Below are positions 1 through 64,000 of a stretch of 64,000 bases of DNA, piece by piece. Location: positions 6,803-70,802 of the forward strand of contig JBBDPM010000006.1 of the NCBI GenBank assembly GCA_040876345.1, in the 5' to 3' direction. The DNA is from Candidatus Woykebacteria bacterium. Its GTDB lineage: Bacteria; Patescibacteriota; Microgenomatia; Woykebacterales; RBG-16-39-9b. A program made the position numbers and the translations under genes. The notes beneath the pieces were generated by a model. The model had not been told where the DNA came from and did not search any database. It was given only the letters and a program-made list of their open reading frames with translations. The stretch's first letter is position 1. Each line of letters opens with the position of its first letter.

Positions 1-11
1 ACGCACTAGGC

Positions 12-1442
12 TCAGTTTTTCATAGATTCCCTCCTCATCTCCTCTGCTTCTTTCTTGGCTACCTCCGCCCATTGCTTAGCGGTTAGCAGGGTGCCGTCGG
101 CAGCGAATTCCAAGGTATCCTTTATCACCCGCGCAATGTCTTGCTTCGCTGCTGGATCGTTCGCCAGATCTTGGAGAAGCTGCCTTGATACCGGCTCGAG
201 GAAATCGAAACTTCCAGCGCTGACTACCGGTATGACCACACCCTTTGTTTCCTCGTCCTTCTCTTCTGGTGTGAGCGGACTCCCATCCTCCTTTGCCACC
301 ATTCCCATAGCAAGGAAGGTGAGGAACATCTCGTGCTTACGGTAGAATTCCTGGCCGAGCACGATGTGTTGACGGCCGACCCAAGTTTCTTCAACAATCT
401 CCAGCTTGCTGAAGAATCCGTATCTACCCGGAATGTGGGTGGAATCGAGTAGGTAGTCCACTCTCAGGAGTCTGTCCTCGGCTCTCCACTCATACCGCCC
501 GTAGATCTTGTGTTTGAAGGACCAGCGGTTTGAGCAGTATTCAACCCAGGGTGGGTTGGGAATTGAGTTTCGATCACGCCGAGCTCTGAGGAAGAGGTTT
601 CGCTCCTCACAGTGCAGGTAAGTTTCGCCTTGCGCCAGCGCCTCAACCGAGTTGAGAGTCCTTTCCACCTCGTCCGACCAGCTGTCGTCCAGAAAGGCTG
701 TTGCAGTCTGGCATTGGTAGAAAGCGAACTCGCTTGCGAAGCGATAGAAGGTCAAGGCTCCAAATCCACCATCTGTTGCCAGACTAACCTTCCTAAGGTA
801 AGCAGGCAGCTTCTCGACCTCTTCGCGGGACAAGCCCTGGACGTAGTGAGCGACAAGTCGGAAGGCTTCCGCCAGGCACTCTTTAAACTCGGGTGATATA
901 TCACCCTTGTCGTGAGGGTACTTGCCTTCGACTGACGCTTTGGACATTGAGGCGATAAATAGGTAGTTGGCCGTGAGTTCGGTGGCACTCATCCGTACTG
1001 CGTTTCTCCCGTCATGAAAAACAATAGTTTGGGACGATTGCCGGTTGAGCTCCGCCTTCAACTCCTCCCACTCCTCGTCCGTGCAACCCCTGCAAAACTC
1101 CTCTCTGTCCTCCTCTGTGAACTCCCCAGTCAAGTCAATTCGGTAAGGCAGCAGAAGGACTTCGATGTGGGGTGAGAATGTTGGGAGCAGTATGCCGTAT
1201 GGCTTACCCGCCATAGCGATCACCTCAATGAATTGATCTCGTTCCTGCGATGAGAAGTAGGGAGCGTATTGAACGAAGTTATCGGCGAACGAGAGGAATA
1301 CCTCCTTTTCCTCCTCGCTCAGGGTGATCGATCCCTTCACCGCCTCGAAGATGTGCAGAAGCCTCCTGTACAAGAAGATCTTGCACAATCTACTCGATTT
1401 TTTCCGGTTCCGTTTCGATATCCCCTGTCTCTTGGCCGGCAT
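12..1442 (-). CDS. Hypothetical 476-aa protein on a GC-rich island; no recognisable motif
   Basis: Long uninterrupted ORF. Composition is visibly GC-richer than the neighbouring AT-rich genes. I recognised no family motif. Confidence 0.5.
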   Translation of the reverse strand: MPAKRQGISKRNRKKSSRLCKIFLYRRLLHIFEAVKGSITLSEEEKEVFLSFADNFVQYAPYFSSQERDQFIEVIAMAGKPYGILLPTFSPHIEVLLLPYRIDLTGEFTEEDREEFCRGCTDEEWEELKAELNRQSSQTIVFHDGRNAVRMSATELTANYLFIASMSKASVEGKYPHDKGDISPEFKECLAEAFRLVAHYVQGLSREEVEKLPAYLRKVSLATDGGFGALTFYRFASEFAFYQCQTATAFLDDSWSDEVERTLNSVEALAQGETYLHCEERNLFLRARRDRNSIPNPPWVEYCSNRWSFKHKIYGRYEWRAEDRLLRVDYLLDSTHIPGRYGFFSKLEIVEETWVGRQHIVLGQEFYRKHEMFLTFLAMGMVAKEDGSPLTPEEKDEETKGVVIPVVSAGSFDFLEPVSRQLLQDLANDPAAKQDIARVIKDTLEFAADGTLLTAKQWAEVAKKEAEEMRRESMKN

Positions 1443-1595
1443 CGTGATTTCTCCTTTCCCCAGTTGATGAACGAATGTATTGTTAAGGAACCGATGATCT
1501 GTAAAGTGGATTATAAAGCTATGTCAACCTTTTTTCCAGTGCGCTTCAAACCTCACATCTACAAATCCCGCCTTTTGGCCAATTAAGCGATTTTC

Positions 1596-1624
1596 TTGAC
1601 ATAGAAGCAGGTTAATCCTAAGAT
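1596..1624 (+). promoter_or_regulatory. Sigma70-like promoter TTGACA-17-TAAGAT upstream of the 1633 gene
   Basis: TTGACA at 1596-1601, a 17-nt spacer, TAAGAT at 1619-1624, followed by AGAGG and a GTG start. Confidence 0.5.
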
Positions 1625-1632
1625 TTAGAGGC

Positions 1633-2517
1633 GTGACAAAAACTTTTGTTGGACCAGGCATTTTAATAGTTTTTGGCATAATTTTCCTTTTGAATAATTT
1701 TGGGATCTTACCATGGGATGTGTGGCTCTCACTTTGGAAGTTCTGGCCAATAATTTTAATTTTGGTTGGCGTGGAAATACTACTGGGAAAGCCTGCCTCT
1801 ATTAAAACTTTTGTGGTACTCTTCGGATTAGTATTTCTTGTCCCAATAATCCTCTCTTATAACCCAATTACCAACAACCCTCTTGCGACTGAGGAATTTG
1901 AAATAGCCGAAAGCCTGGGGGTGGCAACTTCCGCAAAGATAATCTTGGAATTGCCTGCTTCAACCATTAATATTGGTTCCTTGGAGGGAAGCTCGGCTTT
2001 TCTCACCCAAGGTAAAATAGTCTATAGTGAGGCCGCCAAAAAACCCAGTGTAGAAAAAAAGGAAACTGGCGGAAAAATGGAGTTAACTTTAACTCAATCT
2101 ACCCAAGGTAAACTCCCTTTTATTTCAAATCTAAAAACTAATGCTAATCTCTCCCTAACCTCTCTAATACCTTTAGAAATATTCATTAAGACGGGTGCCT
2201 CCACTGCCAACATTGATCTCTCTAAGCTTAAATCTGAGTACTTGGAAGTAAATTCGGGAGCTTCTAGCTTGAATATTAAACTTGCTGATAATTTTAGCCA
2301 AAAAATATTGATTAAAGCAGGGGCTTCCTCAATTACACTAGAAATTCCTGTAAAACTTGAATCAAAAGTTACCGTCGATTCTCAAGTAAAAAGTGTTGCC
2401 GCGCCGGAAAGATTTAAAAAAACAGCTGATACCTACCAAACCAAGGATTTTGAAAAAGCAAACGTTCGGGGGGAGATAGAAATAAAATCGGCGGCTGGAA
2501 GCATAACAATCAAGTAA
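1633..2517 (+). CDS. Membrane protein with two N-terminal TM helices and C-terminal LiaF/DUF4097-like beta-repeat domain
   Basis: N-terminal hydrophobic helices (ILIVFGIIFLLNNFGILPW..., WPIILILVGVEILL). Repeated GASxxNI(x)L strands in the C-terminal half, as in LiaF-like 'putative adhesin' domains. Confidence 0.55.
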   Translation: MTKTFVGPGILIVFGIIFLLNNFGILPWDVWLSLWKFWPIILILVGVEILLGKPASIKTFVVLFGLVFLVPIILSYNPITNNPLATEEFEIAESLGVATSAKIILELPASTINIGSLEGSSAFLTQGKIVYSEAAKKPSVEKKETGGKMELTLTQSTQGKLPFISNLKTNANLSLTSLIPLEIFIKTGASTANIDLSKLKSEYLEVNSGASSLNIKLADNFSQKILIKAGASSITLEIPVKLESKVTVDSQVKSVAAPERFKKTADTYQTKDFEKANVRGEIEIKSAAGSITIK

Positions 2518-2522
2518 AGTTC

Positions 2523-2551
2523 TTGACAAGATGGCGACCTATTGATAATAT
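2523..2551 (+). promoter_or_regulatory. Consensus-like promoter TTGACA-17-TAATAT at the start of GC-rich island B
   Basis: TTGACA at 2523-2528, 17-nt spacer, TAATAT at 2546-2551. Confidence 0.5.
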
Positions 2552-2665
2552 TTGTTCCAATATGACCAAGAAAAGCAGCGTTCTTAGCCTTGTACTCACA
2601 AAGCTCCTCGTTGTGGGGGCAAAACGATTGCGGGGGTAAGAGTATTTCGCACCTTTTTTTAACAA

Positions 2666-2686
2666 CCCCCGCAAGGGGGTTTTTTA
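2666..2686 (+). terminator. Intrinsic terminator hairpin CCCCC-GCAA-GGGGG plus T6, with an upstream alternative pairing partner (TTGCGGGGG at 2621-2629)
   Basis: CCCCCGCAAGGGGGTTTTTT. The upstream TTGCGGGGG is the exact reverse complement of CCCCCGCAA, so two mutually exclusive hairpins are possible (attenuator-like). Confidence 0.5.
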
Positions 2687-2703
2687 GTGTTTATTTTGAT
2701 CAC

Positions 2704-2776
2704 AAGCCCTTCGTACAATGAAGGACAGCCAGACTACCACTGGAAGACGTGGGTTCGAACCCCGCAGGGCTTACCA
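2704..2776 (+). tRNA. tRNA-like element or pseudo-tRNA: perfect 7-bp acceptor stem, T-arm GTGGG/TTCGAAC/CCCGC, encoded CCA; D and anticodon arms non-canonical
   Basis: AAGCCCT...AGGGCTT-A-CCA pair perfectly. The T-loop is TTCGAAC. The only 7-nt anticodon-type loop (ACTACCA, anticodon UAC) has C at positions 33 and 37 and a 4-bp stem. No D-stem can be drawn. Confidence 0.35.
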
Positions 2777-2809
2777 AAAAATCACTGTGGTGGAAAGGAG
2801 ACACCGATC

Positions 2810-3073
2810 ATGACAATCACGGGTAGCTCAAACCCAAGCGCTGCGTTGCTGAGTATCCCTGGGGTACGGACAAAATGTCCCAAGTGCCCGTCCTGCAATC
2901 GACCGGTTGGCAGAGGAAACAGACACACGGACGCGGATGAACTTGACCATAACGACCAAACTCATGTTCACTGCCCGTATGACGACTGCAGGGAAGTTTC
3001 CCTGGTTCGAGGCGACGAAGACGGGATTGTCCTAACTTCACTTCACCAAAGTGGCGAGTCAATGGCGACTTAG
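2810..3073 (+). CDS. Small Cys-rich zinc-ribbon-like protein (~87 aa)
   Basis: AAGGAG 8 nt upstream of the ATG at 2810. Motifs CPKCPSC...HCPYDDC. GC-rich island. Confidence 0.45.
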   Translation: MTITGSSNPSAALLSIPGVRTKCPKCPSCNRPVGRGNRHTDADELDHNDQTHVHCPYDDCREVSLVRGDEDGIVLTSLHQSGESMAT

Positions 3074-3309
3074 CAAATAAGCAGGTCGTTAGAGAGAGGT
3101 GCAATCATTACTACTGACTTCGGTAGGGCCAAACAAGCACTAGCACGGTCGAGGCAGAAGCTTGATCAAGCTTTGGCGGGTTTAATGGTGGCGGATGAGG
3201 AGTCTGTATTTGTTATCGATCTAGTAACTATCATGAGCCAGGTCGAACAACTAGTGCAGACCATCCATTCGGTACAGAACGGGGTCGAGAGATAAAACAG
3301 GAGGCACAC

Positions 3310-3570
3310 ATGGTAGCTCACCCAAGCAACGAAGCAGAAGAGGTGGGAGACGAGGGGCAGGTGGTCGATGCGAAGGAGCGGCGGAAGTTCCGCGAACGGC
3401 TTATCGCTGCAGGAGGGGCCAATAACCAAACACTCGTGCTGGTGGCTCAAGAAGAACTGCTGAAACACCCTGAGTGGAAGCCAGTGGTGGAAAGCGTACT
3501 GAGAGAGTTGGGATTGCAGTACTTGGCGGAGCAAATACACTGCGGTGCCCCTGCCTTCGCTCATAGCTGA
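3310..3570 (+). CDS. Hypothetical 86-aa protein (island B)
   Basis: Strong RBS ACAGGAGG 6 nt before the ATG. Acidic N-terminus. The overlapping minus-strand ORFs have no RBS. Confidence 0.45.
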   Translation: MVAHPSNEAEEVGDEGQVVDAKERRKFRERLIAAGGANNQTLVLVAQEELLKHPEWKPVVESVLRELGLQYLAEQIHCGAPAFAHS

Positions 3571-3674
3571 ACTCACTTGGCGGAGAGAGACAACCAATGA
3601 AAGCGGACCAGCCGGCATAATATCCGCTTCTCACATCGTTGCCCCGGTATCCGGCTCTGCTGGGGCATATCTTC

Positions 3675-3703
3675 TTGAATTGAACTTAACTTCCTGATAT
3701 AAT
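3675..3703 (+). promoter_or_regulatory. clpP promoter TTGAAT-17-TATAAT giving a (near-)leaderless transcript
   Basis: TTGAAT at 3675-3680, TATAAT at 3698-3703. The clpP ATG at 3715 lies only about 5 nt past the expected transcription start, and there is no SD. Confidence 0.55.
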
Positions 3704-3714
3704 CCACTCCACTT

Positions 3715-4371
3715 ATGGAACTAGTCCCGATGGTTATTAAACGCGACCCAAGAGGGGAACGGGCATATGATATTTACAGCCGGCTGCTTGAGGATAGAAT
3801 TATATTTTTAAGCGGGCCAATTACTGATGAAGTAGCCAATATTATAATTGCCGAGCTTTTATATCTTGAAAATGAAGATAACGAAAAGGATATCAGTATT
3901 TATATAAACTCACCTGGTGGTATGGTTCATTCCACCCTAGCAATGTACGACACCATGAAGTATGTGAAACCTGATATTTCGACGGTCTGCGTGGGTTTAG
4001 CAGCCTCTGGGGCAGCAATTATCCTCTCGGGCGGTAAAAAAGGAAAAAGGTATACTCTGCCAAATTCAAAAATAATGATTCACCAGCCAATGACAGAAGT
4101 GTCAGGCCAGGCAAGTGATATAAAAATCCATGCCGATGAGATATTAAAGCTTAGGAAAAAACTTAATGAGATACTATCCAAAGAAACCAAGAGGCCGATG
4201 TCTCAAGTAGAACAGGACACCGACCGCGATTTTTATATGAGCGCTCAGGACGCTGTGAAATACGGGATTATAGACAAAGTAATCGATTCACGAAAAACTC
4301 TCCCCTCAAGAGCAAAAGAGGCCCCGAAAAAAGAAGCACCAGAGACTAATTTGATCGCAGACCTTAGATAA
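3715..4371 (+). CDS. clpP: ATP-dependent Clp protease proteolytic subunit ClpP (with Lys/Ala/Pro-rich C-terminal tail)
   Basis: [19 protein letters not shown]...INSPGG...MIHQP are ClpP hallmarks. Confidence 0.92.
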
Positions 4372-4446
4372 GGACGGTTAGCTCAGTGGTAGAGCGCTTC
4401 GTTGACATCGAAGAGGCCACAGGTTCAAGTCCTGTACCGTCCACCA
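4372..4446 (+). tRNA. tRNA-Val (anticodon GAC), CCA encoded
   Basis: Cloverleaf GGACGGT/ACCGTCC acceptor, GCTC/GAGC D-stem, CTTCG-TTGACAT-CGAAG anticodon arm (GAC), ACAGG-TTCAAGT-CCTGT T-arm, A-CCA. Confidence 0.9.
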
Positions 4447-4487
4447 TCTTTTACTAATTTTCCTAGATACGATATACTTAGACTAGT

Positions 4488-4718
4488 ATGGATAAAGAAA
4501 AAGTAGAAAACGAAGCAATCGAGGTTGAAGTAGGCAAAGGGTACACCAAGGTGCACCTGTCTACCGGAAAAATAATGATCAACAATTTCCTTGGTGGCCT
4601 TGCTTGGGGATTTGGAACTGTACTTGGAGCAACTATCATTGCGGCCCTTGTTTTATTTGTTTTAAGTAAACTGAACACTGTGCCCATAATTGGCGGGTTG
4701 ATAAATAAAATACAATAA
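4488..4718 (+). CDS. Small membrane protein (76 aa), one C-terminal TM helix
   Basis: ORF with a hydrophobic C-terminal half (GGLAWGFGTVLGATIIAALVLFVL). No family assigned. Confidence 0.4.
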   Translation: MDKEKVENEAIEVEVGKGYTKVHLSTGKIMINNFLGGLAWGFGTVLGATIIAALVLFVLSKLNTVPIIGGLINKIQ

Positions 4719-4754
4719 TGAAAGAAGTCAATTTCGCCAAAACTTAAGATTAAG

Positions 4755-6476
4755 ATGAAGTATCCTCTTGAAACAATTAGGCACTCCAGCGCTCACGTAA
4801 TGGCATCTGCCGTAAAAAATTTATTCCCCGGTACAAAACTTGGTATTGGACCCAGAATTGAGAACGGTTTCTATTACGATTTTGACACTAATCACCGCTT
4901 TTCTGAAGAAGATTTCGAAAAAATCGAAAAAGAAATGTTAAAGATAAAAACCCAGAAACTTGAGTTTGAGAGGAGTGAGAAGAGTGTGGATGAAGCTATA
5001 AAATTCTCGGAAAAGTTACCCGAACCGTACAAAGCCGAGCTTATAGAGAATCTTAAAGACCAGGGGGAGAAAAAAGTCTCCTTTTACAAAACCGGGGATT
5101 TTGTGGACCTTTGCCGCGGTCCCCACGTGAAAAACTCAGCCGAAATTGGAGAATTTAAACTTCTCTCTGTAGCCGGTGCTTATTGGAAGGGTAGCGAAAA
5201 AAACAAAATGCTTCAGCGAATCTATGGCACTACCTGGAACACAAAGAACGAGCTGAACGATTATCTAGAAAAACTAAGTGGGGCAAAAAGGAGAGATCAT
5301 AAAAAACTCGGTCAGGAGCTTTCTTTATTCACTTTTTTGCCAGAAGCTCCGGGTATGCCTTTTTGGTATCCGAAGGGTCTGATTATTGTTAATGAGCTAA
5401 AAAGCTACATTCGGGAATTAAACTCAAAATTTGGATATGAGGAGATTTCCACCCCACTACTTGCTAAAAAATCAGTATGGGAAACCTCTGGGCACTGGAA
5501 CCTTTTCCGAGATAATATGTTCACCTTCGACTTGGAAGAGCAAACCTACGCCCTAAAACCTATGAACTGCCCGGAAACCCTACTTCTTTACAATACTAAA
5601 CAATATAGCTATAAGGACTTGCCGGTAAAATGGGCTGACCTTGATCCTCTTCACAGATATGAAGAGTCAGGAACGCTGCACGGCTTGTTTCGGGTAAGAG
5701 GACTATCCCAAGACGATGCTCATGTTTTTTGCGAGGAAGATAAAATAGGAGAGGCCGTTTCGGAAATAATTGAGATGGCCAAGATCGTTTTCAAAACTTT
5801 CGACTTAAAACCCACATTTTATTTATCCACAAGGCCGGACAAAGCGTTGGGAACCCCAAAAACTTGGGAGAGGGCAGAGAAATCTCTAAAGGAAGTATTA
5901 GAAAAGCAAAAAGTAAATTTTGGGATTAAGGAAAAAGACGGAGCCTTTTACGGACCTAAAATTGATCTTCACGTTGAGGATTCTCTAGGAAGAGACTGGC
6001 AGCTTTCAACAATCCAGCTAGATTTTCAAATGCCGGAGAGGTTTTCCGCTACCTACATTGACGATTCTGGCAACAAAAAAACCCCAGTTCTGATACATAA
6101 AGCCCTTTTTGGTTCCTTGGAAAGATTTCTTGGTATTTTAATAGAGCATATCGAAGCAAGGTTTCCAATTTGGCTCTCCCCTGTCCAAACCAAAGTTTTA
6201 CCAATAGCAGAAAGGCACGCTGACTACGCAAGTCAAGTAGTGGAAAAACTTCGAGAAGAGAAAATCAGAGCCGAGACAGACTCGGGAAATGAAACCTTGC
6301 AGTCAAGAATTAGAAACGCCGAATTACAAAAAATCCCGTATATTTTGGTCGTCGGTGACAAGGAGCAGGTTACAAAAAAAATTTCGGTTCGAAAAAGAGG
6401 CTCAAAAGATTTAACTTCAGAGGACCTTGTGGATTTCATAAGACAAGTCAAGAAGCAAATTGAAAACAGGGAATAA
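4755..6476 (+). CDS. thrS: Threonine--tRNA ligase (lacks the N-terminal TGS domain)
   Basis: HSSAHVMA editing-domain motif, class II catalytic core, C-terminal anticodon-binding domain. 573 aa. Confidence 0.9.
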   Translation: MKYPLETIRHSSAHVMASAVKNLFPGTKLGIGPRIENGFYYDFDTNHRFSEEDFEKIEKEMLKIKTQKLEFERSEKSVDEAIKFSEKLPEPYKAELIENLKDQGEKKVSFYKTGDFVDLCRGPHVKNSAEIGEFKLLSVAGAYWKGSEKNKMLQRIYGTTWNTKNELNDYLEKLSGAKRRDHKKLGQELSLFTFLPEAPGMPFWYPKGLIIVNELKSYIRELNSKFGYEEISTPLLAKKSVWETSGHWNLFRDNMFTFDLEEQTYALKPMNCPETLLLYNTKQYSYKDLPVKWADLDPLHRYEESGTLHGLFRVRGLSQDDAHVFCEEDKIGEAVSEIIEMAKIVFKTFDLKPTFYLSTRPDKALGTPKTWERAEKSLKEVLEKQKVNFGIKEKDGAFYGPKIDLHVEDSLGRDWQLSTIQLDFQMPERFSATYIDDSGNKKTPVLIHKALFGSLERFLGILIEHIEARFPIWLSPVQTKVLPIAERHADYASQVVEKLREEKIRAETDSGNETLQSRIRNAELQKIPYILVVGDKEQVTKKISVRKRGSKDLTSEDLVDFIRQVKKQIENRE

Positions 6477-7072
6477 TGAAAGAAATCGAGGCCGCTTCTT
6501 CAATTATAAGACAGGGCGGGATAGTAATTTTTCCAACCGATACTGTATTTGCTCTGGGCTGCAGAGTCGGTAATCACGAAGCGACAAAAAGGCTCTACGC
6601 TGTTAAACAAAGGCCAGATAATCAACCAACTCTGATATTAGCCGAAAGCCTTGAGCAAGCAACAAAGTACGGTATCTTTGAAAAAGCAGCACTCGCACTC
6701 GCCACCAAATTTTGGCCCGGACCTCTTACAATTGTAGTTAAAGCTAAGAATGAGGCAGCAAAATATATTTTGGGGCCAGGGCACACTTTAGCTATTAGGG
6801 TTCCTAAGTTTAACCCCGTCCAGGAGATACTTAAACAAGTTGGGGATCCTATACTCGCACCTTCGGCTAATTTTAGAGGAAAGCAGGCTACTGCCAAACT
6901 TGGAGAAATTGACAAAAACTTGACGAAACTGGTAGACTACGTACTCGAAATGGAATGTGGTGGGAAGAAACCTTCAACAATAGTTGATGTTTCTGGAAAA
7001 ACCCACCGCATTTTGCGTGAAGGGTCGGTTAGTAAAAAGGAAATAAGTAACCTCTTAACAAAAGGAGATTAA
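6476..7072 (+). CDS. tsaC: L-threonylcarbamoyladenylate synthase TsaC/YrdC family
   Basis: YrdC fold signatures (IVIFPTDTVFALGC, PSTIVD). Confidence 0.85.
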   Translation: MKEIEAASSIIRQGGIVIFPTDTVFALGCRVGNHEATKRLYAVKQRPDNQPTLILAESLEQATKYGIFEKAALALATKFWPGPLTIVVKAKNEAAKYILGPGHTLAIRVPKFNPVQEILKQVGDPILAPSANFRGKQATAKLGEIDKNLTKLVDYVLEMECGGKKPSTIVDVSGKTHRILREGSVSKKEISNLLTKGD

Positions 7073-7104
7073 AAACGCGAAGGTATTATAAATTAAATCA
7101 AAAT

Positions 7105-7614
7105 ATTCGGGCAGATGAGGTTAGGGTTCTGGATGAGGAGGGAAAGCAAGTTGGAGTAATGAAGCTTGCTGATGCATTGGTAAAAGCGCGTGAGAGCGGC
7201 AAGGATTTAATAGAAGTAACAGCCAAAGCAAACCCACCGGTCGTAAAAATTATTGACTTTCAAAAGTTTAGATACGAGGAAGCAAAAAGGGAGCGGCAGG
7301 CGAGAAAAAAAACTAGAGAAACGCACACTAAAGAGATTTGGCTAGGGCCCTCAATTGGTGAGCACGATTTGGAAGTAAGATTGAAGCGTAGTGAGGAATT
7401 CTTTTCAAAAGGCGATCGGGTAAAATTTACCGTAAAATTCTCAGGGCGGGAAATGGCCCACACAGAGCTTGGTTTCAAGCTTTTGGAAAAATTAAAAGAG
7501 ATACTTTCTGAGACAGCTGAAGCTGACGGAGTACCCAGATTAATGGGAAGAAATTTATCTTTATCTTTCCGACCAGTAAAGATAGGGCATAATGAAAACA
7601 AAACACAAAACTAA
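7105..7614 (+). CDS. infC: Translation initiation factor IF-3, probable non-canonical ATT start (first in-frame ATG at 7159)
   Basis: The IF3 N-domain (IRADEVRVLDEEGKQVGVM) is encoded in-frame upstream of the first ATG. ATT at 7105 is in frame, and infC classically uses AUU. Confidence 0.8.
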   Translation: MRADEVRVLDEEGKQVGVMKLADALVKARESGKDLIEVTAKANPPVVKIIDFQKFRYEEAKRERQARKKTRETHTKEIWLGPSIGEHDLEVRLKRSEEFFSKGDRVKFTVKFSGREMAHTELGFKLLEKLKEILSETAEADGVPRLMGRNLSLSFRPVKIGHNENKTQN

Positions 7615-7786
7615 AAAGGGGGCTGCAAAAAGATTTAAACTAACTGCAAAAGGCCACATTTTAAAAAAGGGTGGCTACTCCTCACATTTAAAAGAAAAAA
7701 AATCTAATCGCCGGCTAAGAAAACAAAAAGAGCCCACTAGATTGGTGAAAGGTGATAAAAAAAGAATTATTAAGTTACTAAAATGA
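7592..7786 (+). CDS. rpmI: 50S ribosomal protein L35
   Basis: MKTKHKTKKGAAKRFKLTAKG is an L35 signature. Overlaps the infC end. Confidence 0.9.
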   Translation: MKTKHKTKKGAAKRFKLTAKGHILKKGGYSSHLKEKKSNRRLRKQKEPTRLVKGDKKRIIKLLK

Positions 7787-8148
7787 CAAGAGTAAAATCA
7801 GGAAAAGTCAGAAGAGCAAAACATAAGAAAATACTTCTGCTAGCGAAAGGTTACAGGGGAGCTCGCTCAAAACTAGTAAGAACGGCAAAAGAGGCCGTGA
7901 TGCATGCTGGCTCATATGCCTATGCGGGAAGAAAAGACCGTAAAAGACAAAAGAAGCAGGAATGGATTTTGAATATAAATTCAGCCCTGAAAACACACTC
8001 CATCAGCTACAGCGGTTTTTTCAGCAAACTTAAAGAAGCAAAAATCGATTTAAACAGAAAAACCCTGTCAGAACTAATTGTAAAAGATCGATCTACATTT
8101 GACAAAATAGTTGACAGCGTAAAAACTAGTAAACCTATAGCATCATAA
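7783..8148 (+). CDS. rplT: 50S ribosomal protein L20
   Basis: MTRVKSGKVRRAKHKKILLLAKGYRGARSKLVRTAKEAV is L20. Confidence 0.92.
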   Translation: MTRVKSGKVRRAKHKKILLLAKGYRGARSKLVRTAKEAVMHAGSYAYAGRKDRKRQKKQEWILNINSALKTHSISYSGFFSKLKEAKIDLNRKTLSELIVKDRSTFDKIVDSVKTSKPIAS

Positions 8149-8165
8149 ACACTTGCCCCATAGTC

Positions 8166-8194
8166 TTGACATATTGGATATTTTGTGCTATAAT
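8166..8194 (+). promoter_or_regulatory. Perfect-consensus promoter TTGACA-17-TATAAT
   Basis: TTGACA at 8166-8171, 17-nt spacer, TATAAT at 8189-8194. Confidence 0.6.
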
Positions 8195-8200
8195 AGGCTC

Positions 8201-8301
8201 TTAATTGTGCAGAAGTGAGTTTTTTAGCCTGAATTGGCCATAGTATGGGGAGCTCATGTAGGGCAGGCGTGAGCTTCCCGTATTCGGGCCAATTTTTTTT
8301 T
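8201..8301 (+). ncRNA. Candidate ~100-nt small RNA: consensus promoter followed by a long imperfect hairpin (ATTGGCC...GGCCAAT) and T9
   Basis: Promoter at 8166-8194. Hairpin at 8233-8293 (ATTGGCC/GGCCAAT outer stem, GGGAGCTCA/TGAGCTTCCC inner). T-run at 8293-8301. No ORF with an RBS in between. Confidence 0.4.
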
Positions 8302-8317
8302 ACCCACTCCACACTAC

Positions 8318-8346
8318 TTGACAAATCAAACGTAAATTCTTAGTAT
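8318..8346 (+). promoter_or_regulatory. Promoter TTGACA-17-TAGTAT driving the T-box leader
   Basis: TTGACA at 8318-8323, TAGTAT at 8341-8346. Confidence 0.5.
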
Positions 8347-8352
8347 AGAGGA

Positions 8353-8646
8353 TAACTTAATATTAAAAGCACTGATTCAGAGAGGGCTGATTCGAAAACC
8401 ATACAGAGAGCCAGTTAAGGTGAGAGTCTGGCAGGCGATTAGATCAGTCTATTCACTGAGGAGCTGAAGGCTGAAAAATAATTTTAGTAGGTCATTCCGG
8501 GAACGCCCGTTATAGCGTGATGAACCTTATCACCCTTCAAACAACCGGGTTGAGAGGTTCTAGATTGGTCTTTCTCGGCAACGGGAAGACAAGTAAGGTG
8601 GTACAGCGGCCAAGACTCGCCCTTACAGGGGGGGTCTTTTTTTGTG
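8353..8646 (+). promoter_or_regulatory. T-box riboswitch leader (AAGGTGGTACAGCGG at 8595-8609) with terminator (8614-8645) upstream of aroF-pheS-pheT
   Basis: Near-consensus T-box sequence (consensus AGGGTGGTACCGCG) containing UGGU to pair the tRNA 3' NCCA end. Followed by a GACTCGCCC-TTACA-GGGGGGGTC hairpin plus T8 immediately before the aroF start. Confidence 0.6.
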
Positions 8647-9675
8647 GGAGAACTTATGATTGTAATAATGGAAAAAGATTATTTAAAAAAGGATCTTAAC
8701 TTGGTTATAGATCGAATACATAGAGAAGGGTTAAGAGCCGAGCCAATAATAGGAGTGGAGCGTACAGTTGTTGCCGTAGTCGGGGACATCACAGAAATAC
8801 CAGAAATGAAGTCCAACTTAGAGGAAACGCCTGGAGTGGCCGAAGTTCAAAGAATTAGCACACCATATAAACTCTCTTCTCGGCAAGTGCAGAAAGAAGA
8901 CACTATTGTCGATGTCTCCGGAGTAAAGTTTGGCGCTAAAAATATAGTGGTGATTGCTGGCCCGTGCGCGGTAGAATCTGAAAAGCAAACAGTAGAAACT
9001 GCTATTGCCGTAAAAAAATCTGGGGCGAAGGTTTTACGAGGCGGCGCCTTTAAACCAAGAGCCTCCCCATACAGCTTCCAAGGTTTGGAAAAAGAAGGTT
9101 TGAAAATACTCTCCAAAGCTAGGAAGGAAACTGGACTCCCCGTTGCAACAGAAGTAATTAGCCCAGAGGATGTAGAGCTCGTCTCGGAATATTCTGACAT
9201 CCTCCAAATCGGGGCGAGAAACGCCCAAAACTTTCCCCTTTTAAAGAAGTGTGGAAAAGCAAAAAGACCAATAATACTAAAAAGAGGCCTGGGCGAGACG
9301 ATTGAAGAGTGGTTACTCTCGGCTGAATATATCTTGGAAGGTGGTAATAAAAACGTAATTCTTTGTGAGAGAGGGATAAGAACATTTGAGGTGGCCACTA
9401 GGTTCACCTTAGATATCGATGCAATACCCCTTACTAAAAACCTCTCCCACTTGCCGGTAATTGGGGACCCAAGTCACGGAACAGGGAAAAGAATATTAGT
9501 TAAACCAGTCGCCAAAGCCTGCATTGCCGCTGGTGCTGATGGGCTTATCATTGAGGTTCACCCAAACCCAGAGCAAGCAAAATCTGACTCTCCGCAGCAG
9601 TTGAATTTCAGCGAGTTCGAGATTCTTATGAGGGAGGTCAGGAAAATTGCAAGGGCGGATGGGAGAAAATTATGA
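8644..9675 (+). CDS. aroF: 3-deoxy-7-phosphoheptulonate (DAHP) synthase, type I-beta, with N-terminal ferredoxin-like regulatory domain (Thermotoga-type)
   Basis: IAGPCAVES...VLRGGAFKPRTSPYSFQGL...IGARNAQNF...LKRG...CERGIRTF...GDPSH matches Thermotoga-type DAHP synthase. The true start is probably the ATG at 8656. Confidence 0.85.
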   Translation: MGELMIVIMEKDYLKKDLNLVIDRIHREGLRAEPIIGVERTVVAVVGDITEIPEMKSNLEETPGVAEVQRISTPYKLSSRQVQKEDTIVDVSGVKFGAKNIVVIAGPCAVESEKQTVETAIAVKKSGAKVLRGGAFKPRASPYSFQGLEKEGLKILSKARKETGLPVATEVISPEDVELVSEYSDILQIGARNAQNFPLLKKCGKAKRPIILKRGLGETIEEWLLSAEYILEGGNKNVILCERGIRTFEVATRFTLDIDAIPLTKNLSHLPVIGDPSHGTGKRILVKPVAKACIAAGADGLIIEVHPNPEQAKSDSPQQLNFSEFEILMREVRKIARADGRKL

Positions 9676-9717
9676 AGACTCCGTTAGCAAAAAAGAGCCT
9701 ATGTTATCCTAACTAAA

Positions 9718-10728
9718 ATGAAAAATTTGGAGAAAGTTGAAAAGGAAGCGTTGGAAAAAATAGAAAAGGCCCAAGATAGAAACGAGCTGGAAAGTATCCG
9801 AATTCATTACTTTGGAAGGAAGAGTGGTATTCTAACAATATTAGCCGGGGAGTTGCCAAAACTACCCAACCAAGAGAAAAGAAAAGTCGGACCAGTGTTC
9901 AATAAAGTCAAAAATAGCCTGCAGAAAGCTCTAGCGGAAAAATCTGGGAATTTTCAGGAAGCTAAATCAACTAATACTCAAGAACCCAAAAATTTAGAGA
10001 TGGGAGAAGATTTACCGTTTGACCCAACAATACCAGGTAGGAGCCAAAATATAGCCTCATCCCACCCCTTAACAAGCGTTGTTGATGAGGTTAAGGAAAT
10101 ATTTCACTACCTGGGATTTTCCTGGGTTGATGGGCCAGAGGTAGAACTTGATCTTTACAACTTCCAAAAGCTTTTAATACCAAAGGACCACCCCTCTCGG
10201 GATGTTCAACAAACCTACTATATTAACGACGAGCTGCTTCTGCGAACCCATACTTCCCCAATGCAAGTAAGATATATGGAGACTCATCAGCCTCCAATTA
10301 GAATTATCTCTCCAGGCAGAGCCTACCGACGGGACATGCCAGATGCTACCCATCTTCCCGACTTTTTACAAATTGAAGGCCTTTTAGTTGATACAGAAAC
10401 TTCAATGACCGATTTAATGGGCTCTTTGGATTTTTTTGCAAAGAGAATGTTTGGGGAATCTTCCAGGGTGCGCTTCTACGGCCACAATTTCCCTTACACT
10501 GAGCCGTCAATTGAGATAGAAGTTTTTCACGAAAAGCAAGGCTGGATTGAAATTCTGGGCGCCGGTATGGTTCATCCTGAAGTGCTCCGCGGAAGTGGCG
10601 TAGACCCAGAAAAATATCGCGGCTGGGCTTTTGGCATGGGACCAAACAGATTAGCCATGCTTAAATATGGAATTGATGATATAAGAGCCCTCTACAGTAG
10701 CGACCTTAGGTTTTTAAAACAATTTTAG
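9718..10728 (+). CDS. pheS: Phenylalanine--tRNA ligase alpha subunit
   Basis: HPLT...KDHPSRD...class II motifs FRPSYFPFTEPS-like (NFPYTEPSIE), GWAFGMG. Confidence 0.9.
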   Translation: MKNLEKVEKEALEKIEKAQDRNELESIRIHYFGRKSGILTILAGELPKLPNQEKRKVGPVFNKVKNSLQKALAEKSGNFQEAKSTNTQEPKNLEMGEDLPFDPTIPGRSQNIASSHPLTSVVDEVKEIFHYLGFSWVDGPEVELDLYNFQKLLIPKDHPSRDVQQTYYINDELLLRTHTSPMQVRYMETHQPPIRIISPGRAYRRDMPDATHLPDFLQIEGLLVDTETSMTDLMGSLDFFAKRMFGESSRVRFYGHNFPYTEPSIEIEVFHEKQGWIEILGAGMVHPEVLRGSGVDPEKYRGWAFGMGPNRLAMLKYGIDDIRALYSSDLRFLKQF

Positions 10729-10736
10729 TTTAAATT

Positions 10737-12755
10737 ATGTTAGTACCCCTATCTTGGTTAAAAGATTACGTCAATCTTGAAGAAAACTCAGAGGAATTAG
10801 CCGAAAAACTGGTGTTTTCGGGAACTAAAATCGAAGAGATCTTAAAAAAAGAAGGCGAAACTATCTTTAAACTTGAAATAACTCCTAATCGAGCCGACTG
10901 CTTAGGAATAATCGGAGTGGCCCGCGAAGTAGCAGCGCTCTATGAGAGGGATTTAAAAATCCCGCAGCCATTTTTGGAAACAGTCCAAACTAAAAGAAAA
11001 AAATCCTTGAAGCTTACTCTTAAAGACCCATCGCTTTGCCCTTATTACTCTCTGGGCGTAATTGATAACGTGAGAGTTCAAGAGTCTCCAGACTGGCTTA
11101 AAAAAAGGCTTGAACTAGCCGGGATAAGAGCCATCAACAATGTGGTTGATATAACAAATTACGTAATGATTGAGACAGCGCAACCAATGCACGCTTTTGA
11201 CTTGGACAAAGTCAAAGGGGAGGCGGTTTTGCGCTCTAGTAGAAAGGGAGAAAAAGTGACTACTCTTGATGGGGTAGAGCGGTCATTAAATGAAGGCGCC
11301 ATAATAATTGAGGACTCTGAAAAACTCATTGACCTAGCCGGTTTAATGGGCGGTAAAAACTCTCAAGTTGATAAGGACACATCAACAATTGTACTCCACG
11401 TACCAGTGTATAACCCAGTCTCAATAAGAAAAGCGTCCCAATTTACTGGCCTTAGGACTGAAGCCTCCAACCGCTTTGAAAAAATTCTTGATCCAAACGC
11501 CCACCGCTTTGCCTTTGAAAGAGCCCTTCATCTACTAAAAGTAGAAGCCGAAGGCTCCCTTGCTTCAGAGATTAAAAGCGTCAACTATCCAGTTAAAAGC
11601 TCCCCGTTTACGATACTTACTGACGAAATAGATGAAATTCTTGGAGTCAAAATACCGGAAAAGGATATAGTTAACATTTTAGTGAATCTTGGTTTTGAGG
11701 TCCTGCCAAGCCCCAGTACAGAAGGTCACGCCCTTGAAGTAAGGCCACCGACCTGGAGAGGTGATGTAAAAACAACCGAGGACATCGCCGAAGAGGTGGG
11801 TCGAATCTGGGGCTATAATAGCTTTCCCAAAACCCTGCCAAAAGGGGATATACCGACTCACGAAGACTCGTTTAAACCAGACTGGGAAAGGAAGATAAAG
11901 GGTCTTTTACCATCTATTGGTTTTTACGAAACTTACACTCACGCTCTGATAAGCGCGCAAAACCTAGCAAGGCTTTCCATAAGGGAGACCGAGATTTTGA
12001 AAGTCAATAACCCAATGACAGTTGATTTTGAATACCTTCGCCCCACGCTCTTGAGTGGACTTTTGGAAGGGGTAAGTTTAAACCTTCGAAATTTTAAAGA
12101 CGTATCTTTGTTTGAACTTGGAAGAGCCTTTTCAAAAAAAATAGACTCAAAAACAAAGCTCCCGCTTCAGCCGAAAACACTCACCGCTGTCTCTACTTCC
12201 ATGCGATTTTCGCAAATGAAGGGGGTTGTGGAAGAAATACTTACCAAGCTAAATATTAAACAGGCAAGTTTTGAGATTCTTGAAAAAGAGGGAGTTTGGG
12301 ACAAAAATTTTTCGGCGAAGATTAGTACAGTAAAAGACGAGGTAGGAATTGTGGGCAAAATAGACAGCAAAATCACCAAGAATATATCGATTGATAAAGA
12401 AGTATTCGGATTTGAGATTGATTTTGATAAACTAGTAAAACATGCCTCAAGTGAGATTAAGTATAAGTCTCTCCCAAAATTTCCAGTGGTGTATGAGGAT
12501 TTATCAATTCTCGTTGATCAAAAAATAGCGGTTCAGGAAATACTGGACACAATAGAATCCCTTAAAGAAAAACGGCTCCGATCCGCCACAATTGGTGAGG
12601 TTATACCTTGGCAAGAAAACAAAAAATCAATTCTACTCCACTTGGAATACTCTGATAATCAAAAGACCCTCATCGATGATGAAGCAGCAAACATTCGAAA
12701 GAAAATTGTTGAAAAACTAAACAGTAATTTAGATATAGAGTTAAGAAGTTTGTAG
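10737..12755 (+). CDS. pheT: Phenylalanine--tRNA ligase beta subunit (short form, 672 aa)
   Basis: MLVPLSWLKDYV N-terminus, B3/4 and B5 domain order, C-terminal FDX-ACB-like end. Confidence 0.88.
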   Translation: MLVPLSWLKDYVNLEENSEELAEKLVFSGTKIEEILKKEGETIFKLEITPNRADCLGIIGVAREVAALYERDLKIPQPFLETVQTKRKKSLKLTLKDPSLCPYYSLGVIDNVRVQESPDWLKKRLELAGIRAINNVVDITNYVMIETAQPMHAFDLDKVKGEAVLRSSRKGEKVTTLDGVERSLNEGAIIIEDSEKLIDLAGLMGGKNSQVDKDTSTIVLHVPVYNPVSIRKASQFTGLRTEASNRFEKILDPNAHRFAFERALHLLKVEAEGSLASEIKSVNYPVKSSPFTILTDEIDEILGVKIPEKDIVNILVNLGFEVLPSPSTEGHALEVRPPTWRGDVKTTEDIAEEVGRIWGYNSFPKTLPKGDIPTHEDSFKPDWERKIKGLLPSIGFYETYTHALISAQNLARLSIRETEILKVNNPMTVDFEYLRPTLLSGLLEGVSLNLRNFKDVSLFELGRAFSKKIDSKTKLPLQPKTLTAVSTSMRFSQMKGVVEEILTKLNIKQASFEILEKEGVWDKNFSAKISTVKDEVGIVGKIDSKITKNISIDKEVFGFEIDFDKLVKHASSEIKYKSLPKFPVVYEDLSILVDQKIAVQEILDTIESLKEKRLRSATIGEVIPWQENKKSILLHLEYSDNQKTLIDDEAANIRKKIVEKLNSNLDIELRSL

Positions 12756-12761
12756 TCTCAA

Positions 12762-12797
12762 CGCCGTCTGAAAGTGCTTAAGCAACCTCAGACGGCG
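12762..12797. terminator. 10-bp perfect hairpin (CGCCGTCTGA/TCAGACGGCG) at the pheT end and island boundary; no T-tract
   Basis: Inverted repeat at 12762-12771 and 12788-12797 with a 16-nt loop. Confidence 0.4.
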
Positions 12798-12834
12798 CGT
12801 TGTGTTGGACCGCATTCGGACAAGGCAGTTGACC

Positions 12835-13053
12835 TCATTCCGGCGCTTTCACAACAAAGGCGATCTTCACTTCTCTCCGCCCAAAGACCTCTTCTACCCG
12901 CCAACCAACAAGGTGAGCCGCCTCACCGTAGTAGTACTCCGTAAGGGCAGCATCACGTTCCTCGGTCGTGTAGAGCCCATCTCGATACAGGTCAAGAAGA
13001 GCCGCTACGTGCTCCTCAACTATCCGTTCAGGATCGTCGGTGGTAGTAACCAT
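12835..13053 (-). CDS. Hypothetical acidic 72-aa protein (GC-rich island)
   Basis: ATG at 13051-13053 (minus strand) preceded by GAGGAAG. The product begins MVTTTDDPERIVEEH. Confidence 0.45.
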   Translation of the reverse strand: MVTTTDDPERIVEEHVAALLDLYRDGLYTTEERDAALTEYYYGEAAHLVGWRVEEVFGRREVKIAFVVKAPE

Positions 13054-13421
13054 AACAACTTCCTCATCAGAACAGCAGCCGCAGCTCCCTAACAACATGC
13101 AGCACTTATACCTCAGGAGATTCGAAGATCCCCTCCTGGCAAAATGCCACAGACCTCTCTCTGATGAGCACCGAAAGGGCAGCCAGGAGCTGCCGGCAGC
13201 CTAGGCGATCGGGCCAAACAATGTACGAGACATCCCAGTTGGGTGGGGGCCAGGGGGTGGCACAAGGCCGCCCAACACCCTAAACTGGTGAACTCGCAAG
13301 GCTCAGGTGAGCCGTCCAGCCCTGCCTTGGGAAAGGGTAGCTCTGGGGAGTTCTTCGGTGGGACCCCATCCAGCAAACCCTTTCGGTGCTCATTTAGACC
13401 GCTCAGACCAACCGCCTCATG

Positions 13422-13973
13422 CTATCCTATCGCGCGAATCTTGACTTGGGCTGGTCGGGCTGTTACAACCGGGCCCGGTTGATAACCTCCCCACACGCAA
13501 CGAATCTCTTCCCTATGCGCACGGAAGAAGGTGGGGAACCAAGTGAGGTATTCGAGAACCTCCTCACGAATCCGCCTGTTGATGCTGTACGGGCGGCTTT
13601 CGTTTTGCACTACTTCCCGCCACGTTTGAACTCCGTCAGCACCCACCGCAAGATCCCCCTCGAGCACTGCCCCGAAACGTTGCAGATACCGCTCCACCTC
13701 GAGGCGAAGGCGCTCAAAGTTCTGTAACAGCCTGACTACCTGGTCGTCGTATCCTGGGAAGGGGTTAGGACCCCTAATCACCAAGTCCTTAGCCTTGCCC
13801 CTGGCAAGGTAAGCGAGCCAGAAGATCGTATCCACTGAACCGCGGACCAAACCTTCGGCAAGGACGAGATCGTGTCTTTCGAAACCGATGTTGAGTAGGA
13901 ATTCCCCCGCGAAGTCTTCCGCAGGTCTATCCTCACCAGTTCCCACCCCCTGTGAAGAATCTGGTAGGGTCAT
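13422..13973 (-). CDS. Hypothetical ~183-aa protein (GC-rich island)
   Basis: ORF with an internal ATG preceded by AAGGAGG. No known motif recognised. Confidence 0.4.
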   Translation of the reverse strand: MTLPDSSQGVGTGEDRPAEDFAGEFLLNIGFERHDLVLAEGLVRGSVDTIFWLAYLARGKAKDLVIRGPNPFPGYDDQVVRLLQNFERLRLEVERYLQRFGAVLEGDLAVGADGVQTWREVVQNESRPYSINRRIREEVLEYLTWFPTFFRAHREEIRCVWGGYQPGPVVTARPAQVKIRAIG

Positions 13974-14115
13974 TTGGCGTTTGGGCCTCCTTTCCACTCG
14001 CAAGTCGGTCTGAGCGGCGGGACTGGGTACGAAGCAGCACACTTTCTCGTACTCAATCCCGCACGTTTATTAAAGTACAAGCAGAATATACTATATTTTA
14101 ACCTGAAAAGGCAAA

Positions 14116-16728
14116 TTAGGATGGTTTGAGGTGCTTGATACGCTTATCCGGTAAAATCCCAACCGGGAATTTTTCCAAAGTTCCGAGGCCAGCTGGTAGT
14201 TTGGTCGGGCCGCCACCAGCAACTTCTACATCAATTGTATCTTCCACAGTATCACCAGTACTATTATAAGCGATGACTTTGATTTCGTAATTGTCTGGGT
14301 CTACATCAGAGAACGAAGTGGAGTATGGGGAGGTGGTATCAACCGCATCTGGTGTAAATGAACCACCAAGGTAAAATTCTACTTTGGTTACAGAGGAGGG
14401 CGAAGTAGCCGATGCGTTCACCGTAAAATCACTCCCCACAACATCGTTATCATTTGGGCTCGTTATTGTAACTGTAAAATCAGAAGATCCTCCAGAATAG
14501 GTCTTAGTGTCTTTTTTTGTTGGCGGACAGGGTTTGCAGTACTTAAAGGAAGGTTTAAAGAGCCTAGTGTAAGGATCGGTCATAACAAAATAGGTTTTAT
14601 CCGCGGCCAGGCCGGCTGCCTCGCAAGACTCGTTTACCAAAAGCCCGCTTGGTTTACAAATCCTTACCTTTACGTGCATATCATCCTCTGGCGGGGGCTG
14701 CCACTTAGTAAAAACATCAGTTTTTGTTTTGGCCCCGCTTACCACCTTTTGCCCTGTTAAAGAATTCACTTTTGCACTAACCACACCGGCTGGCCTTTTG
14801 AAATCTTCAACCGGCTGGTTCTTCAAAGCCTGCTCCATGATCGTGCGCCAAATGGGCGCTGCACCAGTAATACCTGAGGCTATTCTAGGACTCATTGGTG
14901 TATTATCATTGTTCCCGACCCAAACACCAACTGTTCTTGTTTTAGTAGTACCAAAAGACCAGTTGTCAATCTTGAGTTCAGAAGTACCAGTTTTCACAGC
15001 CAGTCCTTTGCGAAAGTTTAACCGGTTTGCCCAATATGTTCCATAATCTAAATATTTCGCAGTTGGATCAGATAATATATTAGTGATTAAGTAGTCATGC
15101 TCTGGGGTGACAACTTGCTTACCTTCACTCTTCTTAAACTCTTCGGGGTTAAATTCTTCAATAATTTTCCCATTAGAATCTGTCACTTTCAAAATCGATA
15201 CTGGCTTAACTTCCTTTCCGCCGTTGCCTAAAATTGCGTAGGCATTAGTAAGCTCATAAAGTTTTATGGCGCCCCCACCCAAAGTCAAAGAAAGACCGTA
15301 TTGATTCGGATCATCCAGGGTTGTAATCCCAAAATCCTTCAGAGTGTTAATCATCTCCGAAACTCCGTTAACACCAAGCATTTTCACAGCCGGTATGTTA
15401 CGCGAACTGCCAAGTGCAGTCCGCACTGACATTGGCCCATTGAAGCAGTTACAGTAGTTACCGGGAATATAACTTCCACCAAAATCGGTTTTTTGATCTA
15501 AAAACATGGTGGCTGGGTTATAACCTTTTTTGAACCCGGTAATATAATTAAATGGTTTTAAGGCTGACCCTGGCTGCCTCAGCCCTTGGGTAGCAACATT
15601 AAAGTTGCCGGTTATATCTTTAGCGAAATAGTCTTTTGACCCAACCATTGCTAAAATTTCGCCAGTCTCAGTGTTTTGGATCACCGCCGCACCATTACTC
15701 ATCAAAAGTCCTTTTCCGGTATTCTTAATTTCATCACTCACTGCTTTTTGAGCCATATTCTGAAGTTTTAAATCCAAAGTTGTGGTTACTTGCAGGCCGC
15801 TCTCTTGAATTAGTTTAGGACCGTATTTTTCTTCTAGAAGTTGCTTAACGTACAAGGAAAAATGGGGGGCCACAATACCCTCACCGAATTTAGCAAATTT
15901 CACTTTGGGAAGCTCCTTCAGGGATTTTTGCTCCTGCTCAGTCGTAATATAACCATCTTCCCTCATCCTGCGAAGAACATCTTCTGCCCTTGCTAAATAA
16001 GCTTTTGGATCTGGTCCAAATGGAGAATAGATACTCGGTCTTTGCGGAAAACCAGCTAATATTGCCGACTCTGTAACGCTAAGCTCCCAAACATGCTTAC
16101 CAAAATACTGATTGGCGGCAGCTTCCACTCCCCAAGCCGTACCGCCGTAGGGTATTTCGTTTAAGTAAATCTGTAAAATTTGATCTTTTGAATAACGACG
16201 CTCAATTTGAACTGAAAGGATAAATTCCTTAATTTTTCGAGTTACTGTTCGCTCCGGAGACAGAAGAGCGTTCTTGACTAGTTGCTGGGTAAGAGTGGAT
16301 CCTCCGGAAAGCCTCTTCTCAAAAGCGAGATCGCGCACTGATCTCACCAAACCTCGGACGTCATAGCCTTTGTGCTTATAAAAATTTTGGTCCTCAATTG
16401 AGATTGTCGCTTTCTCAAGATAGTCCGGAACCTGGTCAAGGGTTACTAAAGTTCGGTTTTGATCTCCGTGGACGTTGTAAAGCAGTGTTCCAGAGCGGTC
16501 ATAAATTTTAGTGCTTTGCTCTACATTTCTATCCGTCAATCGATTCGGGGAAGGTATTTCCCGGGCGAAGTAACCAAAAACGATCGCAGTCGAAAGTAGG
16601 GCAAATACGAAGAATATAAAGCCAGCCGTAATCAGAGCACTAGCCAGTTTGATTCTTTTTCGTTTCCAAACTCTTTTGTTAACTAGTTTCCCAGGCTTTT
16701 TTGAAGGCGGTGGAAGCAAAGAATACAT
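14116..16728 (-). CDS. mrcA: Class A penicillin-binding protein (glycosyltransferase + transpeptidase) with C-terminal Ig-like extension
   Basis: GT51 motifs (EDQNFYKHKG, GGSTLTQQLVKN). Transpeptidase SxxK (SGSALKPF). N-terminal TM anchor. Confidence 0.88.
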   Translation of the reverse strand: MYSLLPPPSKKPGKLVNKRVWKRKRIKLASALITAGFIFFVFALLSTAIVFGYFAREIPSPNRLTDRNVEQSTKIYDRSGTLLYNVHGDQNRTLVTLDQVPDYLEKATISIEDQNFYKHKGYDVRGLVRSVRDLAFEKRLSGGSTLTQQLVKNALLSPERTVTRKIKEFILSVQIERRYSKDQILQIYLNEIPYGGTAWGVEAAANQYFGKHVWELSVTESAILAGFPQRPSIYSPFGPDPKAYLARAEDVLRRMREDGYITTEQEQKSLKELPKVKFAKFGEGIVAPHFSLYVKQLLEEKYGPKLIQESGLQVTTTLDLKLQNMAQKAVSDEIKNTGKGLLMSNGAAVIQNTETGEILAMVGSKDYFAKDITGNFNVATQGLRQPGSALKPFNYITGFKKGYNPATMFLDQKTDFGGSYIPGNYCNCFNGPMSVRTALGSSRNIPAVKMLGVNGVSEMINTLKDFGITTLDDPNQYGLSLTLGGGAIKLYELTNAYAILGNGGKEVKPVSILKVTDSNGKIIEEFNPEEFKKSEGKQVVTPEHDYLITNILSDPTAKYLDYGTYWANRLNFRKGLAVKTGTSELKIDNWSFGTTKTRTVGVWVGNNDNTPMSPRIASGITGAAPIWRTIMEQALKNQPVEDFKRPAGVVSAKVNSLTGQKVVSGAKTKTDVFTKWQPPPEDDMHVKVRICKPSGLLVNESCEAAGLAADKTYFVMTDPYTRLFKPSFKYCKPCPPTKKDTKTYSGGSSDFTVTITSPNDNDVVGSDFTVNASATSPSSVTKVEFYLGGSFTPDAVDTTSPYSTSFSDVDPDNYEIKVIAYNSTGDTVEDTIDVEVAGGGPTKLPAGLGTLEKFPVGILPDKRIKHLKPS

Positions 16729-16822
16729 CGTATAAATATAAGTTCTAATATTTTACCATTCTTTAGTTGTCTTGCGCAAAATCTTGATATATAATTACGC
16801 CCTGGAGACAAGTTTTGTTACT

Positions 16823-18019
16823 ATGGAAAAATTTGAACTATTATTTAAACATCTCGAGGAAATCTATCCTTCAAGAGAAAATCTAGTTACGCTGCTGAAA
16901 GAGAGCAAGAAGCTCAAAATATACTTAGGTATTGATCCAACAAGCCCCGAAATTCACCTGGGTCACGCAATCGCTCTCTGGAAACTAAAAGAATTCCAAG
17001 AAGCCGGCCACCAAGTAATTTTGCTAGTTGGAGATTTTACCGCAATGATTGGAGATCCCTCCGACAAAGAAGCCACTAGAAAAAGCCTGAGCCGGGAAGA
17101 AGTTTTAGCTAACACTGCGAACTTTAAGAAACAAGCGTCAAAGATCCTTAATTTTTCCGGAGAAAACGCCGCAAAACTTGAATTTAATAGCCACTGGTTG
17201 GCAAAGCTAACCCTATCTGATCTATTAGATCTTGCCGCAAAAGTAACTGTGCAACAACTCTACGAAAGAGATATGTTCCAAAAAAGACTCAAGGGTGGGA
17301 AACCAATTGGACTGCATGAGTTTTTGTATCCCCTTCTGCAGGGTTACGACTCGGTGGCGATGGCGGTTGATGCTGAACTTGGCGGTAGCGACCAAACTTT
17401 CAATATGCTTTTTGGCCGAACACTGCTTAAAAGCCTGAAACATAAGGAAAAGTTTGTATTAACACTTCCTTTACTTGAGGGGACAGATGGTCAAAAGATG
17501 AGTAAATCCTACGGCAATACTATAAATATTTCTAATTCTTCCACAGATATGTTCGGTAAAGTAATGTCCTTGAAAGATGAGCTTATTATAAAATACTTTG
17601 ATCTTTGCACCAAGGTAGGCTCTGCTGAGATCAAGAAGATGTCCGACCAAATCAAATCTATAAACCCAATGGAATTGAAGAAAAAACTAGCGTTTGAAAT
17701 TGTAGCAATTTACCACGGTAAAAAGGCAGCTCAAGACTCCCAAAAAGAGTTTAGTAGGGTGTTTCAAGAGGGAAAAGCCCCAAAGGGTAAACGAATGTTT
17801 CTCCCAAATAAAATTAACGCTGACGCCACCACAATTTTAGAGAAGCTATCGATGGTAAAAAGTAAAAGTGAAGCTAGAAGATTAATCGAGCAGGGCGGAG
17901 TCTACATAAACGGAAGAAAGGTGGACTCACTATCTGACACCTTTTCACTTGAAACAGGAACGCTTGTTCAAATAGGCAAACTTAGATCAGTATCAGTTGA
18001 AATAAGAAAGGATACATGA
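16823..18019 (+). CDS. tyrS: Tyrosine--tRNA ligase
   Basis: HIGH-type motif (HLGH), KMSKS, C-terminal S4 domain. Confidence 0.9.
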   Translation: MEKFELLFKHLEEIYPSRENLVTLLKESKKLKIYLGIDPTSPEIHLGHAIALWKLKEFQEAGHQVILLVGDFTAMIGDPSDKEATRKSLSREEVLANTANFKKQASKILNFSGENAAKLEFNSHWLAKLTLSDLLDLAAKVTVQQLYERDMFQKRLKGGKPIGLHEFLYPLLQGYDSVAMAVDAELGGSDQTFNMLFGRTLLKSLKHKEKFVLTLPLLEGTDGQKMSKSYGNTINISNSSTDMFGKVMSLKDELIIKYFDLCTKVGSAEIKKMSDQIKSINPMELKKKLAFEIVAIYHGKKAAQDSQKEFSRVFQEGKAPKGKRMFLPNKINADATTILEKLSMVKSKSEARRLIEQGGVYINGRKVDSLSDTFSLETGTLVQIGKLRSVSVEIRKDT

Positions 18020-18044
18020 ATTTTATACGTAAAAACCGCTGGAT

Positions 18045-20138
18045 ATGGGTAGTAGTATCCATATTCGTAGCCATAAGTTTAATTATCTATCCGCTATTTT
18101 TGAGCACAATTTCCGGCTAAAAGTGATTACTCTAAACACCCCCATAGGAAAATTTCCCTTTATTGGTCCTACCTACGCTACTCGATTAAAGAAACTTAAT
18201 ATAGACAACCTCAAGGATCTTTTTTATCACTTTCCTGCAAAGTATGAGGACAGGCAGGTTTCCACAAGAATAAGTGAAGTAAGAGCAGGCGAGAAAGTTT
18301 CTCTGGAGGGAGTGGTGTGGGAAATAAGAAACGTTCGCACGAAATATGGTAAAAACTTGACCTTTGCCTTGATAAACGACGGTTCAGGATCGATAAACTG
18401 CGTTTGGTTCAACCAACCCTACCTTACAAAATCTATTAAACAGGGTCAAAAACTAGGGTTTTCTGGAAAAAGCGAATATTTTAATGCTAATCTTTCCTTA
18501 GTAAGCCCTGATTTTGAAAACCTGGATAATAAAACCTCGCCAATCCACACCAAAGGTTTAGTGCCGATTTACCCTGAAACTGCCGGCGTCACTTCAAAAT
18601 GGCTTCGCAGCCGACTTTCAAATCTTCTTAGCACTAGTACTGGCCTGAAAATCTACGAAGTTTTACCGATGGAAATTGTAAAGAAGTACAAATTTGCAAA
18701 TTGGCTGTTATCGATGAAAAACATCCATTTTCCAGCTAACCTGAACGAACTAGAAAGGGCGAAAGAGAGATTCAAATTTGAGGAGCTATATTTAATACAA
18801 GTAAGAGCTCTTAAGAGAAAAGCGGAATGGAGTAAACAGGCAAAAGTCCAACCTTTTACAATTGATCAGGAAAAGTTACTCAAATTTATAGCTAGCCTTC
18901 CTTTTGATTTGACCAACGCCCAAAAAAGAAGCATCAAAGAAATTATTGGGGATCTGGGCAAAAAAACGCCTATGAATCGCCTTTTGCAAGGAGACGTCGG
19001 AAGTGGCAAAACTGTTATTGCAGCCCTTTCTAGCTACGTGGTTATACTGCAAGGCTACAATACAGTTTTTATGGCGCCAACGGAAATTTTGGCAAACCAG
19101 CACTTTAAGACTCTAGAGACTATCTTAAATCCGTTTGGTATTAGTGTCGGTCTTCAAACAAGCGCCCGGAAAACTAAGGAAGACGCCCATCTAACTGTCG
19201 GGACCCAGGCTCTGCTATTTAAAAACTGGCAACCAAAAACTCTGGGTTTAATAATAATTGATGAGCAGCAGCGCTTTGGTGTTGCTCAAAGAGCCATTTT
19301 GAGAGAAAAGGGTGTTTTTTCTCACTTCCTAACAATGAGTGCTACTCCAATTCCCCGAACCATGGCTCTTACTCTGTGGGGCGATTTGGACTTTTCCGTG
19401 CTGGATGAAATGCCCTCTGGAAGGCAAAGGATAAAAACTTACGTTGTTCCAAAGGAAAAACGAGACAAAGCCTACAATTTCATAAGAAAAGAGATTTTGG
19501 AAGGGCGACAAGCTTTTATAATTTGCCCTTTTATCAACCCTTCCGAGACTCTCTCATCAGTCAGAAGCGCGAAACAGGAGTGGCAAAAGCTCAGTAGTGA
19601 GGTCTTTCCCGATCTAAAGGTGGAACTTTTACACGGAAGGCTTTCATCATCCCAAAAGCAGAGCATTCTGGAGAAGTTTCGCAGGAGAGAAGCTGATATC
19701 TTGGTTTCAACCCCAGTGGTAGAAGTTGGGATTGATATACCAAACGCTGCTGTAATGATGATCGAAGGCTCTGATCGTTTTGGTCTAGCCCAGCTCCACC
19801 AAATTAGAGGCAGAGTGGGCCGAAGCAGTAACCAATCATTTTGCTTTCTTTTTACCGAAAATGACAGCCCCAGTATATTAAGTAGGCTTAGACATCTTGA
19901 AAAAAACTCTAGTGGCCTCTCTCTTGCAGAACTTGACCTCAAACTTCGTGGACCAGGTGAGATTTTTGGTCTGGCCCAAAGCGGGTTTCCGCCACTGAAA
20001 TTAGCTTCTTTTATGGATAAAGAGTTAATTAAAAAAACTCATGAGGCGGCAAAAAAAGTTATCGATGCCGACCCAGAATTAGAAAATTCACCTTCCCTAC
20101 AAGAAATAATGAGAGTCGAAAAAACCACTCCTGATTGA
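18045..20138 (+). CDS. recG: ATP-dependent DNA helicase RecG
   Basis: Wedge/OB N-domain. GDVGSGKT Walker A, DEQQRFGV, TATPIPRT helicase motifs. Confidence 0.88.
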   Translation: MGSSIHIRSHKFNYLSAIFEHNFRLKVITLNTPIGKFPFIGPTYATRLKKLNIDNLKDLFYHFPAKYEDRQVSTRISEVRAGEKVSLEGVVWEIRNVRTKYGKNLTFALINDGSGSINCVWFNQPYLTKSIKQGQKLGFSGKSEYFNANLSLVSPDFENLDNKTSPIHTKGLVPIYPETAGVTSKWLRSRLSNLLSTSTGLKIYEVLPMEIVKKYKFANWLLSMKNIHFPANLNELERAKERFKFEELYLIQVRALKRKAEWSKQAKVQPFTIDQEKLLKFIASLPFDLTNAQKRSIKEIIGDLGKKTPMNRLLQGDVGSGKTVIAALSSYVVILQGYNTVFMAPTEILANQHFKTLETILNPFGISVGLQTSARKTKEDAHLTVGTQALLFKNWQPKTLGLIIIDEQQRFGVAQRAILREKGVFSHFLTMSATPIPRTMALTLWGDLDFSVLDEMPSGRQRIKTYVVPKEKRDKAYNFIRKEILEGRQAFIICPFINPSETLSSVRSAKQEWQKLSSEVFPDLKVELLHGRLSSSQKQSILEKFRRREADILVSTPVVEVGIDIPNAAVMMIEGSDRFGLAQLHQIRGRVGRSSNQSFCFLFTENDSPSILSRLRHLEKNSSGLSLAELDLKLRGPGEIFGLAQSGFPPLKLASFMDKELIKKTHEAAKKVIDADPELENSPSLQEIMRVEKTTPD

Positions 20139-20170
20139 CAGTTGGCCCCCTGGAAAATATAATTGCCTAT

Positions 20171-20380
20171 ATGACACCATTACCAAAGAAAAAAATCTCT
20201 AAAGCTCGGAAGGGCAAAAGAAGAGAAAACATTAAATTAATCTTCCCAAAACTATCAGTTTGCCCAAACTGCTCTGCTCTTAAACTACCCCATAAAGCTT
20301 GTCCGAATTGCGGAACCTACAAAGGAAAGGTAGCAAAGGTAGTAAAAGTAAAAACAAAGGTTACTAAAGGGGGAGCGTAG
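20171..20380 (+). CDS. rpmF: 50S ribosomal protein L32
   Basis: MTPLPKKKISKARKGKRR...CPNCSALKLPHKACPNCGTYKG zinc-ribbon L32. Confidence 0.85.
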   Translation: MTPLPKKKISKARKGKRRENIKLIFPKLSVCPNCSALKLPHKACPNCGTYKGKVAKVVKVKTKVTKGGA

Positions 20381-20860
20381 GTGAAAAAGCAGAACGATCC
20401 AAGACACGAGGGTCGAAAGATTGCTCTTCAAGTCCTTTTCGAATGGAGTTTTAACTCTTTAGATATCAAGGAAATTTTGGAAAGGGATAAAGATATATTT
20501 ATCGAGATCCAGGAAAAAAAGGAGGGGGAGAAACCAGACTTCGACTTAGCTCTCTTTTTGGTAGGAGGTGTTACCGAAAATTTGGATACGCTTGATAAGA
20601 TAATTGAAGATGCGGCCCCAGAGTGGCCAATTAATCAAATAGCCAAGATAGATCTAGAGATTTTGAGATTAGCAATATTTGAGCTTTATATAGCCAGAAA
20701 CGTCCCTCCAAAAGTCTCTATTGATGAGGCAGTGGAACTTGCCAAAGAATTTGGTGGTGAAAACTCAAGTAAGTTCGTTAACGGAGTCTTAGGAACTGTT
20801 GTGAAAGAACTAATGCCGGGGTTAATAGACTCTTCAGAAAAAAAGAAGAAAAGAAATTGA
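20381..20860 (+). CDS. nusB: Transcription antitermination factor NusB
   Basis: RHEGRKIALQVLFEWSF NusB N-terminal motif. Confidence 0.85.
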   Translation: MKKQNDPRHEGRKIALQVLFEWSFNSLDIKEILERDKDIFIEIQEKKEGEKPDFDLALFLVGGVTENLDTLDKIIEDAAPEWPINQIAKIDLEILRLAIFELYIARNVPPKVSIDEAVELAKEFGGENSSKFVNGVLGTVVKELMPGLIDSSEKKKKRN

Positions 20861-20863
20861 CTA

Positions 20864-21097
20864 ATGAACACTTTAGAAGAAATAAAAGAACTAATTTCAG
20901 GTCAATTTGGAGTTGAGAAAGACTCTATCTTACCTGATTCCCACCTTCAGGACGACTTAAATGCAGACCCTCTGAGTATTGCGGATCTTGTTGTTAGCCT
21001 GGAAGACAAATTCAAGTTAAAAATACCTCAAGAAGAAATAATTAAATTTAACAAGGTTTCAGACATTGTAGAATTTATAGAAGACCAAATGGATTAG
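20864..21097 (+). CDS. acpP: Acyl carrier protein-like (DPLS in place of canonical DSL)
   Basis: 77 aa, acidic. LNADPLSIADLVVSLEDKF resembles the ACP helix II region. Position next to rnc as in Firmicutes. Confidence 0.65.
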   Translation: MNTLEEIKELISGQFGVEKDSILPDSHLQDDLNADPLSIADLVVSLEDKFKLKIPQEEIIKFNKVSDIVEFIEDQMD

Positions 21098-21110
21098 AGT
21101 AAAAACAAGT

Positions 21111-21803
21111 ATGGATTTTAGCGAACTAGAAAATAAAATTGGGCTAACATTTAAAGACCAAAATCTTTTGAAAACAGCATTCATTCACCGATCTTATTTG
21201 AATGAACATCCCGAGGAAAAATTACCTAATAATGAAAGGCTTGAATTTTTGGGGGATTCTGTCTTAGGGTTCATAATATCAAACTACCTCTACGAAAAGT
21301 ATCCAAGGAACCCGGAAGGAGATTTAACGAATTTTAGATCTAGCATCGTAAACGCTAAAACTCTAGCTGAAGCTTCCGGTAATCTTGGTTTGGGAGAGTT
21401 TCTTTTTTTATCGAAGGGGGAGGAAGCAACAGGTGGAAAGGAACGGCAATATATTTTAGCAAACACTTATGAATCGCTGCTGGGGGCAATTTATCTCGAC
21501 CAAGGAATAGATGCAGCCTCAAAATTTGTTGATAAAACCCTAATACCCAAGCTTTCGGTAATAATTGAAAAGAAACTCTACAAGGACTTCAAGAGTAAAC
21601 TCCAGGAGGCTTCTCAAGCGAATCACAATGTAACTCCGAGTTATAAGCTTGTATCTGAGACTGGACCGGATCATTCAAAAGTATTTGAAACTGGAGCGTA
21701 CCTAGGTCAGAAGTTGTTGGCTAAAGGTAAAGGTGCTAGCAAACAAGCAGCCGAGCAGGAAGCGGCAAAATCTGCACTTGAAAAATTAGACAAATTAAGC
21801 TAA
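21111..21803 (+). CDS. rnc: Ribonuclease III
   Basis: ERLEFLGDSVL signature and C-terminal dsRBD. Confidence 0.92.
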   Translation: MDFSELENKIGLTFKDQNLLKTAFIHRSYLNEHPEEKLPNNERLEFLGDSVLGFIISNYLYEKYPRNPEGDLTNFRSSIVNAKTLAEASGNLGLGEFLFLSKGEEATGGKERQYILANTYESLLGAIYLDQGIDAASKFVDKTLIPKLSVIIEKKLYKDFKSKLQEASQANHNVTPSYKLVSETGPDHSKVFETGAYLGQKLLAKGKGASKQAAEQEAAKSALEKLDKLS

Positions 21804-21815
21804 AATCCCCTATCT

Positions 21816-22043
21816 ATGGTAAAAATACGATTAGCAAGAATGGGCAGTAAGAATAAGCCAAAATACCGAATTGTTGCTGCAGATGAGAAATTCAAACGAG
21901 ACGGGCGCTTTTTGGAAATACTAGGTCATTATGACCCAACCACTAATCCGTTCTCACTAATAGTGAAGCGGGATAAGCTAGATTGGTGGGTCTCTCACGG
22001 TGCCCAAGTCTCTGAAACGGTCTCAAAACTCGTTTATAAATAG
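21816..22043 (+). CDS. rpsP: 30S ribosomal protein S16
   Basis: MVKIRLARMGSKNKPKYRIV. Confidence 0.92.
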   Translation: MVKIRLARMGSKNKPKYRIVAADEKFKRDGRFLEILGHYDPTTNPFSLIVKRDKLDWWVSHGAQVSETVSKLVYK

Positions 22044-22073
22044 AATCAAAATAAACTTGAGTTAGTAGGTAAA

Positions 22074-22313
22074 ATGAAAGATTTATTAGAATTTATTGTT
22101 AAAGGTATCAGTGAGGATAGTAGCAAGGTCTCTATCTCCGAACAGAAAGAAGAAGGGCTAGACAGCTACACTATTTTCGTTGCTGAAAAAGAAATCGGGA
22201 AAATAATTGGTAAAGGCGGTAAGGTAATAAAAGCAATAAGGACTTTAGTTAAATTAAAAGCAATTAAAGATGGCAGCCGGGTAAGGCTTAACAGCGTAGA
22301 AGCAGCAACTTAA
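22074..22313 (+). CDS. KH-domain RNA-binding protein (YlqC-like)
   Basis: IGKIIGKGGKVIKAIR KH motif. Conserved rpsP-KH-trmD synteny. Confidence 0.8.
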   Translation: MKDLLEFIVKGISEDSSKVSISEQKEEGLDSYTIFVAEKEIGKIIGKGGKVIKAIRTLVKLKAIKDGSRVRLNSVEAAT

Positions 22314-22320
22314 GTCTCTA

Positions 22321-23037
22321 ATGGGAAATCTAACGATCCACGTTTTAACTCTCTTTCCAGATTTCTTCAAAAGCCCCCTTTCAGAGAGCATTCTTGCAAG
22401 GGCAATTAAAAAAGGCTTAATTTCAGTTCAAATTCACAATTTAAGAACTTTTGGCCTTGGGGAAAGGAAAACGGTAGACGATAATCCATACGGTGGTAGC
22501 GCTGGTATGGTTCTCAGAGTGGACGTTTTGGCCAAGGCGGCCGAGAGCGTCTCCTCAAAAGAACGAGGGGGAAAGCCGTATGTAGTACTCCTTGACCCAA
22601 AAGGGAAAAGGTATGACCAGGGAAGAGCCGAAAAACTTTCAAAAAAGAAGGAGGTACTCCTAGTTTGCGGTCATTATGAAGGGGTGGATCAAAGATTTGC
22701 AGATTATTTTTGTGACGAGGTAGTCTCTGTCGGAGATTTTGTTCTCACCGGCGGGGAGACAGCGGCTCTTGTCTTAATAGATTCTATTGTTCGTTTACAG
22801 CCTGGAGTGCTCGGTAAGAAAGAGTCTCTTCAATCCGAATCGTTCTCCTTGACTAAGACTGAGGGTAAAAATAGTAGAATCTTTGACTTTCCAACCTACA
22901 CACGGCCAGAGAGCTTTCAGGGCAAAAAAGTCCCCCCAATTCTTTTGAGTGGTAACCACGCGAAGATAAAACAGTGGAGAGCTAATAAAGCACGCCAACT
23001 TACTTTGAAATTTAGGAAAGATTTAGTACAAGGTTAG
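22321..23037 (+). CDS. trmD: tRNA (guanine37-N1)-methyltransferase
   Basis: HVLTLFPDFF...NPYGGSAGMVL TrmD motifs. Confidence 0.9.
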   Translation: MGNLTIHVLTLFPDFFKSPLSESILARAIKKGLISVQIHNLRTFGLGERKTVDDNPYGGSAGMVLRVDVLAKAAESVSSKERGGKPYVVLLDPKGKRYDQGRAEKLSKKKEVLLVCGHYEGVDQRFADYFCDEVVSVGDFVLTGGETAALVLIDSIVRLQPGVLGKKESLQSESFSLTKTEGKNSRIFDFPTYTRPESFQGKKVPPILLSGNHAKIKQWRANKARQLTLKFRKDLVQG

Positions 23038-23792
23038 TTGCCAAAAGGGTTTGCGACCCCAGTCCGACCTTCTTGTATTTGAATATCCGTGAAGTTAATA
23101 AATTTATCAATTAGTAGAAGAGTACGTTCATTATCAGCAGAAAGCGCAGGAATCTGCTCCGCAGCAAGATCATCGCTAGAAAACTCAACTGGTCTAAAAG
23201 GAATTGAGAGTTGAAATAAAATCTGAAATTTACTGCCTTCAGAATCGGTTGCGGCAAGGGAGTCAATAGATGATATTCGCTTTGCCATCTCAAGCTTTTC
23301 TAAAAAGGCCTCAAGAGACGAAACGCTTCCACTTAAAGAAAGTTTTAAAATTAAAGAGTCCTTAGAAAGCTGCCCTGAGGGAGCCGCCGGTTGAGTTTGC
23401 GCGGCAGTAGCACTTGCTGTTGCTGCTTTGGCAGACTCTGTACTTACTTTCCCTGGCGTCAAGCTTATTTCGTCAACTGCTAAGTTAGATCCAAGCGCTA
23501 AATTCTGAAGCCCAACAACAAGCGGGGCAACTTGTTTCCCGGCAGGCAGAGCAATATTTGCTTCGGAAAGCTTTTGGTTTATTTCAGCTTCATCAAGGGA
23601 GTTTAGAGTACCTAATTTATTTGAAAGGTTTCTCAACCTTTCACGATCGTTATTTAGACTATTATTAGTCTCTCTAACATTCCTTAAAAGGGGCAATATC
23701 ACAAAAGGAATAATGACAAGTATTGTTACTGCTATAAGAGCCGGTACCGCCAAGGCTTTTAAATTTTTCAGATCGATATTAAAAAGTTTCAT
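23034..23792 (-). CDS. pilO: Type IV pilus assembly protein PilO-like
   Basis: N-terminal TM, coiled-coil, position after pilN. Confidence 0.65.
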   Translation of the reverse strand: MKLFNIDLKNLKALAVPALIAVTILVIIPFVILPLLRNVRETNNSLNNDRERLRNLSNKLGTLNSLDEAEINQKLSEANIALPAGKQVAPLVVGLQNLALGSNLAVDEISLTPGKVSTESAKAATASATAAQTQPAAPSGQLSKDSLILKLSLSGSVSSLEAFLEKLEMAKRISSIDSLAATDSEGSKFQILFQLSIPFRPVEFSSDDLAAEQIPALSADNERTLLLIDKFINFTDIQIQEGRTGVANPFGN

Positions 23793-24357
23793 CTTTGGCC
23801 ACCAGTCCTCTGGGTATGAAAGTCATATCGATTACAAATTTATAAGAACTTTTGTTTTCATTGCTTAGATTGCTAAGAATCACCTTATTAAACTTAGGTG
23901 TGTAACGCTCGGAGATAATTGCTTTTATAAGTTTGCTTAAAGAAGCCGAATTGTTAGCAACCCCACCAATACTTACGTCTCCATCACTATTAACGTCAAT
24001 GTTCTCGATCTTGACTGCCCCAGACTCCTCGGCTAAGTTTGATATATTGGCGACAGCACTTGATACTGGTACTTCCTCATCCAAAGTCTTCTGGATTTGA
24101 TTAAGCTTATCCACCAGGGCACGTTGGGAAATTTCCTTCTCTTTCTGAGCGACTATTTCACCTTCCAATCTTTGTGATTCTTTTTCCACACGGGATCTTG
24201 TTGTTTGAAGAAAGAGCTGGTATGAAAATATGCCGACTAAAATAGCCGAAACTCCAAGTAAGGCTCCTATTGAGGATACGTTGAGTTTGCGCTTATAGAC
24301 TTCCTTCTTTGCTTCGTCTTCGGCGATTTGTGGTAGTAAGTTTATACCTTGAGCCAT
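23779..24357 (-). CDS. pilN: Type IV pilus assembly protein PilN
   Basis: INLLP N-terminal motif plus TM helix. Confidence 0.75.
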   Translation of the reverse strand: MAQGINLLPQIAEDEAKKEVYKRKLNVSSIGALLGVSAILVGIFSYQLFLQTTRSRVEKESQRLEGEIVAQKEKEISQRALVDKLNQIQKTLDEEVPVSSAVANISNLAEESGAVKIENIDVNSDGDVSIGGVANNSASLSKLIKAIISERYTPKFNKVILSNLSNENKSSYKFVIDMTFIPRGLVAKDETF

Positions 24358-24362
24358 ATTAA

Positions 24363-25406
24363 TTAGATTGATTTTAAACCAAGACCCACGGCAACAGTGT
24401 AAGAAGTGCCGTCAGTGACAAGTCTCTGGGATACTTGGGAAGGTAGTGAGATTCCTTCCCACGGATTTCCCAGCTGCACTTCCAAACCTAAAGCCTCAGC
24501 CAGATATAACACCAAGCCGGGCAGTTTTGCAGTCCCTCCGGTAAGAACAACTCTCTTAACCGGCGACTCAGGGTGTTTGCCAACGTAGTATGCAAGCGCT
24601 CTTCTTATCTCATTGACAACAACATCAAATATTGGCTTTATTGCTTGCATCACTTTACCCTCAAGCTGAGTTGCATCAAGTCCATAAGTTTTCATATATT
24701 CGGTGGCCTGATCCAGCTCAAAACCAAGTTCTTGAGCTACACCGCGAGCAAGTGCTAACCCGCCAGTAGCAATTGACCTGGTAAAATTTATTTGGTTTGC
24801 ACTAACAATAGATAGATCAGTAGTCGAGGCCCCAATACTAATAATCATGGTGGTGGGGGTGCCTTCAACTCTCTGGACTAAGGACCTGACCACGGCGGTG
24901 ATTTCTGTCTCAAGAGCAATTGCGGAAAGTCCAGCCGTTTTCATAATTCGTAAATACCTATTGATTAAAACTTTTGGGGCGGCAACAAGCAGAACTTCTA
25001 CTTTTCCACCGGCAGAAGGAGCTGCAACCTTTGGGTGTGAGAGTATCTGCCAATCAAGACGCACCTCAGTCATTGGTATTGGAACGTATTGCTCTGCTTC
25101 CCACTGTATTGCACTTCTTACTTCCTTGTCAGAAAGGCTAGGAAGCTCAACAACTCTTGTAAATATTTGCGACTCAGGCAAAGCCGTTATCACTTTATCA
25201 GTGCTTATATGAGCCTCGTGATGAAGTTTTTTTATAGTTTCGGAAAGTAGAATAATGTCTTCTTCGGAATCAGATGTTGCGCTTTGGGCGGGTGTAGGAA
25301 CTTGGCCGGCTGCTATAAAAACTGGCCGACTAGTTTGACCACCCAGCTGAACAGCTTTTATGCTATGCGTTCCGATATCAAGACCAAAATGATTAAGGGC
25401 AGGCAT
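24363..25406 (-). CDS. pilM: Type IV pilus assembly ATPase-fold protein PilM
   Basis: Actin-like fold; FGLDIGTHSIKAVQL. Confidence 0.85.
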   Translation of the reverse strand: MPALNHFGLDIGTHSIKAVQLGGQTSRPVFIAAGQVPTPAQSATSDSEEDIILLSETIKKLHHEAHISTDKVITALPESQIFTRVVELPSLSDKEVRSAIQWEAEQYVPIPMTEVRLDWQILSHPKVAAPSAGGKVEVLLVAAPKVLINRYLRIMKTAGLSAIALETEITAVVRSLVQRVEGTPTTMIISIGASTTDLSIVSANQINFTRSIATGGLALARGVAQELGFELDQATEYMKTYGLDATQLEGKVMQAIKPIFDVVVNEIRRALAYYVGKHPESPVKRVVLTGGTAKLPGLVLYLAEALGLEVQLGNPWEGISLPSQVSQRLVTDGTSYTVAVGLGLKSI

Positions 25407-25562
25407 GCTTTAGTAAGTAGTAAATTGATTACTAGTCATTAATTAACTATATAAATAGTAACATAGTGCAGAGGAGGCTGGCAAGTACCTACAATAAGGG
25501 GTTAGAGATTAGTTAGTTTATTTTGTCCTACTAACCTATAATTAACTAAGCGCTAACTTCTT

Positions 25563-26534
25563 TTACTTGGTGAGATTTGTACCTGAAAATAGTACGTAGT
25601 CAAAAATGGCTGGTAAGGCCGGGAATTGGCGAACTACCTTTAGCTTCCTCGTAACCCCAGAATTAGTAGTGCCGGTAGACTCAATTTCAGATCCTTGAAT
25701 TGGTAGATCCCAACCATTACCCTTAACTGCTATCGGATGGGCAACAAGGTTGTACAAAAACCTAATCCTCGCAAGTACAGGCACACTTGCATTACCAATC
25801 CCTTCAAGATCCAAAAGGGCTGAGTTACAGTCACTAATACCACTTCTGATATCAAAAGTCTGCACAAATTCGAAGTCAATCTTGCCGACATTAGTATCTG
25901 TACCAGGTGGCGTACTCACATCATCCGGCGCATCCGTACTATTAAGGCAGAAATTATTACCAGCTCCTCCACCAATACGACCATTATTTGGATCAAATGC
26001 AAACTTTCGTAGCTTAAAGGCCCCACCTTCCAAATACACCACCGTCACTTCCATCGCCGGTGCATTTGCTCCACGCCCAATCCCTTCATGACCCCAAAAA
26101 ATATCAATATTGGCAGGGTTTCCAGCAGCCGGTACTGGGCTTCCACTACCCAAGTTATTAAAATCAACAAGCAAACTTATTTGCACCACTTCGTCTTTAC
26201 TCACTTCGCTTGGAAAAGAAAAGGCGTTAGACCCAGCACTTATATCTTTAACTGAAATTTTAGCTTTTGTTTGGTTTAAGGTGGAGAAATCTAATTCTGG
26301 CAAAGTGCCGCTAAAGGAAGAGTCCCCCTCAAGCTTCTTAAGTGCTTCTTCTACTCCAGCCTCAGCTGCAAAATAAGCTCTGTTGGATTCATCGCTTGTA
26401 GTTGTTGTACGAATGTCAGTAATGGACCTTGAAGCAACAGAGAGCACAATCGCGAGCCCGACTACTAAAACAAGAAGAAAAACTATCAATATTTGACCGG
26501 ACTGCTCTTTAGTGTGTTGGGAAGTTTCTTTCAT
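25563..26534 (-). CDS. PilX-like / minor-pilin-associated protein (N-terminal TM, large extracellular domain)
   Basis: N-terminus QSGQILIVFLLVLVVGLAIVL resembles a PilX_N-type anchor. Sits within the pilus locus. Confidence 0.45.
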   Translation of the reverse strand: MKETSQHTKEQSGQILIVFLLVLVVGLAIVLSVASRSITDIRTTTTSDESNRAYFAAEAGVEEALKKLEGDSSFSGTLPELDFSTLNQTKAKISVKDISAGSNAFSFPSEVSKDEVVQISLLVDFNNLGSGSPVPAAGNPANIDIFWGHEGIGRGANAPAMEVTVVYLEGGAFKLRKFAFDPNNGRIGGGAGNNFCLNSTDAPDDVSTPPGTDTNVGKIDFEFVQTFDIRSGISDCNSALLDLEGIGNASVPVLARIRFLYNLVAHPIAVKGNGWDLPIQGSEIESTGTTNSGVTRKLKVVRQFPALPAIFDYVLFSGTNLTK

Positions 26535-26613
26535 TTCAGGCAGGGCTTTAAAATTTTAAGCCTTAATTAAATGATAAACTCTACTTCAGTAGGTAGTCAA
26601 GTACTATTATGAT

Positions 26614-27351
26614 CTAGGCGGCGACATTACCTATGCAGCTCACCACTACCATATCGTGATATCCAGAAGAGTCTGTCCAGGTAACCACTACTGATACTTG
26701 CTTAGATTCATCATAATAGAGTCCATCGCTATCTGAGTCATAATCGTTACATTTACTCAGACCCCCATCCACGACTCTTGTATCAGCGACATACAGAGCT
26801 CTTTTGAAATTTACACCACCAATATTAACCTCAAAGTATGGCTCAGAATCCCCATTACCATGAAGACACCAGGAGTAAGAGTGGGAAGATGGTAGGGCAC
26901 CCCCTGTCGAGCAGTCAGTTGGGTTAGGCTCATCCGGTTCGTGAATACCGTATCTGTGACCATAAATAGGGCTTCTTGTGTTGCCCACAGCTACAAATTT
27001 GGTAAGTACGGGCTCATCACATAAAGGTTCTGTAGGGCAGCCGGATATGGTTTCGGTGATATCACATTCATAAAGCTTGCTAAAACTTGTGTAACCGGCT
27101 GCACACGGGGCTACCGGATTTTGCATTGTAATCACAGCTTTTGGATCATCCAAACTCCTGATACTCATCACTACCTCTAAACTTTGTTGGGCGAGTTTGC
27201 TTGCTACTTCTTGATTCTTGGAAAAAGTTGCGTTTCGGTTGGCACGGGCGGCAAGACCAAGTATTGCGGTAACTATTAGCGTACCGACGGCTATAGCGAT
27301 CACAACCTCAACTAATGTTTGGCCTTTATTGGCAGGATCCTTAGCATTCAT
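26614..27351 (-). CDS. Type IV prepilin-like protein (class III signal KGQTLVE)
   Basis: G|QTLVEVVIAIAV prepilin cleavage and hydrophobic helix. Paralog of 27945-28655. Confidence 0.8.
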   Translation of the reverse strand: MNAKDPANKGQTLVEVVIAIAVGTLIVTAILGLAARANRNATFSKNQEVASKLAQQSLEVVMSIRSLDDPKAVITMQNPVAPCAAGYTSFSKLYECDITETISGCPTEPLCDEPVLTKFVAVGNTRSPIYGHRYGIHEPDEPNPTDCSTGGALPSSHSYSWCLHGNGDSEPYFEVNIGGVNFKRALYVADTRVVDGGLSKCNDYDSDSDGLYYDESKQVSVVVTWTDSSGYHDMVVVSCIGNVAA

Positions 27352-27966
27352 TTAAAAAACTCTTGTGCCAACGGTAGTTTCAAAAGGGAGATTTATTTGG
27401 TAATCATTTCTGGTAGGGGCGCCTATTCCTTGGGCAACTGTGAAAGCAAATAAAACAATTTGCTGTTGATTTACAGTGCCAGTAATTGTAAACACATCGT
27501 TTGCCCCTGCCACATTAACATTATCACATACAATATTTACTCCTGAGGTACTATCAGTATTGGTCAGAACCTCAAGGTTTCCGCTGAGTTGAATCTCTCT
27601 TGTAAACCTTCCATTATCACTGCCTGTAGATCCCACGCATTTCCAGTCTACATACTCGTCACGATGTTTAATAGTTATACCGTTAGTTCCGTTCGGTGTA
27701 ATACTGAGAGCCGGGCGAATATCTCGTTCAAAAAGATCTATTATAATTGCAGCGTTTTGACGCGCTTCGTTAGTTACTTGTGTTTTGTTCTGGGAGCGCA
27801 GAATTCCAATAAATACGCTGGAAGCAATCCCTATTAAAATACCCAGAATTGCCGTGACCACCAGAAGCTCAAGGATAGTGAATCCTTGGCTACCAAAAAC
27901 CTTGTTTTTTTCATTATCAACCTTAAATTTGCGTTTCATGCTATTTAAGTCTTCTTGCCAATACAA
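27352..27966 (-). CDS. Minor pilin-like protein (GFTILELLVV)
   Basis: Prepilin motif SQGFTILELLVVTAILGIL. Confidence 0.8.
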   Translation of the reverse strand: MYWQEDLNSMKRKFKVDNEKNKVFGSQGFTILELLVVTAILGILIGIASSVFIGILRSQNKTQVTNEARQNAAIIIDLFERDIRPALSITPNGTNGITIKHRDEYVDWKCVGSTGSDNGRFTREIQLSGNLEVLTNTDSTSGVNIVCDNVNVAGANDVFTITGTVNQQQIVLFAFTVAQGIGAPTRNDYQINLPFETTVGTRVF

Positions 27967-28655
27967 CTAACATCTGATTTTCGGTGTGTACCTGCTTGGT
28001 CTGTCCACTTAACAACAATCGTGAATTGCTTGATGTGTCGGAAATTAGCATTTTGATTGCATTTACTAACTGGGGGAGTATCCGCAATAAAAAGCCCTGT
28101 TGTGTAAGTCACTCCACCGATGTTGATTAAGAAATCTTTTTGATCATCACCGTTACCATGAATACACCAAGAAGATGATGCAGGAATATTTTCAGGCGCA
28201 ATATTAGCTTCATCAGTCCGGCAAGGTAAGGCGGGCAAGTACGTAGGATCTCCTGAGACATGAAAAGCGTATCTTAATCCGTAGCTAGGGTTTACATAAT
28301 TATCAGAGGTGCTGACAAAATTTGTTAACGGTGGATCGTCGCAATGAGAGCCGCAAGGAGTATCTGGAAGATCACATTCGAAAAGACCGTTAAAGTTTGT
28401 AAGCTGGTTACAAGGCGCACCATCTTTTCTGGGAATTATAGCCCTCGGATCATTCAGGGCTTTTATATTCCTTACTATCTCTATCCCTTGTTGACCAAGT
28501 TTGGAAGCTTGCTCTTGATTTCTGGCAAAATTTGCGTTGCGATTGCTTCTGGTGGCTAGTCCTAAAATTGCGGTTATGAATATTGCCCCGACTGCCAAGG
28601 CAATCAAAACTTCAATTAAAGTCTGCCCTTTTTTGGATTTTAAATAAGTCTTCAT
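27945..28655 (-). CDS. Type IV prepilin-like protein (KGQTLIE), paralog of 26614-27351
   Basis: Near-identical N-terminal 60 aa to the 26614 gene. Confidence 0.8.
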   Translation of the reverse strand: MKTYLKSKKGQTLIEVLIALAVGAIFITAILGLATRSNRNANFARNQEQASKLGQQGIEIVRNIKALNDPRAIIPRKDGAPCNQLTNFNGLFECDLPDTPCGSHCDDPPLTNFVSTSDNYVNPSYGLRYAFHVSGDPTYLPALPCRTDEANIAPENIPASSSWCIHGNGDDQKDFLINIGGVTYTTGLFIADTPPVSKCNQNANFRHIKQFTIVVKWTDQAGTHRKSDVSCIGKKT

Positions 28656-28670
28656 GTCATCTAATAACTA

Positions 28671-29390
28671 CTAGTTTGCCGTAATTTGGCCTGATTTATC
28701 CACAGTTACAGAATGGGTTGTAGTACCTTCTGTAAGCGAAATTACGGCCCGACGACAATTTGGATACGTTATGTCACTTATTAACGTCGCAGTAATAAGA
28801 TCGATGGTACCATAGTAGAATTGTATATCCCGAAGAGACTTGAAATTTATTACTAAAATGTCGCCTGCTGTATACCCACAATCTGTACCATCAGATTTTG
28901 TTACGCTGATAGAGCTAACTTTAACATTCGGCGGTAGTTTCACTATATCTGTTGGGCCCCCTTGAATATCCCCAGGTGGGGTTCCTGGGGCGGGTGTACA
29001 AGCCTGGGCTCGATTGTATTTTATTGAGGTGGGCAACGTGGATTTATCAAAGGCTAAGTAGTGCCCGCGAAGATTATAATCGTCAATACTGTCCGATAAA
29101 GCGGCTCCGCTACTATTATAGGCGTCCGTTTTGCAACTTTGGTGCTTAAGCCCAGATACAGCTCTGTTTTGGGATTCGCGAAACTTGGATTTTAGTTCTG
29201 AAGCACCCCTAGCCACGTTTTGCCCCCGATTAAAGCTGTTATAAGCTGCCACCGCTCCACCAGTAAGAAGACCAATAATCGCAACTACAACAAGAAGCTC
29301 GATAAGCGTGAAGCCTTGGGAAAAATTAGGAACTATAAATGAGAAATGAGATTCAGTCTTTTTTGAATTATATTTCGGGGCAGAGAGCAT
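28671..29390 (-). CDS. Type IV prepilin-like protein (GFTLIELLVVVAIIGLL)
   Basis: Class III signal peptide motif. Confidence 0.8.
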   Translation of the reverse strand: MLSAPKYNSKKTESHFSFIVPNFSQGFTLIELLVVVAIIGLLTGGAVAAYNSFNRGQNVARGASELKSKFRESQNRAVSGLKHQSCKTDAYNSSGAALSDSIDDYNLRGHYLAFDKSTLPTSIKYNRAQACTPAPGTPPGDIQGGPTDIVKLPPNVKVSSISVTKSDGTDCGYTAGDILVINFKSLRDIQFYYGTIDLITATLISDITYPNCRRAVISLTEGTTTHSVTVDKSGQITAN

Positions 29391-29451
29391 AAATAAAGTG
29401 TAACAAAGAAGTAATATACATGCAACAAATCGCTAACCCCTCATCTCTAAT

Positions 29452-29955
29452 CTACTCATTGGAGACCTTGTAGTTGTATACATTATCCCCAGGCCAGTCG
29501 TGACAGTCTTCGTAGTTGTAAGTGGTGGAGCCCTCTGGTGGGTTCTCCAAAACAGCAAGTAGGACGTATGTATTTCTGTCTTTGTGGAGATAAAAATAGT
29601 CTTTACCCGTACCAGCATTAGCAGGGTCTTGGGGGATTCCACTCGGAAAGTATGGACTCAGAGCATCCTTAGCTTCAGGAATCGTTATCGTAACTATCCT
29701 ACCGCAAAAACCAACTTGCCCAGGCAACTCTCGGTTTTCTTCATAATAAGCTTCAAGAGCGTTTGCGATTTTTAATAAATCTTCTTTTCTATTATCATCA
29801 TTAAAATTTCTTAAAAAATAGACTGGAGTGTATTTGGAAAGATTAAAACTGGGATTATAAAAAGAATAAGCAGTCAAAGCTCCATATAGAAAAGCAACTA
29901 TTATTATTAACGAAATTATCCCTATTCCTTTTTGATTAATTCTAGTGAAATTCAT
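29452..29955 (-). CDS. Pilin-fold protein lacking canonical prepilin cleavage motif
   Basis: N-terminal TM plus a GspG-like block IANALEAYYEENRELPG. No G-F-T-L-I-E. Confidence 0.45.
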   Translation of the reverse strand: MNFTRINQKGIGIISLIIIVAFLYGALTAYSFYNPSFNLSKYTPVYFLRNFNDDNRKEDLLKIANALEAYYEENRELPGQVGFCGRIVTITIPEAKDALSPYFPSGIPQDPANAGTGKDYFYLHKDRNTYVLLAVLENPPEGSTTYNYEDCHDWPGDNVYNYKVSNE

Positions 29956-30449
29956 TAATCAGGGCAGATGAAATATTGGTAAGTAGTATCCCACCCCGTA
30001 GGGTTTTGGGCTACGCCCCCACATTTAGCAAATGTAGCCGTGTCTTCTGGGGTAGGGTATTGAAGTGTTACAGCGGCTCGATATTCCAAATCTGGTACAT
30101 TAATAGGGGCGGGGTAGTTTTCTCCTCTGTAAACCCAATCAGTACCACATGTTCCAGCGGGCAGTTGCCTTGTATAAGCAGTTACTAACTTTGTGGTTAA
30201 GTTTGTGCACTCAGCTGCTTGACTAGCGTTGTCTTTTGGATAATGTTGTGTTGCTGCCGATTGATTGTCATTAAAATAAAGTTGCAGAGCGTGTTTGAGC
30301 TCTTGCATCTCCTGCCTCTTTTTACTATCTCTTGCTTCTCCAATTAATCTGGCCGGATTTATAGCAATGACTGCAATAGTTACCAAAATCCCAATAATTG
30401 CGATAACCACCAAAAGCTCTATTAATGAGAAACCCTTTATATTCTTCAA
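29955..30449 (-). CDS. Type IV pilin (KGFSLIELLVVIAIIGIL)
   Basis: Class III signal; pilin alpha1 helix. Confidence 0.8.
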   Translation of the reverse strand: MKNIKGFSLIELLVVIAIIGILVTIAVIAINPARLIGEARDSKKRQEMQELKHALQLYFNDNQSAATQHYPKDNASQAAECTNLTTKLVTAYTRQLPAGTCGTDWVYRGENYPAPINVPDLEYRAAVTLQYPTPEDTATFAKCGGVAQNPTGWDTTYQYFICPD

Positions 30450-30502
30450 AAATATTCCCCCTTATACATATTATTTAATCCAAAAAATAGCTCTAATTAT
30501 CT

Positions 30503-30931
30503 CTACGGACATATATTAGCAGCTGGAACAACCCCCAAACTTGTTACTTGCCTATCTGATTGTCGATATATCCACCAGGTCGGAGGGTTAGTTGTTCTAC
30601 CTTGTTCCCAAACACAAATATCAGTGGTAGCACCAACTGCCGGTGTAAAATCAAAAGCGACTGTTGCAGCAAGTTGACCGTCTCCACCAGCACTACCTTC
30701 CACATCCGCCACAGAATTGCAATTGTCAAGGTTGCCGTTTTGCCGAGTTACACAACTGGTTAGCAAGGTACCAGACGCTCGTACGTTTGCTTGGGATCTT
30801 TGATCTGCAGCTTCCCGTAACCGCTCGGCTGGGTTAATGGCAACAACTATAATAACAACCAAAATTGCAATAATTGCGATTACGACCAAAAGCTCAATCA
30901 ATGTAAAACCTGCATCTTTCGCACTTGTCAT
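30503..30931 (-). CDS. pilA: Type IV pilin, probable major pilin (C-terminal Cys pair), tandem paralog
   Basis: AGFTLIELLVVIAIIAIL. C-terminal C...C (disulfide D-region). About 80% identical to the 30995 gene. Confidence 0.8.
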   Translation of the reverse strand: MTSAKDAGFTLIELLVVIAIIAILVVIIVVAINPAERLREAADQRSQANVRASGTLLTSCVTRQNGNLDNCNSVADVEGSAGGDGQLAATVAFDFTPAVGATTDICVWEQGRTTNPPTWWIYRQSDRQVTSLGVVPAANICP

Positions 30932-30994
30932 TTGAATTTAATAGCTACTAAGAACTAATAGCTATTAAATTGGGTGTTACCGCTATGATTAACC

Positions 30995-31447
30995 CTAAGG
31001 ACACGTATTAGCTGCAGGTGCAGCTGCCTGGACCAAGCTTCGAACCTGTCCATCTGAAGCCCGATATATCCACCAAGTTGATGCAGAAGTTGTTCTTCCC
31101 TGTTCAAATACACAAATGTCAGTTGTTGCACCAACTGCCGGTGTAAAATCAAAAGTAACTGTGGATGCAAGTTGGCCATCCCCACCAGCAGCAGCCTCAA
31201 CGTCAGTTTGACTATTACAGTTATCAAGGTTACCATTTTGGCGAGTTACACAAGTACTTAACAAAGTACCAGAAGAACGCACGTTGGAGGCTGCTCTTCT
31301 ATCGGCAGCTTCTCTAAGTCTTTCCGCCGGGTTAATGGCGACAACCACAATTACCACCAATATAGCAATAATGGCGATTACGACCAAAAGCTCGATAAGG
31401 GTGAAACCCTTTTGATCTCTTAATTTCGAGATTAATCTATCTTTCAA
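30995..31447 (-). CDS. pilA: Type IV pilin, probable major pilin, tandem paralog
   Basis: KGFTLIELLVVIAIIAIL. Same architecture as 30503-30931. Confidence 0.8.
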   Translation of the reverse strand: MKDRLISKLRDQKGFTLIELLVVIAIIAILVVIVVVAINPAERLREAADRRAASNVRSSGTLLSTCVTRQNGNLDNCNSQTDVEAAAGGDGQLASTVTFDFTPAVGATTDICVFEQGRTTSASTWWIYRASDGQVRSLVQAAAPAANTCP

Positions 31448-31550
31448 GAGTATTCACCCCCTTTCGAAGAAATACAGAGTATTTCAGTAAAATTGTTAGT
31501 TTTATTGGGGAAATAAAATACTTGTGGGCCGAGTTTTTGTTCATCTGGGT

Positions 31551-32336
31551 CTAGTAAATCCTTAGATACCACTCTAACACCTGCTGTCCCCAGAGTAGAG
31601 CAATAAGGGCTCCAATAGACAAGAAGGGACCAAAGGGCACCGTTTGCCCAATCCTTCTTCTCCCTACAATTATAAGTATAATTGACGCTAATGCCCCTGT
31701 CAAGAAGGCCAAAAACAACCCAATTAAAAGCTTACTAATTCCAAGGGCTAAACCTAAAAATAAGGCGTATTTCACGTCCCCTCCACCCATACCCTTACCA
31801 CGGGTAATTAAAACTAGAGCGTAGAAGAAGGCGCCTGCTATAAGTCCGGCCAAAATGTCATAAAAGAGCTGGGAGGCAAGTGATAAGAAAAGAAAAATTA
31901 TCTTAAAAGCAAAGACAATCGCGATAGAGGGGAGAATTACTTTGTCGGGGATGAGACCATCCTTTATATCCGTGATAAAGATTATAATTAAGACCGAAGT
32001 TACGAATAGAACATAAGCAAGATTAAGATATTGGACCTGGGAAGTTGGATGTAAGATGTAAAATGCTAGAGAAAATAGAAATACAGTGGAGAGCTCGACC
32101 AAAGGATACTGAACAGAGATCTTTTTTTTACAATAGTGGCACTTCCCCTTCAAAAAAACAAAACTTAAAATCGGGACGAGATCGACTGTTCCGAGATTGT
32201 GTTTACAGTGCGGGCAACGAGAACGGTCCACGAAAATCGATCCACCATGGATTGAGCGGTAGGCGACGACGTTGAGAAAAGATCCCACACAAGCGCCTAG
32301 GATAAAAGTTATTACCAAAGATGATAGGATTGTCAT
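31551..32336 (-). CDS. pilD: Prepilin peptidase (A24 family) with N-terminal CxxC...CxxC
   Basis: Polytopic membrane protein with Zn-finger CPHCKH...CHYCKK and catalytic Asp context. Confidence 0.85.
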   Translation of the reverse strand: MTILSSLVITFILGACVGSFLNVVAYRSIHGGSIFVDRSRCPHCKHNLGTVDLVPILSFVFLKGKCHYCKKKISVQYPLVELSTVFLFSLAFYILHPTSQVQYLNLAYVLFVTSVLIIIFITDIKDGLIPDKVILPSIAIVFAFKIIFLFLSLASQLFYDILAGLIAGAFFYALVLITRGKGMGGGDVKYALFLGLALGISKLLIGLFLAFLTGALASIILIIVGRRRIGQTVPFGPFLSIGALIALLWGQQVLEWYLRIY

Positions 32337-32339
32337 CGA

Positions 32340-33539
32340 TTAAAAGGCCGAGGTGATGTTGTAGATCGGCAAGATAATTGATATAACAAGGCCGGCTACC
32401 ATAATACCCAGCACAATCATAATTATTGGCTCGAGCGCAGTGGTAAGGTTTTTAACTTGGTGCTCAACCTCAAGTTCATAATAAGTTGAAACTTTGTTTA
32501 AAACTTCATCCATTTTACCTGTCTCTTCACCCACTGCTATCATCTGTGGCATTAAGGGTGGGAACGTTTGATCCTGGGAAATTGCTTTTGAAAGTTGGGC
32601 CCCTTTTTCAACCAAGGTTGTAGCTCTACTAATTGCTTGCCGGTGAATAGCGTTGGAGGCAACATTTCCGGAAATTTTTAAAGCTTCGAGTATAGGAACT
32701 CCAGCTCCAACTAACGCGCCAAGAGTTCTAGTCAGCTCCGTAAGAGATGAATCCCTGTTTAGCTTCCCGAAAATCGGCACTTTAAGGAGCAGCTTATCAA
32801 TAACTAGTGATCCTTGAGGAGTTTTACGATAACGCCTTAGTGCCGAGAACCCAACCACACCCAGTATTATTACTAGCCACCAAAACCGGATCATAAAATC
32901 ACTAACGAAGATTAATATCACCGTTGGTAAAGGCAGAGAGATATCCAAGTCTGTGTAAAGTTCGGTAAGTTTTGGAACAACGAAAATAAGGATTATCACT
33001 GCAACCATTGTCATCGCCACCATGATAATAATCGGGTAAACAAAGGCGCCTTTAACTTTGCTTTGAAACTCTCTGTCCTTCTCCAGAGTATTTGCTAAAT
33101 TTAGTAGTACCTGATCAAGTGTCCCGGAACTCTCGCCGGCCCTGACAATATTTATATACGCTATCGAAAAAACACCAGAATGTTTAGATAAGGAGTCAGC
33201 AAACGTAGAGCCCCCTTGGATGTCCTCGGCTATTTCCTTAATTACTTCTCTAAATTTTTCCTTCTCTGTTTGCTTTTGTAATATCACCAAAGAATCTGTA
33301 AGAGGAAGACCGGAAGTGATCATTGTAGCAAGTTGCCTAGTGAAGTTAGCGATGTCACCAATTTTTACGCCGCCAAAAAAACTAAAGCTTGAAATTCCGG
33401 CTTTGTTAGCTTCTATACTTACAACAACATAACCCCGGTCGTGAAGAATTGAAGCTGCCGCTCTTGTCGTAGCCGCCTCTATAAGACCTTCTTTAGTAGC
33501 TCCTTTTAAATCTCTTACAACGTATTTAAACTGTTCCAT
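32340..33539 (-). CDS. pilC: Type IV pilus platform protein PilC (GspF family)
   Basis: Duplicated GspF domains; three TM segments. Confidence 0.85.
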   Translation of the reverse strand: MEQFKYVVRDLKGATKEGLIEAATTRAAASILHDRGYVVVSIEANKAGISSFSFFGGVKIGDIANFTRQLATMITSGLPLTDSLVILQKQTEKEKFREVIKEIAEDIQGGSTFADSLSKHSGVFSIAYINIVRAGESSGTLDQVLLNLANTLEKDREFQSKVKGAFVYPIIIMVAMTMVAVIILIFVVPKLTELYTDLDISLPLPTVILIFVSDFMIRFWWLVIILGVVGFSALRRYRKTPQGSLVIDKLLLKVPIFGKLNRDSSLTELTRTLGALVGAGVPILEALKISGNVASNAIHRQAISRATTLVEKGAQLSKAISQDQTFPPLMPQMIAVGEETGKMDEVLNKVSTYYELEVEHQVKNLTTALEPIIMIVLGIMVAGLVISIILPIYNITSAF

Positions 33540-33581
33540 AATTAATTGGCCACTCGGTGGTTACTCACCATTAACTAATTT

Positions 33582-34646
33582 CTACTTTTCTCCTTTTTTA
33601 ACTTCACGCATCAGCTCCTCACTCTTCAAACTGTAAGAAAGGGCAGTCTCCAAGGAGATTTTTCCACCCTTTATGAGCGTGGCCAGCGAGTTCTCCAGGG
33701 TTATCATGCCGATTTGAGAAGAAGTCTGGATTACATTATCGATAAGATGCGTTTTTCCCTCTCGGACTACATTACGAACAGCTGAAGTAGCTAGCAATAT
33801 CTCGAGAGCAGGGTAGCGACCACCAGCGGTAGCCGGGACCAATCTCATCGAAATTATCGCTTCAATCACATTAGAAAGCTGAAGTCTTATTTGATCTTGC
33901 TGATTTTCGGGGAAAACGCCGACGATACGATCAACTGTTTGGGCAGCCGAATTTGTATGCAAGGTGGCAAAAACTAAATGCCCAGTCTCCGCTATTGTCA
34001 GAGCTGCCTCAATCGTCTCGTAATCTCGCATCTCACCAACCAATACAACATCTGGGTCCTCCCGCAAAACACTGCGCAAGGCAATCTCCCAAGAGTGAGT
34101 ATCTAGGTGCATTTCTCGCTGGGCAATTAACGCTTTTTTGGACGGATAAACATATTCAATCGGGTCCTCAACGGTAAGTATGTGAACAGATCTTGTCTGG
34201 TTAATCTCATTTAGAATCGATGCGATTGAAGTAGACTTTCCGTGCCCGGTCGGGCCCGTTAGTAATATAAATCCCTGTCTGAGTTTTGAAAAATTACTCA
34301 GAACTTTGGGCAAGTGCAGCTCATCTAAGCTAGGTATTCGGGAAGGAATCAGTCTCAGAGCAGCTGATAAATAACCCTTTTGGTAAAAAGCATTGACTCT
34401 AAATCTTGCTAGCTGCCCCAGGGCGAATGAGAAATCTATCTCTTTGTTGGTCATTAAAAGCTCTTTTTGCTCTGGTGTGCAGAGCGAAAGGACAAGTTTT
34501 TCAATGTAATCAGGCGTTGGCGAACCAGCTCTTGTTAGAGGAGTGAGCTTACTATCAATACGCAAAGTGGGGTAAACACCTACCATTAGGTGCACATCGC
34601 TTGCCCCACGCCTAAGTGCTTCTTCTAAAATTTCTTGTATTCCCAT
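33582..34646 (-). CDS. pilT: Twitching motility retraction ATPase PilT
   Basis: GPTGHGKST Walker A, His-box ATLHT, about 350 aa without an N-terminal GSPII domain. Confidence 0.85.
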   Translation of the reverse strand: MGIQEILEEALRRGASDVHLMVGVYPTLRIDSKLTPLTRAGSPTPDYIEKLVLSLCTPEQKELLMTNKEIDFSFALGQLARFRVNAFYQKGYLSAALRLIPSRIPSLDELHLPKVLSNFSKLRQGFILLTGPTGHGKSTSIASILNEINQTRSVHILTVEDPIEYVYPSKKALIAQREMHLDTHSWEIALRSVLREDPDVVLVGEMRDYETIEAALTIAETGHLVFATLHTNSAAQTVDRIVGVFPENQQDQIRLQLSNVIEAIISMRLVPATAGGRYPALEILLATSAVRNVVREGKTHLIDNVIQTSSQIGMITLENSLATLIKGGKISLETALSYSLKSEELMREVKKGEK

Positions 34647-34754
34647 AGTGCACTCCTTTCAGTTACTTATAGTTATAGGATCTAAGATTTATGATTTAGG
34701 ATTTGCATACAGTTCTTATTGTGATTAAAATCCTACATCCTAAATCCCATATCC

Positions 34755-36530
34755 TCATTCAATCGCAACTCTAAGAACTTCCTCGACCGTTGTTATACCT
34801 TCGATTACCTTCAAGTAGCCGTCTTGAGGAACTGTCACCATCCCTTCTTCAATGGCTAGCTTTTCAATTTCATTTGAAGGAGCTCTTTCAAGAATAAGCT
34901 TACCAATTTTATCGGTAATAGAAAGTACTTCATAAATACCAATTCTTCCTAGATAACCAGAATCGCCACACTTGTCGCACCCTTCCCCTTTAAAAAGCTT
35001 GAGTTTCTGATTATCTTCAAGTTCATGGATATCTTTTTGTTCCTCGGGGGATAATTTTTGAACTATAGCTTTGTTTTTAACAAGATTGCCTAAAATTTTC
35101 TGAATATCTTCAACTGCCTGGGCTGGAGCATCATACTCCTTTTTACAATGTTCGCAGATTTTACGAACAACTCTTTGAGCAACAACAGCTGTCATGGAGG
35201 AGGCGATTAGAAAGGTCTCCATACCCATGTCTAAAAGCCGGGGTAGGGCACCAGAAGCGCTGCTTGTGTGTAGAGTAGAAAAGACTAAGTGCCCGGTTAA
35301 AGATGCTTGTATTGCAAGGCCAGCCGTTTCAGAATCCCGAATTTCTCCAACCATTATTACGTTCGGGTCTTGCCGCAGAAAACTCCTAAGGCCGGAAGCA
35401 AAAGTAAGACCAGCTAATGGATTAATCTGGACCTGGTTTACACCTGGGATTTGATATTCAACTGGATCTTCCAAAGTAACTATGTTTACCCGAGGAGAGT
35501 TTATTTTAGAAAGAGCCGCAAAAAGAGTGGTGGTTTTACCAGATCCAGTTGGCCCAGTTATAAGAATGATGCCGTTGGGTCGAACAATACCTTGTTCAAA
35601 GGCTCGCAGGGCCGTACCCCGCAGCCCCAGCTCTTGCAAAGTTGGAGCTTGCCCGGCTTTGGGCAAAAGTCTCATCACAATTTTTTCCCCGTGAACAGTC
35701 GGCAAGGTAGAAACACGCAAATCAACTATTTTATCTCCAAGTTTGAATGTGAACCTACCGTCTTGCGGAATTCTTTTCTCATCAATCTTCATGTTGGAAA
35801 GAATTTTTATTCTTGAAACTAGGGCATCATGCACTTTAGTTGGTAGGAAAAGCCTCTCTTGCAAAACACCGTCTATTCGATACCTCACCCGAGTTCTATC
35901 CTCTGAAGGCTCAACATGAATGTCGCTTGCCCGACCCTTCATTGCGTATTCCACCAAAGTTGAGGCAATCTTTGCAACTGGAGCTTCTTTAATAACTTCC
36001 TCAACCTTTTCCAAGTCTTTAATTTCTTCCTTTGCCTCGACTGTCGCTTCCTGTTCCTCCAAAGCCTGGGAAACTTCCGTGGTCAAACTTTGCCCATATT
36101 TGTCTTGAATTGCCTGGCTAATTAAAGCCGGGGTCGATATAAAAGGCTTAATTTTCTTGGCGCTTTTTCGCTCAATAAACTCAATTACCTGCAGATCGAG
36201 AGGGTCGGCCATAGCAACCGAGAGTGTACCAGTGGATTTATCATATTCAAAGGGGATAAGTACGTAACGACGGGCAACCGGCTCGGGGATAAGTTGCAAA
36301 ACTTCGGCGTTTATAGGTTTGGTAGTTGGGTTGATATACGAGATCCCAAGCAGCTCACCTCTAGCCGCGGTTAGATCTTCCAGGGTAACGAAGTTATGCT
36401 CGAGAAGAAGTTCCTCAACGGATTTTCCAGTGTTCAGAGATTCAAGCTTTACCAAAGAAACTTTTTCTTGCGGAAGTTTACCTTGTTCAAATAAAACGTC
36501 TTCAACGCCTTTGTCTGTTATTGTTGCCAT
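34755..36530 (-). CDS. pilB: Type IV pilus assembly ATPase PilB (GspE family)
   Basis: N-terminal GSPII domain, GPTGSGKTTT Walker A, CxxC tetracysteine motif. Confidence 0.88.
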   Translation of the reverse strand: MATITDKGVEDVLFEQGKLPQEKVSLVKLESLNTGKSVEELLLEHNFVTLEDLTAARGELLGISYINPTTKPINAEVLQLIPEPVARRYVLIPFEYDKSTGTLSVAMADPLDLQVIEFIERKSAKKIKPFISTPALISQAIQDKYGQSLTTEVSQALEEQEATVEAKEEIKDLEKVEEVIKEAPVAKIASTLVEYAMKGRASDIHVEPSEDRTRVRYRIDGVLQERLFLPTKVHDALVSRIKILSNMKIDEKRIPQDGRFTFKLGDKIVDLRVSTLPTVHGEKIVMRLLPKAGQAPTLQELGLRGTALRAFEQGIVRPNGIILITGPTGSGKTTTLFAALSKINSPRVNIVTLEDPVEYQIPGVNQVQINPLAGLTFASGLRSFLRQDPNVIMVGEIRDSETAGLAIQASLTGHLVFSTLHTSSASGALPRLLDMGMETFLIASSMTAVVAQRVVRKICEHCKKEYDAPAQAVEDIQKILGNLVKNKAIVQKLSPEEQKDIHELEDNQKLKLFKGEGCDKCGDSGYLGRIGIYEVLSITDKIGKLILERAPSNEIEKLAIEEGMVTVPQDGYLKVIEGITTVEEVLRVAIE

Positions 36531-36601
36531 TTGAGCAGATTTATCAAAGTCTATCTACTATTTTACGGTTAGCATCAGTATAATGTCAATCGCAAAGTTA
36601 C

Positions 36602-39213
<2,612 letters not shown>

Positions 39214-39339
39214 AAACCCCAAGGTGCCCTAACTAGCCCACCTCTAAGGTGTGATTATGCGCCCGAAGAGAAAACTTAATTAAACGTCCAAATTTCCCAA
39301 AAATATTACCTCATAGTAACGAATCGGCTGGGTCTGTGT

Positions 39340-39382
39340 TATAATACGTTCGCCAACGGCTCTGGACGTTCCTAGGAACGTT
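39340..39382 (+). promoter_or_regulatory. -10 TATAAT followed by three ACGTTC half-sites, including a 16-bp perfect palindrome ACGTTCCTAGGAACGT (39366-39381)
   Basis: Palindrome read directly. It sits about 100 nt upstream of the island ORF at 39480, overlapping the putative transcription-start region. Confidence 0.5.
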
Positions 39383-39479
39383 ACGGATACTAGTTAGGTA
39401 ACGGAAAGGAGAGCCGAAAACTGAATAGTAGGACAGGAACCTAGCCCGTCGCGCACGATGGAGTAGAAGGAGAAGAAAA

Positions 39480-40007
39480 GTGCGACAACTAGCCGAACTT
39501 CCCACAATCAGCATGAATACCTTTCGGATTGTCGGCCTTGAATGGGCTGGTAGTGACGAAAGGGCATCCGAGTTCACAAAAAGCGTCCTTAAGCGCCTTG
39601 CGGGTGGCGAAAACCCCCAAATCGCGATCTTTCTGGAACGGGTTTTCGAGCGTTTTAGGAACCGGGATGGGTTTCCAATGAACGCAACCTTGCTCTACGC
39701 ATGCAGCGTCTACCGGATGCTTGAAGTCGAAGCCCAAGGACAACTGCCGGTTGTGTCAACCGACACCGGAGCACCAATCCAGGTAGAGTATCTGCGTGAT
39801 CCAGAAGGATTCTACGCTAAACTCGTCATGGAAGTTGAGAAGAAGAATCCAGTTGTTCTGGAATCAGTTCTTCTTATAAACGTGTGGTACGCCCTTGCGG
39901 GAGATCTTGCCTCCGCAGCGGAAATACCACGTCCCGGACTGGCGCTTTACAAGATGCTCGAGAGCCAAATAGAATCAAATAGGCTCTCGGAATCTCTCGG
40001 CTATTAA
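39480..40007 (+). CDS. Hypothetical 175-aa protein on the GC-rich island between gyrB and gyrA
   Basis: GTG start with GAAGGAG 8 nt upstream. Followed by a terminator-like hairpin ACGA-GGGG-TCGT plus T-run near 40185. Confidence 0.5.
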   Translation: MRQLAELPTISMNTFRIVGLEWAGSDERASEFTKSVLKRLAGGENPQIAIFLERVFERFRNRDGFPMNATLLYACSVYRMLEVEAQGQLPVVSTDTGAPIQVEYLRDPEGFYAKLVMEVEKKNPVVLESVLLINVWYALAGDLASAAEIPRPGLALYKMLESQIESNRLSESLGY

Positions 40008-40266
40008 CGTCTACCTGTACCTTTCCTGTACCTCTACCAAAGGAGAGGGTTAAGATACAACTAGTTAGTATTAGTTGTGTTATCAGGCAGATTGATACCC
40101 GTTATAAAAAACGGGGCTGCCTAACCTAAGCAAATCAATTCGTTGGTTTTCTTAGGGGGAAAAATGACCCCAATTAGCATAAAGCTACGAGGGGTCGTTT
40201 TTCTTTTCTATCCGCTAAAAAGCTTTCAAATATTTAACTAACCTAACTTTCAAGCAACCACCAATC

Positions 40267-40295
40267 TTGCCACGCTCTATAAAACCATATATAAT
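40267..40295 (+). promoter_or_regulatory. gyrA promoter TTGCCA-17-TATAAT, leaderless transcript
   Basis: -10 ends 8 nt before the gyrA ATG at 40304. Confidence 0.55.
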
Positions 40296-40303
40296 ACTTC
40301 TTC

Positions 40304-42823
40304 ATGGCTGAATCAAACGAAGAAACCCCTCAGGAACCAATTGAAAAAAGCAATCTTGGAAAAATCGCCCCGGTTGAAATAGTCGACGAGATGCAGCGCT
40401 CGTATTTGGATTACGCCATGAGCGTTATTGTTTCTCGTGCGCTACCAGATGTAAGAGACGGCCTCAAACCAGTCCACCGGCGAATTCTTTACGCTATGCA
40501 CGAGATTGGTCTTACTCACAGCGCAAAATACCGAAAAAGCGCTACTGTCGTGGGAGAAGTGCTTGGAAAATACCACCCTCATGGTGACAGCCCAGTTTAC
40601 GACGCCCTAGTGCGCCTTGCCCAAAACTTTGCCATGCGTTACCCACTTGTTGACGGTCAGGGAAACTTTGGCTCAGTGGATGGGGATCCGCCAGCCGCCA
40701 TGCGTTACACTGAGGCTCGCATGGCCGAGATTGCTAATGAGCTTCTGGATGACCTTGAAAAAGACACCGTAAACTTTGTCGACAATTTTGACGCTACCCG
40801 CAAAGAACCAAACGTTCTTCCTGGAAAACTTCCAAATTTACTACTCAACGGCTCGGCTGGAATTGCCGTCGGCATGGCTACCAACATTCCGCCTCATAAC
40901 TTAGTCGAAGTCTGCGACGCCATAATTTTTTTGATTGACAATCCCGAAGCAGACGTTGAACAGCTAATGAATTTTATAAAAGGGCCAGACTTTCCTACAG
41001 GTGGGGCAATTTTTGACATTAATGAGATAACGGCTGCGTACGCTACGGGCAAGGGAAGAATTGTCATGAGGGCAAAAGCCGAGATTGAAGAAGACCGAAT
41101 GGGTAAATTCAAAATTATCGTCTCAGAGATACCATACCAAGTAAACAAATCACTTCTAATTGCCAAGGTGGCCGATTTAGTAAAAGACAAGAAGCTGGAT
41201 GGAATTTCGGATCTCCGGGATGAATCAGATAGGCGCGGGATGAGAATTGTATTTGAACTAAAGAGGGATGCCAAACCAAAAAACCTACTAAATCAACTAT
41301 ATAAACACACCGCCATGCAGCTTGCCTTCAACGTGAACACAGTTGCTTTAGTTAATGGCACTCCGCAAACCCTGACTCTTAAACAAATCTTGAGCGAATA
41401 CATCCGCCACAGGCAAGAAGTTGTCATTAGACGAACCAAATTTGAATTAGAAGCTGCTAAAAGACGGGCTCACATCTTAGAGGGGTTGAAAATCGCCTTA
41501 GATCATCTTGACGCGGTTATAAAAACTATTAGGGAGTCGGCTAATGCAGATATAGCCAGAACCAACTTGATGGAAAAGTTTAAACTGACTGAGATTCAAG
41601 CAACGGCTATTTTGGATATGCAACTTCGCCGTCTTGCCGCCCTTGAGCGAAAACAAATTGAAGATGAGTATAAACAGGTTTTGAAAACTATCGCTCATCT
41701 GGAGGATCTTCTTGCCTCTCCAAAAAAGATTCTGGCGGTGATAAGTAAGGAACTTACCGAGATCAAAGAAAAATACGGTGACGAGAGAAGAACAAGAGTC
41801 TACAAACAAGGTGTAGGGGAATTTTCCGAAGAAGATCTCATCCCCTCTGAACAAGCCATTGTGACTGTAACCAAAGAGGGCTACATAAAAAGAAGCCCGA
41901 CCTCAACTTTCCGCACGCAAGCCAGAGGTGGCCGAGGAGTAAGTGGTCTCACCATGAAAGATGAAGATCAGGTAGCCAATATTTTTTCGGCCAACACTCA
42001 CGATTCAATTATGTTCTTTACGAACAAAGGAAAAGTGTATCAACTCAAAATATATGATCTTCCGGAAGGATCCCGCTTTTCTAAAGGTCAGGCAGTAGTT
42101 AATCTTATCGAAATCGAACAAGGAGAGATGGTAACTTCGATAATTAATATTCCCAAAAATATCAAAACTGGCTACTTGTTCATGGCTACAAAAAAAGGAA
42201 TTGTGAAAAAAACGGATATTAAGGAATTCGCCAACATTAGGCGAAGTGGAATTATCTCCATAAACCTAGCCAGCGGTGACGAACTCTCCTGGGTGACTAT
42301 GACCGGGGGAACAGACAATATAATAATGGTAACCAAGACGGGTATGTCTATATACTTCTCCGAGAAAGACGTGCGAACCATGGGTCGGCCAACTGCCGGT
42401 GTTCTCGGAATACGGTTGAAGGAGGGTGATGAGCTGATCAGCATGGATAAGGCGACTAAAGACCATCTTCTTCTTGTGGTAACCCAAAAAGGTTTTGGCA
42501 AGAAAAGCAGGCTATCTGACTGGCCCTTGCAGAGAAGGTCTGGCTCCGGTGTTAAGGCGGCCGAAATTGTAGCGCGAAACGGGAAAGTAGTTGGCGGTAT
42601 TATCCTGGAAAAAGAAGATAGTGACTTTATAATAACTTCACAGGGAGGCCAAGTTATTAAATCCCCCCTAAAAGGAGTCCCCACTCTTACAAGACAAACC
42701 CAAGGAGTAATTCTAATTCGGTTGGCAAAGAAAGATGATGTGGTAGCTGCCGTTACTTCAATATCTAAAGAGCCAATAGAACAAGAGAAAAAGGAAGCTA
42801 AAAAACCAAGAGGCGAGGCTTAA
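40304..42823 (+). CDS. gyrA: DNA gyrase subunit A
   Basis: [13 protein letters not shown], catalytic Tyr in [11 protein letters not shown]-terminal beta-pinwheel repeats. Confidence 0.92.
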
Positions 42824-44055
42824 GGGATAGGAAATTTCGAGGATAGTGAACGGGCTTCTTTCAAGACCTCACCGTAAACTTTTTCATTACCAAGATTATT
42901 GACCACTTTAACGGTAAGCTCTCCAATTGTTCTCATCTCTTTCTCCCTCATCCCTCTCGTTGTTACAGCTGGTGTGCCAAGTCGGATGCCACTTGTTACA
43001 AATGGTGTACGGGTTTCGCGCGGCACTGTATTTTTGTTTGAAATTATCCCGCTCGCTTCAAGAGCTAAAGAAACTTCCTTGCCGGTTGGTCCCTCCGACC
43101 CAAGGTCAACAAGTACCAAGTGATTATCAGTACCACCACTTACAAGGCGCAGACCTCCATTAGTCAAGCCCTCAGCCAAAGCTTTAGCATTCTTAACAAT
43201 TTGTTGGCCATATTTTTTGTAAGAGGGGGTTGAGGCCTCCTTTAAGGCCACAGCGATCGCGGCGGTAGTGTGATCGTGCGGACCTCCCTGAAGGCCAGGA
43301 AATACTGCCTTATCAATCTTTTTGGCAATCTCTTCATCATTTATCAAAAGCATCGCGCCACGAGGACCCCGCAGTGTTTTGTGAGTAGTTGTCATTATTA
43401 CATCTGCAATTCCAACAGGGCTGGGATGAACACCGGCTACTATCAAGCCAGTAATATGAGAGGTGTCTGCTAAAAGGTAAGCTCCAACTTCGTCGGCAAC
43501 CCTGCGAAATTCCTTCCACTCTACAATCCTTGGGTAAGCCGTAAAGCCGCAAACGATGACTTTTGGCTTGTGCTTTTTGGCAAGGGATAGTATCTCGTCA
43601 AAATTTAATCTTTCTGTTTCTTTGTCCACTTCGTAGCCGATTGCACTAAAGATTTTTCCAGAAAAATTAACTGAGGCGCCGTGGGTTAAGTGCCCACCAG
43701 ACGTCAGCGACAAACCCATAATTGTCTCACCTGGCTCAGTAAGTGCCATGTAAGCTACTTGATTTGCAGGAGAGCCAGAGTAAGGCTGGACGTTGGCAAA
43801 GTTAACGTCAAAAAGTTTCTTGGCCCGTTCAATTGCCAATGATTCAACTTCGTCTACCCATCTATTCCCAGCGTAATAACGCTTGTGGGGGTAGCCTTCT
43901 GAGTATTTATTGGTGAAAACACTTCCGGTGGCCTCCAAAACTGCCCTGGAAACATAATTTTCCGAAGGTATCAGGTTAATATCTTCAGCTTGACGTTTCT
44001 CTTCTTTTTTTATAATGTCAAAAACTTTGGGGTCGAAGAATTCGAGGCCTTTCAT
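42820..44055 (-). CDS. glyA: Serine hydroxymethyltransferase
   Basis: PLP-Lys motif [13 protein letters not shown] and SHMT N-terminal motifs. Confidence 0.92.
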
Positions 44056-44150
44056 GTTACCAGGCTACCACAAGAAACCCCAAAAAGCAATTTACTTATT
44101 AAGACTTATAGTGTATAATACTTTCATTCTAGTAAGAGAGGAGGTGAAAC

Positions 44151-44480
44151 ATGGAAACACCGAGAAGTTTCCTCTACCTGGCACTGCTGCACCACGGCAA
44201 GTTACTGGTTGAGCGTTTGGATGTTAGGGAACGTACTCCCGCAGCCGTAGCCCTAATCGCTCACTGGTACCAGATAGGGGAGATAAGCAGACAGGACGAG
44301 GAGTCCCTATTCAATTGCTGGAGGGAGCTTTCCTTGCACGTCTTTGCTTGTAGTAAAGATAAAGAGCAGAGACGTGAGGAAAATCTCGTGACTAGCCGGC
44401 AAGACTTTGCGGAAGTTCTAATATCTGGATACGCGGAGTTCCGCAAATGTCTTGATCAACGCCTGGCCAAAGCTGCCTAG
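44151..44480 (+). CDS. Hypothetical 109-aa protein (GC-rich island)
   Basis: Very strong RBS GAGGAGGTG 7 nt before the ATG. Followed by a 9-bp hairpin GCGGTGTTG/CAACACCGC. Confidence 0.5.
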   Translation: METPRSFLYLALLHHGKLLVERLDVRERTPAAVALIAHWYQIGEISRQDEESLFNCWRELSLHVFACSKDKEQRREENLVTSRQDFAEVLISGYAEFRKCLDQRLAKAA

Positions 44481-44652
44481 GGGGATCAAAAAAGTTCGGC
44501 GCACAGGTCGGGCGGTGTTGGCTGGTATTTGGGAGCAACACCGCTCAAACTCTCCATTAACACCTGATTTTTAACTATTTTAGCTAGGTATAAGATGCCT
44601 AACGCAAGATGCGATAATACCTGAGAATCCGAGAAGCTCGAAGGTTTCGAAG

Positions 44653-45579
44653 TTATAGAGCAATCTTATTCCCGGAGTGAAAAGCTTTATGAACCTCTTT
44701 TAACTGTTTATTCGTTATGTGGGTATAAATCTGGGTTGTGGAAATATTTGCATGACCAAGCATTTCTTGAACACTGCGTATATCCGCCCCGTTTATCAGA
44801 AGATCAGTTGCAAACGAATGCCGAAGGGTGTGCGGAGTTGCCTTGATTGGAATTTTTGCCTGTTTAACGTATTTCTCAAGTATCCGCTCAATTGAACGCG
44901 GCGACAGCCTCATTTTTTCACCACCTCTGCTTGGGTCTTCCTTGCCAGAATAGCGAATAAAGGCTGGTTTAAAAGGGTCCTTCCTCTGGCCAAAATACTT
45001 TGCCAGCCACTCTTTGGCGGCATCTGATAAGAAAACAATCCGCTCCTTCCTCCCTTTCCCGACCACTCCAAAGTCACCTTTATCTAAGTTAATTTGGTCT
45101 CGATCTAGTTTTTGTAGCTCTGAAACACGCAAACCAGTAGAGAAGAGGGTCTCAAGCAAAGCTTTGTCACGTACACCTTCAATTTTAGAAATATCAGGCG
45201 CGGACAAAAGTCTATCCAAATGTTCGTCATCCAGCACCTTAATTGGCCGAGGCTCTTGCTCACCAAGTTCGATTTTTTCGGCGGCCAAAGTCTCGATATC
45301 GTGCTTGGCAAGGTAGCGAAGAAACGCTCGCAAAGCGATAATAAAATAATTTTGGGTGACTCGTTTTAAGGAAAGGCCGGTTTTTTCATCTACGTAGCGG
45401 GCAAGGAAAACTCGGTATTTGCGGACCATCTCTTGGTCAATCTCCTTTGGGTCAATATCTTTCGCGAAAGATAGGAAGCGCCGCAGGTAATGGTCATAGT
45501 TACGAATTGTCAGCTGAGAAGCGTTCCTTTCAATCTCCAAATATTCTAAAAAATCAGTGATAAGTTTGGACAGTTTCAT
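44653..45579 (-). CDS. xerC: Tyrosine site-specific recombinase, XerC/XerD-like
   Basis: C-terminal R..HxxR..Y catalytic box (HTLRHSFATDLL...LGHANISTTQIYTH). Confidence 0.85.
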   Translation of the reverse strand: MKLSKLITDFLEYLEIERNASQLTIRNYDHYLRRFLSFAKDIDPKEIDQEMVRKYRVFLARYVDEKTGLSLKRVTQNYFIIALRAFLRYLAKHDIETLAAEKIELGEQEPRPIKVLDDEHLDRLLSAPDISKIEGVRDKALLETLFSTGLRVSELQKLDRDQINLDKGDFGVVGKGRKERIVFLSDAAKEWLAKYFGQRKDPFKPAFIRYSGKEDPSRGGEKMRLSPRSIERILEKYVKQAKIPIKATPHTLRHSFATDLLINGADIRSVQEMLGHANISTTQIYTHITNKQLKEVHKAFHSGNKIAL

Positions 45580-45644
45580 AGATAGTATTATAACATATTG
45601 TGCGACGCAAAAACACTTCTTAAACCTGCTATAATACGCAAACG

Positions 45645-46217
45645 ATGGGTAAGATCTTTGACCACATTTTAAATAGAAACCTTGCTCACGTGACTAGATT
45701 TAATAATCGACCCCAGCATTTTCCAGAAAGTGTTGCTGAGCATTCCTTTTACGTTGCCTACATTACTCAGGTGCTTTGTTGGCTTTTGGAGGAGCGGAAA
45801 ATTAAGGTTGACACCAAAAAAGCGCTGCAGATGGCCTTAATTCACGATCAAGAAGAAGGCTTTAGCGGGGATATTTTGAATCCTTTTAAGCACTTTAATC
45901 AAAAAGTTTACAACGCAATCAAAGAAGTGAACAAGGAAACAATTGGCATGATGTTTGAGGATTTACCGGAAAAGACAGCCGAGGATTTTGTGGCTCTTTG
46001 GCGTGAAGAAACAGAGAGGGCTTCAATTGAATCTCAAATAGTAAAAATTGCCGACATTCTATCTTTAATATCCAAATGTTATGAGGAAATAGAAGCCGGC
46101 AATAACTATTTTTCGCAGATTTATAAAAAAGAGCTTAAAAATTTGAAAACGCTGGAATATTCTTGGTGGAAGAAAATCCGCGATCAAGTCCTCTCCGGAG
46201 CAGTGAAGCAGGCTTGA
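45645..46217 (+). CDS. HD-domain phosphohydrolase (YfbR-like 5'-deoxynucleotidase)
   Basis: H..HSFYVAY...HD(QEEGFSGD) HD motif. Confidence 0.7.
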   Translation: MGKIFDHILNRNLAHVTRFNNRPQHFPESVAEHSFYVAYITQVLCWLLEERKIKVDTKKALQMALIHDQEEGFSGDILNPFKHFNQKVYNAIKEVNKETIGMMFEDLPEKTAEDFVALWREETERASIESQIVKIADILSLISKCYEEIEAGNNYFSQIYKKELKNLKTLEYSWWKKIRDQVLSGAVKQA

Positions 46218-46590
46218 TGCTTAACCTCATTTAACCAATCAATTTCGCCCTATAGTGTTGAAAAGCCTGTCACGGTATGTTAAAATCTTTATCGGATGCC
46301 CGGCTACAATTGTGCTGAGGGACTGACCAGTCGCAGCTCCAGCTTAGGCCTATTAAAAAATATTTTTAGGCCGAACCGATGGCAGAGGGCAACTTCTGTG
46401 CAAAGGGAAGGACTGGCGCCGGGCAAACCTTCACCGACTCCGTCTTCGTCGAGTCTGGCTCGATTAGGACGTGCGTTGGAAGGGTGGGTATGAGAAAGTT
46501 CACGAACCGAGAATTCAGCACCGACAACGCTGGATACGCTTGGCCAATCGTGATTCCGGATCACGACTCCTCTACCACCCCGCCTCATTT

Positions 46591-47775
46591 TTAAGAACCA
46601 ATTATTAGCAAAGTAGCAAGCACTACAGAATCTTTCCCAAACTTTTCTCTTAAAACATCAACTCTTTTCTCAAGCTCTAATCTTTTTTCACGGACTGATT
46701 CGAATAATAACGGCTGAATTACTCCGTCGGGCCCAGTGTTAAATTGAGAAACACCGATTCCAACCAACCTGAGGGGAGTTTTTCCGTCCCAAAGTTCTTT
46801 TAATAAGGTTTCGCCCATCTCATAAACTTCTTTCGTTATGTTGGTTGGGTAGGGGAGTACTCTTTGGCGAGAAACAGTCCGAAAATCGGCGTAACGAATT
46901 GTAACGTAAACGCATCGCCCAAGATATTTTTCCGACCTTACCTCTTCACCAACTTTTTCTACTAGTTTCTGCAGCATCGCCAAGATAAATTTTAAATCAT
47001 TACTATTTTTCGCAAAAGTTTCGCTGCGGGAAACTGATTTGGCTTCCACCCGAGGTATAAACCAAATTGTATCTTCGCCGTTGGCAGAGTGCCAAAGATT
47101 AATCGCAACTTGTCCCCAGGCTTTAATTTTCCCATAAGAAACACAGGCTAACTCTCCCAAAGTTATGACACCTAGGCGGTGAAAATACTCTTCCATTTTT
47201 CTACCAATTCCTGGCAGTTCTATAATAGGTAGGGGAGAGAGAAATTCTTTTTCGGCTCCTTTTGGCACGTAAGTTAACCCATCGGGTTTTTGAAAATCAG
47301 AAGCAACTTTAGCAACCACTTTAGTTGAAGCGATACCAATTGAGGCTGTAATCCCAACTTCTTTTTTGACTTCGTCTTTTATTTTCTTTGCCACGCTAGT
47401 CAAATCCGAATAAATCAAATCAGTGTTCGAAAAATCAAGAAAAGCTTCATCAATCCCAATCCGCTCTACTTTCGGAGCGTACCTAGCTGCTATTGAAAAA
47501 ACTGCATCGGACACTTTTATATATTCTTCGTAGTGACCACCTACAACAATGCAAGATGGACAGAGCCTCAGAGCTTGGAAAAGAGGCAGGCCGCTTTTTG
47601 CCCCGTACCGACGGGCTTCGTAAGAAGCAGTTGCCACAACCCCGCGGGGGACGCTTCGACCGTGTGGATCCACCCGACCAACCAAAATTGGTTTCCCCAG
47701 CAAAGAAGGGTTAAGTTTTTGCTCAACACTGGCAAAAAAAGCATCCAAGTCTAAGTGCATCCAAGAAGAGCGTGT
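46591..47775 (-). CDS. dinB: DNA polymerase IV (Y-family); true start probably the internal Met at 47775
   Basis: HLDLDAFFASVE catalytic motif; palm, fingers and little-finger order. Confidence 0.85.
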   Translation of the reverse strand, partial: TRSSWMHLDLDAFFASVEQKLNPSLLGKPILVGRVDPHGRSVPRGVVATASYEARRYGAKSGLPLFQALRLCPSCIVVGGHYEEYIKVSDAVFSIAARYAPKVERIGIDEAFLDFSNTDLIYSDLTSVAKKIKDEVKKEVGITASIGIASTKVVAKVASDFQKPDGLTYVPKGAEKEFLSPLPIIELPGIGRKMEEYFHRLGVITLGELACVSYGKIKAWGQVAINLWHSANGEDTIWFIPRVEAKSVSRSETFAKNSNDLKFILAMLQKLVEKVGEEVRSEKYLGRCVYVTIRYADFRTVSRQRVLPYPTNITKEVYEMGETLLKELWDGKTPLRLVGIGVSQFNTGPDGVIQPLLFESVREKRLELEKRVDVLREKFGKDSVVLATLLIIGS

Positions 47776-48120
47776 CATAAGTATATTCTCCGAAATATAT
47801 ACGAATAAGTCAATTCGGACAAAGTGGATCAAAATAGTAAAAACTTAACATGGTTAGCTCAGACAACAAGTCTGAGCGCAGCACGCGAGAGTACTCTAGC
47901 CCATGAAATGGTCGCAGAGCGACTAGTGAGGTAATTTAGTTACGGAACGTGATATAATCGCCGCAGCCGGAAGTAGGAGAGTAGACCTGGCAACCGGGAT
48001 GACCCAGGAAAGTGGTTGAGGTCTCTAAGTCAATCACGGCTGACTCGGGAATAGGGGACCCGCGCCTTAACCGCAAGCGCAAAAAACCAACGAAAGCCAC
48101 GCACATTCACACTGGAGGTA

Positions 48121-49440
48121 ATGATGCAACTAACGAAGCCGAGAAACCTAGAACGGGTGGTTGTCACCGGAATGGGCGGAGAAACACCGCAAGGTGACTT
48201 AGAGCAAACCTGGGCGTCGGTGCTTGGCGGAAAGAGTGTAATCAAGCCCGTTGTCTACTCCATCCAGACACCAACCGAAGTGGGAAACCGGGGCAGAATC
48301 AAAAAACGAACCACCGTCAGGGAAGAAGTCTATCTAACCGCACCCCTGCCAGATGGGTGGGACAACGAACTTGACCCCAAAGACAAGAGAAGGACCGATG
48401 TCAACGGTCAGCTTCTTGTCTTGGGCATCGGCCGAGCCCTGAATTCAGCTTGCCTAACCGAGCGCGATCGAACTGATGTCGGTCTCATCACGGGCACCAA
48501 TCTGGTCTTCACCGAGTACAACGTCGACCAGATCGAGTGCTACATTCACTTTGGTGTAGCTGACCCATTGGCAGCAGCCAAAGTGATGATCAACAACGCC
48601 GCTGGCTACGGCGCAATTCGCTACGGTCTTGGCGGCCCCAACTTCGCCCTCTCCTCCGCTTGCGCAAGCGGTAGCATGGCGGTGGGGGAAGCGTTCAGAA
48701 AAGTCCAGTACGGGGACGCGCCAATCATGTTGGCGGCTGGAGTTGAAGGTGCCACTCACCCACAGAACCTCTACGCTTTCGAACAGGCAAAGGCCTACTC
48801 CACATCCCTCGATAAGGGAGCGGCAGCGAGTCGTCCCGGAAGCTGTTCTCGGGATGGGTTCGTAATGGGAAACGGCTGCGTCGTGCTCGTCCTCGAGTCT
48901 CTCAACTCGGCACTCGACAGGGGAGCGCCAATTTTGGCGGAAATCATTGGCTACGGCAACACAGACGATAAGGACAGCCTCTACGACCCTCCTGAAGATG
49001 GCGAAGGTCTCAAAAGAGCGATCATCAGATCTTTGCAAGACGCAGAGATCTACGATCAGCTCGCGGAGATAGCCGACCAATGCTACTACAACGGCCACAC
49101 CACAGGAACGCCTAATGGAGATAGCGCCGAACTGATGGCTATTAGGGACGCCTTCGGCCCAAAGGCCGTGAGGATGCTCAAGATGAGCTTCACCAAGAGC
49201 AGTACAGGCCATCTTCTCGGTTGTGCTGGTGCCCTTGAAGCTGCTCTGTGTGTTATGGTCATCCAGGACCAATTGATCCCACCAACCATCAACCTGGACG
49301 ATCCTGACACAAAGCTTGGTGGTCTCCAGGTTGTCAAAGACAACCCACTGGCAGCGACCATCAACTACACGATTAGTCCGTCTGCCGGCTTTGGCGGTCA
49401 CAACGGGTGCGTCGTTATCAGAAAGTGGAAAGGGGAGTAG
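48121..49440 (+). CDS. Stand-alone beta-ketoacyl-ACP synthase (FabF/KAS-II-like), GC-rich
   Basis: RVVVTGMG, active-site Cys SSACASG, His motifs NGHTTGTPNGD and GHLLGCAG. GGAGG 7 nt upstream. No other fab genes adjacent. Confidence 0.8.
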   Translation: MMQLTKPRNLERVVVTGMGGETPQGDLEQTWASVLGGKSVIKPVVYSIQTPTEVGNRGRIKKRTTVREEVYLTAPLPDGWDNELDPKDKRRTDVNGQLLVLGIGRALNSACLTERDRTDVGLITGTNLVFTEYNVDQIECYIHFGVADPLAAAKVMINNAAGYGAIRYGLGGPNFALSSACASGSMAVGEAFRKVQYGDAPIMLAAGVEGATHPQNLYAFEQAKAYSTSLDKGAAASRPGSCSRDGFVMGNGCVVLVLESLNSALDRGAPILAEIIGYGNTDDKDSLYDPPEDGEGLKRAIIRSLQDAEIYDQLAEIADQCYYNGHTTGTPNGDSAELMAIRDAFGPKAVRMLKMSFTKSSTGHLLGCAGALEAALCVMVIQDQLIPPTINLDDPDTKLGGLQVVKDNPLAATINYTISPSAGFGGHNGCVVIRKWKGE

Positions 49441-49520
49441 TAGGGATTGAAAGGATAGGGAGCAACGCTCTGCTGGTGTGCGCCTAACGGCCTGGCAGTA
49501 CCCAGTAGAGCGTCTCCACT

Positions 49521-50315
49521 TTAAGTCTTAGACTTTCTCCACCTTGAATCAAGCGCTTCTTGTTCACTACAAAACCAACGCTCACCCTTACTCTCATCAA
49601 TCACTATCTTGTCGTAATATTTTTGGCCGAGTAAATGATAAATTTTCTCGCCAGAACTTGATATATTTCCTTTTATTAGGCATTGGCCAGACTGAGACTG
49701 AGTCTGATAGGTAGGATTAGTAACTCCAACAGCGTCGCATACTCCCCAAAGACCCTTATTATTTTCTCGAGCAAATTTTTCAGCTTTATTAAAACGATCC
49801 TGAAGTTTTACATCTGGTGGATAAGGGGAAGAATGAGCAAAACCTTCTTTAACCAAAATTTCGTTCATCAAAGTATCTCCAACCCAGATATAACGAAGAA
49901 GTCTCCCGTATTTGTCAGTCTCAGAAATGTCTTTTTCCAGCTTTACCTTTTTACCCTCAACCAAACTTCTATTTTTGGCAGTTGCTTCTTTTCCAAAGCA
50001 TTGTACCGACTTTCGGGGATCTACGGTTTCTGGTGTATCAATACCAATATAACGCACTTTTTGCCCACCCTCAAGCTCAACAGTATCTCCATCGACTACT
50101 TTTGTTACTAAAACCTCATCCCCTTTAGGAGAAGACAACCCATCAACATCAGTACCTGAGGGTGGGTTAAAAGTTTGACCACCCACTTGACCTCCAATTT
50201 CTTTCTTTACTATTTCTTCGGTTGTCTGTCGTGATAGTGAAGAGGAAACAAGAATAGTAGCGCCAAAGACTATTAACAGTGTGGAAATGAACGCCAAATA
50301 ACCTTTACTTTTCAT
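49521..50315 (-). CDS. Membrane-anchored thermonuclease (SNase family) with C-terminal Cys-containing module
   Basis: N-terminal TM. SNase motifs VVDGDTVEL...RYIGIDTPE...RLLRYIW. Confidence 0.75.
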   Translation of the reverse strand: MKSKGYLAFISTLLIVFGATILVSSSLSRQTTEEIVKKEIGGQVGGQTFNPPSGTDVDGLSSPKGDEVLVTKVVDGDTVELEGGQKVRYIGIDTPETVDPRKSVQCFGKEATAKNRSLVEGKKVKLEKDISETDKYGRLLRYIWVGDTLMNEILVKEGFAHSSPYPPDVKLQDRFNKAEKFARENNKGLWGVCDAVGVTNPTYQTQSQSGQCLIKGNISSSGEKIYHLLGQKYYDKIVIDESKGERWFCSEQEALDSRWRKSKT

Positions 50316-50359
50316 AAAGCGCCTTCAAGTATAACCCCACTTGTTCCGCATAGCAAACT

Positions 50360-51022
50360 ATGCTAATAATTAGTAAATACGTGGGTGAACAAATAAATTT
50401 CACGACAGCAGATGGTGTAAGTATTTCGGCATCATTTGTACAATCTCCAACCCCTAAAAATACAGTGGTACTTTTGCTTCACCAACTGCGGAAAGACAGA
50501 TCCATCTGGGACGCTCTTGTGCAAAAGCTCGCTACCTCTGGTTTTTCTTCACTAGCGATTGATTTTCGAGGCCACGGTCAAAGTGGTGGTGGTAGCTGGG
50601 AAGACTTCAGCGATGATCAATTTAAAGCGATGATAGGAGATGTCGAGGCAGCCGGAAGATATTTGAAGGAAAGGTTACCCTCTTCAGAAATAGCGATCAT
50701 TGGCGCAAGTATTGGTGCTAATCTCGCCCTGAATTATGCCGTTAAAAATGAGGTTTCTAGAGTTGTGCTTTTATCCCCAGGTCTATCTTATCATGGGATA
50801 ACCACCGAAGAGGCCGCTTCAGGGCTTTCCAAACCCCTTTTTGTAGCCGCAAGCTCAGATGATCCCAACCCTGCTATGGACGCCATGAAAAGAATTGAAG
50901 AGCTAGCCATGACGCCAGATTCTTTGTTAAAAGTAGTCACTTATTCTGACGCCGGCCACGGTGTAAATATGTTCTCTAAGTATCCCCAGCTTCAAGACGA
51001 AATCGTGCTGTGGCTCAAATGA
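50360..51022 (+). CDS. Alpha/beta hydrolase
   Basis: Nucleophile elbow GASIG; Asp/His in the C-terminal part (DAGHG). Confidence 0.7.
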   Translation: MLIISKYVGEQINFTTADGVSISASFVQSPTPKNTVVLLLHQLRKDRSIWDALVQKLATSGFSSLAIDFRGHGQSGGGSWEDFSDDQFKAMIGDVEAAGRYLKERLPSSEIAIIGASIGANLALNYAVKNEVSRVVLLSPGLSYHGITTEEAASGLSKPLFVAASSDDPNPAMDAMKRIEELAMTPDSLLKVVTYSDAGHGVNMFSKYPQLQDEIVLWLK

Positions 51023-51495
51023 AAAAGGAAAATTTTCCTCTCATAATCCTAGCACTCCTTATAATACTTCTTTTAACAATAGGTGTTTTTATAGTCTCGT
51101 TTTTACCAAAAAAGCAGGAGACCGCAACTAAACCCCCAACTGTGACAATTGGAGGCAAAATAATAAACGTGGAAGTTGCGGATTCGCCGGAAGAGAGAGA
51201 AAAAGGTCTATCTGGACGAGATTACTTGGGAGAAGGCGCTGGAATGATTTTTGTCTTTGAGGAAAAAGGCTACCCGACATTTTGGATGAAAAGTGTTAAA
51301 TTCCCATTGGATATGGTTTGGGTAAATGAAAACAGAATTGTAGATATTACTCACAATGCTAAAGTAGAGGAGAAGAGCAGCAATCTCACTATTTATAAAC
51401 CGAAAGAATCTGTTAACTACGTTTTAGAAGTAAAGGCTGGCTTTACCCAAGAAAACAATATAAAAATCGGTGATTTAGTTGAACTTGTCTTGTAA
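51010..51495 (+). CDS. DUF192 family protein
   Basis: N-terminal TM, then VEVADSPEEREKGLSGRD...GMIFVF...PLDMVW pattern. Confidence 0.7.
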   Translation: MAQMKKENFPLIILALLIILLLTIGVFIVSFLPKKQETATKPPTVTIGGKIINVEVADSPEEREKGLSGRDYLGEGAGMIFVFEEKGYPTFWMKSVKFPLDMVWVNENRIVDITHNAKVEEKSSNLTIYKPKESVNYVLEVKAGFTQENNIKIGDLVELVL

Positions 51496-51583
51496 AAACC
51501 CGATTGACTAAATAGTAGAAAACAGGTTAAAGTTTATATAGCTTTTTTAAAACAAATCATATCTCTAAAAGGAGGTGATTTTA

Positions 51584-51733
51584 GTGATATTTGACAACCC
51601 AGTTCCAACTTCAGATCCAAATCCAGTGCCAGGTGGTGACCAGGGTGGTGCAGCTCCAACAGGTGACGGCGAAGGCCAGGGAGGCGACGCTCAACCTAGT
51701 GGTGATGATAAGCCAGCCGGTGGTGGAATGTAG
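51584..51733 (+). CDS. Small Gly/Pro/Asp-rich peptide (49 aa) with perfect Shine-Dalgarno
   Basis: AAAGGAGGTGA 6 nt before the GTG. ORF VIFDNPVPTSDPNPVPGGDQGGAAPTGDGEGQGGDAQPSGDDKPAGGGM. Absent from the >=60-aa ORF track. Confidence 0.45.
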   Translation: MIFDNPVPTSDPNPVPGGDQGGAAPTGDGEGQGGDAQPSGDDKPAGGGM

Positions 51734-51814
51734 AATTTATTAATTCTTTCATCAAATCTTTAAGAAAAATTAAATACTTTCTTAATTAGTTTGTTTGGTG
51801 ATGGGGGCGAAGAC

Positions 51815-52318
51815 TTACCTGGTTTTGGAAAAATTGGTAACTAAGGCAATTGATCCGTTTGGTATTATGTGAACTGAACCGTCTTTGTCGCGTAGTTTTA
51901 CAGTCCGAAGTGTCATTTTCTCAACATTACCTTTTTTTCCGGAAATTTCAACTTCGTCTCCTTCACTAAACTGATTTTCCATTAGGATAAAGGCGCCAGA
52001 GATAACATCTTTCACTAGTGTCTGGGCGCCAAAGCCAACTGCCAAACCCAAAATACCTGCACTTGCAAGAAGTGGGGTTATATCAAATCCAATTTCCCGA
52101 AGAATCATAAATGCAGCCACTACCCAAATCAGTGTCGAAATGGCCGCTTTTACAAGACTTGTAAGAGTTTTAAGCCTCTTACCTTTGGGGGTACCAGCCG
52201 AAATAGCCACCACAAAGCTTTTAGTTAGAAATTGAGTGGCTAGCCAAGTAAGAAAGGCGATTAATAATATGTAGATGATTTTTATCGTGCTTACAGTAAT
52301 TTCCACCGCTTTAATCAT
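51815..52318 (-). CDS. mscS: Small-conductance mechanosensitive channel (MscS family)
   Basis: Two TM helices plus a pore-lining Gly/Ala-rich helix (AGILGLAVGFGAQTLV) and beta-domain. Confidence 0.8.
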   Translation of the reverse strand: MIKAVEITVSTIKIIYILLIAFLTWLATQFLTKSFVVAISAGTPKGKRLKTLTSLVKAAISTLIWVVAAFMILREIGFDITPLLASAGILGLAVGFGAQTLVKDVISGAFILMENQFSEGDEVEISGKKGNVEKMTLRTVKLRDKDGSVHIIPNGSIALVTNFSKTR

Positions 52319-52589
52319 AACACAAAAACTCTATTTGAAATTTAAACTTCTTTAAACTAAACTTTCCTTATGAAAACTGGTTTAGCCACACTTGCGTTAC
52401 ACGGAGGCTCAGCCAAAAGTTAGTAAAATACCGTAAAGTATACGTTTGCTCACATAGGTAAAGACGGTACACCTTGTGGTACAGCGCCTCCAAACTTCAC
52501 TTCTTTGACCCATAGTCTTGTATTTTAGTTCTATTTACATTAAAATAAGATCAGAGGACAAATCAGCGAGGATAGAGTTCAAGGAGGAT

Positions 52590-52913
52590 ATGAGGAATAT
52601 AATGAAACAGCTCCGACCAGTCCCCCTGGCAATTCTGGCGGCCTTGTCATTGTACCCACGCCCAGTCTCAGAGATTGCAACGGAAGTAGGGGAAATGATT
52701 GGCGAACCAGTCAGCGCACCAACTCTCTACGGAGTGACTGGATCCCTTCTCAGGCTTGGGTAACTTGAGGTTGACACGAACCGTACCATCAATCGGCGCT
52801 CCCTCTACCTGAAAATCACCAAAATCAGGCACCGAGCGCTCGAAGAGGGTACACGGAGACTGGAGCGCCTCACAAGCTACCTACGTCAACCTTCACTTAG
52901 GCCAGTAACCTAG
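52590..52913 (+). pseudogene. PadR-family transcriptional regulator interrupted by an in-frame TAA (52761-52763)
   Basis: The N-terminal winged-helix part (PLAILAALSLYPRPVSEIATEV...APTLYGVTGSLLRLG) and the C-terminal part (LEVD...NRRSLYLKITKIRHRALEE) are in the same frame, separated by a single TAA. AAGGAGG upstream. Confidence 0.55.
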
Positions 52914-53028
52914 TGCTTGGCATCTTGAAAGGAGGTAAGAAGAGAGATGCCACATCTATTCAATTAAGAATTAATAATTCAGAATTAAAAATCCCTTAAA
53001 CATCTAAAGTGTACCTCTTTTTTTATTT

Positions 53029-54093
53029 TTATGTTAAATCAGAAGGCAAGGCTGTTTTTTCTATTCTAATTCCAAGTGTTTTGGCCAGATCAGCTCTCTT
53101 CCAAGGTGCATCTACCTCAATATCTGGTAGCCCGGAAACTTTTCTAATTGGCGGCTGATGAGGATCTTTCCTAAGTGTTTCCGGGATTAAGTCTTCTTCC
53201 CAAACGTAGCGCCGCTCCACTCTCTCGCCAGTATCAAAATCAACCATCTCCTGCGTCTTCGGAATTGTAACTTCGTAATCAACTTTGTCTTGCTGTTCAG
53301 CGCGATAAAAGATCAGTCTGACTTCGTCACCAGTAGTAACAATTTGTAATTTCTTACCACCGAAATTAAGTTCCTCAACTTCCCCAAAGGACTGGGTATG
53401 ACCATCATGCTCTAATTTTTCTGCGCCGTTTTTTAAGGTCAAAATTAAATCAGACCTATGAAATCGGAACTCTGGTTTATAATCACTTCTAAAAATTTCT
53501 GTGGCACGATTAACTGTAACCTCACTTAGTTCCTCTTGTTCGTATGTAACCTCCAAACCCTCATCTCTAACAATCTGAAAAAAACGCATATCATCCCGAT
53601 ATCTTCTTAACCAAACGGCTTCAGAAGTCGGCATCTTAAAACCTTGATGACTCTTACTTCCTTTTAATAGATCAGGAGAAATCTGATCTCTACCAAGGCT
53701 AAACTCCGAATATGGTTTGTCAAGTGATGTATTTACCCAAAAACTTGATTGTATCTCGAAGTCGATAATCTTTTGATCATCTTCCAACAATCTTTGATTA
53801 AACCTGTAAAAATATCTTGCTCCTGAAATTGAATCTCCGTGATCAAATCTATCCGCCGCAAAAAGGTGATCTGGGTCAATTTGTCGTGGATTACCGTCAA
53901 GTAGTACCACACGTCTGTCAGCGAACTTTTGAAACTCTTTTTTTACATATTCTGGAATTGAAATATCAACTGAGCCTAATGGGGTAGAGGATTCATCACT
54001 ATTTGGGCCGTTATTGATTTCCTTGGGGATTCCGGTTATGTCTTCCGGACCAACCGGATTCTCATATTCATCAACGGCTAACATCAAATTCAC
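53029..54093 (-). CDS. Hypothetical 354-aa acidic protein co-transcribed with a receiver domain
   Basis: Start overlaps the stop of the upstream receiver gene (ATGA). No motif recognised. Confidence 0.6.
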   Translation of the reverse strand: MNLMLAVDEYENPVGPEDITGIPKEINNGPNSDESSTPLGSVDISIPEYVKKEFQKFADRRVVLLDGNPRQIDPDHLFAADRFDHGDSISGARYFYRFNQRLLEDDQKIIDFEIQSSFWVNTSLDKPYSEFSLGRDQISPDLLKGSKSHQGFKMPTSEAVWLRRYRDDMRFFQIVRDEGLEVTYEQEELSEVTVNRATEIFRSDYKPEFRFHRSDLILTLKNGAEKLEHDGHTQSFGEVEELNFGGKKLQIVTTGDEVRLIFYRAEQQDKVDYEVTIPKTQEMVDFDTGERVERRYVWEEDLIPETLRKDPHQPPIRKVSGLPDIEVDAPWKRADLAKTLGIRIEKTALPSDLT

Positions 54094-54503
54094 TCCAAAC
54101 CAAATTCTTTAAGATCCACTTGCGCGGGGCCTTTGGTGAAATGATCGTTTACCGCTTGAAGCACTTGGGAGGGAAGTACTCGGGCTTTAAGAAGATATCC
54201 TTGAGCTCCAATCTCAAGAGCTTGTTTAATGATAGATCCTTTACCTAAGTTAGTTAACAAATAAATTGGGGTGTCTTTATTTTGATTCCCGGGAAGCCTT
54301 ACTTCCTTGAGAACGTCAATACCAGTTTTCTTAGGAAGCATTATATCCAAAAGGATTAAATCGTACTTCTGAGTTTTAGTTTTCTCCACACCTTCCATGC
54401 CATCTTCAGCAATAAAAGTCTCGTAGTCACCTTTATTTAACTCTCTGGCATAAATATCGCGGATAAAAACATCATCCTCAATAAGTAGTATCTTTTTTTC
54501 CAT
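54090..54503 (-). CDS. Single-domain response regulator (CheY-like receiver)
   Basis: KILLIEDD...DLILLDIMLPKKTG...K receiver signature (phospho-acceptor Asp in LLDIMLP). Confidence 0.85.
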   Translation of the reverse strand: MEKKILLIEDDVFIRDIYARELNKGDYETFIAEDGMEGVEKTKTQKYDLILLDIMLPKKTGIDVLKEVRLPGNQNKDTPIYLLTNLGKGSIIKQALEIGAQGYLLKARVLPSQVLQAVNDHFTKGPAQVDLKEFGLE

Positions 54504-54607
54504 ATCCTTAGTAAAATTAAAACATAAGTAGATTGCCTTGTCTAGAAGCTTTTCTGTTGGGATTTGGTAATTGATAAGCAGTCCCTTTCCTGGTATTTTA
54601 TTAGTGC

Positions 54608-55216
54608 ATGGAAAACTTTCCCGAGGAAAGCACTAATGTAATCAAAGTCTCACCACCATCAACTTCTTCAGATAGAAGATCTTTAATTATTGCTCTCTTT
54701 GCGGTTTTGCTCATAATTGGCATCTTAACCTTCGCAGCTGGCTTCCTTATTGGTAAGCTAAATTATGCTGCTTCCAACAATAAAATCTCCAAAGAATCTT
54801 CGCCTTCAGCGGCGATTGCTGGCTGGTCTCTGTATAAAGATGACGAGGCTCAATTTGCGCTCTCCCATCCAAAAGAGTGGGACACCAAAAAGCACGAAAA
54901 AAGTGATTATGAGGGCGTAAAAATAAGCTCCAAAAAAGGCTACGTTGATCTAACTCTACTAACGGATCAACCCTTTAGCCTGAGTGAGAAACACCAAAAA
55001 GCTTTGGATAAAGAAGAGCCATTAGAAATATCGGTGGGCGAGAAAAAAGCTTCGGGAACTTCTTATAAGTACAAGGCGGGTAACTATCTAATGGTCCTTG
55101 TCCTACCAGATACTGAAACTACGCCTCAAGTAACATTTTGGCTGGAGGCTGATGAGGACCAAACTAAAGATGAAGCCCTGAAGATAGTCGAATCATTCAA
55201 GTTTTTTAGTAATTAA
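54608..55216 (+). CDS. Hypothetical membrane-anchored protein
   Basis: One TM (LIIALFAVLLIIGILTFAAGFLI), then a soluble domain. Confidence 0.5.
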   Translation: MENFPEESTNVIKVSPPSTSSDRRSLIIALFAVLLIIGILTFAAGFLIGKLNYAASNNKISKESSPSAAIAGWSLYKDDEAQFALSHPKEWDTKKHEKSDYEGVKISSKKGYVDLTLLTDQPFSLSEKHQKALDKEEPLEISVGEKKASGTSYKYKAGNYLMVLVLPDTETTPQVTFWLEADEDQTKDEALKIVESFKFFSN

Positions 55217-55220
55217 AGCT

Positions 55221-55619
55221 GTGCAAAAAACTTTCTTAGTCGAAACGAAAAGGGCAAAAGAAGTAATTGATATTACAAGTCAGGTAGAGAGCAGTATCGA
55301 CAATGTAGAGGAAGGGCTCTGCCTTGTATTTAATCTTCACACTACTTGTAGCGTAATGCTCGGAGAATTTGAGCCAGGCCTCGACCAAGATTTTATTAAC
55401 ATGTTTGAGCAGCTCAAACCAAAAGGTCCTTTTAAACACGCGCATGAGCCAGACCACGCACCTTCACACTTATTCAGCAGTATGGTAGGGGAGCAAGTGT
55501 TAGTTCCAGTCAAAAGTGGGCAAATGGTACTCGGTACCTGGCAAAGCATAATGCTTGTAGAATTCGACGGGCCAAGAAGCCGAAAAATCGTTGTTCAAAC
55601 AATTGGTCAAACGAAATAA
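55221..55619 (+). CDS. yjbQ: YjbQ/UPF0047 family (secondary thiamine-phosphate synthase-like)
   Basis: HTTCSV...GTWQSIMLVEFDGPRSR family motifs. Confidence 0.75.
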   Translation: MQKTFLVETKRAKEVIDITSQVESSIDNVEEGLCLVFNLHTTCSVMLGEFEPGLDQDFINMFEQLKPKGPFKHAHEPDHAPSHLFSSMVGEQVLVPVKSGQMVLGTWQSIMLVEFDGPRSRKIVVQTIGQTK

Positions 55620-55668
55620 CCAAAAGGAAGCTTGCGTTAAGTTTTCTTTTTAGTTAAACTAGCCTCAA

Positions 55669-56541
55669 ATGAAAAAATTCTTGCCCGCCGTCATTGTTTT
55701 GATTGTAATAGTAATTGTGGCTTCTGGCGGCTACTTTATCTACAAAACCCTCAAAGGTGGGAGCTCCACAGTAGTTTCTCAAAATGTGAGTGAAGAAGAG
55801 AAAAAAGAAAAGGCAAAGCAAGAAAGAGCCGAGCAGCAAGATCTTCTTCTGGAAAAACTGAAAGTTCTGTTCAAGCAGCAAGCCCCTGGTGCAAGCTTTA
55901 GTGTTGCCGTCTATGATCTAAATAATGATGAGTATTTTGGCTTCAATGATACTAAAGCTCAACACGCAGCCTCAGTATCCAAAGTTTTCACCTCAGTTTA
56001 CACCTACTATCTGTCCGAACAGGGTAAATTCAGCTTAACAGACATTCTAGGTGCTTATAACGTAGAGACTCAGATCAAGTACCTTATAAACCAAAGTAAT
56101 GAACCTAGCTGGGAGTTGATAGATGAATTAATAGGGAGAGACCCACAAAACAAGTTTGCAAAAAGTCTTGGTTTTGCAACAGTGGATCTACGCCTGGGCA
56201 AAAACATAATGTCTCCCAAAGATGCAACCATGCTTTTGGTGAAACTTGCCAAAGGGGAGATTATTTCGGAAGAAAACAGAGATAAGCTCTTCTCTTACAT
56301 GCAAAATACGGAAAGCGAAAATTTCTTCTCCCCTGGCTTTCCTCAAGGCACAATTTTTTATCATAAAACTGGTAAATACTTAGGTGAGGGACATGATAAT
56401 GCTTACGTAGCCCATCCGCAAAATCCATTTGTTCTGACTGTTTTTAGTAACAATACAGCCGCTCCGAGCCTAGTTGGCAGAGGAAAAGTCATGACTCTAG
56501 TAGCCCAAGAGGTTTATAATTATTTCGATAGTTTGAAATAG
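55669..56541 (+). CDS. Class A beta-lactamase-like serine hydrolase (SxxK), membrane-anchored
   Basis: N-terminal TM; SVSK motif; beta-lactamase/PBP-like length. Confidence 0.6.
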   Translation: MKKFLPAVIVLIVIVIVASGGYFIYKTLKGGSSTVVSQNVSEEEKKEKAKQERAEQQDLLLEKLKVLFKQQAPGASFSVAVYDLNNDEYFGFNDTKAQHAASVSKVFTSVYTYYLSEQGKFSLTDILGAYNVETQIKYLINQSNEPSWELIDELIGRDPQNKFAKSLGFATVDLRLGKNIMSPKDATMLLVKLAKGEIISEENRDKLFSYMQNTESENFFSPGFPQGTIFYHKTGKYLGEGHDNAYVAHPQNPFVLTVFSNNTAAPSLVGRGKVMTLVAQEVYNYFDSLK

Positions 56542-56558
56542 GAAGGGAGGTGAAATAA

Positions 56559-56732
56559 ATGGACAAAAAATCTGCCTTTATAGGGCTAATTGCTCTTTCG
56601 GCATTATCAGTATTTGTAGCCGCTCTTGATTACCTTGCAGATTTAACGCTTTTTAATCTAGGCGCGGATTCCTGGATGTTAGTCGGAATCGCCCTTGGTG
56701 TTTGGGCCCTGATTGTCAAAGAATGGAGCTAG
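56559..56732 (+). CDS. Small membrane protein (57 aa, two TM helices)
   Basis: GGGAGGTGA 7 nt before the ATG; hydrophobic helices. Confidence 0.45.
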   Translation: MDKKSAFIGLIALSALSVFVAALDYLADLTLFNLGADSWMLVGIALGVWALIVKEWS

Positions 56733-57089
56733 AAATACCCTAATATAATCGAATTATCTAATTCGAATTTATTCGAATAAAATTCGGTTGCATTGTCATG
56801 GAAGCAACCGAAAACAGTCCTCAAGATAAAATCCGAACCCGTTGCCTACATTAAAAGAGACCTCGATCTCATTAAAGATTGATCTTACAACCTCTTTAAT
56901 CTAACCCCATAGTTATTGACTCATCCGTATAAATGTGCCAATATTTACCTCTTACGTAAGCCAAACGAGCTTGTGCTAGATGAAGAGAGGAGAAGCAACG
57001 TGGAAATCACGTACGAAAGCACGATCTAACTCAAGGATCTCACAGCGATTGCTAGGGAGATCCTGCCTCAAGTCCTGGAAAAACTGGTA

Positions 57090-57416
57090 GTGGGAGACGG
57101 GCTTACTAACCCTGTCCAAACAACCCTGATCCTCCCGGAAGGCCTCGAACTGGACATTACGTCTGCAAAGGGTTTTACCCCTTTGACCGAGGATGATCTC
57201 GACAGAATGGCCAAGGGTTGGGCCGAAAAGTTCCTCGAACAACTGACGATCCGCGGCATCGAGATCTACTCGGACTTCGATCACAAGGGTGTCATACTCG
57301 AACAGGAACTGGCACCTGAAGATCGGGCTTTCATACTCGTCATGCAAGTGCAACTATCCAGAAGCTGCGACAAGCAATCGGCACGGCCTAGAATTAGAAA
57401 GAGGAGGTTCCCTTGA
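57090..57416 (+). CDS. Hypothetical 108-aa protein (GC-rich island), GTG start
   Basis: ORF with a 9-codon upstream ORF carrying AGAGGAG; overlaps the next gene by 4 nt. Confidence 0.4.
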   Translation: MGDGLTNPVQTTLILPEGLELDITSAKGFTPLTEDDLDRMAKGWAEKFLEQLTIRGIEIYSDFDHKGVILEQELAPEDRAFILVMQVQLSRSCDKQSARPRIRKRRFP

Positions 57417-57682
57417 AGATATCGGGAGAAATAACTTTCGACCAGATCGTATTGGCTGGTTCGAACTTCCTTTCGGCCTTGGAAAAGCCAGAGGAACACA
57501 AGCAAATGACTGTCGAGGGGTACACCGAAATGTTCCTTGACGGTCTGAAAGATCGAGGAATCTCCACGTGGGACGAGCTTCTCGCTGAGGACAATCGCGA
57601 GATCTTCACCGAAAGTGACCAAAAGGAGGCAGACCCACTGATGCGTCAGTTCTTAGCGGTGATCCTCCACGAAGTCACTTAA
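57413..57682 (+). CDS. Hypothetical acidic 89-aa protein (GC-rich island), TTG start
   Basis: GAGGAGG 6 nt before the TTG. Overlapped (TTGA) with the upstream ORF stop, consistent with an operon. Confidence 0.4.
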   Translation: MKISGEITFDQIVLAGSNFLSALEKPEEHKQMTVEGYTEMFLDGLKDRGISTWDELLAEDNREIFTESDQKEADPLMRQFLAVILHEVT

Positions 57683-57834
57683 CAGTCCCAACAGGGACCG
57701 TAAGCACCTGACTGCAGGGTCACAATCTTCGGAACGTGGCCCTTGCTCCTGAGGAAATCTTTGAAAAAAAGGTTTCTTGAAGAGCAAGATTACTTGTCTT
57801 GTGCAAAGACTTTTCTTGACTGAGGAAGGCAATT

Positions 57835-58197
57835 ATGACAGCTCTCTCACCAAATGCTCTAGGGATCCAACTTGGATTCTCAGGAAACCTGAGACGATTA
57901 GTTGTCGTACTTGTACCCATTATGCTCTTTCCAAAAGACAACGGAAAGCAGATAGAGGTGGTGGAAGTCTTTGACAAGGCCTCCGTGAGACTCATGCGGT
58001 ATAAAAACCTAGCCAGCGTTGGCTTCGGTGTACGCTACCGCCTAGGTCCGTCGGTGCTCGTGTGCTTCCTTCCATGGGTCCTAAAAAGAGGAAAGTGGAG
58101 GGCTAGATCACACCTGACCACCACTTCATCTATAAATTTCCAAACATTCTTCAATATCAGTTATTTAAAACAGCTTTATCTTTTGTATGGAGTATGA
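57835..58197 (+). CDS. Hypothetical 120-aa protein
   Basis: GAGGAAGG upstream of the ATG. An alternative minus-strand ORF at 57720-57995 cannot be excluded. Confidence 0.3.
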   Translation: MTALSPNALGIQLGFSGNLRRLVVVLVPIMLFPKDNGKQIEVVEVFDKASVRLMRYKNLASVGFGVRYRLGPSVLVCFLPWVLKRGKWRARSHLTTTSSINFQTFFNISYLKQLYLLYGV

Positions 58198-58564
58198 ACT
58201 TGAATAAGGAGAGGGCTCGGTGGTGGAGGTGAGATCCTCAACAACACCAAGCCTTCCGAGCAGGGCGGTGATGGTGCAATAACCGGCAGGGGTTTACTAG
58301 CACACCACCCGAACTCTCTCTTGAGTTCTTGGAGGGGGATAATCCAGTTCCTAAGCCTGGATCACTTGCAACACGGTCAAGAGGGTGCAGCTTGATATTG
58401 GGCTGAAATATCCGCGCATCATCCTCTAAACCCAAACCATCCCGTGAGGTAGACGGTTAGTTTGCAAGGAGCAGCAAGTTTTACCGACTTAAGCTCAATC
58501 CCCGTCCCTGTGGGCCGATTATAACATATTATTTCGTAGGTACAAATCCAGTATAATAGAGCTG

Positions 58565-59179
58565 ATGATAAAACTGTTATCTTTTGGCGCAATAATCTTA
58601 CTTATTGCTGGTGGCGTTTTGTTTTTCTTAGTAAAAAGATCTGAAGGTGAAAAAATTAGTCGAGATGATTTAATCATATTTTTTGGTGACAGCTTAACAG
58701 CTGGGGTTGGAGCAGTTCTTGGGGAAGATTACCCCTCCGTGGTTGCAAAAGATATTGGCCTGACCAACTCAATCAATGCCGGGATCTCAGGCGACACTAC
58801 TGAAACTGCCTTACAAAGACTGGAAATAGATGTGTTATCTAAAAAACCCTCTTTAGTAGTTGTTTTCCTGGGTGGAAATGATTTTCTAAAGAGAGCCCCA
58901 ACGAAGGAGACAACGGAAAATGTAGACGAGATCGTCCGCAAAATTTCTGAGACAGGATCTAAGGTTATTTTAGTTCACATTCGATCTAACATCTTGAGCG
59001 ATAAATACCTATCTCCTGCTGAAGAAATCGCTAAAAAATATAAAGCAGAGTTTGTGGCCGATGTTTTGAACGGAATTTTAACTAACCCTGAACTTATGTC
59101 CGATCAAATCCATCCTAATGCACAAGGATATAAGATACTAGCAAAGCGTATTGGGGCAGCTGTCAGAAAGTTCTTGTAA
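58565..59179 (+). CDS. SGNH/GDSL hydrolase
   Basis: FFGDSLTAG block I; GGND block. Confidence 0.75.
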   Translation: MIKLLSFGAIILLIAGGVLFFLVKRSEGEKISRDDLIIFFGDSLTAGVGAVLGEDYPSVVAKDIGLTNSINAGISGDTTETALQRLEIDVLSKKPSLVVVFLGGNDFLKRAPTKETTENVDEIVRKISETGSKVILVHIRSNILSDKYLSPAEEIAKKYKAEFVADVLNGILTNPELMSDQIHPNAQGYKILAKRIGAAVRKFL

Positions 59180-59202
59180 AGGAGTATAATTCCACCTGAT
59201 CT

Positions 59203-59772
59203 ATGAAAAAACCACCCAAAGTTAAAATCTACACAAGGACTGGAGATAGGGGTGAGACTTCTCTTTATGGCGGTAAAAGAATTAGCAAGGATCATCTTAG
59301 GGTTGAAACCTACGGGACAATTGATGAATTAAACGCTGCTCTTGGAACTGCCCATTCTTTTATTACTGACACTAAAATTCGAACGATTATTGAGAAAATT
59401 CAAAACGAACTTTTTAATATTGGTGCTGAGCTTTCAACTCCTACCAAAGTTGGAAAAGATACAAAACAAAAATTCTCTATAGGTAAAGAAAAAATACAAT
59501 ATTTGGAGAATGTAATAGATCAGTTAGATGAAAAATTACCGCTGCTTAGGAATTTTATCTTGCCCGGGGGATCAAATGCCTCGTCGTTATTACAACTTTC
59601 CCGTTCCATAGCAAGAAGAGCCGAAAGACGGCTAATAACTCTTTCCAGAAAAGAAGAAATCAACGAAAATCTTCTCTCTTACATAAATAGGCTCTCTGAC
59701 TTCCTTTTTGTTCTAGCTCGTTATTTGAATAAAAAGACCAACGGCAACGAAACAATCTGGAAAAAAGAATGA
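59203..59772 (+). CDS. ATP:cob(I)alamin adenosyltransferase (PduO-type)
   Basis: KIYTRTGDRGETSL N-terminal motif, which I read as the PduO/MMAB family. Confidence 0.8.
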   Translation: MKKPPKVKIYTRTGDRGETSLYGGKRISKDHLRVETYGTIDELNAALGTAHSFITDTKIRTIIEKIQNELFNIGAELSTPTKVGKDTKQKFSIGKEKIQYLENVIDQLDEKLPLLRNFILPGGSNASSLLQLSRSIARRAERRLITLSRKEEINENLLSYINRLSDFLFVLARYLNKKTNGNETIWKKE

Positions 59773-60881
59773 GACAAAAATCAATCCTAATTATTGGCTT
59801 GTTAACTTTTGTTTTCATAATTTATTTCTTTAAGCCAAAAATTTCTTTAGCTCCCCAAATTTTGGAATCTCCAAATGCTACGCAAAAAGAGCAAAAAGAA
59901 GAAATACAAATTCCAAAACTTTCAATTGGTGCCATCTTTGATGACAAGCTTGACACTGAGGGTTTAGACCAATCTAAGATCATCAGATTAATTGCAACCG
60001 GAGATGTAATACCAGCAAGAGGTGCAAATTGGCCCTCCGTTACAAGTGGAGATTTCACTTACAATTGGAAGAAAACTGCTTCATTTTTAAAAAATGGTGA
60101 CATAACCTTAATTAACCTTGAGTCACCCCTCACAAAAAATTGCCCGTTAATAAATGAAGGCTTTACTTTTTGCGGAGATGCTAGGCATGTTCAGGGAATT
60201 CTTTACTCAGAAGTAGATTCTGTTTCAATTTCCAACAACCATATTGGAAATTTTGGTCAGGAAGGAATAAATGAAACAACTAGCCTTCTTGAAAAAAACA
60301 AACTGGGTTGGAGTGGGTTTGGCCATTTAGACACTCAAACAGTAAAGGGGATTAGATTTGGCTTTTTAGCCTACAACGGAGTTGGCCAAAATCTCGATCT
60401 TGAAAAAATCAAATCTGAAATAAAAACTCATAAGTCCAAAGTCTATATACTAGTTGTTTCGATTCACTGGGGAGACGAGTATGTTTTGGTACCACGCGCC
60501 TATGGAAATATTGCACCAGATGATCCCAAAAAAGTGGGCCCAGAATTGATCGATGCAGGAGCAGATTTAATAATCGGAAATCACCCTCATTGGGTTCAGG
60601 GAGTTCAAATTCACGAAGACAAATTGATCGCCTATGCTCACGGGAACTTTATTTTTGACCAAACCTGGAGCAAAGAGACCCAAGAAGGGGTAGTAGGGGA
60701 GTACTTGTTTTATATTGATGATAAAAGCAAGGAGTCTAAAAAAGTTAACTTAATTGACGCTCTTTACCATCCAATTCTGGTGGATAAATCCTACCAGCCA
60801 CGATTTCTCTCAAAAAAGTCCGGACAACACATACTTGACCGCATGCTTAAATCCTCAAACCTTATTTCATCTAATAAATAG
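59769..60881 (+). CDS. CapA/PGA-synthesis family metallophosphatase-fold protein
   Basis: GDV..AR, NLESPLT, GNHPHW motifs. Confidence 0.7.
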   Translation: MRQKSILIIGLLTFVFIIYFFKPKISLAPQILESPNATQKEQKEEIQIPKLSIGAIFDDKLDTEGLDQSKIIRLIATGDVIPARGANWPSVTSGDFTYNWKKTASFLKNGDITLINLESPLTKNCPLINEGFTFCGDARHVQGILYSEVDSVSISNNHIGNFGQEGINETTSLLEKNKLGWSGFGHLDTQTVKGIRFGFLAYNGVGQNLDLEKIKSEIKTHKSKVYILVVSIHWGDEYVLVPRAYGNIAPDDPKKVGPELIDAGADLIIGNHPHWVQGVQIHEDKLIAYAHGNFIFDQTWSKETQEGVVGEYLFYIDDKSKESKKVNLIDALYHPILVDKSYQPRFLSKKSGQHILDRMLKSSNLISSNK

Positions 60882-60923
60882 TTTTTTGACAACAAAATAT
60901 AAACTACTGTAACATTAAATTAC

Positions 60924-62147
60924 ATGGATCAAAACCAAATACCCGTCCCTATTAGTCTCACCCACCTACCAAAATCTCAAGATAATAATCCAGAAATCCA
61001 AGCTGACCATCCTAAAAAAAGGCTATTGTTAAATAAAAAAATTTCCTTCGCCTTTTTAGGCTTGTTAATAACGGTTGGCGGCGCCTTTATTGTTGTTTTA
61101 CCACGCGCCCAGACCGTGAGATTTGCAGGCTCTGCAAGAGAATCTTTATCTACCTCTTTCACTAATCTAGATTCCGTAAACTCTTCCCTCAATTCCCTTT
61201 TCAAGTTCGCAACAAGCTCAGAAGATAGTGTTAAACTTACCAAATTAACTGACACTTTTGAAAAATTTGATTTGATTTTGGGGGCAATTACGGAAAATGG
61301 CCCAGAACAAAAGGCAGAAGACGCTAACTTGGGCGTAAGACTATCTTTATTAGTGAGAACCTTAACTGGTGTGTTTCAAAATCTTGAGATTTCAGAGCAA
61401 GGCGAGGTTTTGTTTAAAGAAAAGGTAAAGGGCTTCACCACACCCGCCAATGATCCCCGTAAACTTTATCGTGACCAAAGAGATCTTGCTACAAAAGTAC
61501 TCTCATCTGTGAAATCTTCTGAAAACTCTCTAGAAATATTGGAGAAAAGTCTTGGGAAAAACCAAACCCCAAGTTCCTTATCCTCCCTTAAAAAGGATTT
61601 ATCAGACATTCGGGAAAGCTCCGAAAAGTACACTTCGGAAGCGGAGAAAACCGGTAACTATTATGTTCTTATATCTGATCTTTCAATTGAACTTGAAGGG
61701 GCTTTTGAGACCTTTCAACTCTCACTGGACTCGACCAACAACGTATCTTCCTTAGTTTCAAGTTTTGATGAGGCTTCAAAAAGCCTAAAGAAGCTAAAGG
61801 GAAGTCTTGACTCAATTCCTGAAAAGGAGCGACCAAAAGGAATAGCCGACTTACACAACGACTCAATAGAGCTTTTTGACTTGGTAATAAAGTATTTTGA
61901 CTCATTGAAAGTATCCGCAATTAAACAAGACGAAAATGCTATACTAGATCTGTCACTAAAAACTTCGGTAAAATTAAACCAGTTAGTTTTGGCAGGCAGA
62001 GACCACGAAATATCGTTTTGGAAGAATAATGAAAATCTAAATTCCTACGATAGTTTAAGTGATAGTCACACCAAAGTCCTAAGTCAGTTGGAAAAGACAA
62101 AAGAAGAGAGCAACATATTCGTGTTGAAATTCATGGGGGTAAGATGA
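60924..62147 (+). CDS. Hypothetical membrane-anchored protein (407 aa)
   Basis: One TM (FAFLGLLITVGGAFIVVL); extracellular Ser/Leu-rich region. Confidence 0.5.
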   Translation: MDQNQIPVPISLTHLPKSQDNNPEIQADHPKKRLLLNKKISFAFLGLLITVGGAFIVVLPRAQTVRFAGSARESLSTSFTNLDSVNSSLNSLFKFATSSEDSVKLTKLTDTFEKFDLILGAITENGPEQKAEDANLGVRLSLLVRTLTGVFQNLEISEQGEVLFKEKVKGFTTPANDPRKLYRDQRDLATKVLSSVKSSENSLEILEKSLGKNQTPSSLSSLKKDLSDIRESSEKYTSEAEKTGNYYVLISDLSIELEGAFETFQLSLDSTNNVSSLVSSFDEASKSLKKLKGSLDSIPEKERPKGIADLHNDSIELFDLVIKYFDSLKVSAIKQDENAILDLSLKTSVKLNQLVLAGRDHEISFWKNNENLNSYDSLSDSHTKVLSQLEKTKEESNIFVLKFMGVR

Positions 62148-62728
62148 GCTTTAAAATTTGTGTTTCTGGCGCAGCTGAAGGAGATTGTGTTAATAAGGAG
62201 ACCCTAGAAAAAGCTGAAAAAGTAGGGGGGTCTATCGCCAAAGCAGGAGCAGTATTAATCACCGGGGCCACGACTGGAATACCGCATGCAGCCGCCAAAG
62301 GAGCAAAAAAGAAAGGCGGAATGTCAATTGGCTTCTCTCCAGCGGCCAGTAGAGGAGACCATATTAACCGCTATCACTTACCAACTAATTATCTTGATCT
62401 AACCGTTTACACAGGCTTTGGATACGCTGGAAGAAATTTGATTTTAACTAGAAGCGCTGATGCAGTAATTATTGCCTGTGGCCGTATTGGCACTCTAAAC
62501 GAGTTTACAGTGGCCTTTGAAGACAAAAAACCGATTGGTATTTTAGAAGATTCTGGTGGAGTTGCGGATGAAATCGAAGAACTCACCCGAATTGCTCATA
62601 AACACGAATGCAAAGTTCTATACGATTCAGATCCAGAAAGCTTGGTTAAGGGTTTGATAGAGGATCTAAAAGCAAAGTACCGCGAAGATAAAGAGAAACT
62701 TTCGCCCATCGGCCATCCTCCAGATTAA
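62144..62728 (+). CDS. LOG/TIGR00725 family Rossmann-fold protein
   Basis: GGxxGxM...GRIGTLNEF pattern of LOG-like proteins. Confidence 0.65.
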   Translation: MSFKICVSGAAEGDCVNKETLEKAEKVGGSIAKAGAVLITGATTGIPHAAAKGAKKKGGMSIGFSPAASRGDHINRYHLPTNYLDLTVYTGFGYAGRNLILTRSADAVIIACGRIGTLNEFTVAFEDKKPIGILEDSGGVADEIEELTRIAHKHECKVLYDSDPESLVKGLIEDLKAKYREDKEKLSPIGHPPD

Positions 62729-62731
62729 AAC

Positions 62732-63373
62732 GTGCACAAGACTAACTCAATTAACAAAGTTCTAAATATTTTACAAAAAACTTATGCTGGGCAAAAAGGA
62801 GCCGTGGAACTTGGTGATCCTTATAAAGTCTTATTCGCAACTATAATTTCCCAAAGAAACAAAGACGAGCTCACTGAAATTGTAGCGGCTAGATTGTTTA
62901 AAAAATATCCGAGCGTAGAGTCCCTTTCAAAAGCAGATACAACCGACTTGGCAAAAATTATTTATCCGTCTGGCTTTTACAACACAAAAGGAAGAGTTAT
63001 GGTTGAAGCTGCTAAAGAGATCGCTGATAGATTTGCTGAGAATATTCCCAATCGAGTTGAAGAACTTACTTCATTGCCAGGGGTTGGACGTAAAACTGCC
63101 AATTGCGTGCTCGTTTATGGCTACAATCTACCCGCGATAATTGTCGATACTCATGTTCACCGCATTAGCCAAAGACTTGGTTGGCTAAAATCAAAAAATC
63201 CAGAAGAGACCGAAGTTAAACTCGGAAGAATCGTCCCCAAGAAATACTGGAAAATCATCAACACCGTGATGGTAAAGCACGGTAAATCAATCTGTTTACC
63301 GATTGGTCCTAAATGCCACATTTGCCCAATATTAAATTACTGCCCCTATGGTCAGAATCGAGTTAAAAGTTAA
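62732..63373 (+). CDS. nth: Endonuclease III
   Basis: HhH-GPD (LPGVGRKTA) and a C-terminal 4Cys Fe-S cluster. Confidence 0.85.
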   Translation: MHKTNSINKVLNILQKTYAGQKGAVELGDPYKVLFATIISQRNKDELTEIVAARLFKKYPSVESLSKADTTDLAKIIYPSGFYNTKGRVMVEAAKEIADRFAENIPNRVEELTSLPGVGRKTANCVLVYGYNLPAIIVDTHVHRISQRLGWLKSKNPEETEVKLGRIVPKKYWKIINTVMVKHGKSICLPIGPKCHICPILNYCPYGQNRVKS

Positions 63374-63430
63374 GGTTGCGGGTAAGATCCAAGAGGGAGT
63401 AAAATGCAATTAGAAAGAAGGTGAGGACGT

Positions 63431-63688
63431 ATGGCCAAGGAAAAAGAAATAGGAAAAGTTAGTCATTTCTACGACAAAATAAGTGTCGGTGTAGTAAAGC
63501 TATCTGACAAATTAAAGGTGGGGGATAAAATCCATATCCAAGGCTCCCACGATGATTTTAAGCAAACCGTGGAAAGCATGCAACTTGAGCACAAACCGAC
63601 TGATGAAGCTAAGAAGGGTAACGAGGTTGCAATAAAAGTGGCGCAAAAAGTCCACGACAACGACAAGGTTTACAAAGTGGAAGACTGA
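63431..63688 (+). CDS. Small beta-barrel protein (EF-Tu domain-2-like)
   Basis: 85 aa; GKVSHFYDKISVGVVKL...VGDKIHIQG pattern. Confidence 0.45.
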   Translation: MAKEKEIGKVSHFYDKISVGVVKLSDKLKVGDKIHIQGSHDDFKQTVESMQLEHKPTDEAKKGNEVAIKVAQKVHDNDKVYKVED

Positions 63689-63719
63689 AGTTAATTTTTG
63701 ACTTTTGAACTAATTTATT

Positions 63720-64000
63720 ATGTATATAGGGATTGATATTGGTGGTACCCACATCAGAGTCGCCAAAGGATCGGGCAGAAAAATTTCAGAAAAAGTTGAT
63801 TTTCCCACAAAAACGTTTGCCGAAAACAGAAACGAGATTGCAAACGCTGTATCTAAATTGGGCAGTGATGGTGTGAAGATGGTCGGCGTCTCCGCTCCGG
63901 GACCAATTGGGTACCGAGACAGCAAAATTATCGATCCAAACAAATTTACAGGTTGGACCGGCATGGATTTAAAAAAAGAGCTGAGCGAGGCCTTAAACCT
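63720..64000 (+). CDS. ROK-family sugar kinase (glucokinase-like), 5' partial (runs off the window)
   Basis: MYIGIDIGGTHIRVA N-terminal ATPase motif. Confidence 0.7.
   Translation, partial: MYIGIDIGGTHIRVAKGSGRKISEKVDFPTKTFAENRNEIANAVSKLGSDGVKMVGVSAPGPIGYRDSKIIDPNKFTGWTGMDLKKELSEALN

Follow-up and report, generated by a model that had tools for sequence, protein, structure and literature searches.

A divergent FabF-family β-ketoacyl synthase gene in a variable slot beside dinB of Candidatus Woykebacteria

Organization of the KS-A locus

The window, the whole 64-kb stretch of DNA analyzed here, comes from the genome of a tiny symbiotic CPR bacterium, Candidatus Woykebacteria. The forward strand carries KS-A (48121-49440), an ORF of 439 residues that combines domains PF00109 and PF02801 and encodes a divergent FabF-family β-ketoacyl synthase (KS). 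The gene sits between a secreted-nuclease-type SNase gene and dinB. The sequence-only reading had described it as a lone, GC-rich ketosynthase gene with a long 5′ UTR, a Shine-Dalgarno sequence, and a terminator hairpin; the terminator holds in part and the other features are borne out. An inventory of essentially every ORF of 100 residues or more in the 64-kb window turns up none of fabD/G/H/Z/I, acpS, or plsX/Y/C; the sequence read comprises the window and the related loci, and the NCBI contig alone measures 586 kb.

The promoter and its leader, the KS gene, and the hairpin at the 3′ end together form a GC-rich island on the forward strand (~47850-49520, delimited in 300-nt GC windows). Windows of 300 nt with at least 50% GC span 47901-49600 and peak at 61%. 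KS-A has 55.5% GC and a GC3 of 0.625, against a mean GC3 of 0.39 for the other genes of the window (z = 3.2). Four or five hypothetical ORFs of the window are GC3-rich outliers of similar height, with zero matches in Pfam, PHROGs, and PADLOC. Even in lineages with saturated synonymous sites KS-A is still GC-rich, as are other conserved hypothetical genes; because of this, the GC-richness of KS-A alone does not, on our reading of the composition, prove a recent transfer.

An extended -10 element, TGATATAAT, lies on the forward strand at 47950-47958 and is kept in relatives, where it appears as TGGTATAAT, TGGTATACT, TGATATAAT, or TGCTATAAT (loci L003, L004, L014, and L015). A simple promoter scanner misses it because it has no good -35 partner. 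Transcription from this element, with a start predicted near 47963, would imply a 5′ UTR of ~160 nt for KS-A, the long leader noticed earlier. The leader (47959-48120, forward strand, ~160 nt) is homologous in the relatives' loci, and its motif GGAAGTAGGAGAGTAG...GGTCTCTAAG (~47968-48040, forward strand) is common to the KS-B locus L014 and to the empty slots of L017 and L018/L019/L021. Rfam returns nothing relevant for 47700-48200 at E up to 10, no match to the slot in a scan of the whole window at E up to 0.1, and no match in L014, L015, L017, or L018 at E up to 1. We regard the RNA ahead of the slot, from these alignments, as a conserved leader with no Rfam counterpart. A riboswitch was considered and rejected, given the Rfam null result, a whole-leader fold no better than that of shuffled sequences (z = -0.9), and weak, unconvincing RNAalifold structures for three and five leaders.

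A GGAGG Shine-Dalgarno sequence, read directly from the forward strand at 48114-48118, is conserved in L003 and L004, where it reads GGAGG or AGGAGG. The first ATG follows it after only 2 nt and the second (48124) after 5 nt, which makes the 438-residue form that starts at the second ATG the likelier product. Downstream, an inverted repeat (49465-49513, on neither strand in particular) separates the convergent KS and SNase genes, with 12-nt arms that are 92% complementary and a 25-nt loop. It has no T-run, and the terminator scan made no call there; the hairpin seen earlier is a possible bidirectional terminator.

Architecture of the KS-A protein

KS-A matches the N- and C-terminal ketoacyl-synthase domains of Pfam (PF00109, E = 2e-37; PF02801, E = 4e-22). 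Its motifs SACASG (Cys181), NGHTTGTP (His326), and TGHLLGCAG (His364), together with Lys359 and GFGG, confirm the complete KAS fold and the Cys-His-His triad that had been recognized from ACASG, HTTGT, and GHLLGC. The top FabF match in NCBIfam is the TIGR03150 equivalog (313.2 bits; cut-off 493.75), and the PRK07314 subfamily model gives 319.4 bits (cut-off 387). The FabB/KAS I model PRK07967 scores 191.9 bits (cut-off 630), the KasA/B model 199 bits, and the PKS KS model PRK07103 173 bits; KS-A stays under every NCBIfam cut-off. It matches PDB FabF sequences at E = 6e-68 and is 37% identical to T. thermophilus FabF (PDB 1j3n). The AF2 model has a pLDDT of 94.6, and Foldseek ranks FabF structures at the top (TM 0.86-0.93), in agreement with the family assignment. 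Residues C181, H326, H364, and K359 align with their counterparts in 1j3n and 4r8e and are invariant across 119 sequences.

The catalytic and gating residues are common to the three KS-A proteins at 58% identity: C181, H326, K359, H364, T328, T330, and D283 (Asp265 in FabF) are shared, as are G423-F424-G425-G426 and N428. The roles of the FabF residues are taken from the literature (PMC7138838). In gating loop 1, GFGG and Asn404 (N428) are kept and Asn396 is replaced by Pro; in loop 2, Asp265 is kept. Loop 2 is stated to be conserved within FabF (PMC7138838), and KS-A does not match its Tyr267-His268-x-Thr270-Ser271-Pro-Pro: the corresponding stretch reads D-S-L-Y-D-P-P, in which Pro-Pro alone is kept. 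At the AcpP docking surface, region 1 (Lys65, Arg68, and Lys69) corresponds to K87, R90, and R91 in the window protein, and these basic residues are partly kept in the other two proteins (P0002 and P0003). Elsewhere on this surface R127/K128 are deleted, R206 is replaced by Lys, and I129/S130/F132 are replaced by A/D/L.

We compared KS-A with FabF/KAS II enzymes of known structure (E. coli 2GFW and 6OKG, T. thermophilus 1J3N, and P. aeruginosa 4JB6). It has the same two-domain thiolase fold, with the Cys-His-His triad, Lys335, Thr305/307, Asp265, the GFGG gate (Phe400), and Asn404. Unlike these enzymes, with which it shares ~35-41% identity, it falls under all curated cut-offs. A 16-residue insertion lengthens a β-hairpin (residues ~55-80), and a 5-residue insertion precedes the first catalytic His. 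Loop 2 changes from YH.T to DSLY, Arg127/Lys128 are missing, Ser130 becomes Asp, the pocket segment GSGIGG/GTGIGG becomes GTNLVF(T), and Asn396 and Phe398 become Pro and Ala. The gene also differs in its setting, as it lies outside any fab operon and is accessory and strain-variable. From these comparisons, KS-A is placed as a strongly divergent member, with its catalytic residues intact, of the FabF (KAS II) branch of thiolase-fold condensing enzymes. An altered specificity, for the carrier and/or for chain length, is suggested by the changes in loop 2, by the loss of the Arg127/Lys128 contact, and by the bulkier residues that line the pocket.

A variable slot between SNase and dinB

KS-A occupies the same slot in L003 and L009. 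In sister loci, the slot holds KS-B, 32% identical to KS-A (L014); a methyltransferase with a third KS, KS-C (L015); or a gene for FA_desaturase_2, of the acyl-ACP-desaturase family, together with DegV and PlsC-like genes (L013). It is empty in L011/12, L016, L017, and L018-21. KS genes are found in it in at least four separate lineages. On the dinB side, the slot is bounded by an AT-rich intergenic block (47779-47849, reverse strand) that is conserved in relatives; its pattern CCGAA..AAGTCAAT..GGACAAA..TG.ATC is kept in the window, L003, L014, L015, L011, and L013. Assembly breaks at the slot in L018-L021 were considered and rejected: these contigs continue into the SNase gene.

L003 and L019 are 99.4% identical across 6,036 bp, and this identity breaks off sharply at a point 46 nt upstream of the dinB ATG. 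The proteins encoded in the flanks match at 99.5-100% identity, and the two strains differ in the presence of KS-A. Because such near-identical strains differ in this way, KS-A is best described, from comparative sequence, as an exchangeable accessory gene, and the slot as a recombination hot spot. The lateral acquisition proposed earlier is strongly supported in the form of exchange, by this strain polymorphism and by the unrelated cargo of sister loci; GC-richness by itself adds no proof. Neither direct repeats nor terminal inverted repeats flank 47850-49520. The sole integrase-family gene, of XerC/D type (44653-45579), is syntenic in relatives.

In replacement-type flexible genomic islets, strains of a single species have homologous flanks around cargo that differs and is not homologous. 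The KS slot, which we liken to them, has the conserved flanks (the SNase/DUF192 side and the dinB side), the sharp identity breakpoint, and the alternative cargo, and shares the absence of integrase, transposase, and edge repeats. Unlike such islets, it is very small, with one or two genes, its cargo is repeatedly lipid-related, and a homologous promoter and leader stand ahead of the differing cargo.

Rarity and evolution of KS-A

Among 5.8 billion clusters, the KS-A type is represented by P0001, P0002, and P0003 only (the window type and two others). In an exhaustive profile search, scores drop from 833 bits to 302 bits or less; one GTDB genome contains the gene, and JGI contigs contain none. 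The sole match of a metagenome scan, L006, is 25% identical and is not a member of the KS-A clade. Bootstrapped neighbor-joining trees place KS-A on a long stem inside the FabF radiation; a long branch sets the PKS KS domains apart. They give it no supported sister and identify no donor; the nearest sequences, from Brevibacillus fulvus and 'KS family' proteins of Planctomycetia, are weakly attached. The grouping of KS-A with KS-B has a bootstrap of only 14%, and the two have several rare indels in common. An origin from a phage or plasmid was considered and rejected: matches in phage records are only FabF-like sequences at 32-36% identity, and IMG/VR holds no relatives.

Between relatives, KS-A is 58% identical, against 73-83% for its neighbors, and its dN of 0.40 compares with 0.12-0.20, so that it evolves two to three times faster. 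Its pN is 0.29-0.31 against a pS of at least 0.74; because synonymous sites are saturated in all genes, this can be stated as pN well below pS and not as a dN/dS ratio.

An ACP-like protein with a replaced serine

The ACP-like gene (20864-21097, forward strand; PF00550, E = 2.2e-10, 41 bits, cut-off 20.8) is flanked by nusB and rnc in the row rpmF-nusB-acp-rnc-rpsP-KH-trmD. An NCBI entry titled 'acyl carrier protein [Candidatus Woykebacteria bacterium]' matches its product at 100% identity. Judging by E. coli and B. subtilis gene order, this position is where a lost plsX-fab cluster would have lain, as had been proposed, and the ancestral fab position beside acp/rnc is empty. Adjacency to rnc is as in Firmicutes acpP.

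The protein resembles canonical AcpP in its PP-binding fold, its similar length, and the partly kept acidity of helix II (E47 and D48); relative to E. coli AcpP, E53 is replaced by Lys and D56 by Gln. Unlike in canonical AcpP, Ser36, the phosphopantetheine serine of the DSL motif, is replaced by Pro to give the DPLS that had been noticed earlier. Homologues from related contigs read DPLS or, in some, DQLA, with no serine, and DSLD appears only in distant homologues (at most 42% identity). By these alignments, the attachment serine is lost across the lineage, and the ACP-like protein is probably not a phosphopantetheinylated carrier. This loss makes it an unlikely carrier for KS-A and speaks against the ACP-dependent condensation through the lineage's own ACP that had been suggested.

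Proposed function and alternatives

The explanation that we find best as a whole, with a probability of about one half, is that KS-A is an active condensing enzyme that remodels scavenged acyl chains. Its parts differ in strength. That KS-A is an active FabF-family KS carried as an exchangeable accessory gene is well supported, with activity predicted from its residues and fold. The specific lipid-remodelling role is tentative, somewhat less likely than not, and is drawn by association; we propose it because fatty acids are probably scavenged and because the alternative cargo and neighbors of the slot are lipid enzymes. This association comes from other genomes, where the FA_desaturase_2, DegV/FakB-like, and PlsC-like genes give indirect support to the lipid remodelling proposed earlier.

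According to this model, KS-A would act as a homodimer in which Cys181 receives an acyl chain from a thioester donor. Decarboxylation of a malonyl thioester would fall to His326 and His364, with Lys359, and attack of the resulting enolate on the acyl-enzyme would yield a β-ketoacyl product two carbons longer, with Phe424 of the GFGG loop as the gate. The carrier may possibly be CoA thioesters, or a foreign or other carrier. A KS alone gives only a β-keto thioester, and neither a route to a malonyl donor nor FabG/Z/I turned up in the 64-kb window. In a cell that probably scavenges its fatty acids, KS-A could be an optional tool that elongates or β-keto-functionalizes acquired acyl chains, not a part of housekeeping FAS.

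One alternative, an ordinary FabF in a complete or near-complete type II FAS with its other genes elsewhere in the genome, would account for the FabF models being the best family match, and near-complete FAS-II homologue sets exist in Nealsonbacteria (PMC7242380); the part inspected here is ~64 kb. We consider it unlikely. At 313-319 bits, KS-A is far under the FabF cut-offs of 493.75 and 387, a housekeeping gene would not vary between strains that are 99.4% identical in flanking DNA, and KS-A is missing from most Woykebacteria loci examined; the lineage's ACP-like protein without its attachment serine and the empty ancestral fab position argue in the same direction. If a full FAS is present elsewhere in the genome, KS-A reduces to an unusual FabF paralogue. 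The polyketide role mentioned in the sequence-only reading fares worse. KS-type enzymes are common to FAS and PKS, PKS KS models do match weakly, and KS-A has the accessory, laterally mobile character frequent among biosynthetic genes. A role in a small polyketide-like pathway of secondary metabolism is nonetheless very improbable, as no KS-A locus has a CLF, carrier, ketoreductase, cyclase, or thioesterase over a stretch of at least 10 kb, which includes the absence of a second KS (CLF) or a dedicated ACP; the tree places KS-A with FabF-type enzymes; and Asp265 is kept in KS-A where the iterative type II PKS actKS has Asn (PMC7138838).

KS-A is dispensable at strain level and fast-evolving, which also fits a weakly selected passenger, that is, a functionless or nearly neutral foreign gene drifting transiently in the hot spot. 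Its atypical composition and the lack of partner genes in the 64-kb window point the same way. Such drift is hard to reconcile with an intact frame, all catalytic and gating residues kept in three copies at 58% identity with saturated synonymous sites, pN well under pS, a conserved promoter and Shine-Dalgarno sequence, a confident predicted fold, and the recurrence of KS genes in the slot, and we judge it improbable. An assembly chimera, in which a GC-rich fragment of another organism was joined into an AT-rich CPR contig, is already effectively refuted by sequence comparison. Despite the abrupt GC shift at both island ends and one relative known from a 1.7-kb contig only, the KS-A junctions are identical in two Logan assemblies and in the NCBI MAG GCA_040881185.1 (586-kb contig), an unrelated MAG has a 58%-identical copy in the same syntenic position, and sister loci have a homologous leader and promoter.

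An extension of the remodelling model, more speculative and rather unlikely as it stands, is that the slot by dinB is an exchangeable lipid-tailoring cassette site with a conserved promoter and an undescribed leader RNA (GGAAGUAGGAGAGUAG...GGUCUCUAAG). The leader RNA, possibly a riboswitch or sRNA, and the promoter would drive KS-A, KS-B, or KS-C, and the KS would dispense with the serine-less ACP and act on CoA thioesters or host-derived acyl carriers. If this were true, each episymbiont strain could adapt fatty acids taken from its particular host.

Implications for CPR lipid metabolism

The membranes of CPR/Patescibacteria are believed to be assembled from lipids taken from other cells, and the slot bears on how, and whether, these lipids are modified. 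Complete lipid pathways and ACP machinery are reported absent from CPR bacteria, and some of them, Nealsonbacteria, have near-complete FAS-II homologue sets without AcpS and FabD (Probst et al. 2020, PMC7242380). Woykebacteria are likewise CPR bacteria with a FAS-type enzyme and no evident ACP-processing machinery, and both cases pose the question of ACP-independent chemistry on acquired lipids. Unlike the near-complete pathway of Nealsonbacteria, the present case concerns a single KS gene, strain-variable and in a cargo-swapping slot, in a different CPR lineage.

The KS slot offers a concrete handle on CPR lipid modification, since strains of one lineage carry three divergent KS types, a desaturase-family gene, or none in a small hot spot. 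Activity of the KS in the absence of a conventional ACP would make it a naturally occurring case of FabF-type chemistry that is ACP-independent or carrier-promiscuous. Two further oddities lend themselves to testing: the ACP-like protein, serine-less throughout the lineage, and the leader RNA, conserved and unclassified. In some genomes the slot is adjoined by genes for fatty-acid binding (DegV) and for acyltransferases.

A cargo-swapping slot between the SNase gene and dinB

The chief new result is that the slot between the nuclease (SNase) gene and dinB, which houses the window ketosynthase (KS-A), is a cargo-swapping hot spot. DinB homologues were surveyed and their contexts read in related contigs. 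The slot contains KS-A in the window, L009 and L003; a second divergent ketosynthase, KS-B, in L014 (437 aa, GC-rich, in the same orientation as KS-A and 32% identical to it); a SAM-methyltransferase gene with a third ketosynthase, KS-C, in L015 (416 aa, 26–30% identical); a GC-rich FA_desaturase_2 gene of the acyl-ACP-desaturase family in L013; and nothing in L011/12 and L018–21. L016 and L017 are devoid of the SNase gene, and the interval upstream of dinB has no ketosynthase gene in either. KS-A, KS-B and KS-C are all FabF-like and score below the cut-offs (313, 363 and 355 bits). Proteins adjoining the slot are 75–85% identical between the window and L014, against 32% for the ketosynthases. 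P0003, a relative of the window protein, occupies the same syntenic position in Patescibacteria MAG B106T1L10 (gyrB, a hypothetical gene, gyrA, SHMT ... dinB(-), KS(+)).

L003, which carries KS-A, and L019/L018, where the slot is empty, share 99.4–99.5% identical DNA over about 6 kb, with flanking proteins 99.5–100% identical, and the identity ends sharply 46 nt upstream of dinB. Because these flanks are nearly identical and KS-A is present on one side of the comparison and absent on the other, this is a strain-level presence/absence polymorphism. KS-A belongs to the accessory genes and is exchanged through recombination, and the lateral acquisition proposed by the sequence-only reading is favoured by its presence and absence between such close strains. 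Neither repeats nor a transposase nor phage relatives mark the slot edges.

The KS-A, KS-B and KS-C loci share a homologous extended -10 (TGnTATAAT), together with the bases upstream of it. Downstream of this -10, the window and L014 have a motif GGAAGTAGGAGAGTAG...GGTCTCTAAG in common with the empty slots of L018/19/21 and L017. This leader element (GGAAGUAGGAGAGUAG...GGUCUCUAAG; window 47959-48120, L014 7708-7870, L018 260-500, L017 5423-6000) precedes differing ketosynthase cargo and also occurs in empty slots. In L018 it continues into a palindrome and T-run with no ORF, and in L017 the same 5' motif opens about 190 nt of GC-rich sequence, which a 13-bp helix closes. The element has no Rfam match; it could act as either a regulatory leader or a small RNA.

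Directly upstream of dinB lies a conserved block (CCGAA..AAGTCAAT..GGACAAA..TG.ATC; window 47779-47849) with equivalents in L003, L011, L013, L014 and L015. It could serve as a promoter or as an SOS-type operator, and the strain-level recombination breakpoint is at its outer edge. In L013, DegV/FakB-like and PlsC-like genes adjoin the slot. The same neighbourhood in these other Woykebacteria (L013 4351-7876, L015 888-5744) holds DegV/FakB-like, PlsC-like acyltransferase, FA_desaturase_2 and methyltransferase genes, the last three GC-richer than their neighbours and DegV marginally so; it resembles a small group of lipid-handling genes whose composition appears foreign.

The KS-A gene

The KS-A ORF (48121-49440, +; 439 aa) encodes both ketoacyl-synthase Pfam domains, PF00109 (E 2e-37) and PF02801 (E 4e-22). 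The Cys-His-His triad noted earlier is present in full: SACASG (Cys181), NGHTTGTP (His326) and TGHLLGCAG (His364), together with Lys359 and the GFGG loop. A GGAGG Shine-Dalgarno (48114-48118) lies 2 nt before the first ATG and 5 nt before the second, so the 438-aa product, the form called in Logan assemblies, is the likelier one. The gene lies in a GC-rich island (about 47850-49520); at 55.5% GC and GC3 0.625, against a mean GC3 of 0.39 over 60 other window genes (z = 3.2), the reported GC-richness holds, and 4 or 5 hypothetical ORFs are equally GC3-rich. Of the terminator hairpin described at its 3' end, the inverted repeat exists (12-nt arms, 25-nt loop) but the T-run is absent. Two Logan assemblies and the NCBI MAG GCA_040881185.1 (586-kb contig) have the identical arrangement, which rules out an assembly artefact at the junctions.

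What kind of enzyme KS-A is

The best-scoring models for KS-A are FabF (313–319 bits), although these scores fall well short of the models' cut-offs (493.75 and 387); FabB, KasA/B and PKS models reach 173–199 bits. PDB FabF sequences match it at E 6e-68 and 32–37% identity, and its AlphaFold2 model (pLDDT 94.6) has FabF structures as top matches (TM 0.86–0.93). We mapped its residues onto the FabF-AcpP study of Mindrebo et al. (PMC7138838). KS-A retains the catalytic residues, Thr305/307, Asp265, GFGG/Phe400, Asn404 and, in the window protein, the region-1 basic residues, whereas loop 2 changes from Y-H-x-T-S to D-S-L-Y-D, Arg127/Lys128 are deleted, Ser130 becomes Asp, Asn396 Pro and Phe398 Ala, and the pocket segment GSGIGG reads GTNLVF. 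It also has insertions of 16 aa, modelled as an extended beta-hairpin, and of 5 aa, ahead of His326. KS-A is probably a working condensing enzyme, and its recognition of substrate or carrier may be altered; it is predicted to act like FabF, yet departs from several criteria of FabF membership.

Rarity and origin

Among 5.8 billion clusters, a word-indexed search turned up the KS-A type only in the window protein (P0001) and two relatives, P0002 and P0003 (both 58% identical), followed by ordinary FabFs at about 40% identity. When 1.84 billion representatives were searched exhaustively with a profile, scores dropped from 833 bits for P0003 to at most 302 bits. GTDB genomes gave one KS-A locus, and JGI metagenomes and IMG/VR yielded no relatives. 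For the phylogeny suggested earlier as a check, NJ trees were built: the three members (bootstrap 100) branch on a long stem from within the radiation of FabF, clearly separate from PKS KS domains, and have no supported sister group. KS-A and KS-B do not group (14% bootstrap) but share rare characters (a 5-aa insertion, a 1-aa insertion, Gly107 to Asn, and loss of the SPFF motif); one origin followed by very fast divergence is possible for these two, and KS-C looks to be of independent origin.

Between lineages, synonymous sites are saturated in all genes (pS at least 0.72); pN of KS-A is 0.29–0.31. The protein is under constraint, but its dN exceeds that of neighbouring genes two- to threefold. 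KS-A is GC3-rich in all three lineages (0.63, 0.50 and 0.45), as are syntenic hypothetical genes across lineages; a gene pool moving among strains is one possible explanation for this persistence.

The ACP-like gene and the role of KS-A

The ACP-like gene (20864-21097, +; PP-binding domain) stands in the row rpmF-nusB-acp-rnc-rpsP-KH-trmD, which we take to be where plsX-fab-acpP would lie, from E. coli and B. subtilis gene order; the row matches the proposed position of a lost plsX-fab cluster. Its phosphopantetheine-attachment serine is replaced by proline (DPLS). Homologues in related contigs have DPLS, two have DQLA, also lacking the serine, and DSLD occurs only in distant ones (42% identity or less). 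It is improbable that the protein acts as an acyl carrier, and its conservation within the row suggests a relic kept for a non-carrier function. The gene is conserved across many related contigs whereas the ketosynthase is sporadic, and the two are therefore no obligate pair. With the serine replaced, ACP-dependent condensation is disfavoured as regards this ACP. The polyketide option finds no support, KS-A being apart from PKS KS domains. A non-canonical, lipid-related role is favoured for KS-A, whose specific function is inferred; the earlier observation is confirmed and its interpretation partly supported.

Both the ACP-like protein and DinB match, at 100% identity, NCBI proteins named Candidatus Woykebacteria bacterium, and the window's genes (aminoacyl-tRNA synthetases, a type IV pilus cluster, gyrase, ribosomal proteins) are typical of CPR. 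No substantial ORF of the 64-kb window has a fabD/H/G/Z/I, acpS or plsX/Y/C domain, in line with the reported absence of fab partners nearby. Complete lipid pathways and ACP machinery are reportedly missing in CPR bacteria (PMC7242380). Near the slot, a GDSL lipase similar to TesA/lysophospholipase L1 (58565-59179, +) and an alpha/beta hydrolase (50360-51022, +), both kept in several relatives, are compatible with lipid scavenging.

Other observations in the window

Five ORFs are GC3-rich (0.52–0.65 vs median 0.375): 12-1442(-), 3166-3618(-), 13422-14042(-), 39480-40007(+) and 44151-44480(+). None matched PHROGs or PADLOC, and the four run against Pfam (all but 39480-40007) had no match. The last two have syntenic, likewise GC-rich counterparts in L003 at 58% and 30% identity, against 73–83% for neighbours, a fast evolution and GC-richness that they share with KS-A. 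In the GC-rich stretches 46296-46594, 52600-52900 and 56976-57800, which have no Rfam match, the only ORFs are short and overlapping, on both strands; these stretches could be structured RNAs missing from the annotation, or remains of genes. A T-box leader (8363-8627, +; 84.6 bits, E 7e-17, a little short of the Rfam gathering score, 93) precedes the DAHP synthase gene (8644-9675). A weak tRNA-like Rfam match (2704-2773, +; 32.5 bits, just above the gathering score), uncalled by ARAGORN, lies within the GC-rich stretch 2600-3800.
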